From Gammaproteobacteria bacterium (GTDB lineage Bacteria; Pseudomonadota; Gammaproteobacteria; UBA4575): a DNA stretch of 64,000 bases. The stretch covers positions 960,001-1,024,000 of the forward strand of contig CBDCUI010000009.1 in the NCBI GenBank assembly GCA_965222615.1. The letters are read 5' to 3'. The position numbers were made by a program, and so were the translations under genes. Shown here in pieces: positions 1-64,000 of this stretch. The first letter of the stretch is position 1. Every line of letters starts with the position of its first letter. The notes below the pieces were generated by a model, which searched no databases, was not told the DNA's origin, and saw only the letters and a program-made list of their open reading frames with translations.

Positions 1-114
1 TACAGGATTATATTCCAGCAAAAAATGGTGTATCTCTATAATGGGCACAAATATGACAATCTTAAAGATGCGATGAGCTTTGCCAAATTAGATATGAAAT
101 CAAATAAAAATTAG
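1..114 (+). CDS. 3' end of small hypothetical protein (partial, starts before window)
   Basis: Frame 1 is open from base 1: YRIIFQQKMVYLYNGHKYDNLKDAMSFAKLDMKSNKN, TAG at 112-114; same strand as the next two ORFs. Confidence 0.5.
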   Translation, partial: YRIIFQQKMVYLYNGHKYDNLKDAMSFAKLDMKSNKN

Positions 115-147
115 AAAGTTCTTGAAAGGCATACTAAAGGGGACATT

Positions 148-537
148 ATGGAGCATATCAAAGATATTAAAATCAAAGGACTAGACCCAAAAAGAAAACC
201 CACGCTTAAAAATAAGAACTATGTAGATATAATTTTTGAGTTATCTCAAAAAGCCCCTCGAGATTGGTGTGCGGATTTCAATGTACTGGCTTCAAAAGAG
301 AGTCTTAATGCGAAAATTGATCCTAATGAGGGACTCTATGTTGAAACATGGGTGAGAAATATTAACGATATCCCACAAGAACTTGAACTTATTAAACAAC
401 TAATCATTATCTGTAGTAACTGCTTTATTGAACAGAAACAAGAAGAAGAACTAGCTTGGCAACAATCTGAAAGCACAAAAACCAATAGCCGAAGTGATGA
501 GTTGGAAACAATACTAGCAAGTCTTTCCTATGACTAA
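148..537 (+). CDS. hypothetical protein (129 aa)
   Basis: ORF with purine-rich RBS (aagggga) upstream; overlaps the start of the next ORF; no recognised domain. Confidence 0.65.
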   Translation: MEHIKDIKIKGLDPKRKPTLKNKNYVDIIFELSQKAPRDWCADFNVLASKESLNAKIDPNEGLYVETWVRNINDIPQELELIKQLIIICSNCFIEQKQEEELAWQQSESTKTNSRSDELETILASLSYD

Positions 538-784
538 TAATGCCTTGGGAAATTTTCAGCCTTATAGGCTTGTATCAATACAGAACACAGCTCCTCCAGC
601 CGGTGCATCAGGAAGCAATTGGTACTTTTATGAGATTGCTCAGGGCGCCAATCTCATTCATGGCTATCGGCAAGGAAGTCTGAAGGCTGTAACGATGTTG
701 GTGGAAGAAAATATTGCGTTGTTAAATCAACGCCAATTAGGAAAACGTGGGAATGACCATTTAAGGCAAAATTCTAAAAAGTAA
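530..784 (+). CDS. hypothetical protein (84 aa)
   Basis: 8-bp overlap with the preceding ORF suggests translational coupling; no recognised domain. Confidence 0.6.
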   Translation: MTNNALGNFQPYRLVSIQNTAPPAGASGSNWYFYEIAQGANLIHGYRQGSLKAVTMLVEENIALLNQRQLGKRGNDHLRQNSKK

Positions 785-844
785 TTTTGAAACTGACAGC
801 TTCTATTAAATAACCGTATATGGCCTCCCTCATAATGCAAGTAA

Positions 845-1050
845 AATATTGTTTGGCAAAGCAGGGTCGACTGCACACGTATATTCGGCCTCAATGGTTA
901 GCATACGTTGATGCTGGGCCATGATGGTGTATTCGCGCGCAAGCTCTCAATCGCTATTACGTACTGTACCGTACACGGACATTCTCGAGTTTCACTTGCA
1001 CCGGTTCAACCGGTTTACCATCTAATAGATTACTTCGCAATCGTGATGTG
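845..1050 (-). ncRNA. putative IS1111 bridge RNA / seekRNA (boundaries approximate)
   Basis: Minus strand reads ...CTCGAG-AATGTCCG-[hairpin]-AATAGCG-ATTGAG...TGCGCGCG-AATACACCATCAT-GGCC...GGCC-GAATATA-CGTGTGCA: two stem-closed loops whose unpaired segments match the empty target site and the circle junction. Confidence 0.75.
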
Positions 1051-1078
1051 AATTTCCTTAAGTATCGTTATTTTGTTT

Positions 1079-2113
1079 TTAGGTTACTGCCAACGCAGGA
1101 TCATAATCGGTTCCATTACGTAGCATGGCAAATGCCATGCGTACAGTTTTATTCGCCAGTGCCACCGCGGCCACATTCGTATGTTTTTGCTCTGCAAGAT
1201 TAGTCCCCCAGCGACTTAAACGATCCTCTTTATGTTTGGCTTGCGAGACCACAGCACGTGCTCCATGGATGAGTAAGGTGCGTAGATAGGCATCGCCACG
1301 TTTACTGATGCCGAGTAAATGTTCTTTGTTGCCTGAGCTATGTTGTCTGGGCGTTAACCCTAAAGATGCGGCCATCTGACGACTATTTCTATATTGTTTT
1401 GCATCCCCGACAGTTGCAATCAAAGCGGTGGCTACCATTGGTCCTACGCCACGTAATTGCTGTAACCGGGTTGTTACTTCGTTTTGTTTCGCGAAGTGTT
1501 CGATCGCTTGATCTAATTCTTGTACACGCTGATGTAATCCGATGAAATCATTCCACAGCCCTTGCAATAAAGACCGAAAACAATCCGTTAAACCATTCTC
1601 AGCATCTTCCAACCAAGTGGGAATTGTTTTGCGTAAGGTATGCAGTTGTTGTGGTGCGACCAGGCCGTATTCACTCACCAAGCCGCGTATTTGATTGGCT
1701 TTGGCGGTACGTTGTTGCACTAAAGTACTGCGAACACGATGCATGGCTTGAAGGTCTTGTTGTTCAATGCTCTTCATGGTTACAAATCGCATGTTAGGAC
1801 GACTCATGGCTTCACAGATCGCTTCAGCATCCTTGGCATCATTCTTGTTGCTTTTTACATAGGGCTTTACAAACTGGGGAGCAATGAGTTTTACGACATA
1901 GCCACGTTGTTTTAATATCCGTGCCCAGTGATGCGCACCGCTACAGGCTTCCATCCCAATCTCACAATCCGATTCGGCTGCAGCACACAACGTATCGATC
2001 CACTTACTTCGACTCAAGCGTCGTTTAAAAACACACTTTCCCGTGCGATCTACGCCGTGTAATTGAAAAACATTCTTTGCCAAATCGACACCCATGCGTG
2101 TAACCTTGTTCAT
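1079..2113 (-). CDS. IS110-family DEDD recombinase/transposase
   Basis: GVDLAK, GMEAC and KNDAKDA supply the DEDD RuvC-like tetrad; C-terminal GLTPRQHSSG carries the conserved Ser; GISKRGDAYLR motif. Confidence 0.95.
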   Translation of the reverse strand: MNKVTRMGVDLAKNVFQLHGVDRTGKCVFKRRLSRSKWIDTLCAAAESDCEIGMEACSGAHHWARILKQRGYVVKLIAPQFVKPYVKSNKNDAKDAEAICEAMSRPNMRFVTMKSIEQQDLQAMHRVRSTLVQQRTAKANQIRGLVSEYGLVAPQQLHTLRKTIPTWLEDAENGLTDCFRSLLQGLWNDFIGLHQRVQELDQAIEHFAKQNEVTTRLQQLRGVGPMVATALIATVGDAKQYRNSRQMAASLGLTPRQHSSGNKEHLLGISKRGDAYLRTLLIHGARAVVSQAKHKEDRLSRWGTNLAEQKHTNVAAVALANKTVRMAFAMLRNGTDYDPALAVT

Positions 2114-2206
2114 TGTATGGTCTCCTTCTTTTACTGACTGGTTATAATCGCTTCCAGTTTGGGCACATTGCGATGCCGTTTAAAGTAGAGGGAGGCCATA
2201 CCATTG

Positions 2207-2227
2207 CTATTGGCCGAATGCAGTCAT
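2207..2227. repeat. right part of a palindromic repeat interrupted by the IS1111 (left part 809-816)
   Basis: Joining the flanks gives AATAACCG|CTATTGGCCGAATGCAGTCAT, an imperfect hairpin. Confidence 0.6.
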
Positions 2228-2340
2228 AATTCAAGACAAAACCTGGTGTTATGCGCAAATGAATAGTGACGAAGTCACACAACTAGTTTTGCAAATTAAT
2301 AATGGCGAAGCCATGTATATTTGATGGCACAACGGATGAT

Positions 2341-2388
2341 AGGTCACATGTCACTTCGTAGTTATGATAACCACCATGGATGTGACCT
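2341..2388. repeat. short inverted repeat pair (REP-doublet-like)
   Basis: AGGTCACAT (2341-2349) and ATGTGACCT (2380-2388), perfect 9-bp IR. Confidence 0.4.
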
Positions 2389-2468
2389 GATACTACTCAA
2401 TTAACCGCTTGTAATTCGATTTTTAAATAAGAGCCTTGACCACTTTTGCTAGTAGTTTTTCAAATAAA

Positions 2469-2765
2469 TCAATAAGTAGTTTCTACTTGATTAGATACTT
2501 GTTTATCTTCTTCGACCTCTACAACTTCTAGTCTATATAATTTTTGATCCCAGACATCACCATGGTAGCTATTGACACTGTGCATAAGTTCATTACTACG
2601 TAAAAATACGTAGTCAATTCTGTCATTAGTCGAGTTTACGTACTCCATTAAGCCATCCATTTTAGAGTTCATTTCTTTTATCTTACTATTCAAATTCAGG
2701 TAAGGAAGAAATGCGCCAAAAGCAAAAGCAATAACTGCCACAAGAATTGTGTGTTTGTTTTTCAT
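2469..2765 (-). CDS. hypothetical membrane-anchored protein (98 aa)
   Basis: Basic N-terminus plus hydrophobic helix (ILVAVIAFAFGAFL), then a coiled-coil-like stretch. Confidence 0.6.
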   Translation of the reverse strand: MKNKHTILVAVIAFAFGAFLPYLNLNSKIKEMNSKMDGLMEYVNSTNDRIDYVFLRSNELMHSVNSYHGDVWDQKLYRLEVVEVEEDKQVSNQVETTY

Positions 2766-3094
2766 AATACTAATCCCTATTACGACCCACCGAACAGGTA
2801 AAAGAACCTGTAGACTATAAATTATTTTTAACCAAGGTTTTTATAAATTAGGTATAGAGTTATTCTACAACCCAACCTGGAGCAGGTATTCTACGCCTTA
2901 ATTAAAAAAAGTGGAATACGTATCATCTCGAAAATAAAAAAATTATTCTGAATATATTTTTTATTCTTTCTGTTATCCACTGCATCATTGCCAAAAAGGA
3001 TAATTGTCTCTTATAACTTTTTTTAATAGTTAATTAACTTTTGAATTTTAGATCTCAACTCACTAGTTAATCAGTATTTTGTAAGCTAGGTATT

Positions 3095-4051
3095 TTAAAT
3101 ATTAAACTCAGCCCATAAAGGACGATGATCGCTTAAATAGTAGCGCAGATATGCATTGAATTGCGCTTTTGACTTATTTTCCCACAAGGTTTTAAAAACA
3201 CCCCCATCAAAATCGAATACACCAATATTTCCTGTGAATTCTTCATCTGTTTTACCTGGTAAAAACATGATTTGATCGTACTCCGCATCCGTTGCAATAC
3301 TGGAAGCAATCTGCGTGGAGTGTGGCGGGCGTTGCAACCCTCTTTTGCGTAAAGCCGCATAGATCTTGTCACCCGGCTCTACTTTCGGAATATTAAAATC
3401 CCCCAAAACAATGATGTCTTCCACATAGGCGTTTTTACTTCTGCACCGCAAATCTGCCCATCGCGAGACCGCATAGGCTTCCAATGCCCTACGTTCTCGG
3501 TCTTTCTTTGAATCTTCCCCGAAAAACAAATGCACATTAACTAAAACAAATTCAAAAGTACCTGCACCAAAAGCCACCAAATAAGGGTTACGATCAAAGC
3601 CTTTAAATTTGCGTCGTATGCTCGGAAGTTTAATATAGTCTATATCTTTTGGAGCAACTGCAACCTCGCCAACCTTTTCCAACTGAGCGATTTTATTGCT
3701 ATCGTATAAATAGGCCATGCGCTCATCATTTCCTCCCTTATCCGAAAATGTAGCGTAATAGCTGTTAGGTAAATGTTTTTGAATACCACGTAGGCCGCTC
3801 AAATTATCTTTGACCTCTTGAAGCGCTATGATGTCGAACCAGCTAAGGATTTCTGCCAATAGTCGATAGTCTTTATCGCGGCGCTTTTGTTCACCAAGAT
3901 TGGCGATATTCCATGTGGCGATCAACAGTTTCTTGGTGGTCTTTTTGGGAATACTTCTCCCTGGTTTGGTATCCCGATAGTGACGTAATCTTTGAATTTC
4001 GATAGATGTCCTATAATTAAACCTAAAAGATGGTTTAGGAAAGGACGGCAT
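3095..4051 (-). CDS. endonuclease/exonuclease/phosphatase (EEP) family protein
   Basis: ATWNI, ALQEV, GDFN and SDHRP motifs. Confidence 0.85.
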   Translation of the reverse strand: MPSFPKPSFRFNYRTSIEIQRLRHYRDTKPGRSIPKKTTKKLLIATWNIANLGEQKRRDKDYRLLAEILSWFDIIALQEVKDNLSGLRGIQKHLPNSYYATFSDKGGNDERMAYLYDSNKIAQLEKVGEVAVAPKDIDYIKLPSIRRKFKGFDRNPYLVAFGAGTFEFVLVNVHLFFGEDSKKDRERRALEAYAVSRWADLRCRSKNAYVEDIIVLGDFNIPKVEPGDKIYAALRKRGLQRPPHSTQIASSIATDAEYDQIMFLPGKTDEEFTGNIGVFDFDGGVFKTLWENKSKAQFNAYLRYYLSDHRPLWAEFNI

Positions 4052-4105
4052 ACTTTTAGAGAACTAAATTCGACATGAGTATGCAGTAACTTGATATGAG
4101 CTATT

Positions 4106-4981
4106 TCAATCTAATCTAAGTTTACTTAAATATTCCTTAAAATCCTTACCTACTCTTGGATGTCTTAGGGCATATTCAACCGTGGCTTCTAAATAACCTT
4201 CCTTACTTCCACAGTCGTAACGCTTGCCTTTAAATTGATACGCCAATAGCTTTTCTTTTTTAGCTTGTTCGGCAAGTGCATCAGTCAATTGAATTTCTCC
4301 TCCTGCGCCTTTTTGCGTATTTTCCAAAATATCAAAAATCGACGGCTCTAAAATGTATCTTCCGACTACAGCTACATTCGAGGGGGCATCTTTCGGATCA
4401 GGCTTTTCAACAAAGGTATCTACATTCCATAAGTCATCGCTGATCTTTTCGCCAGAAATTACACCATAACTCTTAACTTCTTCTTGCTTCACCACTTGCA
4501 CTCCAACGACACCACAATCTTCTTTTTCATACACGTCTACCATTTGCGACAAACATCCAGAATTGTGATCATGTATAAGGTCATCTGCAAGTATCACTGC
4601 GAACGGATATTTGCCCACCACTGGTCTAGCACAATGCACCGCGTGACCCAAGCCTAATGGTTGAGACTGACGGATATATATGCAATTTACTTCGCTTGGC
4701 AAAACATTTTGCACCATCCCCAACATAGTATCTTTGCCATCTGCTTTGAGTTCAGACTCTAGCTCATAGGCCTTATCAAAATGATCTTCAATAGAACGCT
4801 TATTACGTCCAGTAATAAAAATCAACGTATCAATGCCTGCAGACACTGCCTCTTCAGCCGCATACTGAATGAGCGGCTTATCGACAACCGCAAGCATTTC
4901 TTTAGGATTGGCCTTTGTAGCAGGTAGAAAACGTGTTCCCATTCCAGCGACAGGAAATACAGCTTTACGGATTCTTTTCAC
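4106..4981 (-). CDS. galU: UTP-glucose-1-phosphate uridylyltransferase
   Basis: KAVFPVAGMGTRFLPATKANPKEML, VEKP, GAGGEIQLTD. Confidence 0.95.
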   Translation of the reverse strand: MKRIRKAVFPVAGMGTRFLPATKANPKEMLAVVDKPLIQYAAEEAVSAGIDTLIFITGRNKRSIEDHFDKAYELESELKADGKDTMLGMVQNVLPSEVNCIYIRQSQPLGLGHAVHCARPVVGKYPFAVILADDLIHDHNSGCLSQMVDVYEKEDCGVVGVQVVKQEEVKSYGVISGEKISDDLWNVDTFVEKPDPKDAPSNVAVVGRYILEPSIFDILENTQKGAGGEIQLTDALAEQAKKEKLLAYQFKGKRYDCGSKEGYLEATVEYALRHPRVGKDFKEYLSKLRLD

Positions 4982-5115
4982 GGTTTATTATTTTTTTATC
5001 TACGAAATTAATAGTTTAACACTGATATATAAACAAATAATTACAGCATTTATATACCATTACAACACTATTATCTGTGTAATTCGTCAAGGACGTGTAT
5101 TTAGCAGACGGCCTG

Positions 5116-5373
5116 TTAATCTCGTACGAGAATATCTTTTTGGTTCTTTTCTAGGGTTTTTGGACCAATTCCTTTCACTTTTGTAATCTCTTCAGGACTA
5201 AAAAAGGGACCATTGATCTTTCTATACTCGATGATAGCCAAAGCTTTTTTTGGGCCGACACCATGCAGATTTTGCTCAAGCTCTTCTGCACTTGCAGTAT
5301 TGATATTTACAGGATCCGCAAATACCTTAACCGCTATGAAAAAAAGTATGCTTGCAAGGATTATACGAAACAC
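5116..5373 (-). CDS. comEA: ComEA-family helix-hairpin-helix DNA-binding protein
   Basis: Signal peptide, VNINTASAEEL, GVGPKKA and VKGIGPKT. Confidence 0.85.
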   Translation of the reverse strand: MFRIILASILFFIAVKVFADPVNINTASAEELEQNLHGVGPKKALAIIEYRKINGPFFSPEEITKVKGIGPKTLEKNQKDILVRD

Positions 5374-5495
5374 CTAAGACACCCCAACTCACAAAATATT
5401 CTTTAAAACAAGAATATTATAAAGATTAATGATCGTGAAGCTACAGCCTAATCATGGCTAGTCTAGAATTTCTTGCAGTCTTATTACTTCATAAC

Positions 5496-6203
5496 TTAGG
5501 AATTACTAGAGCTCCAACTAGCAAGATATTGATTGATTGCAAAAATTGGGTCCTTTGCTTGGGTGATAGGCCGTCCTACAACAATATAATTTGCGCCTAA
5601 TTTTTGTGCCTGCTGCGGATTCGCCACTTGACTTTGGTCATTGTTAGTGTCATCGCTTAAACGTATCCCCGGTGTAACAATGATAGGAACATTGCCCCAT
5701 TTGCTCCTCACTGCTTGTGCCTCGTGTACAGAACACACTACTCCATCCATTTTTGCTTGCAGTGCAAGAGTTACAAGTCGCAGCACATAGTCTTTGCTTG
5801 ACTGTTGTATACCCATCATATCAATTTGCTGCTGATCTAACGAAGTTAACATGGTGACTGCAATCAACTTGGTTTGAGAACTTTCGGCTGACATTACATC
5901 ACGTGCGGCCTCTAACATTTTAGTTCCACCTGATGCATGTAAGGTCATCATCCATACGCCCAAGCTTGCAGCAGATTTACAAGCCGAGGCCACGGTATTG
6001 GGAATATCGTGAAGTTTAAGATCGAGAAAAACTTGATGGCCATCTTTCACAAGCTTTTCGACAAAGCCTGGCCCTTCAGAGATAAACAATTCGAGACCGA
6101 CTTTCAGTTTACAAGTTTGGCCTTGTATGCGTTCTAGAAATGTATTGGTTAATTTTGCATCTGGGAAATCGAGCGCAATGATGATAGGGGAATCTTCAGA
6201 CAT
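5496..6203 (-). CDS. pyrF: orotidine-5'-phosphate decarboxylase
   Basis: IIALD, FLDLKLHDIPNTV, VTPGIR, VVGRPIT. Confidence 0.95.
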   Translation of the reverse strand: MSEDSPIIIALDFPDAKLTNTFLERIQGQTCKLKVGLELFISEGPGFVEKLVKDGHQVFLDLKLHDIPNTVASACKSAASLGVWMMTLHASGGTKMLEAARDVMSAESSQTKLIAVTMLTSLDQQQIDMMGIQQSSKDYVLRLVTLALQAKMDGVVCSVHEAQAVRSKWGNVPIIVTPGIRLSDDTNNDQSQVANPQQAQKLGANYIVVGRPITQAKDPIFAINQYLASWSSSNS

Positions 6204-6233
6204 AATAGTATTTACCAGAACCAGAGACCTCTG

Positions 6234-7391
6234 CTAATTTAAGCTGGGCATAATGGGAACTACCGTCCCCCAATAGTGACAACTTGGACATTGCCAGTAC
6301 AGCGCCTTCCCATGAAACCCACATTGCTTACATTGGTGGGAGGCTCGCCCTCGAATAAAATTCTCCACACTGCTTTGCACCTTAGAAAGACCTAGCTCGC
6401 TAAGCGATTCATTTTTCACTTGTTTGTTTTTTAAAAACGCATTAACTTCAAGCAATGATAACTCTGATTTTTCCAGCAACCAATCTAAGATCATTTTCTT
6501 TTCTGTATCGTTATCAGAAAGGTTAGTTAAAAGTGCAGAAAGTGATATACCACTCAATTCTGAATCTTTAATGCTTGTTAGAAATTCTTTAAATCCAATG
6601 TAATCATTTTGGCGTAAAAAAGCCTCGCGCAGCTTCATAAATACTTCTGGCAAATATTCCGGGTTTTGTCTAGAAACTGCCTTATAGTGTTTGATTGCAG
6701 ACTTATAATTCCCTTCATGTATAGCAAAATTACCAAGCAATACATTTGCTCTAGCACAATTTTTATCATAAGCAAGGGCTTTTTTTGCCAATTTATTGGC
6801 GGAAATAATTCCATTATTTGGATCTTTGAATGCTAACTCGCTCAACTCGCAATAGTAATGAGCTGTGATCTGATTCATTTTCTTTCCACTTACTCTTTCT
6901 ATTTTTTTGGTGGTTTCAATCGCCTTTTCCCACTCTTTTTCTTGCTCATACAAACTTAGCAATAACGGATAAGCCTCATCTGTCTGTATACCTATTTCGA
7001 TTACGTCTTTAAATAGAGACTCTGCACGGTCAAGTAATCCAGCTTTGAGGTAGTCTTTAGCCAATTCAAGCAAAGCAGTAGATTTATATGTCGAATCTAG
7101 CGCCGGTCTAGCAATAAGATTCTGATGAATACGGATCGCTCTATCCACTTCTCCTCTACGACGAAACATATTACCCAAGACAAGATGGGTTTCAATTGTC
7201 TCAGAATCGACATCCACCAATTCTATAAATACTTCCAGTGCCTTATCTGGCTGTTCATTAAGTAAGTAATTTAAGCCTTTGAGATATTCACCAGGAATTT
7301 TTGGCTCAGACTTATTTTTATAAAAGATATAAGCGAGATACCAGCCGGCAGCTCCTGCCAATAGCAGTAGCAACCAATATATTTCAGGCAT
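6234..7391 (-). CDS. lapB: lipopolysaccharide assembly protein B
   Basis: N-terminal TM, YLKGLNYLLNEQPDKA, TPR repeats, C-terminal CxxC..CxxC rubredoxin; synteny with lapA/pyrF. Confidence 0.92.
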   Translation of the reverse strand: MPEIYWLLLLLAGAAGWYLAYIFYKNKSEPKIPGEYLKGLNYLLNEQPDKALEVFIELVDVDSETIETHLVLGNMFRRRGEVDRAIRIHQNLIARPALDSTYKSTALLELAKDYLKAGLLDRAESLFKDVIEIGIQTDEAYPLLLSLYEQEKEWEKAIETTKKIERVSGKKMNQITAHYYCELSELAFKDPNNGIISANKLAKKALAYDKNCARANVLLGNFAIHEGNYKSAIKHYKAVSRQNPEYLPEVFMKLREAFLRQNDYIGFKEFLTSIKDSELSGISLSALLTNLSDNDTEKKMILDWLLEKSELSLLEVNAFLKNKQVKNESLSELGLSKVQSSVENFIRGRASHQCKQCGFHGKALYWQCPSCHYWGTVVPIMPSLN

Positions 7392-7684
7392 TAGTGAGAA
7401 CTCTTAATCGGCAATTGTCGCAAATTGGCAACTTCCTGCTCAGCAACAGCAACTTTTTTAGCCAATGTCTTTGCACGTCTTTTATTCTTCAGTGCTAATT
7501 TAATACTAAAGAAAACGCCAACCACTGCACCCAATATAAAACTGACCATCAGCGCTACACTTAATGGTATTTGTACATTTTGTACAAGGAAATTAACTGT
7601 TATTGGCTCAAGATTTTCTAAAGAAAATACAAAGATAAGTAGAACAAGCGCAAGTGTTGCAATAAATATTAAAAAACGGAGCAT
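7391..7684 (-). CDS. lapA: lipopolysaccharide assembly protein A
   Basis: Two TM helices plus basic tail; lies between ihfB and lapB. Confidence 0.85.
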   Translation of the reverse strand: MLRFLIFIATLALVLLIFVFSLENLEPITVNFLVQNVQIPLSVALMVSFILGAVVGVFFSIKLALKNKRRAKTLAKKVAVAEQEVANLRQLPIKSSH

Positions 7685-7736
7685 CTAATTTTTATTGAGC
7701 AACTGCTGCCGCTGTTTACCCATGTTTCGTATCGTA

Positions 7737-8057
7737 TTACTGGCTGGTTAATGTTCTATTTACTCGCTCGCGCAACTCTTTGCCTGGTTTAAAGTGTGGC
7801 ACATGTTTGCCTGGTAATGATACAGCATCTCCAGTTTTTGGATTTCGCCCTATGCGTGGAGGTCTAAAATGTAGTGAAAAACTCCCAAAACCTCGAATTT
7901 CAATGCGATCCCCTTTAGACAATGACGTACTCATTTGCTCAATAATACTTTTAATTGATAACTCAATGTCTTTATGAGCAAGATGATTTTGCTTAAGTGA
8001 GATTTTTTCAATTAGTTCCGATTTAGTAATCATGCTTTTGTTTATTTCTATACTCAT
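7737..8057 (-). CDS. ihfB: integration host factor beta subunit
   Basis: [40 protein letters not shown]; follows rpsA. Confidence 0.95.
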
Positions 8058-8081
8058 GACATCCTCTTAATTGAAAGTAAT

Positions 8082-9767
8082 TTATTCGGCAGAATCTTCT
8101 TTATTTTCTTCGATAGATTCTTTCAATATATCTCCTAAACTCATAGAAGCAGACTCATTCCTGCTGTAATCCTGAACTGCTTCTGCCTCTTCTTGATATT
8201 CTTTTGCTTTGATGGACAACGACACCATTCTAGACTTTTTATCTACACCAATAAATTTAGCTTCAATTTGCTCTCCCTCTTTTAAGACACTGCGAATGTC
8301 TTCAACGCGATCACGAGCCATCTCCGAAGCTTTCAAAATCCCTTCTATGCCCTCAGCGAGGGTTATGGTTGCTGATTTTGCATCCAGTTCGCTAACTGTT
8401 CCGGTAACAATACTACCTTTAGGATGCTCTGCAAGATAGGCCGAAAACGGATCTTTTTCTAACTGCTTAACACCAAGCGATATGCGTTCACGTTCTGCAT
8501 CAACTGACAATACCATAGCGCGAAGTTCATCACCTTTTTTATAACTGCGTACAGCTTCTTCACCTGTCACATTCCAGGCCAAATCAGATAGATGCACTAA
8601 ACCATCAATGCCACCTTCCAGGCCAACAAAAATTCCAAAGTCGGTAATAGATTTGATGACTCCGGTAACTTCACTACCTTTATCATAGCTACTTGCAAAA
8701 TCATCCCAAGGATTAGGTTGACATTGCTTCATTCCCAATGAAATTCTGCGACGTTCTTCGTCAATATCCAGAATCATTACTTCGACTTCATCTCCTAACG
8801 ATACGATCTTTGCAGGGCTAACATTCTTGTTGGTCCAATCCATCTCCGACACATGCACTAGCCCTTCAATGCCCTCTTCAATTTCTACAAAACAACCATA
8901 ATCTGCGATATTAGTAACTTTACCGAAGATGCGTGCACCTTCAGGATAACGACGGTTTATGTCGCCCCATGGATCATCATCCAACTGTTTTAAACCAAGT
9001 GACACTCGTGTTTTTTCTTTATCAAATTTGAGTACTCGCACATTGATTTCGTCCCCTATCGACACAATCTCAGATGGATGCTTTACACGTTTCCAAGCCA
9101 TATCGGTAATGTGCAGCAGCCCATCCACACCACCAAGATCCAAGAATGCGCCGTAGTCAGTCAAGTTCTTTACAATACCTTTAACTACAGCACCTTCATT
9201 TAAAGTATTGATTAACTCTTCTCGTTCCGCGCTGTACTCAGACTCAACTACAGCACGACGCGAAACCACGACATTATTTCGCTTAAGATCGATTTTGATT
9301 ACTTTGAATTCCAGCTCTTTACCTTCGAGATAAGCCGTATCTCGAACTGGACGGACGTCCACTAAAGAACCTGGCAAAAATGCACGCAAATCCCCTAACT
9401 CAACGGTAAACCCACCTTTCACTCTGCCGGTGATAACGCCAGTTATGGTTTCACCCGATTCATGAATATGTTCCAGTTCAGTCCAAGCTCGTGCACGCCG
9501 TGCTTTTTCACGTGATAAAACGGTTTCCCCATAACCATCCTCAAGGGCATCTAAGGCAACTTCAACCGTATCACCCACCTCAACTTCAAGTTCGCCCTTA
9601 TCGGTTTTGAACTGGTCAATTGGAATAATGCCTTCGGATTTTAGTCCAGCATTAACAATCACGGCATCTTTACTGATATCAACCACGGTACCATTGATAA
9701 TACTACCCGGTTGCGTATTGATATTATTTACACTCTCTTCAAAGAGCTCGGCAAAACTTTCACCCAT
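8082..9767 (-). CDS. rpsA: 30S ribosomal protein S1
   Basis: [10 protein letters not shown], repeated S1 domains, [13 protein letters not shown]. Confidence 0.97.
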
Positions 9768-9785
9768 ATTATAATTTAATAGTTC

Positions 9786-10478
9786 CTATGGCTTATGGTT
9801 CTCTGCATCGACTAACGCGACAACACATTGCACTACTTCTTCTATCGATAAATCGGTCGAATCTACAAGTACAGCGTCTGCGGCAGGACGTAGAGGTGAG
9901 ATGGCACGACTCTCATCACGGGAATCTCGCGCTTCTATCTCTTTCAAAAGGTGGTCAAGGCTAGCACTAATACCTTGTTTCTTCAACTGTTTCTGCCTTC
10001 TGATTGCACGCTCCTGCGCACTGGCGGTGAGGTAAATCTTACACTGAGCGTCAGGAAAAACTACTGTCCCCATATCACGTCCTTCCGCTACTAATCCTGG
10101 CATCATTCGAAATGCATGCTGTTTTTCTAGCAATGCGGACCGGACTTCTGGTAATGCAGCCAATTTGGAAGCACGTGCCGCACATTCTTCTGTGCGTAAA
10201 TCCTCAGAAACATCCCTTTGATCAACAAATACGCGCACATTCTCGTTCAAGTCAGTCACTTCAAAACGTATCTGCACACGTTTACACATGGAAATTAAAC
10301 TATCCAAGTCATCAACAGCAATATTCTGCCATTGGCTGCAACAAGCCAGAACTCGATATAAGGCACCACTATCTAAATAGTGATATCCCAAGTTTTCTGC
10401 CAAATGCCTAGCAACAGTACCTTTGCCAGTACCAGCTGGCCCATCAATGGTGACAACTGAAATTACTTTGTCATTCAT
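9786..10478 (-). CDS. cmk: cytidylate kinase
   Basis: TIDGPAGTGKGT, LDSGALYR, EGRDMGTVVFPDA. Confidence 0.95.
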   Translation of the reverse strand: MNDKVISVVTIDGPAGTGKGTVARHLAENLGYHYLDSGALYRVLACCSQWQNIAVDDLDSLISMCKRVQIRFEVTDLNENVRVFVDQRDVSEDLRTEECAARASKLAALPEVRSALLEKQHAFRMMPGLVAEGRDMGTVVFPDAQCKIYLTASAQERAIRRQKQLKKQGISASLDHLLKEIEARDSRDESRAISPLRPAADAVLVDSTDLSIEEVVQCVVALVDAENHKP

Positions 10479-10491
10479 AAACGCACAGGTG

Positions 10492-11799
10492 TTAGCGAAA
10501 CTTTATTCCTAACTGTGTAGCAGTTTGCACAAAATTCGGAAACGAAGTTGCCACATTTTCAACATTTTGAATACGAATTAACTTATTTGCAGCCAACGAA
10601 GCAATAACAAACGACATCGCTACACGATGATCATCACTACTTTCGACTTCTCCCCCCTGTATTTGTCCTCCTACGATATTAAGACCATCTGGTTTTTCCT
10701 CAACAACAATACCTATTTTTTGTAACCCGACTGCCATGGTATGTATACGGTCTGATTCTTTTACACGCAATTCTTCAGCACCGCGTAGTTTTGTCTCACC
10801 TGTAGCACAAGCTGCAGCAATAAATATAATTGGGAGTTCATCAATAGACTTTGTAATTAACGAATTTGGAATTTCTATACCATGTAAACGACTATTCTTT
10901 ATAAAAAGATCTGCAACAGGTTCAGTACCATATGTTCTATGGTTTTTCACTTCGATATTTGCACCCATCATTTGCAAAATTTCAATTACTCCATTACGTG
11001 TTGGATTAATTCCAACGTTTTCAATTACAAGCTCTGCAGATTTTGATATTAATGCACCGACAATGAAAAATGCTGCTGAAGAAATATCTCCAGGAACATC
11101 AAGCTGAGTTGCGAACAACCTATGCTCACCAGTTACACATACTGTATTGTTTTCTATTGTTATTGGATAGGAAAATGCTTGCAACATTCGCTCAGTATGA
11201 TCGCGTGTTTTAATACTTTCTTCTACACAAGTTTTGCCTTGTGCGTACAGACCTGCCAGCAACACACAAGATTTCACCTGCGCACTTGCAATCGGAAGTT
11301 GATAATGAATATCACACAGAAATTTTGCCGGCCGAATATCAATCGGTGGTGTACCTTCATCACTTAAGGCTATAGCAGCTCCCATTTTTTGTAACGGCTG
11401 CTGAATTCTGCGCATGGGGCGCGCAGATAACGATGCATCTCCAATCAATGTTGCAGCAAATTTTTGTCCGGACAAAATTCCTGTCATAAGCCTCATAGCA
11501 GTACCAGAATTCCCCATATCTAATTTGGATTGTGGTGCCTGTAAGCCGTGCAGACCTACTCCATGAACCATGATCTGATTTGACTGGGATTGCTCAATTT
11601 GCACACCCATGTCTCGGAAAGCTTCAATCGTCGCAATGCAATCAGCTGAAGCAAGAAACCCTTTAATTTCTGTAACCCCTTCCGCTACTGCCGCCAACAT
11701 CACTGCACGGTGCGAAATAGATTTATCACCAGGAACGCGAATAGTTCCTCTACATTGGCCGAGCGGCTCAAGTTGATAATCAGAAATGTCCATAGACAA
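10492..11799 (-). CDS. aroA: EPSP synthase
   Basis: VPGDKSISHRA, DMGNSGTAMRL, SAQVKS, LRVKESDRI, DHRVAMS. Confidence 0.95.
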   Translation of the reverse strand: MSMDISDYQLEPLGQCRGTIRVPGDKSISHRAVMLAAVAEGVTEIKGFLASADCIATIEAFRDMGVQIEQSQSNQIMVHGVGLHGLQAPQSKLDMGNSGTAMRLMTGILSGQKFAATLIGDASLSARPMRRIQQPLQKMGAAIALSDEGTPPIDIRPAKFLCDIHYQLPIASAQVKSCVLLAGLYAQGKTCVEESIKTRDHTERMLQAFSYPITIENNTVCVTGEHRLFATQLDVPGDISSAAFFIVGALISKSAELVIENVGINPTRNGVIEILQMMGANIEVKNHRTYGTEPVADLFIKNSRLHGIEIPNSLITKSIDELPIIFIAAACATGETKLRGAEELRVKESDRIHTMAVGLQKIGIVVEEKPDGLNIVGGQIQGGEVESSDDHRVAMSFVIASLAANKLIRIQNVENVATSFPNFVQTATQLGIKFR

Positions 11800-11816
11800 A
11801 GATAGCAGCGAAAAAA

Positions 11817-12680
11817 CTACGACTTTAAAAGCTTTTCATCGCGCAAACATTTAGCTTGCTTAAACAAATTATAGATCGCTTCTTCGTCTTGCCGCTTAAT
11901 TGCAGTATATAATTTCTCTAGGCAATCTCTAAAACCTTCTATGGATTGTAAAAGCTTTTCTTGATTAGCAATACAAATATCTGCCCACATTGCGGGATCA
12001 CTAGATGCAATGCGCGTAAAGTCTTTAAAACCTCCTGCTGCATAAGCAAATATGCTGTTTGCTTCAGGTCTTTCTCCTAAATAATTTACCAATGTATAGG
12101 CCACAATATGTGGTAAATGGCTAGTTGCTGATAAAATTGCGTCATGCTGTGTTGCCGTCATTTCATCTACTTTTGCTCCAACAGACATCCACATTTTGAT
12201 AATAGCTTCGACTGCTACACGATCAGTTTCGTTAGTTGGAGTTAAAATAACTTTTCTATCCTTAAACAAATTTTCTTGCGCATGTTCAAAACCACTTTGC
12301 TCACTACCTGCAATGGGATGAGCTGGCACATATTTCGAAGGCACTTCACCAAAAACTCTTTCGGCATCATCAAGTATACTGGACTTGGTGCTACCTACAT
12401 CGGTAAGTACAGTATCGGAAGACAAAGTTGATTTGAGTGACACAAATGCTTCTCTCATTTTTTGCACCGGCACTCCAAGCACAACCAAATCGGCATCCGC
12501 TACATTGCAATCTTGTAACAACAGGTATTCATCAATAATTTCCAATGACTGCGCTTGCTTCAATCGTTGTGGGTCTCTACCAATTCCTACAATAGTGTTT
12601 GCAAGCCGTAGACGTTTAAGATCTTTAGCAAGAGAAGCATTAATCAAGCCTACGCCGACAAGACAAACCTTATTAAACAT
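11817..12680 (-). CDS. tyrA: prephenate/arogenate dehydrogenase
   Basis: GVGLI, DVGSTK, HPIAGSE, SHLPH, GGFKDFTRIASSDP. Confidence 0.9.
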   Translation of the reverse strand: MFNKVCLVGVGLINASLAKDLKRLRLANTIVGIGRDPQRLKQAQSLEIIDEYLLLQDCNVADADLVVLGVPVQKMREAFVSLKSTLSSDTVLTDVGSTKSSILDDAERVFGEVPSKYVPAHPIAGSEQSGFEHAQENLFKDRKVILTPTNETDRVAVEAIIKMWMSVGAKVDEMTATQHDAILSATSHLPHIVAYTLVNYLGERPEANSIFAYAAGGFKDFTRIASSDPAMWADICIANQEKLLQSIEGFRDCLEKLYTAIKRQDEEAIYNLFKQAKCLRDEKLLKS

Positions 12681-12685
12681 GTTTA

Positions 12686-13768
12686 CTATAGCGCTGCTCT
12701 TGGATAGGAGCCCAATACTTTAAACAAATCGGCCTCTGCCTTTAACTCTTCAAGTGACGCTTGTATCGCTTTACTTTGGGCATGCCCTTCTAGATCTAGA
12801 AAGAAAACATATTCCCAATTAACACAGTGTGATGGCCTAGACTCAATACGAGTCATGCTCACATTATTTTTTGCCAATGGCTGTAACAAGCTGTAAAGCG
12901 CACCTGGTTTATTACGTGCAGAGATCAGTAATGTCGTTTTATCATCACCTGTTTGCTGCACTTCTTGCTTGCCAATAATTAAAAACCTAGTTGTGTTGTC
13001 TGGCGAGTCTTCTATATTTTTTTTGCACATTACAAGATTATATTCTTGCGCTGCCGTTTCACTAGCGATAGCTGCACTGTTGTCTTCATTACATGCACGT
13101 TGGGCTGCGTCCGCATTACTACTAACCGGCACACGCTTGACACCAGGAAGATTTGCCTCCAACCATTTTTTACACTGAGCTAAGGATTGTTGATGAGAAT
13201 ATAAAACTTGAATGTTGTTTAATTTTTTAACATTGCTTAACAAATGTTGGTGTACACGCAATTCCACTTCACCAACAATTTTTAAAGTCGATTCAAGAAA
13301 CATATCAAGTGTGCTATTCACAATTCCCTGTGTAGAGTTTTCAATCGGCACTACGCCATAATCGGCATTATCGGACTCTACTTCACGAAACACTTCATCT
13401 ATAGAATTTGCCGAAAGCGTACGGATTGAATGCCCAAAATGTTTATAAGCGGCTTCTTCCGTGAAGGTGCCTGCCGGCCCAAGGAATGCCACCTGTAAAC
13501 GCTGCTCCAAGGCCAAACATGCCGACATAATCTCTCTTACCAGCCGCGCCATCTCTTGATTTGAAAGTGGTCCATTATTATGCTCAATCACACGTTTTAA
13601 AATGCTAGCTTCACGATCAGGACGATAGAATTTCGTTGCATCCTGTTCATCCGCCTTCACAGCGGCAACTTTTTGTGCGATTTCCGCGCGTTTACTAATC
13701 AACTGCATTAGCTGTTGATCAATCGAATCAATCTCAGTGCGCAAGGATTCGAGTAATTTTTTATCCAC
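12686..13768 (-). CDS. pheA: chorismate mutase / prephenate dehydratase
   Basis: N-terminal CM domain; LGPAGTF, VVPIENS, NTTRF, IESRPS (ACT domain). Confidence 0.95.
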   Translation of the reverse strand: MDKKLLESLRTEIDSIDQQLMQLISKRAEIAQKVAAVKADEQDATKFYRPDREASILKRVIEHNNGPLSNQEMARLVREIMSACLALEQRLQVAFLGPAGTFTEEAAYKHFGHSIRTLSANSIDEVFREVESDNADYGVVPIENSTQGIVNSTLDMFLESTLKIVGEVELRVHQHLLSNVKKLNNIQVLYSHQQSLAQCKKWLEANLPGVKRVPVSSNADAAQRACNEDNSAAIASETAAQEYNLVMCKKNIEDSPDNTTRFLIIGKQEVQQTGDDKTTLLISARNKPGALYSLLQPLAKNNVSMTRIESRPSHCVNWEYVFFLDLEGHAQSKAIQASLEELKAEADLFKVLGSYPRAAL

Positions 13769-14062
13769 TTTTAAATTTGAAAATGTAGCTTAAGTATAGA
13801 AATTTTTCAGGCCTAAAATATCACTAATATTTTCGTTGCTAGTATTGTATCTTTGAAGTCTATTTAACGCATAAATTCAATTTTGTCACGCGATGAATAG
13901 GACTATTTCATAAATAGTTTAAGAAATCCCTTTATACAAATGGTTAATAGCATCTCATTTGAGAATATTGTAACAGCATCTATTACTTATGACTTAAGGG
14001 CCATAATGCTATTCTCTATTGTTGCATTTGTCTCGCTTTTAATGAATATGCAAAATGAACAC

Positions 14063-15028
14063 TCAGGCATAAAACTCATCAATAATTTTAAACCTGTCTC
14101 TAGACTCAACACTTTCTAAGTGATCTCGCATGCTAACTAATTGATAATGTTTTTGCAGACTATCAATTACATAATCTAACATCTTTATTTTATGCTCTCG
14201 GCTTAAATCCATTGCTGGGAAAAAAGCCAAGTCTTTATCGTCCTCCGCACCCAAAAAATCTAGTGGATGCAGCAGCATCGATGGTGCTGTATTTGTGAAT
14301 CTATATAGAGCTAGTGCAAAATTAAAATACAATCGAGCAAGAAAATTTGAATATTTACTTAGATAAAGTACGTAACTAACATGAGTGGGTATTTTAATAA
14401 TTGGCATGGTCGTAACAGGAATCTCGAATAAATTACACTCACCCAAATTCCACTGAAAAGGTTTATTTGGTCGTTTACAATCTCGCCAATTCCCAAATAG
14501 CTGTGAGCGCTTTTGCTTTTCTTCTTTACTGAGATCACTTTTCGAAAAGAAATATATTCTTGCCAATGAATTTAATAAGTTTGGAAATACTGAAGCGTCA
14601 TACTTATAACCCAATTCATCCAATACATGTAAAGTATCCTCAGAAAAACTAAATCCAGGTCCTCTGAACCCAATTGGTTTAACGCCTACGGACTGTTGTA
14701 TGCATTGATCCGCTAAAGACAAATCACGTAACAGCTCATTTTTATTATAAGTTTGCAACCAAGGATCATGCATGTAGCTGTGACTACCTATTTCATGTCC
14801 AGCGTCGACAATCATTTTAAGATATTTTTGGTTGTCTACTATTTCTGCGTCTTTACCGACAATGAAAAATGAAATTTTCAAGCTTTTCTTATCAAGATAT
14901 TCTAGAATCCTTGGCACGACAATGTCGAAATAACTTGGGAAACTTTCCCACCTTTTGTCTCCAAGGGTTTTCAGATAACTCCATTTATTATCCAAATCTA
15001 GTGACAGGCTGGCGTAATTTTGCTCCAT
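14063..15028 (-). CDS. polysaccharide deacetylase family protein
   Basis: SLDLD, HEIGSHSYMH, GFRGPGF, YDAS, LLHPLDF (CE4-like motifs). Confidence 0.85.
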   Translation of the reverse strand: MEQNYASLSLDLDNKWSYLKTLGDKRWESFPSYFDIVVPRILEYLDKKSLKISFFIVGKDAEIVDNQKYLKMIVDAGHEIGSHSYMHDPWLQTYNKNELLRDLSLADQCIQQSVGVKPIGFRGPGFSFSEDTLHVLDELGYKYDASVFPNLLNSLARIYFFSKSDLSKEEKQKRSQLFGNWRDCKRPNKPFQWNLGECNLFEIPVTTMPIIKIPTHVSYVLYLSKYSNFLARLYFNFALALYRFTNTAPSMLLHPLDFLGAEDDKDLAFFPAMDLSREHKIKMLDYVIDSLQKHYQLVSMRDHLESVESRDRFKIIDEFYA

Positions 15029-16047
15029 TATTTTTCGATTTTAATCGGCATGCCACTACTATTAAGTGATTTTTGCGCTGCATCCAACACCTTTAAAACA
15101 CGCATTCCATCTAAGCCATCTGTCAGAGGCGCTTGGCGTGTCTTCACACAATTCAAGAAATGCTCTGTTTCTATACTTAACGGTTCATGCATTTGAATAT
15201 GAGGTATAGTCACATCACCAAATCGAAGATTTACATACTCAGCATAGGTGTCATATTCCGTATTTGAGTCTGCGCCTTTATCATAAATTCTAAGTTTTTC
15301 ATTCGCGCTAGTATCTTCAAATACCGCCATTTTTTTACTGCCTACCAAAGTAAGACGCCTGACTTTATGTGGATCTAGCCAACTTACATGAATGTGTGCC
15401 AATGATTTTCCATTAAAGTTAAGAGTGGTAAACACAACATCCTCTACACCACTTTGCAAATAGGCTTGACCTGTAGAAGTTACCTCAGTCGGTTCTTCAC
15501 CAAGTAGATACAACACTACCGAAATATCATGCGGAGCAAAGCTCCATAAAGCATTCTCATCACCTCGCACTTTCCCAAGATTTAACCTCTGGCAATAAAA
15601 ATAATAAATATCACCAAACTCATCTTGTTGTATATATTCTTTAAGTTTATTTACAACTGGATGATATTCTAACAAGTGCCCAACCATTAAGATTTGGTCA
15701 TGGTTTTTCGCAAGACTAACTAACTCAGCACCTTCTTCAAGATTTAACACAAAGGGTTTTTCTATATACACATCTTTTCCAGCTAGTATGGCAGATTTCG
15801 CTAAGTCAAAATGAGTTGTTGCTGTAGTAGCAATTACGATAGCCTGTACCGATTCATCATCAAGAATTGTTTGATAATTAAGAGTAAATTGAACGTCCTT
15901 GTATGTTTCACTAAGCGAGATGACTAATTGATCATCTAAATCACAAATATATTTTAAATTTGCATTAGGCGACTGATAGTAATTGCGCACTAAGTTTTTC
16001 CCCCAACCACCAGCACCAATTATTGCAATATTAACTAAATCAGACAT
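15028..16047 (-). CDS. Gfo/Idh/MocA oxidoreductase (WbpB-like UDP-sugar 3-dehydrogenase)
   Basis: IGAGGWG, EKP, MVGHLLEYHP, APHDIS; sugar-cluster context. Confidence 0.85.
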   Translation of the reverse strand: MSDLVNIAIIGAGGWGKNLVRNYYQSPNANLKYICDLDDQLVISLSETYKDVQFTLNYQTILDDESVQAIVIATTATTHFDLAKSAILAGKDVYIEKPFVLNLEEGAELVSLAKNHDQILMVGHLLEYHPVVNKLKEYIQQDEFGDIYYFYCQRLNLGKVRGDENALWSFAPHDISVVLYLLGEEPTEVTSTGQAYLQSGVEDVVFTTLNFNGKSLAHIHVSWLDPHKVRRLTLVGSKKMAVFEDTSANEKLRIYDKGADSNTEYDTYAEYVNLRFGDVTIPHIQMHEPLSIETEHFLNCVKTRQAPLTDGLDGMRVLKVLDAAQKSLNSSGMPIKIEK

Positions 16048-16078
16048 TTTATTTATAAATTATGTTTTAAATTACTTG

Positions 16079-17197
16079 TTAAACACTAGCTAGAATTTCT
16101 ACAATTTTCTTTGCCGCTGTCCCATCACCAAAATATTTCTTCGCCTTTAAAACTTTATTATTATTGCATTGCGAATTATCAAAATTAAGTCTATCCATAA
16201 CCTGGAAGACATAATCACAATCTATTCCTGTTAAAGTATTTGCCCCTGCCTCAACTGTCTCTATCCACTCTGTCTCATCACGTAAGGTAATGCAAGGAGT
16301 TCCAACAAAGAACGCTTCTTTCTGAACTCCACCTGAATCCGTTATCACGACACAAGCTTCAGTCAGTAAATTAAGCATGGTTCCATAACTTACCGGGTCA
16401 ATTATTTTTAAGCGATCTAATTGATCTAAATCGATTAACTTTAGCTCATTAACCTTGGCCAAAGTTCTTGGATGCATAGGAAATAGTACCGGTATAAACT
16501 TTTTACTAAATTCGCCCAGAAGTTGAAGAATTTTTCTAAGCTCATCTGTTTGTGTATTAGCAGCTCGATGCACTGTAGCAAGACAATACTCCTGTGGCCT
16601 TACACCGTAATTCTTAAATAAATCAAAATCAGACTTATTTGTATTTTGAAAATTCAACACTGCATCAAGCATTACATCACCAACGAGTTCAGCACGACTT
16701 TCTAGATTTTCATCCTCAAGATTTTGCATAGCATTTTCAGTTGGCGCAAAAAGAATTTCTGAAGTATGATCCGCCACTACCCTATTAACTTCTTCTGGCA
16801 TGTCACGATTAAAACTTCTTAAGCCTGCCTCAATATGAGCAGATGGAATGCTCAACTTTGCAGCAACCAAAGCCCCAGCTAAAGTTGAGTTTGTATCCCC
16901 GTAGGTAAGCACAATATCTGGATGAATTTGTTCAACATATTTCTCAATTTCTATTAACATCTTTGCTGTTTGCTCAGCATGGCTACCAGATCCAACACCC
17001 AAATTAATATCTGGATTTGGCATATCTAATTCATCAAAAAATATTTTTGACATGTTGTCGTCATAATGTTGGCCTGTGTGCAAGACCACACCATGCAACT
17101 TAGTAGAATTATTGTTGTTATATTCTAAAATGGATTTAGAGACTGGGGCCAACTTCACAAACTGTGGTCTTGCCCCAACTATGTGTAAAAGCTTCAT
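16079..17197 (-). CDS. wecB: UDP-N-acetylglucosamine 2-epimerase, non-hydrolysing (WecB/WbpI-like)
   Basis: VGARPQFVK, HTGQHYD, GDTNST, HIEAGLRS, TDSGGVQKEA. Confidence 0.9.
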   Translation of the reverse strand: MKLLHIVGARPQFVKLAPVSKSILEYNNNNSTKLHGVVLHTGQHYDDNMSKIFFDELDMPNPDINLGVGSGSHAEQTAKMLIEIEKYVEQIHPDIVLTYGDTNSTLAGALVAAKLSIPSAHIEAGLRSFNRDMPEEVNRVVADHTSEILFAPTENAMQNLEDENLESRAELVGDVMLDAVLNFQNTNKSDFDLFKNYGVRPQEYCLATVHRAANTQTDELRKILQLLGEFSKKFIPVLFPMHPRTLAKVNELKLIDLDQLDRLKIIDPVSYGTMLNLLTEACVVITDSGGVQKEAFFVGTPCITLRDETEWIETVEAGANTLTGIDCDYVFQVMDRLNFDNSQCNNNKVLKAKKYFGDGTAAKKIVEILASV

Positions 17198-17325
17198 TAA
17201 TCAAATTTGTTTGGTTGATATTAATTATGATTATTAAATTTAATTAGCAACTGTATCTTTAACCTGAAATTTACAATAGAAGGTTAACTTATAATATATT
17301 AATTGTTTAAATTAATAATTAGATG

Positions 17326-17883
17326 CTAAATTTTTTTAACTTGATCATTTATTTTTTGATAAGTCTTTCCACAATCACAATTAGCAATTTCCTTACTAAA
17401 TATAATTTTACAACCACATTCGCAGATCCAACCTTGCACTCTAGCCGGATTGCCAAATACAACTGCAAAATCAGGTACGTCTTTTGTTACCACCGCACCT
17501 GCTCCTATAAAACAATACCGACCCAAATTTATGCCACATAAAATAGTCGCATTTGCGCCAATCGATGCACCTTTTTTCACCAATGTGCGCTTGTACTCAT
17601 CACGACGAGATACATGACTTCTAGGGTTAATTACATTGGTAAAAACCATGCTCGGCCCACAAAAGACATCGTCTTCCAATTCAACACCCGTATAGACCGA
17701 TACATTATTTTGAATTTTTACATTACTACCCAATTTACAACCAGTAGATATAACAACGTTTTGACCTATATTACAATTCTTACCTATAACACAATCTCGC
17801 ATAATATGTGAAAAATGCCAGACCTTTGTACCTTCACCAATTTCGCAAGGTTCGTCTATGTACGATGACTCATGAATAAACAT
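17326..17883 (-). CDS. hexapeptide-repeat N-acetyltransferase (WbpD-like)
   Basis: [33 protein letters not shown]. Confidence 0.88.
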
Positions 17884-17899
17884 AAATACTATTCATTAA

Positions 17900-19210
17900 C
17901 TAATTACTAAAATTAGATTGGATAAATGTTTTAACATTCCTAATTACTTCATTGTTATTTAATGTGTTACTGGTAAATTGAGAAGTATTTAATACCAAAA
18001 AATCTGGATGGCTAGTTCCCACCTTCGGAACATAATCCGAGAAATTTAATACTTGCAATGGTTGTACGTATCTTGCTCTATTTATATAAATTTCATCAAC
18101 ATCATCTATAGGATAAGTAGGAAACATCATCCCTAACCCTTTCAAAAATTGATCTTTTATCACCTGGTCACTTGAGTTAAATAATTGGTCACTGGAATGA
18201 ATATATTTAGGAAAGTAGGTTAAATACTGTCCATTCGTCTCACTCACATCTACTACAGTACTCATCCCAATTACACCAGTAAACGGTATCTCTTCATCCG
18301 CTATATTTGTAACATAAAAATCGACAATAGGTGTTTTAGAAATTGTTACCATGCATATCACCCCAAGATATTCTACAAGCTGTCCAGTTTTATAAGTTTC
18401 GACTAATTCTTGTGAAACAACCTTCTGCATTAATTGGGTAGGTGCTGTAAAAATTACTTTGTCAAACTTCTGCTCATGATGTTCTTTTATCGAATTTTCA
18501 TACTTAATAGATATTGCTTGATTATTTTGAAATATCTTTTCAACAGAAGTATCGGTAAGGAGGCTTCCACCTGCAGAGCATATGAGATCTTCTAATCGAT
18601 TGAATACTGTTTTGTAACCACCTTGAACGTGACCTAATTGTTCTTTGCCTATGGAAGGATCGCGCGCTGAAAAAAGACGTCTTATATAAGTCCAAATAAA
18701 TACGGCTGACACACGTTTGTAATTCTCACCAAGTTTAGCAAGTAATAATGGCATCCAAAATTTTTGTAAAGCCTCTTCACCTGTATATTTACGTAACCAT
18801 GCCTCTACTGGTATAGATTCTAACTTCTTCCAATTTTTAATACGTGTGCAATAAAGTATTCCTAAGACAAGTCTGAATTTCGACCACCAACTAAGCAATG
18901 GAAAAAACAGAAATTCGATATTATTGCTCAAGCTGTACATCTTTTTATTTACAAAATAACCAGTCCTGGTATTTTGCCAATGTAAATTATTCTCTAATCC
19001 TATTTCTTTTATATATGTAATTAAATAACGATCAGAAGGTAAAATCACATGATAAAAACGATCCCAATAAAAATTTCCAAATCGTTGATAGGTGGCAAGC
19101 CCGCCAAGCTGATTCGCACGCTCAAAAACGGTTACTTTATGCCCCATACTTACTAATTGTTCCGCCAATGCCAGGCCAGTTAATCCACCACCCACGATTC
19201 CTATTTCCAT
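17900..19210 (-). CDS. FAD-dependent oxidoreductase (protoporphyrinogen-oxidase-like, glycan-cluster type)
   Basis: GIVGGGLTG, FER...LGGL, WDRFYHVI; start moved to ATG 19210 to avoid overlap with the upstream gene. Confidence 0.8.
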   Translation of the reverse strand: MEIGIVGGGLTGLALAEQLVSMGHKVTVFERANQLGGLATYQRFGNFYWDRFYHVILPSDRYLITYIKEIGLENNLHWQNTRTGYFVNKKMYSLSNNIEFLFFPLLSWWSKFRLVLGILYCTRIKNWKKLESIPVEAWLRKYTGEEALQKFWMPLLLAKLGENYKRVSAVFIWTYIRRLFSARDPSIGKEQLGHVQGGYKTVFNRLEDLICSAGGSLLTDTSVEKIFQNNQAISIKYENSIKEHHEQKFDKVIFTAPTQLMQKVVSQELVETYKTGQLVEYLGVICMVTISKTPIVDFYVTNIADEEIPFTGVIGMSTVVDVSETNGQYLTYFPKYIHSSDQLFNSSDQVIKDQFLKGLGMMFPTYPIDDVDEIYINRARYVQPLQVLNFSDYVPKVGTSHPDFLVLNTSQFTSNTLNNNEVIRNVKTFIQSNFSN

Positions 19211-19241
19211 TTTTTTCTTTGCCAATCTAAAGTGGCCTACA

Positions 19242-20252
19242 TCAACTTGGGGGATACTGAAATTTTCGACCTCGTTTTTCTTGCTCACGTTGCCATGCGA
19301 TGGTTTTCATCAACCCGTCTTCTAAAGAAGTCTCAGCCTTTACTCCTAACAAGCTTTCACATTTAGTAATATCTGGAACGCGTCGCATGACATCTTCATA
19401 TTTCTTCCCTGTAAATGATTTGTACGGAATTAGACGGTATTTTAGCTCTCCATCTGTTCCACTTAGCTTTTTTATCAACTTGGCTAACTCTAAAATTGAT
19501 ATCTCTGCATTACTACCAATATTAATAATCTCGCCACTCGCCTCATCCTTTACTGAAGCAAAATAGATTCCTTCCACTGTGTCGTCGACATAAGTAAAAC
19601 TCCTGGTCTGACTACCATCCCCATGAATAGGGATTTCTTCGTCTCGCAACACTGCATTGATAAATACGGGCGGTGGCCCTCCCCACCAACTAAGTGGTTG
19701 ATTGGGTCCATATGACCCAAAGAAACGTAATAAAACTACTGGAATTCTATACTCGGCTTGATAGGCAAGAGCAAGATGCTCGTCAAATAACTTAGATACT
19801 GCGTAGGCCCAACGTGGAGACAAAGAAGATCCAATTACACAATCCGATTGATCCTCACTAAATGGCAAGTTGGGATTACGTCCATATACATCTGAAGTTG
19901 AAGCCAAAACACATTTAGCTTTATTTTTAACTGAAAAATCTAGTACGTTTTCTGTGCCACTGTAATTAATCTTAAGTGTTGCAAGAGCATTACCATATCT
20001 AGGTATTTTAAATGCTGCCAAATGAACAACTAAATCTACCTTTTCATCTATAGTATCCAATACATTTTTATCTGTGATGTCACCTTTTATAAAATGAAAA
20101 TTATCATGTTCCAGCTTTCCTTCAAGATTATCCAAGCTACCCATTGATAAGTTATCCACACCAAAAACTTGGTAACCATTCGTTAAATATTTTGCAACAA
20201 GATTAGAACCAAGGAAACCTGCAACACCAGTAATTAAAATATTTTTTTCCAA
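19242..20252 (-). CDS. NAD-dependent epimerase/dehydratase (extended SDR)
   Basis: TGVAGFLG, STSDVYG, YAVSK, GDGSQTRSF. Confidence 0.9.
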   Translation of the reverse strand: MEKNILITGVAGFLGSNLVAKYLTNGYQVFGVDNLSMGSLDNLEGKLEHDNFHFIKGDITDKNVLDTIDEKVDLVVHLAAFKIPRYGNALATLKINYSGTENVLDFSVKNKAKCVLASTSDVYGRNPNLPFSEDQSDCVIGSSLSPRWAYAVSKLFDEHLALAYQAEYRIPVVLLRFFGSYGPNQPLSWWGGPPPVFINAVLRDEEIPIHGDGSQTRSFTYVDDTVEGIYFASVKDEASGEIINIGSNAEISILELAKLIKKLSGTDGELKYRLIPYKSFTGKKYEDVMRRVPDITKCESLLGVKAETSLEDGLMKTIAWQREQEKRGRKFQYPPS

Positions 20253-20283
20253 ACTTTACCCTCAATTAATAGAAACCTAATTG

Positions 20284-21378
20284 TTACTGGATTTTTTTGT
20301 TAATCAAATTCCCAAGAGAAAAAAGCTCTTCAAAATATTTTTTATTTTGCAGAGATAAAATACCTAAACTTATAAATTGAATAGATAAGACGAAAGATAC
20401 TAAACAAACAATAAATGTGTGTGGGCTATTAGCATATGACAAGGCAAGAGATTCAGTAATTATATTTGCTGCCGTCCCCTTAAGCTGAGCATATGCCTGC
20501 AAATAATGATAGAACATCCAATACGCGGAATATAGTGCAAACATGGCCATAAACAAGCCTGGTGCTATAAAAAATACAAACGGTCGAAAAACGAATCCGG
20601 AAACAAAGGTTGCCTTTATTTGCCTTAAAACTTTCATGCTGGACGTTCTTGTTCCACTATGTTCCAGACAAGGCGCCCAATTCAAATGGGCTGGTACTTG
20701 GGCAATCATCCCGCGTAGCACCATAGTTTTATATATGGCTTCAGGCATAAAATCCATGCCACGATTTCGAAATGATATTGATTTAAAAAACTTTAGATCA
20801 TATGCCCGAACCATACAGGTTAATGTAGAGATGCGGCCACGACTTAGTAATGATAAAAACTTATTTGCCCCCAAACTTAAAATTTTTCTAAAAAACGGCA
20901 CATTGGACATATGACCATTTTTCATATAAGGCGAAGCTAGAACTAATTTCGCATTTGATGTCGTTATCTTATCGAGTAGCTTTTTAATATGGTCGACGGA
21001 ATAACTAAGATCAATATCAAGAACTATAAGAAAATCATCATCTACTTCTGTATTATCAATAGCAAATTGGTGAGCTTGGCCTAGGCCAAAATTTTTAAAA
21101 AAATGATAAACATCAACATTAGAGTAGTTAGATTTTATTTCATTAGCGATGTCTTTAGTTTGATCTTTACTGCCATCGTTGATAATTAATATTCTCCAGT
21201 CATATTGACTGCTCAATGACCCCATATACTCATAGACAGTGTGAAAATTTTCTCGAAGAATTGCTTCTTCGTTATATACTGGCAAGGCAATTACCACCTT
21301 TGGCCGATGTATATCCGTTACGAAATTAACTCTTTTTGACCGAATATGCCTAATATTAGAACTTTGTTGCATCACCAC
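20284..21378 (-). CDS. glycosyltransferase family 2 with C-terminal TM helices (polyprenol-phosphate glycosyltransferase-like)
   Basis: LPVYNEE, INDGSKDQT, DIDLSY, two C-terminal TM segments. Confidence 0.85.
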   Translation of the reverse strand: MVMQQSSNIRHIRSKRVNFVTDIHRPKVVIALPVYNEEAILRENFHTVYEYMGSLSSQYDWRILIINDGSKDQTKDIANEIKSNYSNVDVYHFFKNFGLGQAHQFAIDNTEVDDDFLIVLDIDLSYSVDHIKKLLDKITTSNAKLVLASPYMKNGHMSNVPFFRKILSLGANKFLSLLSRGRISTLTCMVRAYDLKFFKSISFRNRGMDFMPEAIYKTMVLRGMIAQVPAHLNWAPCLEHSGTRTSSMKVLRQIKATFVSGFVFRPFVFFIAPGLFMAMFALYSAYWMFYHYLQAYAQLKGTAANIITESLALSYANSPHTFIVCLVSFVLSIQFISLGILSLQNKKYFEELFSLGNLINKKIQ

Positions 21379-21789
21379 ACTTATTAATTCCCCAGTTATA
21401 GGTCGGTTAAATATAGCTATATGTATTTAGAAAACATGCTTTTTATGCAAAAGCTTAGTTTCAACTAGTTGAAAGAAGCACGCTTGAGGTATTTACATAC
21501 TCATGCAGCATTAAAGCAATCACAATTAATGGGACTAAAACTATTACAATTCTTTTCATTCAAAAAATAAAGGAATCTTATCGCATTTTTGACTACTATT
21601 AATATAAGTTTTAACCACGTCACAATACAAATGAATGTAGATTAAACTAAGAATTTAGTAGACAAACCAACATTATACAGCTTAATTTTGATGCTGAATT
21701 TATTTATTAAGTACAAGTTACACTTGATAACTAATAGCCATAAAGCAATAACAATATTTCTTAAAGGACAATTAATTTAGGGTAATATC

Positions 21790-23019
21790 TTGAAAAACTA
21801 TGACCCATTAGAACAGTTTCGACGTAACAACAATTCCTTGTGTATAGGGGATTTTACACTTGGTGATATTAATAAGCTTGGATATTCAACACCTATGTAT
21901 ATTTACTCTAAAGGAGTAATAAAAAACAAAATTAAATTACTTCGAGATCTACTCACACCTGAATTCAAAATTTATTACTCGATTAAAGCCAATCCTTTCA
22001 AAGATCTTATTACTTACTTACGACAATATTTAGATGGATTTGATGTTTCTTCGCTACAAGAATTAGACCTTACACTAGAGGCTGGAATAACCGGGGGAAA
22101 TATATGCTATACAGGCCCAGGAAAAAATAATATAGAGCTACAAGAAGCAATAAAGTCAAATGTTTTAATAAGTGCTGAATCGAGATTAGAAATCGAAAAA
22201 ATTATAAAGCTAGGAACCGATTTAAATATACTGCCAAGAATATTAATACGCATAAACCCTAACTATACTCAGCGTCGTGCTGGCATGAAAATGGCTAGCG
22301 GATCTAGCCCGTTTGGAATTGATGAAGAATTTTTACCTGATTTAATTACTTGGTTGGATACAACAACAATCCAGCTCGAAGGTTTTCACATTTATACGGG
22401 ATCGCAAATTTTAGATGCGGATGCAATCAATGATGCTCAAAAGCATACATTTAAATTGCTAAGCAACCTTGCTGGCATTACAAATCAACCCGTTAAGATC
22501 ATCAATGTTGGTGGTGGTTTTGGTATACCTTATTTTTCAAAACATAATCCACTCGATATCAGTTCTGTAACTGATAACCTGAAACACCTTAGATCCAAAC
22601 TGAGTACTAAAATATTTTCAGACAAACTTGAAACCATCCTTGAATTGGGTCGCTATATTGTGGGTGAAAGTGGTATTTATTTATGCAAGATAATAGATAA
22701 AAAAGTTTCTCGTGGAAAAACATACGTAATTACAGATGGAGGAATGCACCACCATCTTGCAGCTAGTGGAAACTTAGGACAAAAGGTTCGCAAAAATTTT
22801 CCTGTTTATGTTGCGAATAGAATACACTCGAAAAAAAAGGAAAAGGTTACCGTTGTCGGTAAACTTTGCACTCCCTTAGACATACTGGCTGACGATGTTG
22901 AATTAAGTGAATGCTATGTAGGTGATTATATAGCTATTATGAATTCTGGGGCCTATTCGCTTTCCGCCAGCCCGATCAACTTTTTAGGACACCCTGTTGC
23001 CCAAGAAATATTGCTATAG
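21790..23019 (+). CDS. PLP-dependent decarboxylase (LysA fold), resembling the exosortase-A-system-associated type
   Basis: YSIKANP, TGPGK, GGGFGIPY, ELGRY, DGGMHHHLAASGNLGQ, VVGKLCTPLD. Confidence 0.8.
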   Translation: MKNYDPLEQFRRNNNSLCIGDFTLGDINKLGYSTPMYIYSKGVIKNKIKLLRDLLTPEFKIYYSIKANPFKDLITYLRQYLDGFDVSSLQELDLTLEAGITGGNICYTGPGKNNIELQEAIKSNVLISAESRLEIEKIIKLGTDLNILPRILIRINPNYTQRRAGMKMASGSSPFGIDEEFLPDLITWLDTTTIQLEGFHIYTGSQILDADAINDAQKHTFKLLSNLAGITNQPVKIINVGGGFGIPYFSKHNPLDISSVTDNLKHLRSKLSTKIFSDKLETILELGRYIVGESGIYLCKIIDKKVSRGKTYVITDGGMHHHLAASGNLGQKVRKNFPVYVANRIHSKKKEKVTVVGKLCTPLDILADDVELSECYVGDYIAIMNSGAYSLSASPINFLGHPVAQEILL

Positions 23020-23186
23020 TGATTTTTTTATATCGAGATCAAATTTCTATAATCTATGCGACTTAATTCGCACTTTGTCTAATTTAATTCCATTTTAATC
23101 GCTAAATAATAATAAATATGTATAAGATGTAATAGAGTACCTTATCTTGTATTCAGTACATTTTTTTTCAAAAAACTATAAATCTA

Positions 23187-24464
23187 ATGACAGACCTTCA
23201 AAATACACAAATTGGCATAATCGGCCTTGGCTATGTCGGCTTACCCCTGGCAGTTGAATTTGGAAAAGTTTTGCCAACATTAGGGTTTGACGTTGATAAC
23301 AGAAGAATTGAAGAAGTAAAAAGCGGGCATGACCGAACGCTAGAAGTTAGCAAAGAGGAAATTGAAGAATCATCTCAGTTGAGTCTCACTAATAATTCTC
23401 AAGATCTAAAAAGCTGTAACATATATATCGTTACTGTACCTACCCCAATCGACGACCACAAAACTCCAGATCTAACAGTCATAAAAAAAGCCTCAAAAAT
23501 TGTTGGCACCGTATTAACAAAGGACGATATCGTAATCTATGAATCCACCGTATATCCAGGAGTCACTGAAGAAGTTTGCGTGCCCATCTTGGAACATGAA
23601 TCAGGTCTAAAGTTTAATACCGATTTTTATGTGGGCTATAGCCCAGAACGCATTAACCCTGGGGATAAAAAACATCGTTTGATAAATATCAAAAAAGTAA
23701 CCTCAGGCTCTACACCTGAAATTGCAGAAACTGTAGACCAGTTATATCAGCAGATCATTCAAGCTGGAACGCATAAAGCCAGCAACATAAAAGTAGCAGA
23801 AGCCGCAAAAGTAATTGAAAACACTCAACGTGACATCAATATTGCATTGATCAATGAATTATCATTAATTTTTTCTCGAATGGATATCGATACTCATGAA
23901 GTTTTAGAAGCGGCTGGCACAAAATGGAACTTTTTACCTTTCCGCCCTGGATTAGTCGGTGGACACTGTATCGGTGTAGATCCTTACTACCTTACTCATA
24001 AGGCTCAAGAAGTTGGATACAATCCAGAAATTATTTTATCTGGGCGAAGAATTAATGATGGTATGGGGCCATATGTGGCAGAAAGTGTAATCAAGTTAAT
24101 GACCAAGAAAAAAATTCATGTGGTAAATTCCAAAATTCTTATTTTAGGGTTTACCTTTAAAGAAAATTGTCCAGATACACGAAACACCCGCGTAATTGAT
24201 ATTGTGCGGGAATTTGATAGTTATCACGCATTGGTGGAGATCTACGATCCATGGATAGATATTAACGATACAAAAAAAGAATATAACGCCTCTTTTTTAA
24301 ATGAACTACCATCAACCAAATACGAAGCTATCATACTTGCCGTAAATCATGATCAATTTAAACAAATGGGAGCAGAACAAATCCATGCGCTCGGTAACGA
24401 AAATCATGTGCTTTATGATGTTAAGAATGTACTTCCCAAACACGAAGTTGACGGAAGGCTTTAA
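23187..24464 (+). CDS. tviB: UDP-N-acetylglucosamine C-6 dehydrogenase (TviB/WbpA-like)
   Basis: [42 protein letters not shown]. Confidence 0.88.
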
Positions 24465-24492
24465 ACGTTAAATCAATAAGGGCATAGCCATC

Positions 24493-25500
24493 ATGAAAGT
24501 AGTAGTCACTGGATCAGCTGGGTTTATCGGCTCAGCAGTTTCACTTTCTTTACTAAATCGAGGAGATGAAGTATTAGGCATAGACAATGTCAATGATTAC
24601 TACGACGTAAATCTTAAACTTGCGAGACTGGAAAGAACTCAAGCTTACGAGAAATTCACCGAAGCTCGTATTAATTTAGAAGATAAGGATGCATTGTTCA
24701 CAGCAATATCAGAATTCAAACCCGAACGTGTAATAAACCTAGCCGCACAAGCTGGGGTTCGTTATTCGATTAAAAATCCTTTCTCCTATGTGAATACCAA
24801 TCTTGTTGGTTTTATTAATCTATTAGAAGCTTGTCGACATAACCATGTTGAACACTTGGTTTATGCGTCAAGCAGCTCCGTCTATGGGGCAAACACAAAA
24901 ATGCCTTTTTCAGTTCACGATAATGTCGACCATCCAATAAGTATGTACGCTGCAACAAAAAAGGCCAATGAATTAATGGCCCATACCTATAGTAATTTAT
25001 ATCAACTACCAACTACGGGATTACGTTTTTTCACGGTATATGGTCCCTGGGGTCGACCCGACATGGCCTTGTTTTTATTTACCAAAAATATTTTAGCGGG
25101 GAAACCCATTGACGTTTTTAATTACGGAAATCATCGCAGAGACTTCACTTATATCGATGATATTGTAGAGGGTGTAATTCGAACACTAGACCATATCCCC
25201 CAGCCTAATGCTAATTGGTCGGGTGATAATCCTGACAGCGCGACCAGTTTTGCCCCCTATCGACTTTACAATATTGGCAACAACCAACCTGTAGAGCTCA
25301 AATATTACATTCAGGTGCTGGAAGACAACCTTGGCAAAAAGGCACAACAAAACTTACTACCATTACAGGCTGGTGATGTACCTGATACCTATGCAGATGT
25401 AGAAGCACTCGTCCAAGATGTCGGCTATAAACCTAATACAAGCATAGAAATAGGCATTAAGAACTTTGTAGACTGGTATCGTGAATTTTACAAAATATGA
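24493..25500 (+). CDS. NAD-dependent epimerase (UDP-glucuronate 4-epimerase-like)
   Basis: [38 protein letters not shown]. Confidence 0.9.
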
Positions 25501-25686
25501 CGCTGAATTGACGCTCATTTACCCCTGAATTGTACATTCAACTGTTGCTTGAAATCAGTGAGTTATGTATTATTCCCTATAATTCATAATACTAATAATC
25601 ATAGCCTCTTGATTTATATGGGATTTAGCTTAAAAAAGCTGAATAAGTCAAGAAACTACTAAGCACACAAGACAAGGAGCAATTAT

Positions 25687-25956
25687 ATGCAACTTGTAAA
25701 CGTACTTTTGTCCATGGGATTAATTATTTTAATTCTTGGCATCACCGTGTTGTCTGCTTGTACACTCACCGCCTCTTCACACGGTATAAATTTCTTAGGC
25801 CTCAGATCACTAAAACAACCCACAAAAAAGGAAAAACGTAAATACGAGCGACGCCAATTAGAAAATTATTCATTCCCATTCAGCTGTACGGATGGCACCA
25901 CAGTTTATCTAGATAGGCGTAGAGGCAAAGACAGACGAACTCATTTTTCTACCTAG
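25687..25956 (+). CDS. hypothetical small membrane protein with ERR/DRR motifs
   Basis: RBS aaggag; N-terminal TM; ERRQ...FPF...DG...DRRRGKDRR. Confidence 0.6.
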   Translation: MQLVNVLLSMGLIILILGITVLSACTLTASSHGINFLGLRSLKQPTKKEKRKYERRQLENYSFPFSCTDGTTVYLDRRRGKDRRTHFST

Positions 25957-25981
25957 GGGAGCTTTGATTTATTAGCTGCGC

Positions 25982-27061
25982 TCATAAACTCAATTCAAAT
26001 TCACGCATAAACTCAACCAAAGCCTCCACCCCAGCTTGTGGTATAGCATTGTATAAACTGACTCGTACCCCACCAACTGTCTTATGTCCAGTTAAGCCAA
26101 GCAACTTATTCGACACTGCTTGTTTTAAAAAATTTTTTTGCAAAGTCTCATCTTGAAAAAAAAACGGAATATTAATTTTTGAACGACATTCATTAATTAC
26201 TATATTTTCATATAAATTACTATTATCAATTACGTCATATACTAAAGCAGAATTCTGTTTGCTTCTGCGATGCATCTCTTTGAGCCCACCTTCTTTTTTA
26301 AGCCAGTCGAGTATTAAAGATAAAACATAAATTGCAAATGTTGGAGGTGTATTGGTAAGTGATGCATTATCAGCACACAATTTATAATCATATAAACGTG
26401 GCACATTACTGCTAGTTTGACTTAATAGTTCTTTGTTAATAATCACAATACAAAGACCTGCAATACCCAAGTTTTTTTGCGCACTGGCATAAATTAAATC
26501 AAACTTATTAATATCAATTGGGTGCATAAGAATAGAAGATGTCATGTCACACACAAGTGGAACACCTTTTGTATTCGGTATCTGATCTAAGGCGATACCA
26601 ATAATCGTTTCATTATCGCAATAGTGCACATAAGATGCCTTTGAGTTTAAATTCCAAGCTTCTATAGGTACAATAGACAAATACCCACCATCATGTAATG
26701 CATCAATCGCCTTAACTTCAGCGAAACGCCGCGCTTCATCATAGGCTTTCCAAGACCACAACCCGGTACACACATAATCAGCGGTTTTACCTTCTCCAAG
26801 GAAATTCAAAGGCAGCATGGAGAACTGGCTAGTCGCACCTCCATGCATGAATAACACTGCGTAATCATCTGGAACCTGTAAGAGCTCCCGTAATAGCCTC
26901 TCGGCACAATCTCTAATCTTACGAAATTCATCACTTCGGTGGGCAAGTTCAAGAACGGATAAACTGGTATCGTTGTAATCTAAAAGCTCGCTTCGAATTT
27001 TTTCTAATACGGGCTTGGGAAGTGACGCTGGGCCTGCCCCAAAATAGTAAGTTGTTTGCAT
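25982..27061 (-). CDS. serC: phosphoserine aminotransferase
   Basis: FGAGPASLP, GGATSQF, DMTS, YASAQKNLG, GHKTVGGVRVSLYNA; likely start ATG 27061. Confidence 0.93.
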   Translation of the reverse strand: MQTTYYFGAGPASLPKPVLEKIRSELLDYNDTSLSVLELAHRSDEFRKIRDCAERLLRELLQVPDDYAVLFMHGGATSQFSMLPLNFLGEGKTADYVCTGLWSWKAYDEARRFAEVKAIDALHDGGYLSIVPIEAWNLNSKASYVHYCDNETIIGIALDQIPNTKGVPLVCDMTSSILMHPIDINKFDLIYASAQKNLGIAGLCIVIINKELLSQTSSNVPRLYDYKLCADNASLTNTPPTFAIYVLSLILDWLKKEGGLKEMHRRSKQNSALVYDVIDNSNLYENIVINECRSKINIPFFFQDETLQKNFLKQAVSNKLLGLTGHKTVGGVRVSLYNAIPQAGVEALVEFMREFELSL

Positions 27062-27143
27062 AAAGTAGATTTCAAAAGATAGACAGGTCAAATAAGTTTA
27101 GACCCATAAGAGACACTTTGAAAACTAAGACAGACGTATAAGT

Positions 27144-29702
27144 TTAATTATCCGTACTAGATAAGTTTTCAATCCTTTCCACTTCGACTAATTTTTCTTC
27201 TTCTGATAAACGTATCAGACGGACACCCTGAGTATTACGCCCCATTTGTGATACATCTTTTACTGGAGTTCTTACCAAAGTTCCACTGTCCGTAATTAGC
27301 ATAATTTCATCATCTTCCGATATCGCGACAGCTCCAACTACTTTTCCATTTCTTCCTGTCGTTTGAATTGCAATAACACCCTGACCGCCACGGTTTTGTT
27401 GTGGATAATCTTCTATTTTTGTTCTTTTACCATAGCCATTTTCAGTGGCTACTAAGATATCCGTTGCATGCATAGTTGGTGTAATCGTTATTAAGCCAAT
27501 TACTTTTTGGCTCTCTGTTAGCTTAATTCCTCGTACACCGGTAGCGTTACGGCCCATCGCGCGAACACCTTCTTCATTAAAGCGAATGGCCTTGCCCGCA
27601 TCACTGACCATTAAAATATCAGTATCTCCATTGGTAATGGCAACATCAATCAGGTAATCACCTTCACGCAAATCAACAGCAATGATGCCACTGGAACGAG
27701 GACGAGAAAACTCAATAAGACGCGTCTTTTTAACGGTACCGCTACTGGCAACCATGACGATATAGGCATCCTCGCTATATTCTTTTACCGGTAAAACTGC
27801 ATTAATTCGCTCGCCTTCTTGTAACGGTAAGAGGTTTACAATTGGTTTGCCGCGTGCAGTACGACCTGCTTGCGGTAGCTCATAGACCTTAAGCCAATAA
27901 ACCTTACCGAGACTGGAAAAACATAAAATCGTGTCGTGCGTGTTAGCTACAAACAACTGATCAACAAAGTCTTCAGCCTTAACTGAAGTAGCCGCCTTGC
28001 CTCGACCGCCACGACGTTGGGCTCGATACGTATCCAAAGGCTGAGATTTTGCATAACCTGCATGCGATAAGGTGACCACTACATCTTCTTCTGGAATGAG
28101 ATCTTCCATAGTGAGATCAACTTGTGCCTCAGAAATTTCAGTGCGTCGTTCATCACCATATTGTTCGCGTATGACTTCGAGTTCTTCTCGAATCACCCGC
28201 ATTAATCGGTCAGGGTCTTGTAATATATTCAGCAAATCAATTATCTTATCCAGCAATTCGCCATAGTCATTGACAATTTTGTCTTGTTCTAAACCCGTCA
28301 ATCGATGTAACCGCAAATCTAAGATGGCTTGTGCCTGTGCAGGCGAAAGATGATATTCACCATTGTGCATACCATATTCTGGAGCCAAATCTTCAGGACG
28401 TGATGAATCTGCACCAGCGCGCTTTAACATCTTTGTTACCACACCGGGTTTCCAAGATTTTGCAATTAGCTTTTCCTTAGCAACTGCTGGACTCTCGGAT
28501 TTTTTAATTAATGCAATAATTTCATCAATATTTGTGAGAGCAACGGCTTGGCCTTCGAGAATATGTGCACGCTCTCGCGCTTTACGTAATTCAAAAATAG
28601 TACGGCGTGTAACGACATCACGACGGTGCCGGATAAACGATTGCAATATTTGCTTTAAATTGAGCAATCGTGGTTGACCATCAACCAATGCCACCATATT
28701 CATTCCAAACACACTCTGCATAGGAGTGTGCTTGTAGAGATTGTTTAAAATAACTTCGCTGACTTCACCACGACGTAATTCAATAACGATGCGCATACCA
28801 TCTTTATCGGATTCATCACGCAAACCGTCGCTGGCAATCCCTTCTAGTCGCTTCTCTTTGACTAAATCAGCTATCTTGATAATTAAATTGGCTTTATTAA
28901 CTTGATAAGGTAGTTCAGTAACAACTATACGTTCACGTCCACTTTTCTCATCTTTCTCAATATGTGTTCGTGCTCGCATATGTACACGTCCGCGACCTGT
29001 TCGATAGGCGGCAACAATACCTTGTCGACCATTAATAATTGCGGCAGTTGGAAAATCTGGACCGGGTAAATACTCCATCAATTCTTGATAGTCTGCTTCG
29101 GGATTTTCAATTAATGCGATACTGGCATTAATCACTTCAGTTAAATTATGTGGCGGTATGTTTGTGGCCATCCCCACAGCAATCCCAGACGAACCATTGA
29201 CAAGTAAGTTTGGAATACGCGTAGGGAAAACCGTAGGTTCTGTTTCTGAATTGTCGTAGTTAGGAACAAAATCGACCGTTTCTTTCTCAAGATCAGCGAG
29301 AATCTCATGTGCAATCTTGGCCATTCGCACTTCGGTATAGCGCATTGCAGCCGGCGCATCACCATCTACCGAACCAAAGTTGCCTTGGCCATCTACCAAC
29401 ATATAGCGCATGGAAAAAGGTTGCGCCATGCGCACAATGGTGTCGTACACAGCCGACTCACCATGCGGATGATATTTACCTATGACATCACCCACTACAC
29501 GTGCTGACTTTTTATAGGGCTTGTTCCAGTCATTGCCAAGCTCATGCATGGCATATAAAACACGTCGGTGTACAGGTTTTAGTCCATCTCTAACATCAGG
29601 TAAGGCACGACCCACGATTACGCTCATTGCGTAATCGAGATACGATTGCCGCATCTCATCTTCGAGATTTACAGATAAAATTTCTTTGGCAATTGCAGCC
29701 AT
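27144..29702 (-). CDS. gyrA: DNA gyrase subunit A
   Basis: [22 protein letters not shown], GyrA-box QRRGGRG. Confidence 0.97.
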
Positions 29703-29757
29703 GATTTATGAATTTATGGCGATTTAATGAGGATTAGAAATTCGTTCTAGGAGCATT

Positions 29758-29769
29758 AAGTATAACACA
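29758..29769 (-). promoter_or_regulatory. candidate extended -10 promoter of gyrA
   Basis: Minus strand TGTGTTATACTT about 55 bp upstream of the ATG; TGn+TATACT, resembling the enterobacterial gyrA -10 region. Confidence 0.45.
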
Positions 29770-29889
29770 AGTCCCCAACAAAGGGTTGCTAAAAAAAGCA
29801 TTTAAAATTGAGTTGAATGCCTTAAAATAAATTTTACTATGATATAAGTTATATTTTTTCTATTGCCTAAGGCAAAATTGCAAAAATTC

Positions 29890-30930
29890 CTAATTTTGCA
29901 TTAGTGCTTCAATTTTACTTCGGTTAGGCACCTCAACCACACCTTTTTCCGTCACTAAGGCGGTTACAAATTGCGCCGGCGTGATATCAAAAACTGGATT
30001 CCAGACCTGTGCATTTTGTGGGCCAAATGAGTAATCACAGTACTGAGTTAATTCATTCGCAGAGCGTTCTTCTATAGCGATTTCGTCTCCAGTGCTAATT
30101 TCCATGTCGATAGTACTGGTAGGAGCCGCAACCATGAACTTCACCCCATGCTGTTTTGCCATGACTGCTAATGAGTATGTGCCAATTTTATTTGCGACAT
30201 CACCATTGCTGGCAACACGATCGGCTCCTACAATAATCCAGGCAATTTGCTTTTGGCGCATTAACGTTGCTGCAGCACTGTCACAAATGATGGTGACTGG
30301 AATATTATCCTGTAGAAGTTCCCAAGCAGTAAGTCTTGTACCTTGAAACCAAGGTCGGGTTTCATCCGCATAAATTTTGTTAATTTTATTTTCCACAAAA
30401 GCACTACGTATGACGCCAAGCGCTGTTCCATAACCACCTGTAGCCAGTGCACCCGCATTACAATGTGTCAATACAGAAGAATCATTCTGAATAAGTCGAG
30501 CTCCATACTCGCCTAGTGTTTTATTAATTTGAACATCATCTTGATGAATCTCTAGCGCTAGCTGCAATAATTCTTCCACTGGATCACCCGATTGAATCGT
30601 GCCAATGGCGTGACGCATGCGTTGAATCGCCCATTGTAAATTCACTGCCGTGGGACGTGCTGATGATAAATCTCTAAGATCTTTTTCTAGACATTCTTGC
30701 CAATGAGTAGGCGACTTTGCGTAACAGGCTCTTGCAGCCAGTACTACGCCATAAGCTGCGGTAACGCCAATGGCAGGCGCACCTCGAACCACCATATCCT
30801 TGATGGCAGTGGCCACTTCTTCTACTTTGGAATATTTAATAAATTGTATTTCATTAGGCAACTTGCGCTGATCTAGCAGCACAAGTTGATCGTCTTGCCA
30901 AACGATAGCTTGATCGGCCAATGAAGTCAT
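29890..30930 (-). CDS. mtnA: S-methyl-5-thioribose-1-phosphate isomerase
   Basis: LLDQRKLP, VRGAPAIG, THCNAGALATGGYGTALG, DETRP, ANKIGTY. Confidence 0.95.
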   Translation of the reverse strand: MTSLADQAIVWQDDQLVLLDQRKLPNEIQFIKYSKVEEVATAIKDMVVRGAPAIGVTAAYGVVLAARACYAKSPTHWQECLEKDLRDLSSARPTAVNLQWAIQRMRHAIGTIQSGDPVEELLQLALEIHQDDVQINKTLGEYGARLIQNDSSVLTHCNAGALATGGYGTALGVIRSAFVENKINKIYADETRPWFQGTRLTAWELLQDNIPVTIICDSAAATLMRQKQIAWIIVGADRVASNGDVANKIGTYSLAVMAKQHGVKFMVAAPTSTIDMEISTGDEIAIEERSANELTQYCDYSFGPQNAQVWNPVFDITPAQFVTALVTEKGVVEVPNRSKIEALMQN

Positions 30931-31095
30931 AAATAATACAGCTACTATTAGAACCTATCTCAAAATGACTAAATATTCTTTAAGCGATATGTGCAAGATA
31001 AACAGGCAAAGCATATTTGCTTCGGGCCAGGTAGTCATAGCACAATCGCTACTCTATATGTCTTTAATAGCTACCAATCACTCTCAGGTCACTCT

Positions 31096-32424
31096 ATGAC
31101 ACATGTCCAAAGCCTCATTCATGCAAAATATATTGTTCCCATGGATGCAAAGGCACGAGTATTAGATGATCACTGCATTGCGATCCAAGATGGGCGTATT
31201 TTGGATATTCTGCCGCATTCGGATGCAACAAATAAATACACCTGCGATATAAATTATGACTATGGTCATCACATAATTATACCTGGCTTAATCAACACTC
31301 ATACCCATGCGGCAATGTCGCTATTTCGTGGTTTGGCAAATGACATGACGCTTATGGATTGGTTACAAAATCACATTTGGCCAGCCGAACAAAAGTGGGT
31401 AAAAGAAGATTTTGTAGAAATCGGATCACAGCTGGCGATAGCCGAAATGATTCGCAGTGGTGTAACTTGTTTCAACGATATGTATTTTTATGCCGAGAGC
31501 ACCGCAAAAGTTGCGGCCGATACAGGCATCCGCGCACGCATCGGCATGATTTTATTAGATTTTCCAACCCAATATGCCAACTCCCCTGATGAATACTTCG
31601 CTAAGGGCCTTGCCATACATGACACCTACAAATCACACCCCTTAGTGAATTGCGCCTTTGCACCCCATGCACCTTATACTGTTTCTGATACCCCACTAGA
31701 GCGTGTGGCCATGCTGTCTAATGAACTGGAATTACCTATACACATCCATTTGCATGAAACCGAAGACGAAATTAATACGAGTCTAGATCAATATAAGATG
31801 CGACCTATACAACGCTTGAATCAACTCGGTCTTATTAATAGCAACCTGGTTGCGGTTCATATGACTCAACTACAAGATGATGAAATAAATTTATTATCGA
31901 AAACTAAGTCGAACGTTGTACATTGTCCGCAGTCAAATTTAAAACTTGCCAGTGGTTTTTGCCCTGTACAGCAATTATATGAGCAAGGCATCAATATTGC
32001 TTTAGGTACTGACAGTTGTGCCAGTAATGACGACCTTGATGTGTTAAGTGAAATTCATACCGCAGCACTGTTAGCTAAAGGCATTGCCAAAGATGCTGCT
32101 GCATTTTCTGCTTATCAAGCGCTGTGCAGTGCAACCATAAATGCTGCGAAGGCCTTAGGTATAGATAGAGAAACCGGTTCGCTTGAAACGGGCAAATCGG
32201 CTGACATCACAGTAATAGATATTGAATGCCTTGAGTCGCAACCCATGTATGACCCGATTGGGCATCTTGCCTACGCAACGCAACGGCATCAAGTAGCGGA
32301 CGTTTGGGTTGCTGGTAAACAGTTGCTACATAATCGACAACTAACCACACTTGACCAAACTGAGATACTTGCCAAGACACATGAGTGGAACGACATGATT
32401 ATGCATAATAAAATTGTAAGTTAA
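31096..32424 (+). CDS. mtaD: 5-methylthioadenosine/S-adenosylhomocysteine deaminase (TRZ/ATZ family)
   Basis: PGLINTHTH, APHAPYTVSD, HIHLHET, LGTD; likely start ATG 31096; mtnA/ubiG synteny. Confidence 0.85.
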   Translation: MTHVQSLIHAKYIVPMDAKARVLDDHCIAIQDGRILDILPHSDATNKYTCDINYDYGHHIIIPGLINTHTHAAMSLFRGLANDMTLMDWLQNHIWPAEQKWVKEDFVEIGSQLAIAEMIRSGVTCFNDMYFYAESTAKVAADTGIRARIGMILLDFPTQYANSPDEYFAKGLAIHDTYKSHPLVNCAFAPHAPYTVSDTPLERVAMLSNELELPIHIHLHETEDEINTSLDQYKMRPIQRLNQLGLINSNLVAVHMTQLQDDEINLLSKTKSNVVHCPQSNLKLASGFCPVQQLYEQGINIALGTDSCASNDDLDVLSEIHTAALLAKGIAKDAAAFSAYQALCSATINAAKALGIDRETGSLETGKSADITVIDIECLESQPMYDPIGHLAYATQRHQVADVWVAGKQLLHNRQLTTLDQTEILAKTHEWNDMIMHNKIVS

Positions 32425-32495
32425 ACCAAACAATTTTTTCATACTACTTTTTTATAAATACAATTTTTAATTAAATACTTTATATAATCAAAAAT

Positions 32496-33200
32496 ATGTC
32501 AGTCAGCAATACAAACGTTGATGAAAATGAACTAGCAAAGTTTGAAGCGCTAGCGTATCGATGGTGGGACACGGAAAGTGAATTCAAGCCACTGCATGAC
32601 ATCAATCCGTTGCGTTTGAATTATATAAATGAACGTGCCGGACTCAAAGGCAAACAAGTGCTAGATATTGGATGTGGAGGAGGAATTTTATCTGAGTCGA
32701 TGGCAAGTCTAGGGGCACACGTCACCGGCATAGACCTAGGCGAAGCTCCGCTTGCGGTAGCAAAAATTCACGCGAAGGAACAAAATATTACTATCGACTA
32801 TCAAGCAATTTCTGCAGAAGAGCTCGCTAGCAAAAAACCACAATCCTTTGACGTTGTCACCTGTATGGAAATGCTTGAACATGTTCCAAACCCTGCAGCC
32901 ATTGTTGAGGCATGCTCACAACTAACTAAACCAGGTGGCCATATATTTTTTTCCACTATTAATCGTAATCCAAAATCTTTTTTATTCGCAATTGTTGGGG
33001 CAGAATATATTCTAAATCTGCTACCTAAAGGTACACATGAATATGAAAAACTAATTCGCCCCTCTGAACTCGACCGTTGGGTGCGACAAACAGCTATGCA
33101 CACCAAAGACATTACGGGCATGACGTATAACCCGATTAATAAAACTTACAAACTATCTGCAGATACAAGTGTGAATTACTTGTTGCACGTTCAGAAATAA
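32496..33200 (+). CDS. ubiG: ubiquinone biosynthesis O-methyltransferase
   Basis: [35 protein letters not shown]. Confidence 0.95.
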
Positions 33201-33237
33201 ACGATTCACCACTGATATCAATAATAATTAGCCAATA

Positions 33238-33912
33238 ATGAATAGCTCACCTAAAGTTCGAGCCATACTATTTGATTTAGATGGCACGTTAGCGGATACA
33301 TCACCCGACTTGGCTGATTCACTTAACGTATTACTAAGCCGTTATAACAAAGGTAAACTGGATTACGGTCTGGTGCGCAAACATACCTCAAGAGGCAGTA
33401 TCGCAATGATCGAGCTAGGCTTCGGAGAACCGCTTGAAGAATCGTTTGTTATGCAGCTACGTGATGAATTCATGCAAATCTATGCCGATATGCTTTGCAA
33501 CAAAACTAAACTCTTTCCGGGAGTACCTGATCTGCTAGATTTTCTCGACCAAGCTCAAATGCATTGGGGGATTGTCACTAATAAGCCTGGCAGATTAGCG
33601 GAACCATTGATCCAAGAGCTTGACATCGCTTTTCGTGCTGTCTGCACAGTCAGTGGTGATTCATTGTCGCGGCGCAAACCAAGCCCAGATCAATTGCATC
33701 ATGCCGCAAATATGCTAGGGATTGAAGAATCGAATTGCATCTACATGGGCGATGACCCACGCGATATTCAAGCCGGCAAAGCAGCCGGTATGCAGACTGC
33801 CGTGGCTGCCTATGGTTATATTCAAGAAAATCAAGACCCCAGTACCTGGGGCGCAGACGCAATATTCCAAAAACCAATTGAGTTAAAGGATTGGCTTTTA
33901 GTCCATATCTGA
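33238..33912 (+). CDS. gph: HAD phosphatase (phosphoglycolate phosphatase / MupP-like)
   Basis: FDLDGTL, VTNKP, KPSP, GDDPRDI; follows ubiG. Confidence 0.8.
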   Translation: MNSSPKVRAILFDLDGTLADTSPDLADSLNVLLSRYNKGKLDYGLVRKHTSRGSIAMIELGFGEPLEESFVMQLRDEFMQIYADMLCNKTKLFPGVPDLLDFLDQAQMHWGIVTNKPGRLAEPLIQELDIAFRAVCTVSGDSLSRRKPSPDQLHHAANMLGIEESNCIYMGDDPRDIQAGKAAGMQTAVAAYGYIQENQDPSTWGADAIFQKPIELKDWLLVHI

Positions 33913-33926
33913 TCAAAAATATATAC

Positions 33927-35240
33927 ATGATTGGATTTGAAATTCAGTATACCTGGCAAATAATCTTACTTTGCGCCAGTCTGTGTTTACTCAGTGCTGC
34001 TCTAGGCGCACTAATTATGCGAATGCGTGCAAGAGAAGAATATGAAGCGCTAGATGTTCATGCACAAAAATTATCTTTGCAATTAGAGCACGAAAGAGAA
34101 CGTTATATAGAAAAAATTGAAACTATAGAAGAATCACGACAACAATTAGAACAGACCTTCACGGTACTATCTCAGCAAGCTCTACAAACCAATAATGAAA
34201 ATTTTTTATTGCTGGCTAAAGAAAAACTTACACAATATCAAATCCAGGCCGAGGCCAATTTCGAAAAAAAAGAAAAAGCCATTGAGACATTATTACAGCC
34301 AATTAATGAAACGCTAAAACAAACCGAAGCTCAGATCCGCGCCATTGAAAAAGAGCGCAAGGAATCATTTGGTTCTCTATCACAGCACATTAAGCTAATG
34401 AATGAGACACAAAACAATCTACGCATGGAGACTCAAAATCTTGTACATGCATTACGTCGACCGGAAGTCCGCGGTCAATGGGGTGAACTCACTCTAAAAA
34501 GAATTGCAGAACTCGCTGGCATGGTGAATCACTGTGATTTTTATGAACAACAACAAGGCGATACTGGTGATACTCGCATGCGTCCAGATATGGTTGTACG
34601 CATGCCAGATCAACGTGAATTAATTGTTGATGCAAAAACGCCTTTAGATGCCTATCTCAACGCTACACAAACTGATGATGAAAACATTCGCACCAGTGCA
34701 CTAATTAAACACGCGCGTAATGTAAGAGAACGTATGCGCGAATTATCTAGCAAGGCCTATTGGAACCAATTCAAACATTCACCTGACTTTGTGGTTTTAT
34801 TTATCCCAGGCGAACAATTTCTTACTGCTGCCTTAGAGCAGGATCCACAACTATTAGAGGATGCATTAAAAAATAAAGTTATTTTATCCACCCCTACCAG
34901 TATTATCGCGTTATTACGTGCAGTCGCCTTTGGTTGGCGACAACTCTCGGTGGCTGAAAATGCAGAGAAAATTCGTGAATTGGGCGAAGATCTCTATCAC
35001 CGTTTAGCGACGTTTGCCGAACATCTGCAAAAACTAGGTAAGCATTTAGATACCAGCGTCGAACAATTTAACAAGGCGACCAGCTCCCTGGACCGCCAAG
35101 TCTTACCTGGTGCGCGAAAATTTACTGAGTTAGGAATTGAGCAAAAAAAGCCAATCCCAGACCTAAAAATCGTGGAAAACTCATCAAAATCTGTTATGAA
35201 TCAAAGCCTTAATGTAAATAATAATAGTGAAATTCCTTAG
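33927..35240 (+). CDS. rmuC: DNA recombination protein RmuC
   Basis: TM plus coiled coil, RGQWGE, RPDMVV, VDAKTP, PDFVVLFIPGE; likely start ATG 33927. Confidence 0.92.
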   Translation: MIGFEIQYTWQIILLCASLCLLSAALGALIMRMRAREEYEALDVHAQKLSLQLEHERERYIEKIETIEESRQQLEQTFTVLSQQALQTNNENFLLLAKEKLTQYQIQAEANFEKKEKAIETLLQPINETLKQTEAQIRAIEKERKESFGSLSQHIKLMNETQNNLRMETQNLVHALRRPEVRGQWGELTLKRIAELAGMVNHCDFYEQQQGDTGDTRMRPDMVVRMPDQRELIVDAKTPLDAYLNATQTDDENIRTSALIKHARNVRERMRELSSKAYWNQFKHSPDFVVLFIPGEQFLTAALEQDPQLLEDALKNKVILSTPTSIIALLRAVAFGWRQLSVAENAEKIRELGEDLYHRLATFAEHLQKLGKHLDTSVEQFNKATSSLDRQVLPGARKFTELGIEQKKPIPDLKIVENSSKSVMNQSLNVNNNSEIP

Positions 35241-35340
35241 ATTTAAGATAGGAAATAGAACCAAGTTAACAGATTTAAATCTAAGACTATCCGATAATTG
35301 GATTTCACATTGTCATCGAAAACAATAAAATTTGAACACC

Positions 35341-35970
35341 ATGAGTGATCCAGCAAAGAAAATTAGTTCTAACGTCGTTTACCATTCGGCTACCGTAACT
35401 AGACCCAGGCGCGAAAAATTACTTGGCCATACGGGTAAGGTGCTGTGGTTTAGTGGCTTGTCAGGCGCAGGAAAATCTACTTTGGCACATTCTGTAGAGG
35501 AAGAACTCCATAACCGTGGCTGTCTTACTTATGTATTTGATGGCGACAATGTCAGACATGGCCTATGTGGTGATCTTGGTTTTTCATTAGAAGATCGTAC
35601 AGAAAATCTACGACGAATTTCCGAGATGTGTAAACTCACAGCGGATGCAGGAGTAATCGCCTTTACCGCCTTCATCTCGCCAATGCGAGAAGATCGCCGT
35701 AAAGCGCGGACACTGATCGGAGACAACGACTTTATTGAAATCTATTGTAAGGCCTCATTAGAAGTATGCGAGCAAAGAGATGTAAAAGGGCTTTACAAAA
35801 AAGCAAGGGCGGGCTTGATTTCCGACTTTACTGGAATTTCGTCACCTTATGAAGAACCGGAAAATGCCGATCTGATTGTGGATACAGGAGCCCATTCTTT
35901 AGAAGAATGTACCAATCAGGTACTCGGTTATCTGTTCAGACGAGGTGTATTTCTATTTACAAATAAGTAA
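35341..35970 (+). CDS. cysC: adenylyl-sulfate kinase
   Basis: WFSGLSGAGKST, DGDNVRHGL, RDVKGLYKKAR. Confidence 0.93.
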   Translation: MSDPAKKISSNVVYHSATVTRPRREKLLGHTGKVLWFSGLSGAGKSTLAHSVEEELHNRGCLTYVFDGDNVRHGLCGDLGFSLEDRTENLRRISEMCKLTADAGVIAFTAFISPMREDRRKARTLIGDNDFIEIYCKASLEVCEQRDVKGLYKKARAGLISDFTGISSPYEEPENADLIVDTGAHSLEECTNQVLGYLFRRGVFLFTNK

Positions 35971-36052
35971 ACACACAATATTTTTTGATATTTAATCTAT
36001 TAGACTTCATCGTTCGTATTCAACCGCTTTCTATACTAAGACGCATTACTAA

Positions 36053-36829
36053 ATGCATCCTTCTCAGAATTTGTTGCAGAACTTAGGCGACTATCAGCCT
36101 CACAAAGACCTACTCAAAGATAAGTTTGTTGCAATAACAGGCGCAACCGATGGCATTGGCAAGGCACTTGCAATTGCATGCGCAAAGTATGGCGCAAAAA
36201 TATTAGCATTAGGTAAAAACGAAAATAAACTGAATGCCCTATTGCAAGAACTATCTAAACTTTCTAAACAAACACATCAGTTCTATGATTTGGATTTTGG
36301 CATTGCAGGAGAGGCAGATTACATTGAGTTCGCAGAATATATTGCCAAGCAAGACTCTCCTATAGACTCTTTGGTACTTAATGCCGGTTATCTAGAGGCA
36401 TTACAAGGCCTGCGAAACTACCCACTGGACACTTGGTTACAGACCATCACCATCAATCAACACGCACCTTTTATGTTAGCAAGATGCTGCATTCCTTTCC
36501 TTGAATCATCAACGGATCCATCCATCGTGTTTTCTACACACGATTGCGGCAAGGCCTATTGGGGCGCCTATGGTGTAGCAAAATCCGCACAATTAGGTTT
36601 AATGAAAATCCTGGCCGATGAGCTAGATGGAGATCTACCCATACGAGTAAATGGGGTCGACCCTGCACCGGTACGCACCAAACTACGAATCGCAGGTTTT
36701 CCTGGAGTTGACCCCGAAACTTTCCCCAAACCAGAAGATGTCGTGCCTTCATATTTATTTTTTATTGGGCCAGACAGCAAGGGAATAACAAACATGAATT
36801 ACAAAATTAATCCGGACTTTTCAGGCTAG
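36053..36829 (+). CDS. YciK-like short-chain oxidoreductase
   Basis: TGATDGIG, NAG, AYWGAYGVAK. Confidence 0.8.
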   Translation: MHPSQNLLQNLGDYQPHKDLLKDKFVAITGATDGIGKALAIACAKYGAKILALGKNENKLNALLQELSKLSKQTHQFYDLDFGIAGEADYIEFAEYIAKQDSPIDSLVLNAGYLEALQGLRNYPLDTWLQTITINQHAPFMLARCCIPFLESSTDPSIVFSTHDCGKAYWGAYGVAKSAQLGLMKILADELDGDLPIRVNGVDPAPVRTKLRIAGFPGVDPETFPKPEDVVPSYLFFIGPDSKGITNMNYKINPDFSG

Positions 36830-36844
36830 GAAGCTCTGATTTAT
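36827..36844. repeat. single MITE terminus (family of 60579-60724)
   Basis: TAGGAAGCTCTGATTTAT, near-identical to the left TIR at 60579. Confidence 0.6.
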
Positions 36845-37512
36845 CAATTAAATTGGCATACATCAGACAAACCACAATTATTACATTTTGGTTTGGGCTT
36901 ACATACATCCTTACCATGTTGCACGACAAGCGCGTGATACTCTGCAAACAATTTGGATGATTTGGGCAGTTGTGTTTCAAACTCATCACGCAGATCGTCA
37001 TATAACTCATCGCCCGTTACACATTTAAGACGTGAAAAGATTCTGCGTGTGTAGGCATCGATTACAAATACAGATCGATTAAAGGCATACAACAGAATAT
37101 CGTCTGCCGTTTCATGACCAACACCATAGACACTCAATAATTCTTTGCGCAATTTAGCAGTAGACCAGTAGCGTAAGCGTGCATAACTTCCATTTTTCTC
37201 ATACCACTCACAAAATTTCTTCAAACGTCGTGCTTTTACATTAAAGTAACCAGATGGCTTTAGGAGTTTAGCTAACTTGGCATGTTTTGTATTGACGATT
37301 GCCTTTGCATCAAGTAATTCAGCCGACCTTAAATTTGCAATCGCCTTTTCAACATTGGTCCATGCCGTATTTTGAGTAAGAATCGCACCCACCATCACCT
37401 CAAACCTCGAATTCGCAGGCCACCAATACTGCCTGCCATGTTGATGTTTGAGTTTTTTATATACCGAGTGCGCCCATTTTTTATTGTGAAGCTTGCTTGT
37501 CAGACTCACCAC
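36844..37512 (-). CDS. HhH-GPD endonuclease III-related DNA glycosylase with Fe-S cluster
   Basis: GAILTQNTAWTNV, GVGHETADDILLYA, VIDAY, C-terminal CKPKPKCNNCGLSDVC. Confidence 0.85.
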   Translation of the reverse strand: MVSLTSKLHNKKWAHSVYKKLKHQHGRQYWWPANSRFEVMVGAILTQNTAWTNVEKAIANLRSAELLDAKAIVNTKHAKLAKLLKPSGYFNVKARRLKKFCEWYEKNGSYARLRYWSTAKLRKELLSVYGVGHETADDILLYAFNRSVFVIDAYTRRIFSRLKCVTGDELYDDLRDEFETQLPKSSKLFAEYHALVVQHGKDVCKPKPKCNNCGLSDVCQFN

Positions 37513-37540
37513 CTTAGTTAAATCTCAAATCACGTATAAG

Positions 37541-38269
37541 TTACTTAACTAGTTTGCACAATTGCTGGATCTTGTCTGCCGATAGTTCTATATAACTACC
37601 CTCTTGCAGTTGCCTCGGCAATGTAATTGCACCAAAACGTGTGCGCATCAATCTACTCACTTGCAATCCTTGCGACTCCCACAGTCTACGCACCTCTCGA
37701 TTACGACCTTCTTTTAACACGATACGATACCATGTGTTGGTTCCCTTAGTTTCTTGTGCCTCAAGCACAGTTAGTCTTGCAATACCATCTTCAAGTCGCA
37801 CCCCTTGCTGTAAATGCGTCAACATTTCATCTGTAACCTCACCATGAACACGTACGCGGTATTCGCGCTCTATTTCATTACTCGGGTGCATCAATGCATT
37901 GGCGAGATTCCCATCGGTAGAGAACAACAACAGACCTGAAGTATTAATGTCTAAACGCCCAATCGAAACCCATCGAGCTGAGCTCAACACAGGTAAACGA
38001 TCAAAGACAATTGGCCTTTGTTCTGGGTCTGAGCGTGTCACAACTTCTCCACACGGCTTGTGATAGAGCAGCACCCTCGCCTTTGAGTTTCTATTTGTAA
38101 CTTTTACGAGCTCATTACGAATTACAATCTCCTCATCCCCATTGATCCGTTGACCCAGAACACAAACCTCGCCATCGATAAGAATCTCGCCAGCTTGTAT
38201 CCAACGCTCAATCTCGCGACGCGATGCAATTCCGTGATTGGCTAGATATTTTTGTACTCGTTCAGACAA
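37541..38269 (-). CDS. rluB: 23S rRNA pseudouridine synthase B
   Basis: S4 domain, GRLDINTSGLLL, LMHPS, EGRNREVRR. Confidence 0.9.
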   Translation of the reverse strand: MSERVQKYLANHGIASRREIERWIQAGEILIDGEVCVLGQRINGDEEIVIRNELVKVTNRNSKARVLLYHKPCGEVVTRSDPEQRPIVFDRLPVLSSARWVSIGRLDINTSGLLLFSTDGNLANALMHPSNEIEREYRVRVHGEVTDEMLTHLQQGVRLEDGIARLTVLEAQETKGTNTWYRIVLKEGRNREVRRLWESQGLQVSRLMRTRFGAITLPRQLQEGSYIELSADKIQQLCKLVK

Positions 38270-38424
38270 AACGTGTATCGGATGAATTTAATCAGACTTA
38301 TTGAAAAAATTTTATACTGAGCCGGTAATATTCAATCAGACGGGGATACTACTATATTTAATTTGCATATCCGCTCACAATAAAAAAATACAAATATTAA
38401 TTACGTGTTTTTACTAGACAAAAA

Positions 38425-39375
38425 TCAGTTAAACATTTTTATAAGTTTTATCACTTCACCTGGTTGATCTAAAGGCAGAAAATGCCCGCCATTTTCAACA
38501 GTCAGAGTTTTAACATTGGATATTAGACTTTCATCATACTCACGTTCTTCCAACGTAGACCAATCATGGCTACCCCAAACAAGTAATACAGGTACCTTTA
38601 TGTTTACGTACCGCTCATTAGCCGCATCCCAACTATTTGCGTTTCGCAGCAAACTGAGAAAGGCCCGGTAATGTTGTTTTCGATCACCGACTCGATACAT
38701 TTCCTTGGCAAGTTCCAACGAAAGACTATTTGGGTCCGCTACCCCACCACGTAATACTTGTTTCATAATCACAAAATTACGAAGTCGCATTACTGTTTCA
38801 CCAATAAATGGAATTTTTGAAGTGTGCGTTATCATCCCGCCCAAAAATGAACTTCGGGCCATCCCTTTTCCTTGATGATAGTCATAAGGATTAATGGCAA
38901 CAACACGAGTCACATGCGGATTTTGATTGCTTGCAACTAATAGTGATATGGATGCCCCAATGGATACACCGGCAAGAGTTACATCCTCAAGGCCCATACT
39001 TTCAATAAATCCCTCAACATACTGGACAAAGAAATCAGCGTCATAATTACCATCCGGAATTTCGGAAAAGCCATGTCCGGGGTAGTCCAGCGCATAAACC
39101 GTAAAGTCTTTCGATAACTCGGGAATTACTTTCTCAAATAGATCTAACTGTGTTCGCAGTGTATGCAATAAAAGAAGCACTGGCCCCTGGCCAGTTTTAA
39201 TGTAGCGTAATTTTGTTCCACCAACATTGGTATAAGAATTCGAGATTTCTGGTGCCCACCTCAATTGGCCTGGAGGATTAGGCTCGGTTCGCGTCCACTC
39301 GACTGTAAATGAGATCAACCACGTAATAATACCTACTACGATGAATAAGAGCAGAGTTTTGATTATCTTTATCAT
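38425..39375 (-). CDS. alpha/beta hydrolase with N-terminal membrane anchor
   Basis: DYPGHGFS, GVSIG nucleophile elbow, WGSHD, GHF. Confidence 0.85.
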   Translation of the reverse strand: MIKIIKTLLLFIVVGIITWLISFTVEWTRTEPNPPGQLRWAPEISNSYTNVGGTKLRYIKTGQGPVLLLLHTLRTQLDLFEKVIPELSKDFTVYALDYPGHGFSEIPDGNYDADFFVQYVEGFIESMGLEDVTLAGVSIGASISLLVASNQNPHVTRVVAINPYDYHQGKGMARSSFLGGMITHTSKIPFIGETVMRLRNFVIMKQVLRGGVADPNSLSLELAKEMYRVGDRKQHYRAFLSLLRNANSWDAANERYVNIKVPVLLVWGSHDWSTLEEREYDESLISNVKTLTVENGGHFLPLDQPGEVIKLIKMFN

Positions 39376-39806
39376 TCAACCATAACTACTCAATTGGCGC
39401 AGAAAATTTTTGGTGATCACATGAGTATATAAAAATAACTATGCGTACCACAATCAATGCTGCAATATTTATTACGGTTTGTAATAAGACACACCTAATT
39501 ATGCAGTATCATTTGTCACTGTAACATTATTTATATATAACAAATCGTCTTTTTAGTATGTTAACAAAACACGGCTCAGAAGCTACAATGGATTTTTCAA
39601 CGTGATGTAATGCCCCAATTCGCTAGATATTTTGTACGCGTATAGAGAACAGTGATATCTTACCGCGGAGAAGATCTCCCCAGCACCCACTAACGATTCA
39701 AAGTGCGAGCACATAGATGTGCAAGTGATTGCTATCATAGAAGATGCGTTCTAATTTATAATATCTACTAGCGATTTAAAACGCATATTATGGTAATTGG
39801 TGAGCA

Positions 39807-39890
39807 ATGAATATTGGTGAAATAGTGACAATTGTATTTATGTTTGCATTCATAGTTGCAATATCATGGTTTTTATTTAAGAAAAAATAA
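39807..39890 (+). CDS. candidate 27-aa single-TM small protein (not in ORF track)
   Basis: MNIGEIVTIVFMFAFIVAISWFLFKKK*, with GGTGAG just upstream. Confidence 0.35.
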   Translation: MNIGEIVTIVFMFAFIVAISWFLFKKK

Positions 39891-40278
39891 ATCTATCTCC
39901 CTTTGCCTAAACACTTATTTGAAATCATTTAATTAAAATATACTTATGCCCAAGAGGCTTTGAATAGTTACTAAAAAGTAGTAGCCGCCAGAAACCTGAA
40001 AGCAGAAAAACTTCAAATATTTATTCAATTGCATTAAAAGAAAGTCCCAACTTAAAAGCGTAGGGCTAGTATTTGATTTTACTTAATAAGTTTAGCAGCA
40101 AAAGGATATGCGCAATTCATCGCCACGCTATGGCCAGCTTAAACTAAGCGAATTTCTTACTAAAGTGTCTAGATCACCATCTACTGTATATTTAGCGGTA
40201 TAATATTTAGTGCCATTTAAAATTATTACACACTAGCTTAAATAATAATTATAAAGCTAGAGAGAGGAGGCTTTACTC

Positions 40279-42402
40279 ATGGCAGTTAATCCAAATATTG
40301 AAACCGCATTCGGTGGTTGTCCTCACGATTGTCCTGACACCTGTGCAATGGTGTTTTATATTGAAGATGGAAAAGTGGTGGGTGTTAGAGGTAATAAAGA
40401 TCATCCCATGACGCGAGGGGGGTTGTGCGTTAAGTTAAAAGATTACGAAAAGCGTCACTATCACCCTGATCGTGTTTTATATCCGCTGCGTCGCACCGGC
40501 CCCAAAGGCAGCAAACAATTTGAGCGTATTACCTGGGATGAAGCACTGGATGAAATCACTACGAAATGGAAAGCCATCATAGAAGAATATGGACCTCAAG
40601 CGATCATTCCTTATAGTTACCTAGGTCATCAAGGACTTGTGCACGGTTTAAACGGCGGTGATGCATTTTTTAATCGCATGGGTGCGACAGTATGTGAACG
40701 TACCTTTTGTGGTGAAGGCTCATGTACCGCTTGGCTGTTAACCGTTGGACCCACAGCGGGTGTTGACCCGGAAAGCTATATTCATTCCAAATATATCGTT
40801 ATCTGGGCGTGTAATAGCATGAGCACTAACCTGCATCATTGGCACATTGTCCAGGATGCAAAAAAGAAAGGTGCCAAGGTAGTTGTCATTGATGCCTATG
40901 CTTCACGCACGGCAAAACAGGCCGATTGGCATATCGCACCTAAACCAGGCACGGATGGTGCATTAGCGATGGCAGTTATTAATAGTCTTATCGAACAAGA
41001 TTTAGTAGATAAAGATTATGTTGAGAACCACACGGTTGGTTATGACGAATTGGCGGAACGCGCTAAAGATCGTACACCTGAGTGGGCAGAAGAAATCACG
41101 GGTGTAGCAGCGAGTGATATTCGAAAACTTGCAAAAGAATTAGCTATTGAACAACCGGCAGCAATACGTATGGGTGTCGCACTTGAACGGCATCATGGTG
41201 GTGGTCAGACCATACGCGCAGTGACGAGCATTCCCGCTTTAACGGGTGCTTGGCGTCACGTCGGTGGAGGTGTAACTCAATTTCCTGTTTGGGAACACCC
41301 TTATAGGTTTGATGTGATATGCAGACCTGATTTAATCCCACAAGGCACACGCGTTATAAATAATCTACAGATTGGGCGGGCATTAACTGGCGAAATGGAC
41401 CTAGATATCCCGATTAAATCGATGATGTGCTGGAATTCAAATCCAGTCACACAAGCCCCAGAGTCAGATAAGATTGTTAAAGGTTTAATGAATGAAGATT
41501 TATTCCTGGTCTCAGCTGAGCATTTCATTTCTGATACGGCTTCTTATGCCGATATCGTATTGCCAGCCTCTATGGGTGCCGAATTGGAAGACATTATTTT
41601 GTCATGGGGGCATTTATATCTGACCTACAATGCCAAGAGTGTTGAATCACCGGGAGAAGCGATCCCCAACAATGAAATTTTCCGCAGGCTCGCTGAACGT
41701 ATGGAATTTGATGATGATCAATTCAAATGGTCAGACTCTGAATGTCTGGAGAACTATATTGATTGGGATGCACCAGCCTGTGATGGCATTAATTTGGATT
41801 ATCTTCGCAACAATGGTTTTGCCCGTTTGAATGTTGGCACTAAAGATGATCGCAGCCCACATAAAGAAGGTAATTTTCCGACACCCTCAGGTAAATGTGA
41901 GTTTAAGGTTGAAGACGCAACTAACTTTGTTGCTGGGCCATTCCGTCAGATGTATGAAGGGCTCCAACCTGGCGAACCACTAGATAGTTTGCCGGATTAC
42001 GTACCACCAAGAGAGTCTGCACAGTCCAACCCGGATCTGGCAAAGAAATATCCATTAAATATTGTCTCACCCAAGAGCCATGGTTTTTTGAATTCTTGTT
42101 ATGCCAATATGGCGCACAAGATCAAAGGCCAAGGAGAACAATTTGTGTTAATTAATGCTGAGGATGCAAAATCAAGAGGTATAACGGATGGCGATAAAGT
42201 ACATGTATTTAATGATCGCGGAGGCTTCGAAGGCGACGCCAAAATTACCGAAGATGTCAATCCCGGTTTAGTTGTTGCAACACTTGGTTATTGGCGACAG
42301 TTAACCAAAGGGACAGTTAATATTATTAGTTCAGCTGAGTTTGTAAATATGGGACATGCACCTACATTTTCAGACAATCTGGTACAAGTAGAATTAGTTT
42401 AA
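40279..42402 (+). CDS. molybdopterin-dependent oxidoreductase (MopB superfamily)
   Basis: Strong RBS GGAGG; CPHDCPDTC...GGLCVK Fe-S motif; PGTDGALA; TASYADIVLP; C-terminal molydop-binding domain. Confidence 0.9.
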   Translation: MAVNPNIETAFGGCPHDCPDTCAMVFYIEDGKVVGVRGNKDHPMTRGGLCVKLKDYEKRHYHPDRVLYPLRRTGPKGSKQFERITWDEALDEITTKWKAIIEEYGPQAIIPYSYLGHQGLVHGLNGGDAFFNRMGATVCERTFCGEGSCTAWLLTVGPTAGVDPESYIHSKYIVIWACNSMSTNLHHWHIVQDAKKKGAKVVVIDAYASRTAKQADWHIAPKPGTDGALAMAVINSLIEQDLVDKDYVENHTVGYDELAERAKDRTPEWAEEITGVAASDIRKLAKELAIEQPAAIRMGVALERHHGGGQTIRAVTSIPALTGAWRHVGGGVTQFPVWEHPYRFDVICRPDLIPQGTRVINNLQIGRALTGEMDLDIPIKSMMCWNSNPVTQAPESDKIVKGLMNEDLFLVSAEHFISDTASYADIVLPASMGAELEDIILSWGHLYLTYNAKSVESPGEAIPNNEIFRRLAERMEFDDDQFKWSDSECLENYIDWDAPACDGINLDYLRNNGFARLNVGTKDDRSPHKEGNFPTPSGKCEFKVEDATNFVAGPFRQMYEGLQPGEPLDSLPDYVPPRESAQSNPDLAKKYPLNIVSPKSHGFLNSCYANMAHKIKGQGEQFVLINAEDAKSRGITDGDKVHVFNDRGGFEGDAKITEDVNPGLVVATLGYWRQLTKGTVNIISSAEFVNMGHAPTFSDNLVQVELV

Positions 42403-42418
42403 TTTAAGTCAAAAATAT

Positions 42419-42526
42419 AGAGGGTCAAATTTACGTTTTAGAATACAAATGATATTCACAGCCAATTGAGCGGTATTTATACTTTGCATAGCTTTGGTTT
42501 TCTTCTATAACGTAGACGTGCCCTCT
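42419..42526. repeat. ~108-bp element with imperfect terminal inverted repeats (REPIN/MITE-like)
   Basis: AGAGGGTCAAATTTACGTTTTAGAA (42419-42443) vs reverse complement of 42503-42526, AGAGGGCACGTCTACGTTATAGAA. Confidence 0.5.
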
Positions 42527-42599
42527 TTTTTCGACCTAAGGCGGACATTTTAAATGTACCTTTTTATACATATATAGAAGTTTGCATTTTTAGGAACTA

Positions 42600-42920
42600 T
42601 TAAACTTTACAATCGTTACCCTCTAACTGCCACGATTGAACCAGGTCATTAGTAGAAACGCCGACGGTGATTTTGCAATATTTTGGCACTGTATCGATAG
42701 TGCCTTCAATAGGCGTATTAGCCAGTCCTTCGTCAAACATCCAAGAATACAGTGTATTACCATTTGAAAGATCGCTTATATCATTTGGCGTTCCCCAATG
42801 CTGAATTAATCCGTTTACATCATGACCAATCCACGTGCTTAAATTCCATTCAAGATTTTCTCTTGAAGCACATCCGTCCAACAAAATAAAAAGAATGACT
42901 ACAAATAAAGTCCATTTCAT
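42600..42920 (-). CDS. hypothetical lipoprotein (106 aa)
   Basis: RBS aggagg; lipobox-like LDGC; WIGHD...LIQHWGTP. Confidence 0.7.
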   Translation of the reverse strand: MKWTLFVVILFILLDGCASRENLEWNLSTWIGHDVNGLIQHWGTPNDISDLSNGNTLYSWMFDEGLANTPIEGTIDTVPKYCKITVGVSTNDLVQSWQLEGNDCKV

Positions 42921-43031
42921 AGCTCCTCCTACAATTGATTTTTTTATTTTAGTAAAAGTATTTTATAATTAATTATTCTTAGTTGCAGAAGTTTAATTAA
43001 CTTACTGATTTAATAAATGGCCGCTAACGAT

Positions 43032-43058
43032 GGCGGTCTCAATGGGTGGATGCAACAC
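43032..43058. mobile_element. possible orphan IS30-family terminal repeat
   Basis: GGCGGTCTCAATGGGTGGATGCAACAC resembles GGCG..TCAA...TGCAACAC ends of IS30-family elements as recalled from memory; no transposase nearby. Confidence 0.35.
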
Positions 43059-43172
43059 TTTGAAATAGAGTGAAAAAAGGCTGCAAAAGCTAAGAGAAAT
43101 GCAATTACATCAACATCTTAAGATGTAGATCAATAAAAGATGGCTCGAAGCAAGTAATAATGCAGTATTTAT

Positions 43173-44192
43173 TGTGTGATTCACAGACATGGTTTCAAAT
43201 TTCTGACTTGTAAATCTAGCTGGTAGTTAGCTTTTTGTATACGTTCTTTTTCAGGATGATAGTCTTTTAGGACTTCTTCTCTAAGAGGGGTTTTATCCAG
43301 TAAGTGGCAAACTTTCTCCATAAGGGTTTTGCCTTTTAAGGAGCCATGTGTACGTTGCCAATTATAGTAGTGTTGCCATTCTGGAAGAGTGAGTTGCAAC
43401 TCATCAAGATCAAGTTTTGCGGTTGCATAAAATTCTTCTTTATCAGTTCGTTGAGAGCGTTCAACTTTACCGTTAAGATGAGGGGAGCCAGGTTTATTGG
43501 GCCTGAATTTAATGCCGTGTTCCATCATTTTTTCTTGAACCTTTACAGCAAAAAACTCACGCCCTCGATCTGTTTGTATACGTTGAATAGGAAAAGGCAT
43601 CTCTTCAATCACTTGTTCTAGAAATTGCAATGTATTGGCTGCTGTACGTCTTGAGAAGGCCGCTAAAACCCTGTATCTAGAGCAATCATCAATCGCCGTG
43701 TATTGGTAAATACCATGTGTAATTTTACTGGTATCCATCTGTATGCGATCACCAGGTATCGGCCTTTGATATCGAATATAGCCCGCTTTCTTTCGATTAC
43801 GCTTAAGTGGCTTAACGTGATGCTTAGTCAGTATTTTGTGAATCGTTGCTAGTGATAAAGAGTAGTCATGCTCACGTAAAAGTTCGTTTTGAATACGTCT
43901 TGCACCGAGTTTACGCTGCTTTCTAAGGCTCAGTATCCAAGCTTCTTCTTGTTGACCAACTTTTGTATTAGGTGAGTGATGAGGCCGTCTACTGCAATCT
44001 CGTAAACCATTTAAGTCATCTTTCTCATAACGCTTCAACCATTTGCGTAAAGTGGGTCTTGAAATACCACAACGACGACAAACTAACCCTGCATTTTGGG
44101 TTTCCATATACAGGTCAACCCATACCAATCTTTGTTTTACTTGCTTGTTCATAGGCATCCATTTTAGTGAAAGGATGTCTGTGAATCACACA
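43173..44192 (-). mobile_element. IS481-family element A (1020 bp)
   Basis: Perfect 18-bp TIR TGTGTGATTCACAGACAT (43173-43190 / 44175-44192), TGT...ACA ends; no TSD visible. Confidence 0.9.
43181..44158 (-). CDS. IS481-family transposase
   Basis: HTH (GISRPTLRKW); DDE residues in IQMD, QTDRGREF, NGKVERSQ. Confidence 0.92.
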   Translation of the reverse strand: MPMNKQVKQRLVWVDLYMETQNAGLVCRRCGISRPTLRKWLKRYEKDDLNGLRDCSRRPHHSPNTKVGQQEEAWILSLRKQRKLGARRIQNELLREHDYSLSLATIHKILTKHHVKPLKRNRKKAGYIRYQRPIPGDRIQMDTSKITHGIYQYTAIDDCSRYRVLAAFSRRTAANTLQFLEQVIEEMPFPIQRIQTDRGREFFAVKVQEKMMEHGIKFRPNKPGSPHLNGKVERSQRTDKEEFYATAKLDLDELQLTLPEWQHYYNWQRTHGSLKGKTLMEKVCHLLDKTPLREEVLKDYHPEKERIQKANYQLDLQVRNLKPCL

Positions 44193-44282
44193 CCTGATGA
44201 ATTCCAATTAATGAACTGAACGTTCACTTCTTGCCGAGGTGTAGTAAATTATTTTACTAGATTGCTTCGCTATACTCGCAAT

Positions 44283-45363
44283 TGTATGTGTTATCTAATT
44301 CGTTGATAGATTTTGTAGCATGGAAGCGGGAGTTTTGCCATCAATACCTTGATGGGCTCTCGCTTCATTGTAATAAATTAAGTAGGCACTCAGTTCATCT
44401 GCAAAGTGTTTTTCTGAGGTAAAGTAAGTACCATCAATCAAATCTTCGTTCAAGGTTCTCCAAAAGCGTTCCACTTTGCCATTGGTTTGTGGACGATAAG
44501 GTCTTGTATAGCGATGTTTGATGCCCATCTCTAGTAACATGCGCTCAAAGGCATGTTTGGGTTTTTGTTTCGACTCTTTGACTCCGAACTCCGGTCCATT
44601 ATCTGTCAGGACTTCTGCAAACTGAATCCCATATTGACTCGATAAATAGTTGAAACAACGCAGCGTAGCAAACATCACCGTTAGACTTTGAATATCCTCG
44701 ACCACTTGCGCCCAGGCAATACGACTGTAGGCATCCACCACACACACTAAATAGCGACGCTTGGATTCATTGGCAATCATATCCTTACTCAAGTGATGAC
44801 AGTCTATATGGGCGAGCTCGCCTGCCTTTTCTCGAATAATGCGGCGTTTTTCTTCTTGCATAGCAGGCCTTAATCGGTTCACTCCATGACGTTTGAAGAT
44901 CTGATAGATACATGATGGCGAGGGCGTATTCTGACCTAATTTCGCTTGTAAGATAAGATGAATCTCATAGCGATTATTGCCTTGCGCACGCGCTTTGAGG
45001 ACTTGCGCTTCGATCTGCGGACAAGTGCGTCGAGTACGCCATTTCGGCCCACGTTTGGCGGGTAATAAAGAAACCACATTACCACTTTGACGATAGCGTG
45101 CGTAGTATTTTAAAAACGTTTGAGGACAAGTACCGTGGGCCGCATAGAAGTCTTTGACCCGGCGATACTGCGGGTGCTGCTTGGCTTTAACTTGTTCGTA
45201 TTCAGCTATTAGATATTGATATTTCTGAATGTAGTTCTTCTTTAACGTGCTATCTCGACTGTTGATTCGCATGATGGCTTCTCCTCCTGTTCCGAGTTGC
45301 TTAGACACTTATCTAAGATTATCGGATGAGTGATTTTCATCAACGATTTACGTAACCTATACA
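44283..45363 (-). mobile_element. IS481-family element B (1081 bp) with 5-bp TSD
   Basis: Imperfect 25-bp TIR TGTATGTGTTATCTAATTCGTTGAT vs TGTATAGGTTACGTAAATCGTTGAT; GCAAT at 44278-44282 and 45364-45368. Confidence 0.9.
44295..45272 (-). CDS. IS481-family transposase
   Basis: HIDCH, VDAYSR, LTDNGPEF, PYRPQTNGKVERF; likely start ATG 45272 downstream of AGGAGG. Confidence 0.9.
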   Translation of the reverse strand: MRINSRDSTLKKNYIQKYQYLIAEYEQVKAKQHPQYRRVKDFYAAHGTCPQTFLKYYARYRQSGNVVSLLPAKRGPKWRTRRTCPQIEAQVLKARAQGNNRYEIHLILQAKLGQNTPSPSCIYQIFKRHGVNRLRPAMQEEKRRIIREKAGELAHIDCHHLSKDMIANESKRRYLVCVVDAYSRIAWAQVVEDIQSLTVMFATLRCFNYLSSQYGIQFAEVLTDNGPEFGVKESKQKPKHAFERMLLEMGIKHRYTRPYRPQTNGKVERFWRTLNEDLIDGTYFTSEKHFADELSAYLIYYNEARAHQGIDGKTPASMLQNLSTN

Positions 45364-45387
45364 GCAATGACAAAAAACTAGACTGCC

Positions 45388-46029
45388 CTAGTGACGCGTC
45401 TCATTTGAATCAACAATATCGCCCGCATCCGTAACGACCCCTAATTGAACTTTTGCATCATCCTCGGGGATGGGCAGATCCAATTCAGGATGAGTTTGAT
45501 CCAAATCTGCTAGCTCCGCCAAGCTGGGTAATTCATTCAATGATTTCAAATTAAAATAATCCAAAAATTGTTTCGTGCTGCCATAAAGTGCAGGACGACC
45601 TGGTACTTCCTTATGCCCGATTACGCGAACCCATTCACGTTCCAATAGGGTTTTAATGATATGGCTGCTCACACTTACTCCACGTACTTCTTCGATTTCA
45701 CCTCTAGTGATCGGTTGCCGATAAACAATTAATGACAATGTCTCTAACAAAGCACGTGAATAACGTGGTGGCTTTTCTTGCCACAAACGCGCCACCCAGG
45801 GTTGCACTTCTACTCGTGTTTGATAACGATAGCCACTTGCTACACGCTTGAGTTCTACACCTCTGCCTTCACACTCATCTTGTAGTTTTTTTATCGCCTT
45901 TTTAATTTGCTCACGCGTTGGCTTTTGATCATCAGACTCAAATAATTGCAATAAACGATCAATATTACATGCGGTATCGGCTGCCATTAAGGCAGCTTCG
46001 ATTATTTGTTTTACCTGATTATCTTTCAT
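45388..46029 (-). CDS. scpB: SMC-Scp complex subunit ScpB
   Basis: YSRALLETL, YRQPITRGEIEEVRGV, PGRPALY. Confidence 0.93.
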   Translation of the reverse strand: MKDNQVKQIIEAALMAADTACNIDRLLQLFESDDQKPTREQIKKAIKKLQDECEGRGVELKRVASGYRYQTRVEVQPWVARLWQEKPPRYSRALLETLSLIVYRQPITRGEIEEVRGVSVSSHIIKTLLEREWVRVIGHKEVPGRPALYGSTKQFLDYFNLKSLNELPSLAELADLDQTHPELDLPIPEDDAKVQLGVVTDAGDIVDSNETRH

Positions 46030-46862
46030 AATTCATTATCTTCAATTGGGCCCTTAACGGCCGGTTTTACGTAAATTGGCGCAAAATCTTCAGACTGCAC
46101 CAGTTCGATCACTCGATCCTTGATGAGCTCTAGCAAAGCAAGAAAGGTAACAATGACACCACTGCGCCCCTCTTCGATTTCAAAAAATCGCTTAAATTCC
46201 ACAAAGTCTTCAACACTTAACATGCTCAAAATTTTTGACATGCGTTCTCTTACAGATAGTGGTTCGCGCTGAATATGATGACTAGCAAACATCTCTGCGC
46301 GCTGCATAACTTCACGAAACGCAAATATAATATCCTTTAAGTCCACACTAGGTTGCGGACGCTCTGATTCGTATTCTGATTGCAATACTGAGACCGTAAA
46401 GATATTTCGATACATACGTGGAAGCTCGTTAATATCTTCTGCAACTTTTTTAAACCTTTCATACTCTTGTAAACGTCGTATTAATTCCGCGCGTGGATCT
46501 TCATCTTCATCTTCTTCAACAGGTCGTGGCAACAACATACGCGATTTGATTTCAGCCAGCATCGCAGCCATCACTAAATACTCTGCGGCAAGCTCAAGTC
46601 GCATCTCTTTCATCAAGTCGATGTATTGCATGTATTGTTGTGTAATCTGGAAAATGGGCAAAGTCAAAATATCCAGATTCTGACGTTTAATTAAATACAA
46701 CAGTAAATCAAAAGGGCCTTCAAAGGCATCTAGAAAAATTTCCAGGGCATCAGGAGGAATATACAAATCTTCTGGAGGGACCGTCATCGGTTCCCCTTTC
46801 ACGACGGCAAAAGGTAACTCCGCTTGAAGATTTTCCTGAGATTTAGGGTCGCTATCGATCAC
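46026..46862 (-). CDS. scpA: segregation and condensation protein ScpA
   Basis: FEGPFDLLLYLI, AAEYLVMAAMLAEIKSRMLLP, FLALLEL. Confidence 0.93.
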   Translation of the reverse strand: MIDSDPKSQENLQAELPFAVVKGEPMTVPPEDLYIPPDALEIFLDAFEGPFDLLLYLIKRQNLDILTLPIFQITQQYMQYIDLMKEMRLELAAEYLVMAAMLAEIKSRMLLPRPVEEDEDEDPRAELIRRLQEYERFKKVAEDINELPRMYRNIFTVSVLQSEYESERPQPSVDLKDIIFAFREVMQRAEMFASHHIQREPLSVRERMSKILSMLSVEDFVEFKRFFEIEEGRSGVIVTFLALLELIKDRVIELVQSEDFAPIYVKPAVKGPIEDNEL

Positions 46863-46871
46863 ATAAATTCC

Positions 46872-48089
46872 TTACCAATATGATAACCCAATTGCCTGCC
46901 TAACATCATCTAAAGTATCACGGGCTACATCACGCGCCTCTTCACAACCCTCTTTAATGATGCCATAGACTGTAGATTCGTCGTCTGCATATTCGCTGGC
47001 ACGCTCTCGAATTGGTGCTAACTCATTCTCAATCGCATCAATTATCGGTTGTTTACAATCAATGCAACCAATACTCGCACTGCGGCAACCTTCCTCGACC
47101 CAAGTTTTCGTGTCATTGGAGGAATAGATTTCATGAAATTGCCATACTGGGCATTTATTTGGATCGCCTGGATCGGTACGTTTCACACGTGCAGGATCGG
47201 TTGGCATGGTTCGCAGTTTTTTCGCTACGCTCTCAGCATCTTCGCGTAATGAGATGGTATTGTGATAGGACTTAGACATCTTTTGCCCATCCAATCCTGG
47301 CATTTTTGATGCCTTGGTCAATAGCACACTTGGTTCTGGCAAGATGATTTTGCCTTCCCCTTCCAAGTAACCAAACAAACGTTCTTTATCTCCAATGGAG
47401 ATGTTTTGTTGCGATTCTAATAAGGCCCTTGCTACTTCTAGCGATTCAAGATCACCTTTTTCTTGATAGCGTTTGCGATGCTCACGGTAAAGTTTGGCAT
47501 TCTTTTTCCCCATTTTACTGATCGCCAATTTTGCTTTGTCTTCAAAGTCCGGTTCTTTGCCATATAGATGATTAAACCTACGCGCTATCTCCCGCGTTAA
47601 CTCAACATGTGCAATCTGATCTTCACCGACCGGAACGTTACCAGCCTTATAGACTAAAATATCAGCGCCTTGTAATAACGGATAACCTAAAAATCCATAT
47701 GTAGCGAGATCTTTTTCTTTTAATTTTTCTTGCTGGTCCTTATAAGTAGGTACACGCTCTAACCAACCTAATGGTGTAATCATCGATAATAATAAGTGCA
47801 GCTCTGCATGCTCAGGTATATGTGATTGAACAAATAAAGTGGCCGCACTTGGGCTGACCCCAGCTGCTAGCCAATCAATCGTCATGTCCATTACACTTTG
47901 GCTAATAATTTGAGTATTATCATACTCAGTAGTTAATGCGTGCCAGTCCGCAACAAAGAAAAAGCACTCATGCGTATGCTGTAACTCTAACCAGTTATGT
48001 AATACGCCATGTAAATGCCCGAGATGTAATTTACCTGTAGGCCGCATACCCGAAAGCACGCGGTTGTTTTGTGAAGGATTAAAACTCAT
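46872..48089 (-). CDS. trpS: tryptophanyl-tRNA synthetase
   Basis: SGMRPTGKLHLGH, VPVGEDQ, KMSKS. Confidence 0.95.
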   Translation of the reverse strand: MSFNPSQNNRVLSGMRPTGKLHLGHLHGVLHNWLELQHTHECFFFVADWHALTTEYDNTQIISQSVMDMTIDWLAAGVSPSAATLFVQSHIPEHAELHLLLSMITPLGWLERVPTYKDQQEKLKEKDLATYGFLGYPLLQGADILVYKAGNVPVGEDQIAHVELTREIARRFNHLYGKEPDFEDKAKLAISKMGKKNAKLYREHRKRYQEKGDLESLEVARALLESQQNISIGDKERLFGYLEGEGKIILPEPSVLLTKASKMPGLDGQKMSKSYHNTISLREDAESVAKKLRTMPTDPARVKRTDPGDPNKCPVWQFHEIYSSNDTKTWVEEGCRSASIGCIDCKQPIIDAIENELAPIRERASEYADDESTVYGIIKEGCEEARDVARDTLDDVRQAIGLSYW

Positions 48090-48104
48090 CAGTTATAAAT
48101 CAAT

Positions 48105-48803
48105 CTATTCAGATTGTCCGAGTAGTTGATAAAAATAATGTAAAAACTCGCTGGTCTCCACATTAAATAACGACAAAATAAAAAATAAAATATATGAAAA
48201 AGGAATAAAAATTATTCTTCCTAAAAAACCGAATACGAGAAGTCCAATAATTATAATAAACCCATAAGGTTCAATTTTTTTCAACATCCTTGTGAAATTA
48301 TCCGGAGTTAATCCGGCTAGTACTCTGCCACCATCTAAAGGCGGAATAGGCAATAAATTTAAAATCATCAACATCAAATTAATTGCTAACCCCGCAATAC
48401 CCATATAAACGAAAAATTCGGCATGGTTATTTCCGCCATCAGCGCTGCCGATAAAACCTTTTACCACTAATGCCCAGAATATTGCCATAATCAGGTTAGA
48501 AGCAGGGCCAGCTGCGGCTACAATGGTCATATCACGCTTAGGGTTGCCAAGCCGACTTGAATTCACGGGCACGGGTTTTGCCCAGCCAAATAAAAAATTC
48601 CCTGGGAGCAACACCATGATTGCAGGGACCAATATCGTCCCAATCGGATCTATATGCTTAATTGGATTTAAGCTCAGCCGACCCAAGTTGGCAGCAGTTG
48701 GATCACCAAAATACCGTGCCACCCAACCATGAGCAACTTCATGCAAGGTGATGGCAAACAAGACTGGCAACGCCCATATGGCGATCGTTTGAATGACGTT
48801 CAT
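48105..48803 (-). CDS. site-2 protease (M50) family protein
   Basis: HEVAH, AGPASN, NLLPIPPLDGG. Confidence 0.9.
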   Translation of the reverse strand: MNVIQTIAIWALPVLFAITLHEVAHGWVARYFGDPTAANLGRLSLNPIKHIDPIGTILVPAIMVLLPGNFLFGWAKPVPVNSSRLGNPKRDMTIVAAAGPASNLIMAIFWALVVKGFIGSADGGNNHAEFFVYMGIAGLAINLMLMILNLLPIPPLDGGRVLAGLTPDNFTRMLKKIEPYGFIIIIGLLVFGFLGRIIFIPFSYILFFILSLFNVETSEFLHYFYQLLGQSE

Positions 48804-49459
48804 TGACTAGCTCTATTATACCCAGCGTTTGGATAGTCTTGCATTAACCAGCTCGCATCACCTTTGCCTTGACGCAATATAGTTGGATTGGAGTCCATTA
48901 AATCAATTACGGTTGTCGCTTGCACTCCACAAAAACCCCCATCAATGACTAAATCTACCTCGTGTTGCAAAATTTCACGCATCTCTATGGGGTCTGACAG
49001 GGGTTCTGAGGCTCCTGGTAAAATTAATGTACTGCTCATCATCGGTTGATTTAATTCTTCACACAACTGTAATGCGATAGGATGATCAGGAACACGTAAA
49101 CCGATGGTTTTACGTTTTGGTGTTTGTAGTCGACGCGGAACTTCATGGGTTGCCTTTAATAAAAATGTATAGGGCCCTGGGGTACATCGCTTCATAAGAC
49201 GATAACAACTGTTATCGACGATGGCATAATTAGATAACTCTGAAAGGTCTCTGCATACCAAAGTAAAATGGTGTTTCTCGTCAAGTTGACGAATTTTTCG
49301 TATTCTCTGCATCGCATTTTTGTCGCCAATATGACAACCTAACGCATAGCAAGAATCTGTTGGGTATACAATTAACCCACCTTGATCAATAATCTCCACA
49401 GCACGACGAATTAATCGCTTTTGTGGTGTCACTGGATGAATTACAAAGTATTGACTCAT
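48800..49459 (-). CDS. yciO: YciO/Sua5-family L-threonylcarbamoyladenylate synthase-like protein
   Basis: YPTDSCYALGC, PGPYTF, KRKTIGLRVP. Confidence 0.88.
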   Translation of the reverse strand: MSQYFVIHPVTPQKRLIRRAVEIIDQGGLIVYPTDSCYALGCHIGDKNAMQRIRKIRQLDEKHHFTLVCRDLSELSNYAIVDNSCYRLMKRCTPGPYTFLLKATHEVPRRLQTPKRKTIGLRVPDHPIALQLCEELNQPMMSSTLILPGASEPLSDPIEMREILQHEVDLVIDGGFCGVQATTVIDLMDSNPTILRQGKGDASWLMQDYPNAGYNRASQ

Positions 49460-49488
49460 ATGATGATCACTTTATTTGAAAACTAGGT

Positions 49489-50103
49489 ATGAAATTACTA
49501 TTTGATTATTTATCGATTATTTTATTCTACATCGCTTATCAATTTTATGCGCATGTTCCTGAAAGTGCTGTTCTCATAATCAACTCATGGTTAGGCCTAG
49601 ACTTGGTGGCGGGAGATAAAAGCAGTGCAATTTATTTCGCAGTATTAGTCGGCATAATTGCGGCTGGCTTATTAACCCTAGTACATTGGATATTTAAAGG
49701 TACACCAACCAAGCTACATCTTTTCACATTATTTGCTTTTTTAATATTTGGCGGTATTACATTGTTTTTGCGTGACCCAGTTTTTATTAAATGGAAACCC
49801 ACTATTGTCAACATGATTTTTGCCTGTGTACTCCTATCTAGTATGTTTATCGGTGAAAAAACTTTAGTGGAACGTATGATGGGAAAAACGATACAAACAT
49901 CCAAGCAAGTTTGGCACCGCTTGACACTTAGCTGGGTAGCATTTTTTCTATTTATTGCAATTCTTAATATTATTATTGCCTATAAATTTAGTGAAACCGC
50001 CTGGGTAAACTTCAAACTATTTGGTATCCTTGGACTGACATTTTGCTTTTTGGTGATACAGGCATTTTACCTCTCAAAGCAATATCAAATAGATAAACAT
50101 TAA
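49489..50103 (+). CDS. yciB: inner membrane septation protein
   Basis: FIKWKPTIVN, WVNFKLFG. Confidence 0.88.
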   Translation: MKLLFDYLSIILFYIAYQFYAHVPESAVLIINSWLGLDLVAGDKSSAIYFAVLVGIIAAGLLTLVHWIFKGTPTKLHLFTLFAFLIFGGITLFLRDPVFIKWKPTIVNMIFACVLLSSMFIGEKTLVERMMGKTIQTSKQVWHRLTLSWVAFFLFIAILNIIIAYKFSETAWVNFKLFGILGLTFCFLVIQAFYLSKQYQIDKH

Positions 50104-50115
50104 TTACTAATCATC

Positions 50116-50415
50116 ATGCTATATGCAATTATCAGTCAAGATGTTGAGAATAGTCTCAACAAGCGTATGTCTGCTCGAGAACAGCACATTGCAAGACTAA
50201 ATGAACTTAAAGACCAAGGTCGCCTGGTGCTTGCCGGGCCTCATCCTGCCGTAGATAGCCCAGACCCAGGGGATGCAGGCTTTACCGGCAGCTTAATTAT
50301 TGCCGAATTTGATTCACTGAATTCCGCACAGGCTTGGGCTGACGCGGACCCGTATATCGCTGCTGGTGTTTACGAAAAAGTAATCGTGAAACCTTTCAAA
50401 CGTGTATTGCCCTAA
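50116..50415 (+). CDS. yciI: YciI family protein
   Basis: [24 protein letters not shown]. Confidence 0.9.
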
Positions 50416-50454
50416 TACACAAATACAAATACATCTATTTACTAAGGAAAAACT

Positions 50455-51339
50455 ATGTATAAGCTAAAACTTGCACTAATCGTGCTTACTATCTGCTGCT
50501 TAGGATTATTTTATGGCTGCAAAGGTGGTAGTGAATCGGAAACCACGACCACATCTGAGGAAGTAAAAGACGATAGTGGTGAGTATGCAAAAGTGAATGA
50601 TGTTGTCATTAGCAAAAATGACTTTGAACAGTTTTCCAAAGCCAAACGTGCTACTCAGCCCGAAGCAAACTTTAGTGACACAGAAATCTTAGATGAGCTA
50701 GTAGCCACTGAGTTATTGAGGCAAGAAGCAGTTAAACAAGGCATTGATAATCGACCAGAAATCATCGAACAAATTAAACGCCAAGAAAGCAACATCTTAA
50801 TCAATACTCTCATAACAGAAAAATTTGGAGACCTTAGTTTTTCTGAAGAAGAACTAAAGGCGGAATATGATCGCTTAATCAGCTTAAATGATACTAATGA
50901 ATACAAAGCTCGACATATTTTATTGCAAACTGAAGATGATGCTAAAGCAATCATTGAAGAATTAAAAGGCGGTGCTGACTTTATTGAACTCGCAAAACAG
51001 AAATCCCAAGGCCCATCGGCACCAAACGGTGGCGACCTAGGGTGGTTTAAATCAAATACTATGGTACCACCCTTTGCAGAAGCGGTTCAGACTATGGACA
51101 AAGGCGCATACTCTACGAGTCCGGTAAACACACGTTTTGGATGGCATGTTATTTTGTTGGAAGATAAACGTACATCCGAACAACCAGCTTTTGACGATGT
51201 CAAAGTGGAAATACAACGAGCGCTGACACGTAAAACTATTGAAGACTACGTAGATGAATTGCAAAGTAACGCATCTATTGTGCGTCCCGATAACATGGAA
51301 ACGATGGAAGAAAGTTCGAATGAAAAAAGTGAAGGCTGA
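50455..51339 (+). CDS. parvulin-type peptidyl-prolyl isomerase, lipoprotein
   Basis: Lipobox-like YGC, ARHIL, GGDLGWF, FGWHVI. Confidence 0.88.
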   Translation: MYKLKLALIVLTICCLGLFYGCKGGSESETTTTSEEVKDDSGEYAKVNDVVISKNDFEQFSKAKRATQPEANFSDTEILDELVATELLRQEAVKQGIDNRPEIIEQIKRQESNILINTLITEKFGDLSFSEEELKAEYDRLISLNDTNEYKARHILLQTEDDAKAIIEELKGGADFIELAKQKSQGPSAPNGGDLGWFKSNTMVPPFAEAVQTMDKGAYSTSPVNTRFGWHVILLEDKRTSEQPAFDDVKVEIQRALTRKTIEDYVDELQSNASIVRPDNMETMEESSNEKSEG

Positions 51340-51348
51340 TAAACGTCT

Positions 51349-51990
51349 TTAATCTCGAATCAGCTCCATGAACTCGGAACGTGACCGAGAGTCGTCTCTG
51401 AATGCACCCAGCATAGAGCTGGTGACAGTTTTACTATTTTGCTTTTGCACACCACGCATCACCATACAGAAATGACTGGCTTCTAGTACTACTGCTACTC
51501 CATGTGCATTTAAAACATCTAATAAACCGCTAGCAATCTGTGTAGTAAGCCTTTCTTGTACCTGTAACCTTCTTGCATAGACATCGACCACACGTGCAAT
51601 TTTACTTAACCCGATCACGCGACCTCTTGGCAAATAACCAACATGAGCACGCCCAAAAAAAGGCAGCATGTGATGTTCGCACAGAGAATAAAATTCTACA
51701 TCTCTAACGATGACCATTTCCTCACACTGCTCTTCAAATAATGCATCGCGCACGACTTCTTCAACAGTTAAACTATATCCACTCGTTAAGAAATGCATCG
51801 CTTTGGATACCCGTTTTGGTGTATCCAGTAACCCTTCACGATCTGGATTTTCACCAATCAGTTCCAACATGCTTCGAATATGACTCTCGAGCTGCATGTC
51901 ACGATTACCATCACTAGAGAGTGTTGTATCTTCCAGATAGCGCCCTCCCGCCAGAATCTCAAATGCCTTTTTATTCATCTTTAATCCCAT
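51349..51990 (-). CDS. folE: GTP cyclohydrolase I
   Basis: [39 protein letters not shown]. Confidence 0.95.
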
Positions 51991-52030
51991 ATGCAGCTTG
52001 ATGTATCGAATATATTTAGACCTAACATAA

Positions 52031-52054
52031 TAGCAGTTAATCGCTTAACTGTTA
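52031..52054. promoter_or_regulatory. palindromic operator-like site upstream of folE
   Basis: TAGCAGTTAA-TCGC-TTAACTGTTA, arms match 9/10. Confidence 0.35.
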
Positions 52055-52253
52055 AAACCAGTGCCTTATTGCCTCAACCTTAACCTAATGATGATTTTTT
52101 CTGCCCCCAACAAAGTAGGGCCAATGTGCACAGATAAACATGAGAAAACTTTCCTGGAATAATGGCAAATCAACTATCTAGAACACTAGTTGCAAATGCT
52201 GTCCAATTAAGAGCTTATGGTAATATAATCAGCATTTCGGAAAGAGGATGCCT

Positions 52254-52391
52254 ATGAGTAGTAATGTGATTCCAACTGACTCGGTATTACGTCGTCACTA
52301 TGAAGCGTCGCACGCCAAACAAGTAGCTAAAAATATTCAATCACAAGGTAAAGGTGGATTGCTAACCTGGTTAAAAAGAATTTTCAGCTAG
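52254..52391 (+). CDS. candidate 45-aa small protein (not in ORF track)
   Basis: GAGG RBS 6 nt upstream; MSSNVIPTDSVLRRHYEASHAKQVAKNIQSQGKGGLLTWLKRIFS*. Confidence 0.6.
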   Translation: MSSNVIPTDSVLRRHYEASHAKQVAKNIQSQGKGGLLTWLKRIFS

Positions 52392-53201
52392 CTCAGTGCT
52401 TTTTTGGTCTACAGCATAACTTAGTAACGAATACGTAAATCGACCATCTCCAGTTATATACGTATCAGGCGTAGCGTCCCTTTGTGTCGTTTGAATGCGA
52501 ACACCATCTTTTAGAGGGGTCGTTGAATAGATATCTGCAAAATTAATTTTTGTCGTATTTCTCTTCGTCACGTAATAAAGGCTTCGATCAGTGACTACCA
52601 ACTGGCCCATTGCCTCGACCTCAACATCCAGTTGCTTATAGCGCGACCTATTAAATAGATTGTTTAATATCGAATGAAATATTGTCCATTGCTGATCTCT
52701 TTGTCGCTTTGCTTCCACTTTTAAAGTTTCTTCGAACACCCACATCAACGACTCATCATTTGCCATATCAATTTCTTTATATAATTCAGGAAAATTAGCA
52801 GAAATAGTTTGGTTTTGATCAAGACGCTCAAGATATTCGACATTGGCTAAGCGAGTAAATAAATGAGGCTCTACGTCTTTATCCTGAATTTCTAGAACGG
52901 TAGCCGTACTAAGTAAATTGCGTGCATGCGATGCGTTTAGCGATTTGCTTTGAATAATTTTTTTTGCTTGGTCTTGCCATTCTCGTTTTACCAAACTAGT
53001 AAATAAATTTTGCGAAAAAGCTGAAGCAGGTTTACATTCATTCACAGTAGCAACAAATTTACTACTATGCTCTGAAGACTCTACGCACTTTGAAAAAGCT
53101 TTATGAAGACTTTCACGTGTATCTTCATAAACTTGATAACAGGTTTTGTGTAATGAATAGAAAGGTCCGGCAGACTTGTTACAAACTATACATTTACCCA
53201 C
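52371..53201 (-). CDS. hypothetical protein with N-terminal CxxC...HxxC zinc-binding motif
   Basis: MGKCIVC...LHKTC; C-terminal beta-rich segment (GQLVVTDRSLYY) may be PH-like. Confidence 0.7.
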   Translation of the reverse strand: MGKCIVCNKSAGPFYSLHKTCYQVYEDTRESLHKAFSKCVESSEHSSKFVATVNECKPASAFSQNLFTSLVKREWQDQAKKIIQSKSLNASHARNLLSTATVLEIQDKDVEPHLFTRLANVEYLERLDQNQTISANFPELYKEIDMANDESLMWVFEETLKVEAKRQRDQQWTIFHSILNNLFNRSRYKQLDVEVEAMGQLVVTDRSLYYVTKRNTTKINFADIYSTTPLKDGVRIQTTQRDATPDTYITGDGRFTYSLLSYAVDQKSTELAENSF

Positions 53202-53225
53202 AAGTACTCAAAAGGTTAGATGAAA

Positions 53226-53957
53226 TTATTCATCTTCTAGTTCTTGATAGAGATCATCATCCGTTGAAATTTCACCATCATTGACTAAAAATTCTCGACG
53301 ATCTAAATATGCATCACGAATAAATACATAACGATCCCCTCCGATATCCCCTGCCTTTTCCTCTAGTTGCATTAGTTCGGCACGTATATTCACTAAATTT
53401 AAGGCAAATAATCCATTATATTCTGAACTTTTAATATCGGCCCAACTAGGTGGCCATAAAAACGAATCCACAGCTTTACCAGGACCATCGCGTAAATTAC
53501 TTGGACCAAGAAATGGCAGCATGAGATATGGGCCCGTACCCATCCCCCAATAACCAAGCGTTTGGCCGAAGTCTTCATTATGTTTACGCAAGCCCATGTG
53601 ACTCGCCACATCTATAAAACCTAACAAACCAATCGTGGAGTTAACGAGTATACGACCTATATCAGAAACCGCATCAAGAAATTTAAATTGCAGCGTATTG
53701 TTAAAGGCAACACCGACATCACCAAGATTTGAAAAGAAATTACTGATGCCATCTTCAACAAATTCAGGTGCCACGGCACGATAGCCTGTAGCAGCGGGAA
53801 GCAAAAAAGCGCGATCTATAGCATCATTAAAGCTATATACCCTACGGTTGAAACCCTCCCAAGGGTCACTAGGATCATTGCTTAATTCTTGTGTGCTCGC
53901 ACAACCGCCTGCGAATAAACTAATCAGCATCAGTAACAAATATAAATATCTAGTCAT
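53226..53957 (-). CDS. mlaA: MlaA/VacJ lipoprotein
   Basis: Lipobox, DPWEGFNR, EDFGQTLG, GPYLMLPFLGPS. Confidence 0.92.
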   Translation of the reverse strand: MTRYLYLLLMLISLFAGGCASTQELSNDPSDPWEGFNRRVYSFNDAIDRAFLLPAATGYRAVAPEFVEDGISNFFSNLGDVGVAFNNTLQFKFLDAVSDIGRILVNSTIGLLGFIDVASHMGLRKHNEDFGQTLGYWGMGTGPYLMLPFLGPSNLRDGPGKAVDSFLWPPSWADIKSSEYNGLFALNLVNIRAELMQLEEKAGDIGGDRYVFIRDAYLDRREFLVNDGEISTDDDLYQELEDE

Positions 53958-54003
53958 AATATATGTTCTTGTGGTGAGATTATTTAGCTAGTTGTAATGC
54001 TAT

Positions 54004-55224
54004 TTAGTGGCCATGTCTAGAAGATTTCGCTGCAATTCTCATTCTCAAGGCATTTAATTTAATAAAACCCTCTGCATCTTGTTGATTATAGGCGCCTTCA
54101 TCATCTTCAAAGGTAGCAATGCTAGCGTCAAATAAGCTATGACTTTCAGATTTTCTCCCAGCTATTATCGCACTACCTTTATAGAGCTTGACACGTACAG
54201 TACCCGTAACATTTTCTTGTGTGTTATCGATTAACTTTTGCATCGCTATACGTTCAGGACTCCACCAATAACCATTATAGATAAGCTTAGCGTAACGTGG
54301 CATCAGCTCATCTTTTAAATGTGCTGATTCTCTATCGAGTGTGATCGATTCCATTGCACGATGTGCTTTGAGAAGAATGGTACCTCCGGGTGTTTCATAA
54401 CAACCACGCGACTTCATTCCAACATAGCGATTTTCCACAATATCCTGCCTACCCACACCGTGTTTACCTGCAACGGCATTTAAGTTGCTGAGTAATTCAG
54501 CAGGGCTTAACGTCTCACCATTTAGTCCAATGGCATCTCCCTGGGCAAACTTGATTTCAATATATTCGGCTTGCTCAGGTGCTTGCTCAGGTGACTGGGT
54601 TAACTTCCACATTTCGTCTTCGGGCTCATTCCAAGGTTCCTCCAAGGATCCACCTTCATAAGAAATATGCAGTAAATTTGCATCCATAGAATAAGGTGAT
54701 TGTTTACCGCGTTTTTGTTCAATTGCGATATGGTGTTTTTCTGCATAAGCCAACAATTTTTCACGAGAATTTAAATCCCACTCTCGCCATGGTGCAATAA
54801 TCTTTATGTCTGCATTTAAAGCATAAGCTCCTAATTCGAAACGCACTTGATCATTACCCTTACCCGTTGCCCCATGTGCAACGGCGTCGGCACCCACTTG
54901 TTCGGCAATCTCAACCAAACGTTTGGCGATAAGTGGCCTTGCTATGGAAGTACCCAGCAAATATTCTCCCTCATAAACTGCATTAGCTCGAAACATAGGA
55001 AAGACATAATCGCTTACAAATTCCTCAGTAAGATCTTCGATATAGATTTCCTTTACCCCAAAGGCCTCCGCCTTTGCACGTGCAGGTTCAACCTCTTCAC
55101 CTTGACCAATATCTGCAGTAAAGGTCACTACTTCACAATCATAAGTTTCCTGCAACCATTTCAATATGACCGAGGTATCTAAACCACCCGAATAGGCAAG
55201 TACAACTTTGTTGATTGATGACAT
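54004..55224 (-). CDS. argG: argininosuccinate synthase
   Basis: [34 protein letters not shown]. Confidence 0.96.
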
Positions 55225-55310
55225 ACTATGACGCTTTGTTAGCAGTTTACTTCTGATTCAATTCCACCGAATTATAGCTTGAAAGATAAAATTTACATGA
55301 CAAATCGTAC

Positions 55311-55937
55311 ATGAATACAGAAATCCAACAAGAATTTATCCCAATTAGTAATCGCTTTCGCGGTTTCTGCCCTATAGTAATAGATGTTGAAACTGGAGGA
55401 TTCAATGCTGAAACGGATGCATTGTTAGAAATTGCCGCAGTTCTGATCAGCTTAAACAAAGATGAAGACTTCTACTGCCATGAAACAATCTCTACACACA
55501 TAAAACCATTTGAAGGCTCAAATCTTGAACCCGCCTCATTGGAAATAAATGGAATTGACCCTTTTCATCCCTTGCGCATCGCATTACCAGAGAAAGAAGG
55601 CTTGCAAAAAATCTTTACCCCTATTCGCGAACACGTAAAGCTGAATAAATGTAACCGCGCAATACTTGTTGGTCACAATGCTTTTTTTGATCTAAAATTC
55701 CTCAATGCCGCGGTTGAACGCGCAGGGATAAAAAACAATCCTTTTCACCCATTTAGTAATTTTGACACGGTGACATTAGGCGGACTTGCTTACGGGCAAA
55801 CCGTTTTATCTAGAATAGTAGAAGCCGCGAATCTTGAGTGGGAAAGCAATAATGCACATTCAGCCGTCTATGATGCGGAAAAAACTGCAGCAGTATTTTG
55901 CGAGGTTATGAATAAATGGAAACAACTACAAGCCTAA
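55311..55937 (+). CDS. rnt: ribonuclease T
   Basis: RFRGF, IDVETGGF, VGHNA, NPFHPFS, AHSAVYD. Confidence 0.93.
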   Translation: MNTEIQQEFIPISNRFRGFCPIVIDVETGGFNAETDALLEIAAVLISLNKDEDFYCHETISTHIKPFEGSNLEPASLEINGIDPFHPLRIALPEKEGLQKIFTPIREHVKLNKCNRAILVGHNAFFDLKFLNAAVERAGIKNNPFHPFSNFDTVTLGGLAYGQTVLSRIVEAANLEWESNNAHSAVYDAEKTAAVFCEVMNKWKQLQA

Positions 55938-55941
55938 ACAC

Positions 55942-55983
55942 TTAGGAAGCCCTGATTTATTCCGATATTCAGAGCTTTCCTAA
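55942..55983. repeat. minimal MITE (two termini only) forming a hairpin between convergent rnt and grxD
   Basis: TTAGGAAGCCCTGATTTAT-TCCG-ATATTCAGAGCTTTCCTAA. Confidence 0.65.
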
Positions 55984-56303
55984 CTTTTAGAACTTGCGGC
56001 TTCTTCAACCATTTTCTGCAATTCACCTTTTTCATGTAATTCCAAGGCAATATCGCAGCCGCCGACTAGTTCGCCATTAATATAAAGCTGAGGAAAGGTT
56101 GGCCAATCTGCAAAACGCGGTAGATTCTCGAAAATCTCTGGGTCCATCAAAACATTTACATAGGCAAACTCTTGTCCACAAGATTTTAATGCTTCTGCTG
56201 CACGACTAGAAAAACCACACTGTGGCATCTGTGGTGTACCCTTCATGAAAATGATTACCGGGTTGGATTCCACCTGTTCTTTTATTCGATCCATTACATC
56301 CAT
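55980..56303 (-). CDS. grxD: monothiol glutaredoxin Grx4
   Basis: FMKGTP, CGFS, WPTFPQLY. Confidence 0.95.
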   Translation of the reverse strand: MDVMDRIKEQVESNPVIIFMKGTPQMPQCGFSSRAAEALKSCGQEFAYVNVLMDPEIFENLPRFADWPTFPQLYINGELVGGCDIALELHEKGELQKMVEEAASSKS

Positions 56304-56374
56304 ATTAAAACTCCTGACTATAACTTTAATTCGTAGGTTCTAACTTTATTCAGATATATTTTACTGCGCCCAAA

Positions 56375-58162
56375 TCATGTGACAAGACATCTATCCACAT
56401 TGCGCTGCAACCATAACTCCAACAAGGCTAAATGCCATAACTTACTACCACGCAATGGGGTTAGATTATTTTCCGGTTGTTGCAATAATTTCTCTATATA
56501 GGAGCGCTGAAACAATCCACGCTGTAAACAACTATCAGAAAATAAAATTGTTTGCATGAATTCTAGAAATTCACCTCTGACATATTTCAATGCAGGCACA
56601 GGAAAATAACCTTTTTTACGGTCAATGACTTTATCAGGCAGCAAACCTCTGGAAATTTGTTTGAGTAGATACTTGCCGCCATTTGTAAGCTTATATTTTG
56701 CAGGCATTCGTGCAGCTAGTTCAACAAGCTCATGATCCAAAAACGGCACACGCGCCTCCAGTCCATATGCCATGGTCATGTTATCTACACGCTTAACCGG
56801 GTCATCCACAATTAAAGTTGTGACATCCATATGTAGTACCGCATTAATAAAATCATCTGTGCCTGCCTCATGAAGCAATTCAGTAACTTTATTAGAAGTG
56901 TAATCTTCACGAACGAATTCTTTACTTAATGTTTGACACATTTCAGAATGACTACGGTCAAAATAATATTTTGCAAAATTGTCGACAGAAAGTCTTTCCT
57001 CTCTTTGCATTAGCGGGTACCAAAAATAACCACCAAACACTTCATCGGCCCCTTGTCCAGATTGCACAACAGAAATGTGTTGGCTCACCTGCTCGGCTAA
57101 TAAGTAGAAAGCAATGGCATCTTGACCAACCATCGGTTCTGCCATGTGCTCAACTGCTTCAGGTAGGCGATCTAGAACTTCGGCATTGTTTATATGAAAT
57201 TTATGATGATCCGTTGCAAAACGCTCCACTACTGCATCAGAGTATTCAAATTCATGACCACGTTCTTCAGGTTGATCTTCAAAACCTACCGAATAGGTTT
57301 TTATATTTTGCACCCCCGCATTAGCTAACAACCCAACCAATAAACTTGAATCCAAGCCCCCAGACAATAAAACCCCTACAGGCACATCTGCTATATGCAG
57401 TCTTCTTTCAATTGCTAACGTTAGTGCAGCTTGAACGTCATGCTGCCATTCTGCTTCACTTTTACTATTATCAATTTGATTCGCACGCAACTGCCAATAT
57501 CGATTGGCAAAATTTTCCCCCTTGGAATTAATTAACATAGTATGCGCTGGCGAAAGCTTGCTCAATCCTTGCAAAATGGTTGTCGGAGCCGGAACTACAG
57601 CATGCAGAGTAAGATGATGGTGCAAACCCCGTATATCAAATTCCGTATTTAGATCACCTGCTGCTAATAGTGCTTGGCTATTCGAAGCAAAACGAAAAAA
57701 ATTTTCTGTTTGTGTGTAATAAAGAGGCTTGATGCCTAATCGATCTCGCGCGAGGAATAGCTCTTGTTTGGTTTCATCCCAAATCGCAAAAGCAAACATG
57801 CCAGTTAATCTCTCAACACAGGCTTGTCCCCACTGCGCATAGGCTTTAAGAATGACTTCAGTATCTCCAGTTGAGGTAAAGCTATGCCCTAGCTGCACTA
57901 GCTGTTTATGTAAATTTGGATAATTGTAAATAGTGCCATTAAAGACAATGCTCAGCTTAGAATTCGCATCGCGCATAGGTTGATTGGCATTAGCTGTGAG
58001 GTCGATGATCGATAATCGACGATGCCCTAAACCAATTGGACCATGATAAAAACTCCCTTCGTGATTTGGGCCACGACGCTGAAGGGGCACAAGCATACGA
58101 TTGATCGTTTCTTTACTTGAAACATTTCCATCAAAACGTAGCTCCCCACAAATCCCACACAT
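56375..58162 (-). CDS. asparagine synthetase-family amidotransferase (NAGGN amidotransferase-like)
   Basis: N-terminal MCGICG (Ntn), RDRLGIKP, LLSGGLDSS, DDPVKRVDNMTMA. Confidence 0.85.
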   Translation of the reverse strand: MCGICGELRFDGNVSSKETINRMLVPLQRRGPNHEGSFYHGPIGLGHRRLSIIDLTANANQPMRDANSKLSIVFNGTIYNYPNLHKQLVQLGHSFTSTGDTEVILKAYAQWGQACVERLTGMFAFAIWDETKQELFLARDRLGIKPLYYTQTENFFRFASNSQALLAAGDLNTEFDIRGLHHHLTLHAVVPAPTTILQGLSKLSPAHTMLINSKGENFANRYWQLRANQIDNSKSEAEWQHDVQAALTLAIERRLHIADVPVGVLLSGGLDSSLLVGLLANAGVQNIKTYSVGFEDQPEERGHEFEYSDAVVERFATDHHKFHINNAEVLDRLPEAVEHMAEPMVGQDAIAFYLLAEQVSQHISVVQSGQGADEVFGGYFWYPLMQREERLSVDNFAKYYFDRSHSEMCQTLSKEFVREDYTSNKVTELLHEAGTDDFINAVLHMDVTTLIVDDPVKRVDNMTMAYGLEARVPFLDHELVELAARMPAKYKLTNGGKYLLKQISRGLLPDKVIDRKKGYFPVPALKYVRGEFLEFMQTILFSDSCLQRGLFQRSYIEKLLQQPENNLTPLRGSKLWHLALLELWLQRNVDRCLVT

Positions 58163-58257
58163 TGGTATTAATTGACCCTTGTTATATTAAAGATATTTAG
58201 AAAAACCGAGTTTTACTTTTTCTTTATAAGGCTTTGCACACGAAGTTAATGCAGCAA

Positions 58258-59814
58258 TCATGAAAAAAGTACATTTTTAATAGTAACTTCACCCCAACCA
58301 CCGCCGCCAGGAGTTTCTATCCGTAAAACATCTCCTCGAACGGCATTACCTTGTACTTTTGCTGGCAACAGTTGTTTATTTAGATAATTTGCCCCTACTT
58401 TACCATCTTTACCACTAGCCATTCCCCATGGTGCGCGTTGTCTTCTCTCAGATAAAACTGTGAATGTAGTGTCATTTAAGAATTCAAATTCGCGAATTAA
58501 TCCGTTACCGCCCTGATGTAGTCCTGTGCCACCAGATTCTTTTCGAATTTCATAACGTTTAATTCTTATTGGGTAATTAATTTCCAATACTTCTACAGGT
58601 GTGTTTTGTGTATTGGTCATATGTGATTGCACTGCAGATAATCCTGACGAGACTTTAGACGCACCTACACCCCCAGCAATGGTTTCATAGTATGCCCAAG
58701 CCCTGTTTGAAGAACTACCTAAGGCAATGTTATTCATCGTACCTTGACTGCAAGCCGGAATATCATCAGGAAGTGCCTGACTTAACGCACCCAATACTAC
58801 ATCTACGATACGTGAACTAGTTTCGACATTCCCCGCGGCTACTGCAGCAGGCTGTTTTGCATTTAACAAGCAACCCCTAGGTACTTTAAGTTCAATAGGA
58901 TTGAAACTACCGGCACAAGCTGGCGCTTCATTGGGCATTAAACAACGAAATACATAAAACACCGCAGCAGCAGTTACAGACATCGGGCAATTTATATTGC
59001 CAGCAACTTGTGAGGCAGTATTTGTAAAGTCGACAAATACGGATTCATCTTTTACTGTGATTGAAACATGTATTGGTAAATCAATATTCCCCTGCCCATC
59101 ATCATCCATGTAATCAACAAATGAATAATTGCCATTTGGAATTCTTGCAATAACAGAACGTGCAATGCGTTCACCATATTGATTGAGTTCATCTAGAGAT
59201 CGCTTAAAAACTTCAGGAGACAAAAGTGCAATTAATTCTTTTATACGTTTTACCCCAAGTTTGTTTGCACTGCTCTGTGCCGCCATATCACCTAATGTGT
59301 CACGCGAATTTCGTGCATGCTCAAATAGGTTAATAATTTTCTGTTGATCGATTACATGATTTCTACCGATATGCATCGGAGGAATCACGACTCCTTCTTG
59401 TTTCAGTTCCGTTGAAATTGGCATCGAGCCGGGTGTATCGGCACCAATATCGGCATGGTGCGCACGATTGGCAACAAAAGCTTGTAACTCATTATTCATA
59501 AAGACTGGGCTGATTACGGTCACATCAGGTAAATGTGTACCCCCGAGATAGGGATCATTTAATGCAACCATGTCCCCTTCAGACCAAGAGATTGCCACAA
59601 CAATTTGCTGCATCGCGAAGGCCATGCTGCCTAAATGCACGGGGATATGAGCGGCTTGGGCACATAATTCTCCTTGTGTATTAAACACCGCACATGAAAA
59701 ATCGAGTCGATCTCGAATATTTGGAGAAAAAGCGGCCTGTTGTAATTGAGCGCCCATTTCCTCACAAACAGCATCTATTTTACGCGCGAATATGCTCAAT
59801 TCTATTGGATTCAT
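58258..59814 (-). CDS. hydantoinase B / 5-oxoprolinase subunit
   Basis: FSPNIRDRLDFSCA, HIPVHLG, GGTHLPD, TPGGGGWG; likely start ATG 59814. Confidence 0.9.
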   Translation of the reverse strand: MNPIELSIFARKIDAVCEEMGAQLQQAAFSPNIRDRLDFSCAVFNTQGELCAQAAHIPVHLGSMAFAMQQIVVAISWSEGDMVALNDPYLGGTHLPDVTVISPVFMNNELQAFVANRAHHADIGADTPGSMPISTELKQEGVVIPPMHIGRNHVIDQQKIINLFEHARNSRDTLGDMAAQSSANKLGVKRIKELIALLSPEVFKRSLDELNQYGERIARSVIARIPNGNYSFVDYMDDDGQGNIDLPIHVSITVKDESVFVDFTNTASQVAGNINCPMSVTAAAVFYVFRCLMPNEAPACAGSFNPIELKVPRGCLLNAKQPAAVAAGNVETSSRIVDVVLGALSQALPDDIPACSQGTMNNIALGSSSNRAWAYYETIAGGVGASKVSSGLSAVQSHMTNTQNTPVEVLEINYPIRIKRYEIRKESGGTGLHQGGNGLIREFEFLNDTTFTVLSERRQRAPWGMASGKDGKVGANYLNKQLLPAKVQGNAVRGDVLRIETPGGGGWGEVTIKNVLFS

Positions 59815-59929
59815 GCACTTACAATTATTATTTAATTTTATTAAACAGGTTCGTATAATTGACCTCACTAGAATAAGCCATATCGGCGAAATAAATAATA
59901 ATTAATATATTTTCCAAGAGGACTACCTG

Positions 59930-60514
59930 ATGAATCCACTAAACTCCATTATCGGCACAATAATTTTGGGCGCGATTCTCGCAATTTTAATTGCGCTAGG
60001 CTTCAGCCCGAATGATGCAATTAATTCTTGGTCATTAATAGTATGGCTACATGTCTTAGCAGGGATCGTTTGGATTGGCCTGCTCTACTACTTTAATTTT
60101 GTACAAGTCCCTGCTCTCGGTGAAGCTACCGCAGACAGTAATGGGCCCGGCCCAGCTGCAATTGGTAAATACGTAGCACCACGTGCATTGGCATGGTTCC
60201 GCTGGGGTGCATTGGCTACCTGGTTAACCGGTGCCGGTGCTTTAGAGTACGTAGGTGGATTCATGAGACATTTTTTTGCAACCGAAGGTATCACCGTAAT
60301 TGGTATTGGTGCCTGGCTTGGAACCATCATGTTGTTAAATGTGTGGGGCTTAATCTGGCCAAACCAAAAGAAAGTACTTGGTATTAAACCTGCCAGTGAT
60401 GATGAAAAGGCCAAGGCCAAGAAAATTGCCGGCATGGCTTCACGAACCAATACCTTGTTATCGATCCCAATGATCATGTGTATGGTTGGCCACGCCCATG
60501 GCTTACCGTTTTAA
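59930..60514 (+). CDS. PuuD / urate-oxidase N-terminal-like membrane protein
   Basis: WLHVLAGIVWIGLLYYFNFVQ, WFRWGA, NVWGLIWPNQ, SRTNTLLS. Confidence 0.75.
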   Translation: MNPLNSIIGTIILGAILAILIALGFSPNDAINSWSLIVWLHVLAGIVWIGLLYYFNFVQVPALGEATADSNGPGPAAIGKYVAPRALAWFRWGALATWLTGAGALEYVGGFMRHFFATEGITVIGIGAWLGTIMLLNVWGLIWPNQKKVLGIKPASDDEKAKAKKIAGMASRTNTLLSIPMIMCMVGHAHGLPF

Positions 60515-60578
60515 TGATATGCAATAGCAAGAAATAAGAAACATCGCTTGAACATGTAGTCCCTTACTTTTTTACTTA

Positions 60579-60724
60579 GGGAAGCTCTGATTTATTAATG
60601 AAATGGCTGAGATGAGGCAAAAAGATTTTGAGAAAACGGAGTGTATATAGGAATACATGAGTATTTCGAAAAATCTTTTTAACGCCATAATCATTCAACT
60701 AGGGCAGGATAAATCAGAGTTCCC
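60579..60724. mobile_element. 146-bp MITE with TTA target duplication
   Basis: TIRs GGGAAGCTCTGATTTAT / ATAAATCAGAGTTCCC, TTA at 60576-78 and 60725-27, internal palindromy (AAAAGATTTT...AAAATCTTTT). Confidence 0.8.
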
Positions 60725-60753
60725 TTAGTTTATAAGTCGCATTATAATCAAGT

Positions 60754-60785
60754 AACGGTGGCCTAACGCCACCGTTTTTGTTTTC
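60754..60785 (+). terminator. intrinsic-terminator-like hairpin just upstream of argD
   Basis: AACGGTGGC-CTAAC-GCCACCGTT followed by a T-rich run. Confidence 0.5.
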
Positions 60786-60819
60786 AGCTATACATAATTT
60801 AAGCTCAGAAATATAAGTT

Positions 60820-62028
60820 GTGGAAAATCAAAGTAAATCATTAATGAACACCTATGCCCGCAAACCAATTACCTTTACGCGAGGAGAAGGTGTATGGCTA
60901 TATACCGATACCGAGGCAGATGAAAGATACTTAGATGCACTCTCTGGTATTGCAGTATGTGGCTTAGGACACGCACATCCTGCGGTAGCGGAAGCGATAT
61001 CCAAGCAAGCTACAAAACTGTTACATACTTCTAATATTTATAATATCGCGCTGCAAGAAAAATTAGGGGCTAAACTGTGTCAACTTGCCAATATGGATGC
61101 TGCGTTCTTTTGCAATTCCGGTGCAGAAGCAAACGAAGCCACCATAAAACTCGCCAAGCTATATGGTCATCACAAAAATATAAAAACTCCTTTCATCATC
61201 GTCATGGAAAATAGTTTTCATGGGCGCACCATGGCAACTCTTACAGCAACAGGAAATCGAAAGGCTCATGCCGGATTTGAGCCTTTAGTACCTGGATTTA
61301 TTCGCGTTCCCTATGATGATGTTGAAGCGGTTAGTACTATACTTAACGACAATTCAAATGTCGTTGCAATTTTATTAGAACCCATCCAAGGTGAAGGTGG
61401 AATTAATATTCCTAGTTCTAATTACTTATCGAATATAAAGAAACTTTGTGAACAACATAAAGTTTTAATGATGTTAGACGAAGTGCAAACAGGCAACGGC
61501 CGTACTGGTAAATGGTTTTGTCATCAACATGAAAATGTACAACCGGATGTAATTGCGATTGCTAAAGGTTTGGGGAATGGAGTACCTATTGGTGCATGCT
61601 TAGCAAAAGATCATGTAGCAAAACTTTTTGCACCAGGATCACATGGTTCCACGTTTGGAGGTAATCACCTTGCTTGCAGTGCGAGTTTGGCTACGATTGA
61701 AACTATAGAATCAGAAAACCTATGTGAAAATGCCGCTAAACTTGGTCAATATATGTTAGATAAATTCCGTGCAACATTAGCTTCTTGTGAATATATAAAA
61801 GATATTCGCGGAAAAGGTTTGATGATAGGCATCGAATTGAATACTCCATGCGCTCAACTTGTAGATATCTGCCTAAAACATAAACTATTAATTAATGTGA
61901 CGGCAGAAAATGTAATTCGCTTGCTGCCACCATTAATAATTGAACAAGCCCATGCGGATACAATTGTCGAAATTGTGGTAGCGTGCATAAACGAATTCAC
62001 ACAAACGCTGCAGAATAAGCAGCTTTGA
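60820..62028 (+). CDS. argD: acetylornithine aminotransferase
   Basis: [36 protein letters not shown]. Confidence 0.93.
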
Positions 62029-62029
62029 A

Positions 62030-62935
62030 TTGATGAGTACACGTCATTTTTTAACTTTACTCGATTTCTCCCCTGAAGAGCTCAGAGTACTGCTAGCACG
62101 TGCTATTGAGCTTAAAAAGCTTCAACGTCAGGGCAATAATCATACCCCGCTAAAGAACAAGACACTTGCAATGATATTTGATAAATCTTCTACACGTACC
62201 CGAGTATCGTTTGAAGCAGGAATGATTCAATTAGGGGGCCAAGCATTATTTCTTTCGCCACGTGACACACAATTCGGTCGTGGCGAACCCATAAAAGACA
62301 GTGCCCGTGTCTTATCGCGAATGGTCGATGCGATAATGATCAGGACATTTGATCATGCCAGTGTAGAAACCTTTGCGGCACATTCTTCCGTACCAGTAAT
62401 AAATGGTTTAACCGACCTCTATCATCCATGCCAGTTATTAGCTGATATGCAAACTTTTATAGAGCACCGTGGTGACATCAAAGGTGCAACCGTAGCTTGG
62501 ATTGGTGACGGAAACAATATGTGTCATTCCTATATCAATGCTGCAAGACAATTTGAATTTAAGCTGAATATCGCCTGCCCAAAGCAATACTGCCCTGATG
62601 CCGATATCATGAAATCTGCTGGTGATATCGTATGCATGACTACTGAACCTAACACCGCGGTAAAAGATGCAGACTTAGTGGTAACAGATGTATGGGCCAG
62701 CATGGGGCAAGAACAAGAACAAAACGAAAGACAAAAAGTCTTTAACCGCTATCAAGTCAACCAATCTCTACTTAATCAAGCTAGCAAAGATACTCTATTT
62801 ATGCACTGCCTACCTGCACATCGTGGCGAAGAAGTGACTGAAGATGTGCTAGATGGTGCACACAGCGTTGTCTGGGATGAAGCAGAAAATCGGCTACATG
62901 CACAAAAAGCACTTTTAGAAAATTTAATCGGTTAA
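62030..62935 (+). CDS. argF: ornithine carbamoyltransferase
   Basis: [32 protein letters not shown]. Confidence 0.95.
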
Positions 62936-63010
62936 CTTTGCTAATCCATAACTCTTGAAATTAATTATTGCTGCAATGCTTTCTTGCAGTATGAATTAGC
63001 TCAATAAAAA

Positions 63011-64000
63011 TTATTCAGTAATTATCTTGGTGTTTGGATAAAAAGCTAGCCAGGCAAATGCAAAATGTACGTCACTATCTACCTTTTCTAACTTTGTGCC
63101 TTTTAATTCTCCTTCTAAGGCTTTGCCAAAAATATTCCATACTGAATTCGTTTCTTCATCGACGATTTGATTGTTGACCAGCTTAAAACTCAATTCTTGA
63201 TTAGCCACTCTTCGATCATATGCTGCTGCAGTTAGCATTGAGTTGGACTCTTTAATAACTTTTTTATCCATTGTAGAAACCATGCTTGCCTGGCTTATTA
63301 CAAGAATTTTTTGATCTGCAAAAGTTGAATTAATAAGAGGATGATTTTCTAAGTATGAAAAGGGATAGATTGTAGAGACCATATTCTTTTTTAATGCTAA
63401 TACTCGTTCTAAAGGGGGTAAGCGAAAATCAATTTCGCGCTTAAATAAAAAAGGGATGCCCCCTACATTATCATAGCCTGGGTAAGGCGTTTTGCCGTAA
63501 TAACGTCTAAAACCGGTAGCCTGTGACAATACCAAACCATTTGGGTAACTCGTACTGTAATCTGCAAAAGAAGCAATTTGACTGTTTAGATGTTGCAATG
63601 ATGTGCCAGCAAATTCTCCCACAATGGCATCGCCAGTAAATTGCTGCCACCAAGACTCGGTCTGGCAATCGTACATAATCAAATTACTATCTCGCACTCG
63701 CCCTGTCGTACCAAAATCCAGCACTTCATTGTTCACTTTTCTACTAAAGACAATCGCGGTATTACACAATGGACAATGTGTTACGAACACAGGTTGTTCG
63801 TCGATTTCATCATTTACAATTTCATGATAAAGCAAAATCCGTAATGGATAGGCCTTTGCATACTTTCCAATAGTTAATACAACTACTGGTTCACGTGGAT
63901 CTAAAAATTTTCGCGCTTGCGCAATGGATATAAATGCGGGCTTGTCAATTGGTTTGATACCATCTCGTGGCGGACCACCGGAATAAATCTCAGATGGTGA
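63011..64000 (-). CDS. DUF3179-family protein (5' end outside window)
   Basis: Frame stays open to the window edge: SGGPPRDGI...AYPLRILLYHEIVND, THCPLC, SNLIMYD, WLAFYP. Confidence 0.85.
   Translation of the reverse strand, partial: SPSEIYSGGPPRDGIKPIDKPAFISIAQARKFLDPREPVVVLTIGKYAKAYPLRILLYHEIVNDEIDEQPVFVTHCPLCNTAIVFSRKVNNEVLDFGTTGRVRDSNLIMYDCQTESWWQQFTGDAIVGEFAGTSLQHLNSQIASFADYSTSYPNGLVLSQATGFRRYYGKTPYPGYDNVGGIPFLFKREIDFRLPPLERVLALKKNMVSTIYPFSYLENHPLINSTFADQKILVISQASMVSTMDKKVIKESNSMLTAAAYDRRVANQELSFKLVNNQIVDEETNSVWNIFGKALEGELKGTKLEKVDSDVHFAFAWLAFYPNTKIITE

Follow-up and report, generated by a model that had tools for sequence, protein, structure and literature searches.

Can an RNA-guided recombinase be recognised from raw sequence, and can its target and donor specificity both be read there? 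The question is raised by an insertion sequence (IS) in a 64,000 nt stretch of DNA (the window), which a first-pass annotation had described as carrying an intact, bispecific IS1111 RNA. It is already in print that IS1111 elements are guided by RNA, that this RNA lies downstream of the transposase gene (tnp), that its target can be changed naturally and by engineering, and that pairing with the donor is predicted (PMC11187229; PMC11208160). Experiments in the IS1111 group, as described in the text of PMC11187229, have so far dealt with target guides only, with end recognition attributed to the protein. What is new here is another IS1111 member with clearly readable specificity, and the known mechanism is unchanged. 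The case shows that both can be done from sequence. Of the first-pass reading, the bispecific interpretation is supported by covariation between the RNA and its DNA partners, while the secondary structure given for the donor loop proved wrong. The features of the locus are collected in Table 1.

Table 1. Features of the IS1111-group element and its target site in the window (RNA segments are written 5' to 3' as RNA).
Feature	Coordinates	Strand	Basis or remark
Right target half-site of the window copy, CGGTTATT (guide expects CGGACATT)	809..816	-	Wobble plus mismatch
Complete IS1111-group insertion sequence, 1390 bp, type A in its own genome	817..2206	-	Ends common to six genomic copies; empty sites
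Right terminal extension, 2 nt	817-818	-	Beyond right inverted repeat
Right subterminal inverted repeat, GAGGGAGGCCATA	819..831	-	Inverted-repeat search
Candidate -35 box, TTGCAT	835..840	-	16 nt from TA|CAAT on circularisation
SeekRNA/bridge RNA gene (predicted)	862..1050 (structured core 868-1043)	-	Covariance model R1, 183.6 bits
P0, terminal helix enclosing the whole RNA	1037-1043 with 868-874	-	Consensus structure
P1, masks the left-end guide	1018-1022 with 923-927	-	RNAalifold de novo
Small hairpin between P1 and P2	1002-1015 (approximate)	-	Consensus helix 3
P2, target arm (arm 937..1001)	994-1001 with 937-944	-	8/8 pairs changed on both sides
P3, target arm	985-989 with 946-950	-	3/3 pairs changed on both sides
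5' target guide, AAUGUCC(G)	976..983	-	Predicted to pair with top strand, right half-site GGACATT (+C)
P4, inner hairpin of target loop (GUAC...GUAC)	961-974	-	4/4 pairs compensatory
3' target guide, AAUAGC(G)	952..958	-	Same sense as left half-site AATAG plus core C
5' donor guide, ACCAU (predicted)	924..928	-	Predicted to pair with left-end positions 3-7 (ATGGT)
P5 (GGCC/GGCC) and distal hairpin, between the donor guides	887..920, pairs 917-920/887-890	-	99.4% paired, 2/4 compensatory
3' donor guide, AUAUAC (predicted)	879..884	-	Same sense as right-end terminus ...ATATA plus core C
DEDD transposase/recombinase, 344 aa	1079..2113	-	ORF, Pfam domains, catalytic residues, GLTPRQHSSG
Left subterminal inverted repeat, TATGGCCTCCCTC	2188..2200	-	Inverted-repeat search
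Left terminal extension, CAATGG, 6 nt	2201-2206	-	Beyond left inverted repeat
Left target half-site (...CCAATAG), loop and left arm of a degenerate REP-like hairpin	2207..2236	-	

The features of the IS1111 group found in the element are the DEDD and PF02371 domains, the C-terminal motif, subterminal repeats, a non-coding region (NCR) downstream of tnp and oriented, site-specific insertion. The recombinase, whose 344 aa lie within the 330-350 aa of the group, matches the Pfam domains PF01548 (DEDD_Tnp_IS110, the RuvC-like N-terminal domain, 5.9e-21, residues 8-149) and PF02371 (Transposase_20, 6.2e-24, residues 215-293). Its reading frame is open, and the predicted catalytic residues D10, E55, D92 and D95, with roles assigned by analogy with the IS621 structures (PMC11208158), are all present. 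Residues 252-261 read GLTPRQHSSG, which fits the C-terminal motif GL-P----S(T)G defined for the IS1111 group in section 6 of PMC11187229. Among solved structures the protein matches IS621 (7.6e-10) and ISCro4 (9.1e-11) chains in the C-terminal domain only, and in a collection holding one genome per species its best match is no more than 72% identical. Both subterminal inverted repeats are perfect and 13 bp long, within the 7-17 bp range of the group, and non-coding DNA amounts to 262 nt downstream of tnp (817-1078) versus 93 nt upstream (2114-2206). A megablast search of the element against the PLSDB plasmids gave no match. In four DNA contig sets from one study, neither an empty-site joint nor a circle-junction joint was found, and no inference is drawn from their absence; in the same sets, the IS-bearing contig has about twice the depth of its flanks. 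Among the sequencing runs, none of RNA was found to contain the sequence.

Copies of the element were sought by BLAST in its own genome (3.10 Mb, 9 contigs). Six were found, comprising the window copy, a second copy of the same type (type A) and four copies of a sister type (type B, 78-79% nucleotide identity). Only 2 of 1390 bases separate the two type A copies, and neither lies in a guide, which suggests recent movement. All six are inserted in one orientation between ...TTCG(G/T)CCAATAG and CGG(A/T)(C/T)AT..., and the ends that they share agree, to within one ambiguous C, with the boundaries 817-2206 originally proposed. The target, CCAATAG^CGGACATT, is the right arm of a REP-like hairpin, and all six copies sit there. 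The hairpin family reads AATGTCCGCT-TTCGGCCAAT-AGCGGACATT, with TTCGGCCAAT as the loop, and the loop motif occurs 20 times in the genome at no more than one mismatch, including six IS-occupied hairpins and five that are clearly empty. The empty sites (CCAATAGCGG) show no target duplication and only a single ambiguous C. Since the empty hairpins read ...TTCGGCCAATAG-CGG... uninterrupted, i.e., CCAATAG-CGG, the insertion point is fixed within one shared C.

Relatives of the element were collected in two sets. The first covered the taxonomic family of the host, in which 5 of 56 genomes, the element's own included, gave a match at E <=1e-40; the second was drawn from a large collection with one genome per species, and yielded 80 loci with 41-72% protein identity. 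A sequence profile of the non-coding region matched 41 of these 80 loci, and the consensus fold computed from an alignment of 25 sequences has 33 pairs, of which 16 carry compensatory changes. From this consensus a covariance model was derived, with helix P1 deliberately excluded. With 91 matches spread over 90 sources, the model places the same RNA, about 185 nt long, just downstream of tnp in almost every relative collected. Its sole match in the window is 862-1050 on the minus strand, and in the whole genome it has exactly 11 matches, all adjoining a recombinase gene. Pairing holds in 96.9% of the cells of the model alignment, and for 26 of its 28 pairs both sides have changed, figures that are favoured by the fitting of that alignment to the structure; when the partners were slid by 1-3 columns as a control, pairing dropped to 24-45%. 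The minimum-energy fold of the 181 nt in the window recovers the same helices as the family consensus. The folding energy does not differ significantly from that of shuffled sequence, with z-scores of -0.56 for the 262 nt region and -0.76 for the 181 nt, and 52/200 and 50/200 shuffles, respectively, fold as well. A scan of positions 1-3000 of the window with Rfam 15, at E up to 1, returned no matches, and it appears that Rfam holds no model able to detect the 862-1050 RNA.

The segments picked out in the first-pass annotation all lie where it had placed them: on the minus strand, 976-983 reads AATGTCCG, 952-958 AATAGCG, 924-928 ACCAT and 879-884 ATATAC, while 985-989/946-950 and 917-920/887-890 are the stem strands CTCGA/TTGAG and GGCC/GGCC. 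The first loop that it drew, an outer stem enclosing two 9 nt strands and an inner hairpin, appears both in the single-sequence fold and in the family consensus with compensatory changes, and types A and B keep both of its segments, again with compensatory changes in the stems. The closing stem proposed for the second loop, TGCGCGCG/CGTGTGCA, fared differently. It can form in this sequence, but among 88 distinct relatives its five innermost pairs are only 56.1% paired and show no covariation, and it was rejected on these family data; in the consensus its bases belong to P2 (937-944 with 994-1001) and P0 (868-874 with 1037-1043). In place of a simple closed internal loop, a multi-branch junction holds the donor guides. 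A second ACCATTG, noted at 892-898, is indeed present but is not conserved: the sister element reads ATCAATAG there, other relatives lack it as well, and the inner ACCAUUG was rejected as a second donor guide and is taken as a coincidence.

The two target guides flank P4 inside P3/P2, and overlap by the CG at the insertion point. The 3' guide has the same sense as the left half-site and would therefore pair with the bottom strand. Both guides, as first assigned, are the RNA positions that covary with the flanks in relatives. The cognate match of the 5' guide averages 7.11/9 versus 4.72 when flanks are shuffled (65 loci), and that of the 3' guide 5.78/7 versus 4.03 (63 loci); in neither case did any of 5000 shuffles reach the observed value, although these tests overstate independence because the relatives share ancestry; they did, however, take in 53 different 5' and 47 different 3' guides. 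Non-cognate or shuffled pairs score 4.6-4.7 (5') and 3.9-4.0 (3') at their best offset. In a fixed register, the five flank positions read by the left target guide match in 54-60 of 64 loci, plus the core. The 5' guide in a fixed register gives just 27-67% Watson-Crick pairs per position, and best-offset scores were used for it because, in the model alignment, the loop columns are out of register from one subfamily to another. These comparisons leave out 23 of the 91 rows of the model alignment, in which the repeats were weak (score <10), the flanks short or the guide columns gapped, and a further 3 whose best inverted repeat was unlike an element end; 65 rows remained. Merging of duplicates in guide plus DNA gave n = 65, 63, 41 and 34 for the four guides (two target, two donor), and the fixed-register profile used 64 loci.

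Individual relatives illustrate the covariation. Single-base examples are L008, where the flank CCCAAAG| accompanies the guide CAAAGC, L029, where the flank CGGACACTC accompanies the complementary guide GAGUGUCCG, and L031, where GGTCATT accompanies AAUGACC. Natural retargeting is complete in L036, with guides UUCCCGCG / CGUUCCC and the site CGTTCC|CGCGGGAA, as well as in L038, L055, L040 and L104. [quoted passage not shown]

Applied back to the genome, the 13-mer derived from the two guides (AATGTCCGCTATT) has no unoccupied perfect copy, and occurs 6 times at no more than one mismatch and 89 times at no more than two. The pre-insertion sites of the six copies differ from it at 2, 1, 2, 1, 0 and 0 positions, copies L005 and L006 having perfect 13/13 sites. 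Removal of the window copy leaves AATAACCG|CTATT on the plus strand, which matches the guide-derived site at 11 of 13 positions, so the two mismatches reported at its own site in the first-pass annotation are correct; in RNA-DNA terms, they are one G-T wobble and one U-T mismatch. Both lie in the right flank, and since flanks must match for excision (PMC11187229, section 14), they could reduce re-excision of this copy.

[quoted passage not shown] The 5' donor guide scores 4.61/5 versus 3.97 when shuffled (41 loci) and the 3' donor guide 5.79/6 versus 4.17 (34 loci), neither value being reached in 5000 shuffles. In a fixed register, the left-end guide forms Watson-Crick pairs in 52-64 of 64 loci, depending on the position, and the right-end guide is identical to the terminus in 63-64. 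Left-end variants and their guides include CAATGGT/ACCAU, CAATGGG/CCCAU, TAATGAA/UUCAU, GAATGAT/AUCAU and GAATACG/CGUAU; at the right end are found ATAC/AUAUAC, GTAC/AUGUAC, ACAC/AUACAC and AGATG/AUAGAUG, and also ATCTATG. Covariation with the DNA partner is observed for all four segments, and defines the positions that would be read, i.e., 5 nt plus the core on the left of the target, about 7-8 nt on its right and 5 nt at each element end. In both guides for the left side, the base after the core equals the target +1 base (52/64 and 56/64), and the two bases that come next in the target guide equal left-end bases 3-4 (53/64 and 57/64). These bases look like the handshake positions of IS621 (PMC11208158), on the basis of conservation and not of covariation.

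Helix P1 (923-927 with 1018-1022) takes up four of the five bases of the left-end guide (CCAU) in its 3' strand, and for this reason these four are not freely available. P1 is 95.2% paired, with 4 of its 5 pairs compensatory, even though it lay outside the alignment model, and its 5' strand is a copy of the left-end top strand. Among 71 loci, left-end base 6, the guide base and its P1 partner are G/C/G in 58 and A/U/A in 6, with 7 mixed. The guide base that faces left-end position 7 lies outside P1 and also tracks the DNA (52 Watson-Crick and 6 G-U pairs of 64). The left-end guide is read as masked in the free RNA by P1; the two pairings are mutually exclusive and both appear to be under selection. 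One outcome of the family analysis is a conserved helix that would cover one of the donor guides. That the left-end guide of the IS1111 group is normally locked in P1, with P1 acting as a conformational gate, is put forward tentatively, as a possibility that we would not favor over its opposite. Were it true, the gate might open solely for a donor end that matches correctly, or solely in the long precursor, and could couple donor capture to RNA processing or keep the ribonucleoprotein (RNP) off integrated copies. The passages of the 2024 papers drawn on here make no mention of this masking helix, and their figures or supplements may already show P0/P1 and the donor pairings.

The same observations bear on the strongest rival explanation, in which the target arm alone guides, the protein recognises the ends through the subterminal repeats, and ACCAU and AUAUAC serve, for example, folding, processing or regulation of the long precursor. 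A short seekRNA of 82 nt suffices to move mini-ISEc11 (Siddiquee et al., PMC11187229, section 10), and presumably corresponds to the target arm alone, without donor segments, so the donor-matching segments may be dispensable or serve another step. The seekRNA model also gives end recognition to the transposase (PMC11187229, section 14; PMC13604230, legend to Figure 2), and the doubling of CCAU as a strand of conserved P1 points the same way. However, both donor segments change in step with the terminal bases of the ends, something that folding of the RNA would not by itself demand, and the guide base facing left-end position 7 tracks the DNA from outside P1. Donor-complementary nucleotides in the multi-loop were also reported for many IS1111 orthologues by Durrant et al. 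(PMC11208160, section 12). Guidance by the target arm alone is judged unlikely, and the family-wide statistics support donor-end guides in the IS1111 group.

Taken with its relatives, the 817-2206 segment is very probably a functional-looking IS1111-group IS that is moved as a circle and inserted by a DEDD recombinase under the direction of an RNA of about 180 nt. The model is built on ISEc11, ISPa11 and ISKpn4, for which experiments have established the same layout and its function (PMC11187229, sections 9, 10 and 14), and on IS621 (PMC11208160; PMC11208158); by analogy with these, the RNA is probably made, bound by the recombinase, required and reprogrammable. The element would be excised to a circle, and circularisation would assemble a junction promoter (TTGCAT, 16 nt, TA|CAAT) reading into the recombinase gene and the RNA. 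The RNA would be encoded at 862-1050 on the minus strand, a short distance behind the recombinase gene and in the same orientation. In its target arm, a small hairpin would separate two single-stranded segments; to the right of the insertion point AAUGUCC(G) would pair with the top strand, and to the left AAUAGC(G) with the bottom strand, so as to specify CCAATAG^CGGACATT jointly. ACCAU would pair with left-end bases 3-7 and AUAUAC with the right-end terminus plus the shared C, these segments matching the two sides of the predicted circle junction, ...CCATATA^CAATGGT.... Within the RNP, both strands of the target, and likewise those of the circle junction, would then be paired with the RNA, and strand exchange would occur at the shared C.

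The predicted junction promoter, TTGCAT-16 nt-TACAAT, a candidate Pjunc, scores just 8/12 by consensus match, and 48 of 65 distinct family junctions score at least 9/12. In the integrated state, a sigma-70 and terminator scan of positions 700-2300 found 4 promoter-like sites versus 2.9 expected and 3 terminator-like sites versus 2.0, which is uninformative for an internal promoter of the RNA and leaves no upstream promoter above background. This last result would fit a second rival explanation, that the window copy is an immobile relic, with RNA and recombinase genes intact in sequence but inactive or unexpressed at 817-2206. The mismatches to the guide at 2 of 8 positions of its right flank point the same way, as does L009, a relative from the same genus that has decayed (E55G, a deletion and degraded repeats) and yet has an RNA region scoring 173.7 bits. 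Against this stand an open recombinase ORF with all catalytic residues, two perfect inverted repeats and the nearly identical type A copy elsewhere in the genome (2 of 1390 bases), and an immobile relic is considered improbable. Least credible, and disfavoured, is the reading of the guide matches as a by-product of the palindromic target, with the NCR carrying a captured remnant of the REP-like hairpin and not guides: in this element the left arm of the hairpin has the sequence of the 5' guide, and the loop end together with the start of the right arm that of the 3' guide, so the segment order is as in the hairpin, but these two RNA positions also fit the flanks of relatives whose targets are unrelated, and between the segments lies a conserved RNA hairpin with compensatory changes instead of the target loop.

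An RNA-guided, bispecific element remains the preferred reading, and its closest counterparts among characterised systems are the seekRNA elements ISEc11, ISPa11 and ISKpn4/ISPst6 (Siddiquee et al. 2024, PMC11187229), with which it shares a DEDD transposase of about 340 aa, subterminal repeats and a long downstream NCR. As described in section 9 of that paper, the guide order is also the same, the top-strand match lying 5' of the bottom-strand match and the two overlapping in the target. Natural retargeting is seen among relatives in both cases, and ISPa11 likewise has a REP-type target. The present IS is a different element with its own target, CCAATAG^CGGACATT, known here from sequence alone. 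It also differs in the covariation found with the donor ends, for which the sections of PMC11187229 cited here make no such claim.

Comparison with IS621 and the predicted IS1111 bridge RNAs (Durrant et al. 2024, PMC11208160; Hiraizumi et al. 2024, PMC11208158) shows bispecific RNAs with target- and donor-binding parts in both. As in IS621, each DNA is read on the bottom strand in the left half and on the top strand in the right half, with a core base common to both partners at the crossover, and the donor nucleotides are found in the multi-loop, as in the IS1111 orthologues of section 12 of PMC11208160. The differences from IS621, as that system is described in these papers, are several: the RNA lies downstream of tnp and not upstream; each loop has its guides in the opposite order; a single shared base, C (target C-G, donor C-A), takes the place of the CT dinucleotide; the donor junction encloses the target arm instead of lying in tandem with it; and helix P1 masks the left-end guide. 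With its 344 aa protein, its RNA of about 180 nt and a defined 13 nt target, the locus enlarges the catalogue of programmable recombinases by one compact pair.

REP-targeting IS110/IS1111 elements such as ISPpu9 (PMC12288879) offer a further parallel, being inserted at a fixed position and in a fixed orientation within repeated extragenic palindromes, with several copies per genome. According to the same source, a small RNA gene is found downstream of tnp in ISPpu9 as well, while its host lineage and its hairpin family are distinct from those described here, where the loop is TTCGGCCAAT.

Besides the related types A and B, genome G000 of the host carries a third IS1111-group element, type C, present as five identical copies (coordinates are collected in the table below). 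Its recombinase shares 43% identity with that of the window element, and its two guides, UCCGCUUUG and CGACCCAA, both fit a sister hairpin family with the loop AACGACCCAA, where the insertion point lies 4 nt upstream of that used by types A and B. Three nucleotides, CAA, are common to type C and its target. Several type C copies have type B neighbours at distances of 1–2 kb or less, with which they make up IS clusters.

Relatives of the window element also occur in other genomes of the family. The sole copy in the sister species (L009, in G001 of the same genus) is decayed: its catalytic motif carries E55G, a short stretch following the DARDA motif has been deleted, and the subterminal repeats are degraded. 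Its guides are unchanged relative to the window element, and it is inserted between CCAATAG and CAGACATT. A GC-rich relative at 50% identity is present as three copies (L010, L013 and L016) in G051, a genome of the same family, where it is inserted within coding sequence, and its guides fit its own flanks (AGCACT on the left and GGTTTGA on the right). When translated, the right flank resembles, by eye, the C-terminal region of the transposase of another IS family. Within G000, the type B copy L006 has a 16-nt tandem duplication (CGCTTGCTATCAATAG) within the P5 arm, in its distal hairpin; the RNA of this copy still scores 175.6 bits against the covariance model, and so the distal hairpin of P5 tolerates insertions.

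In three DNA contig sets (X1–X3), all from one study, the contig bearing the IS (window 813-2217) was covered roughly twice as deeply as its flanks (17.3 versus 9.1, and 77.9 versus 35.2), and the two base differences of the second type A copy (at 864 and 1008) were found in one of the sets; together, these observations are consistent with two copies per genome.

In the window, two small, overlapping ORFs on the + strand precede the IS by about 25 nt, and a 318-aa ORF on its other side has the terminal motif SDHRP, which we take to be typical of endonuclease/exonuclease/phosphatase-fold enzymes.

A sequence of about 40 nt, GCATCGACCTATTGAGACCACAG..., is repeated throughout the host genome and terminates in (A/G)TTAGCGGACATT-like sequence; it appears to be another repeat family with the GCGGACAT arm in common.

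Coordinates of type C and L006 copies (genome G000), ORFs flanking the IS, and example sites of the ~40-nt repeat
Feature	Position	Strand	Basis
Type C, L020	C9:253800-255047		
Type C, L021	C7:816840-818087		
Type C, L022	C7:820878-822125		
Type C, L023	C8:552-1799		
Type C, L024	C8:2534-3781		
Type B, L006	C9:255312-256735		
Two overlapping ORFs, 129 and 84 aa	window 148-784	+	sequence
ORF, 318 aa, terminal SDHRP	window 3095-4051	-	sequence
~40-nt repeat	C9:787381		
~40-nt repeat	C9:851280	-	
~40-nt repeat	C8:1094308	-	
~40-nt repeat	C9:266555
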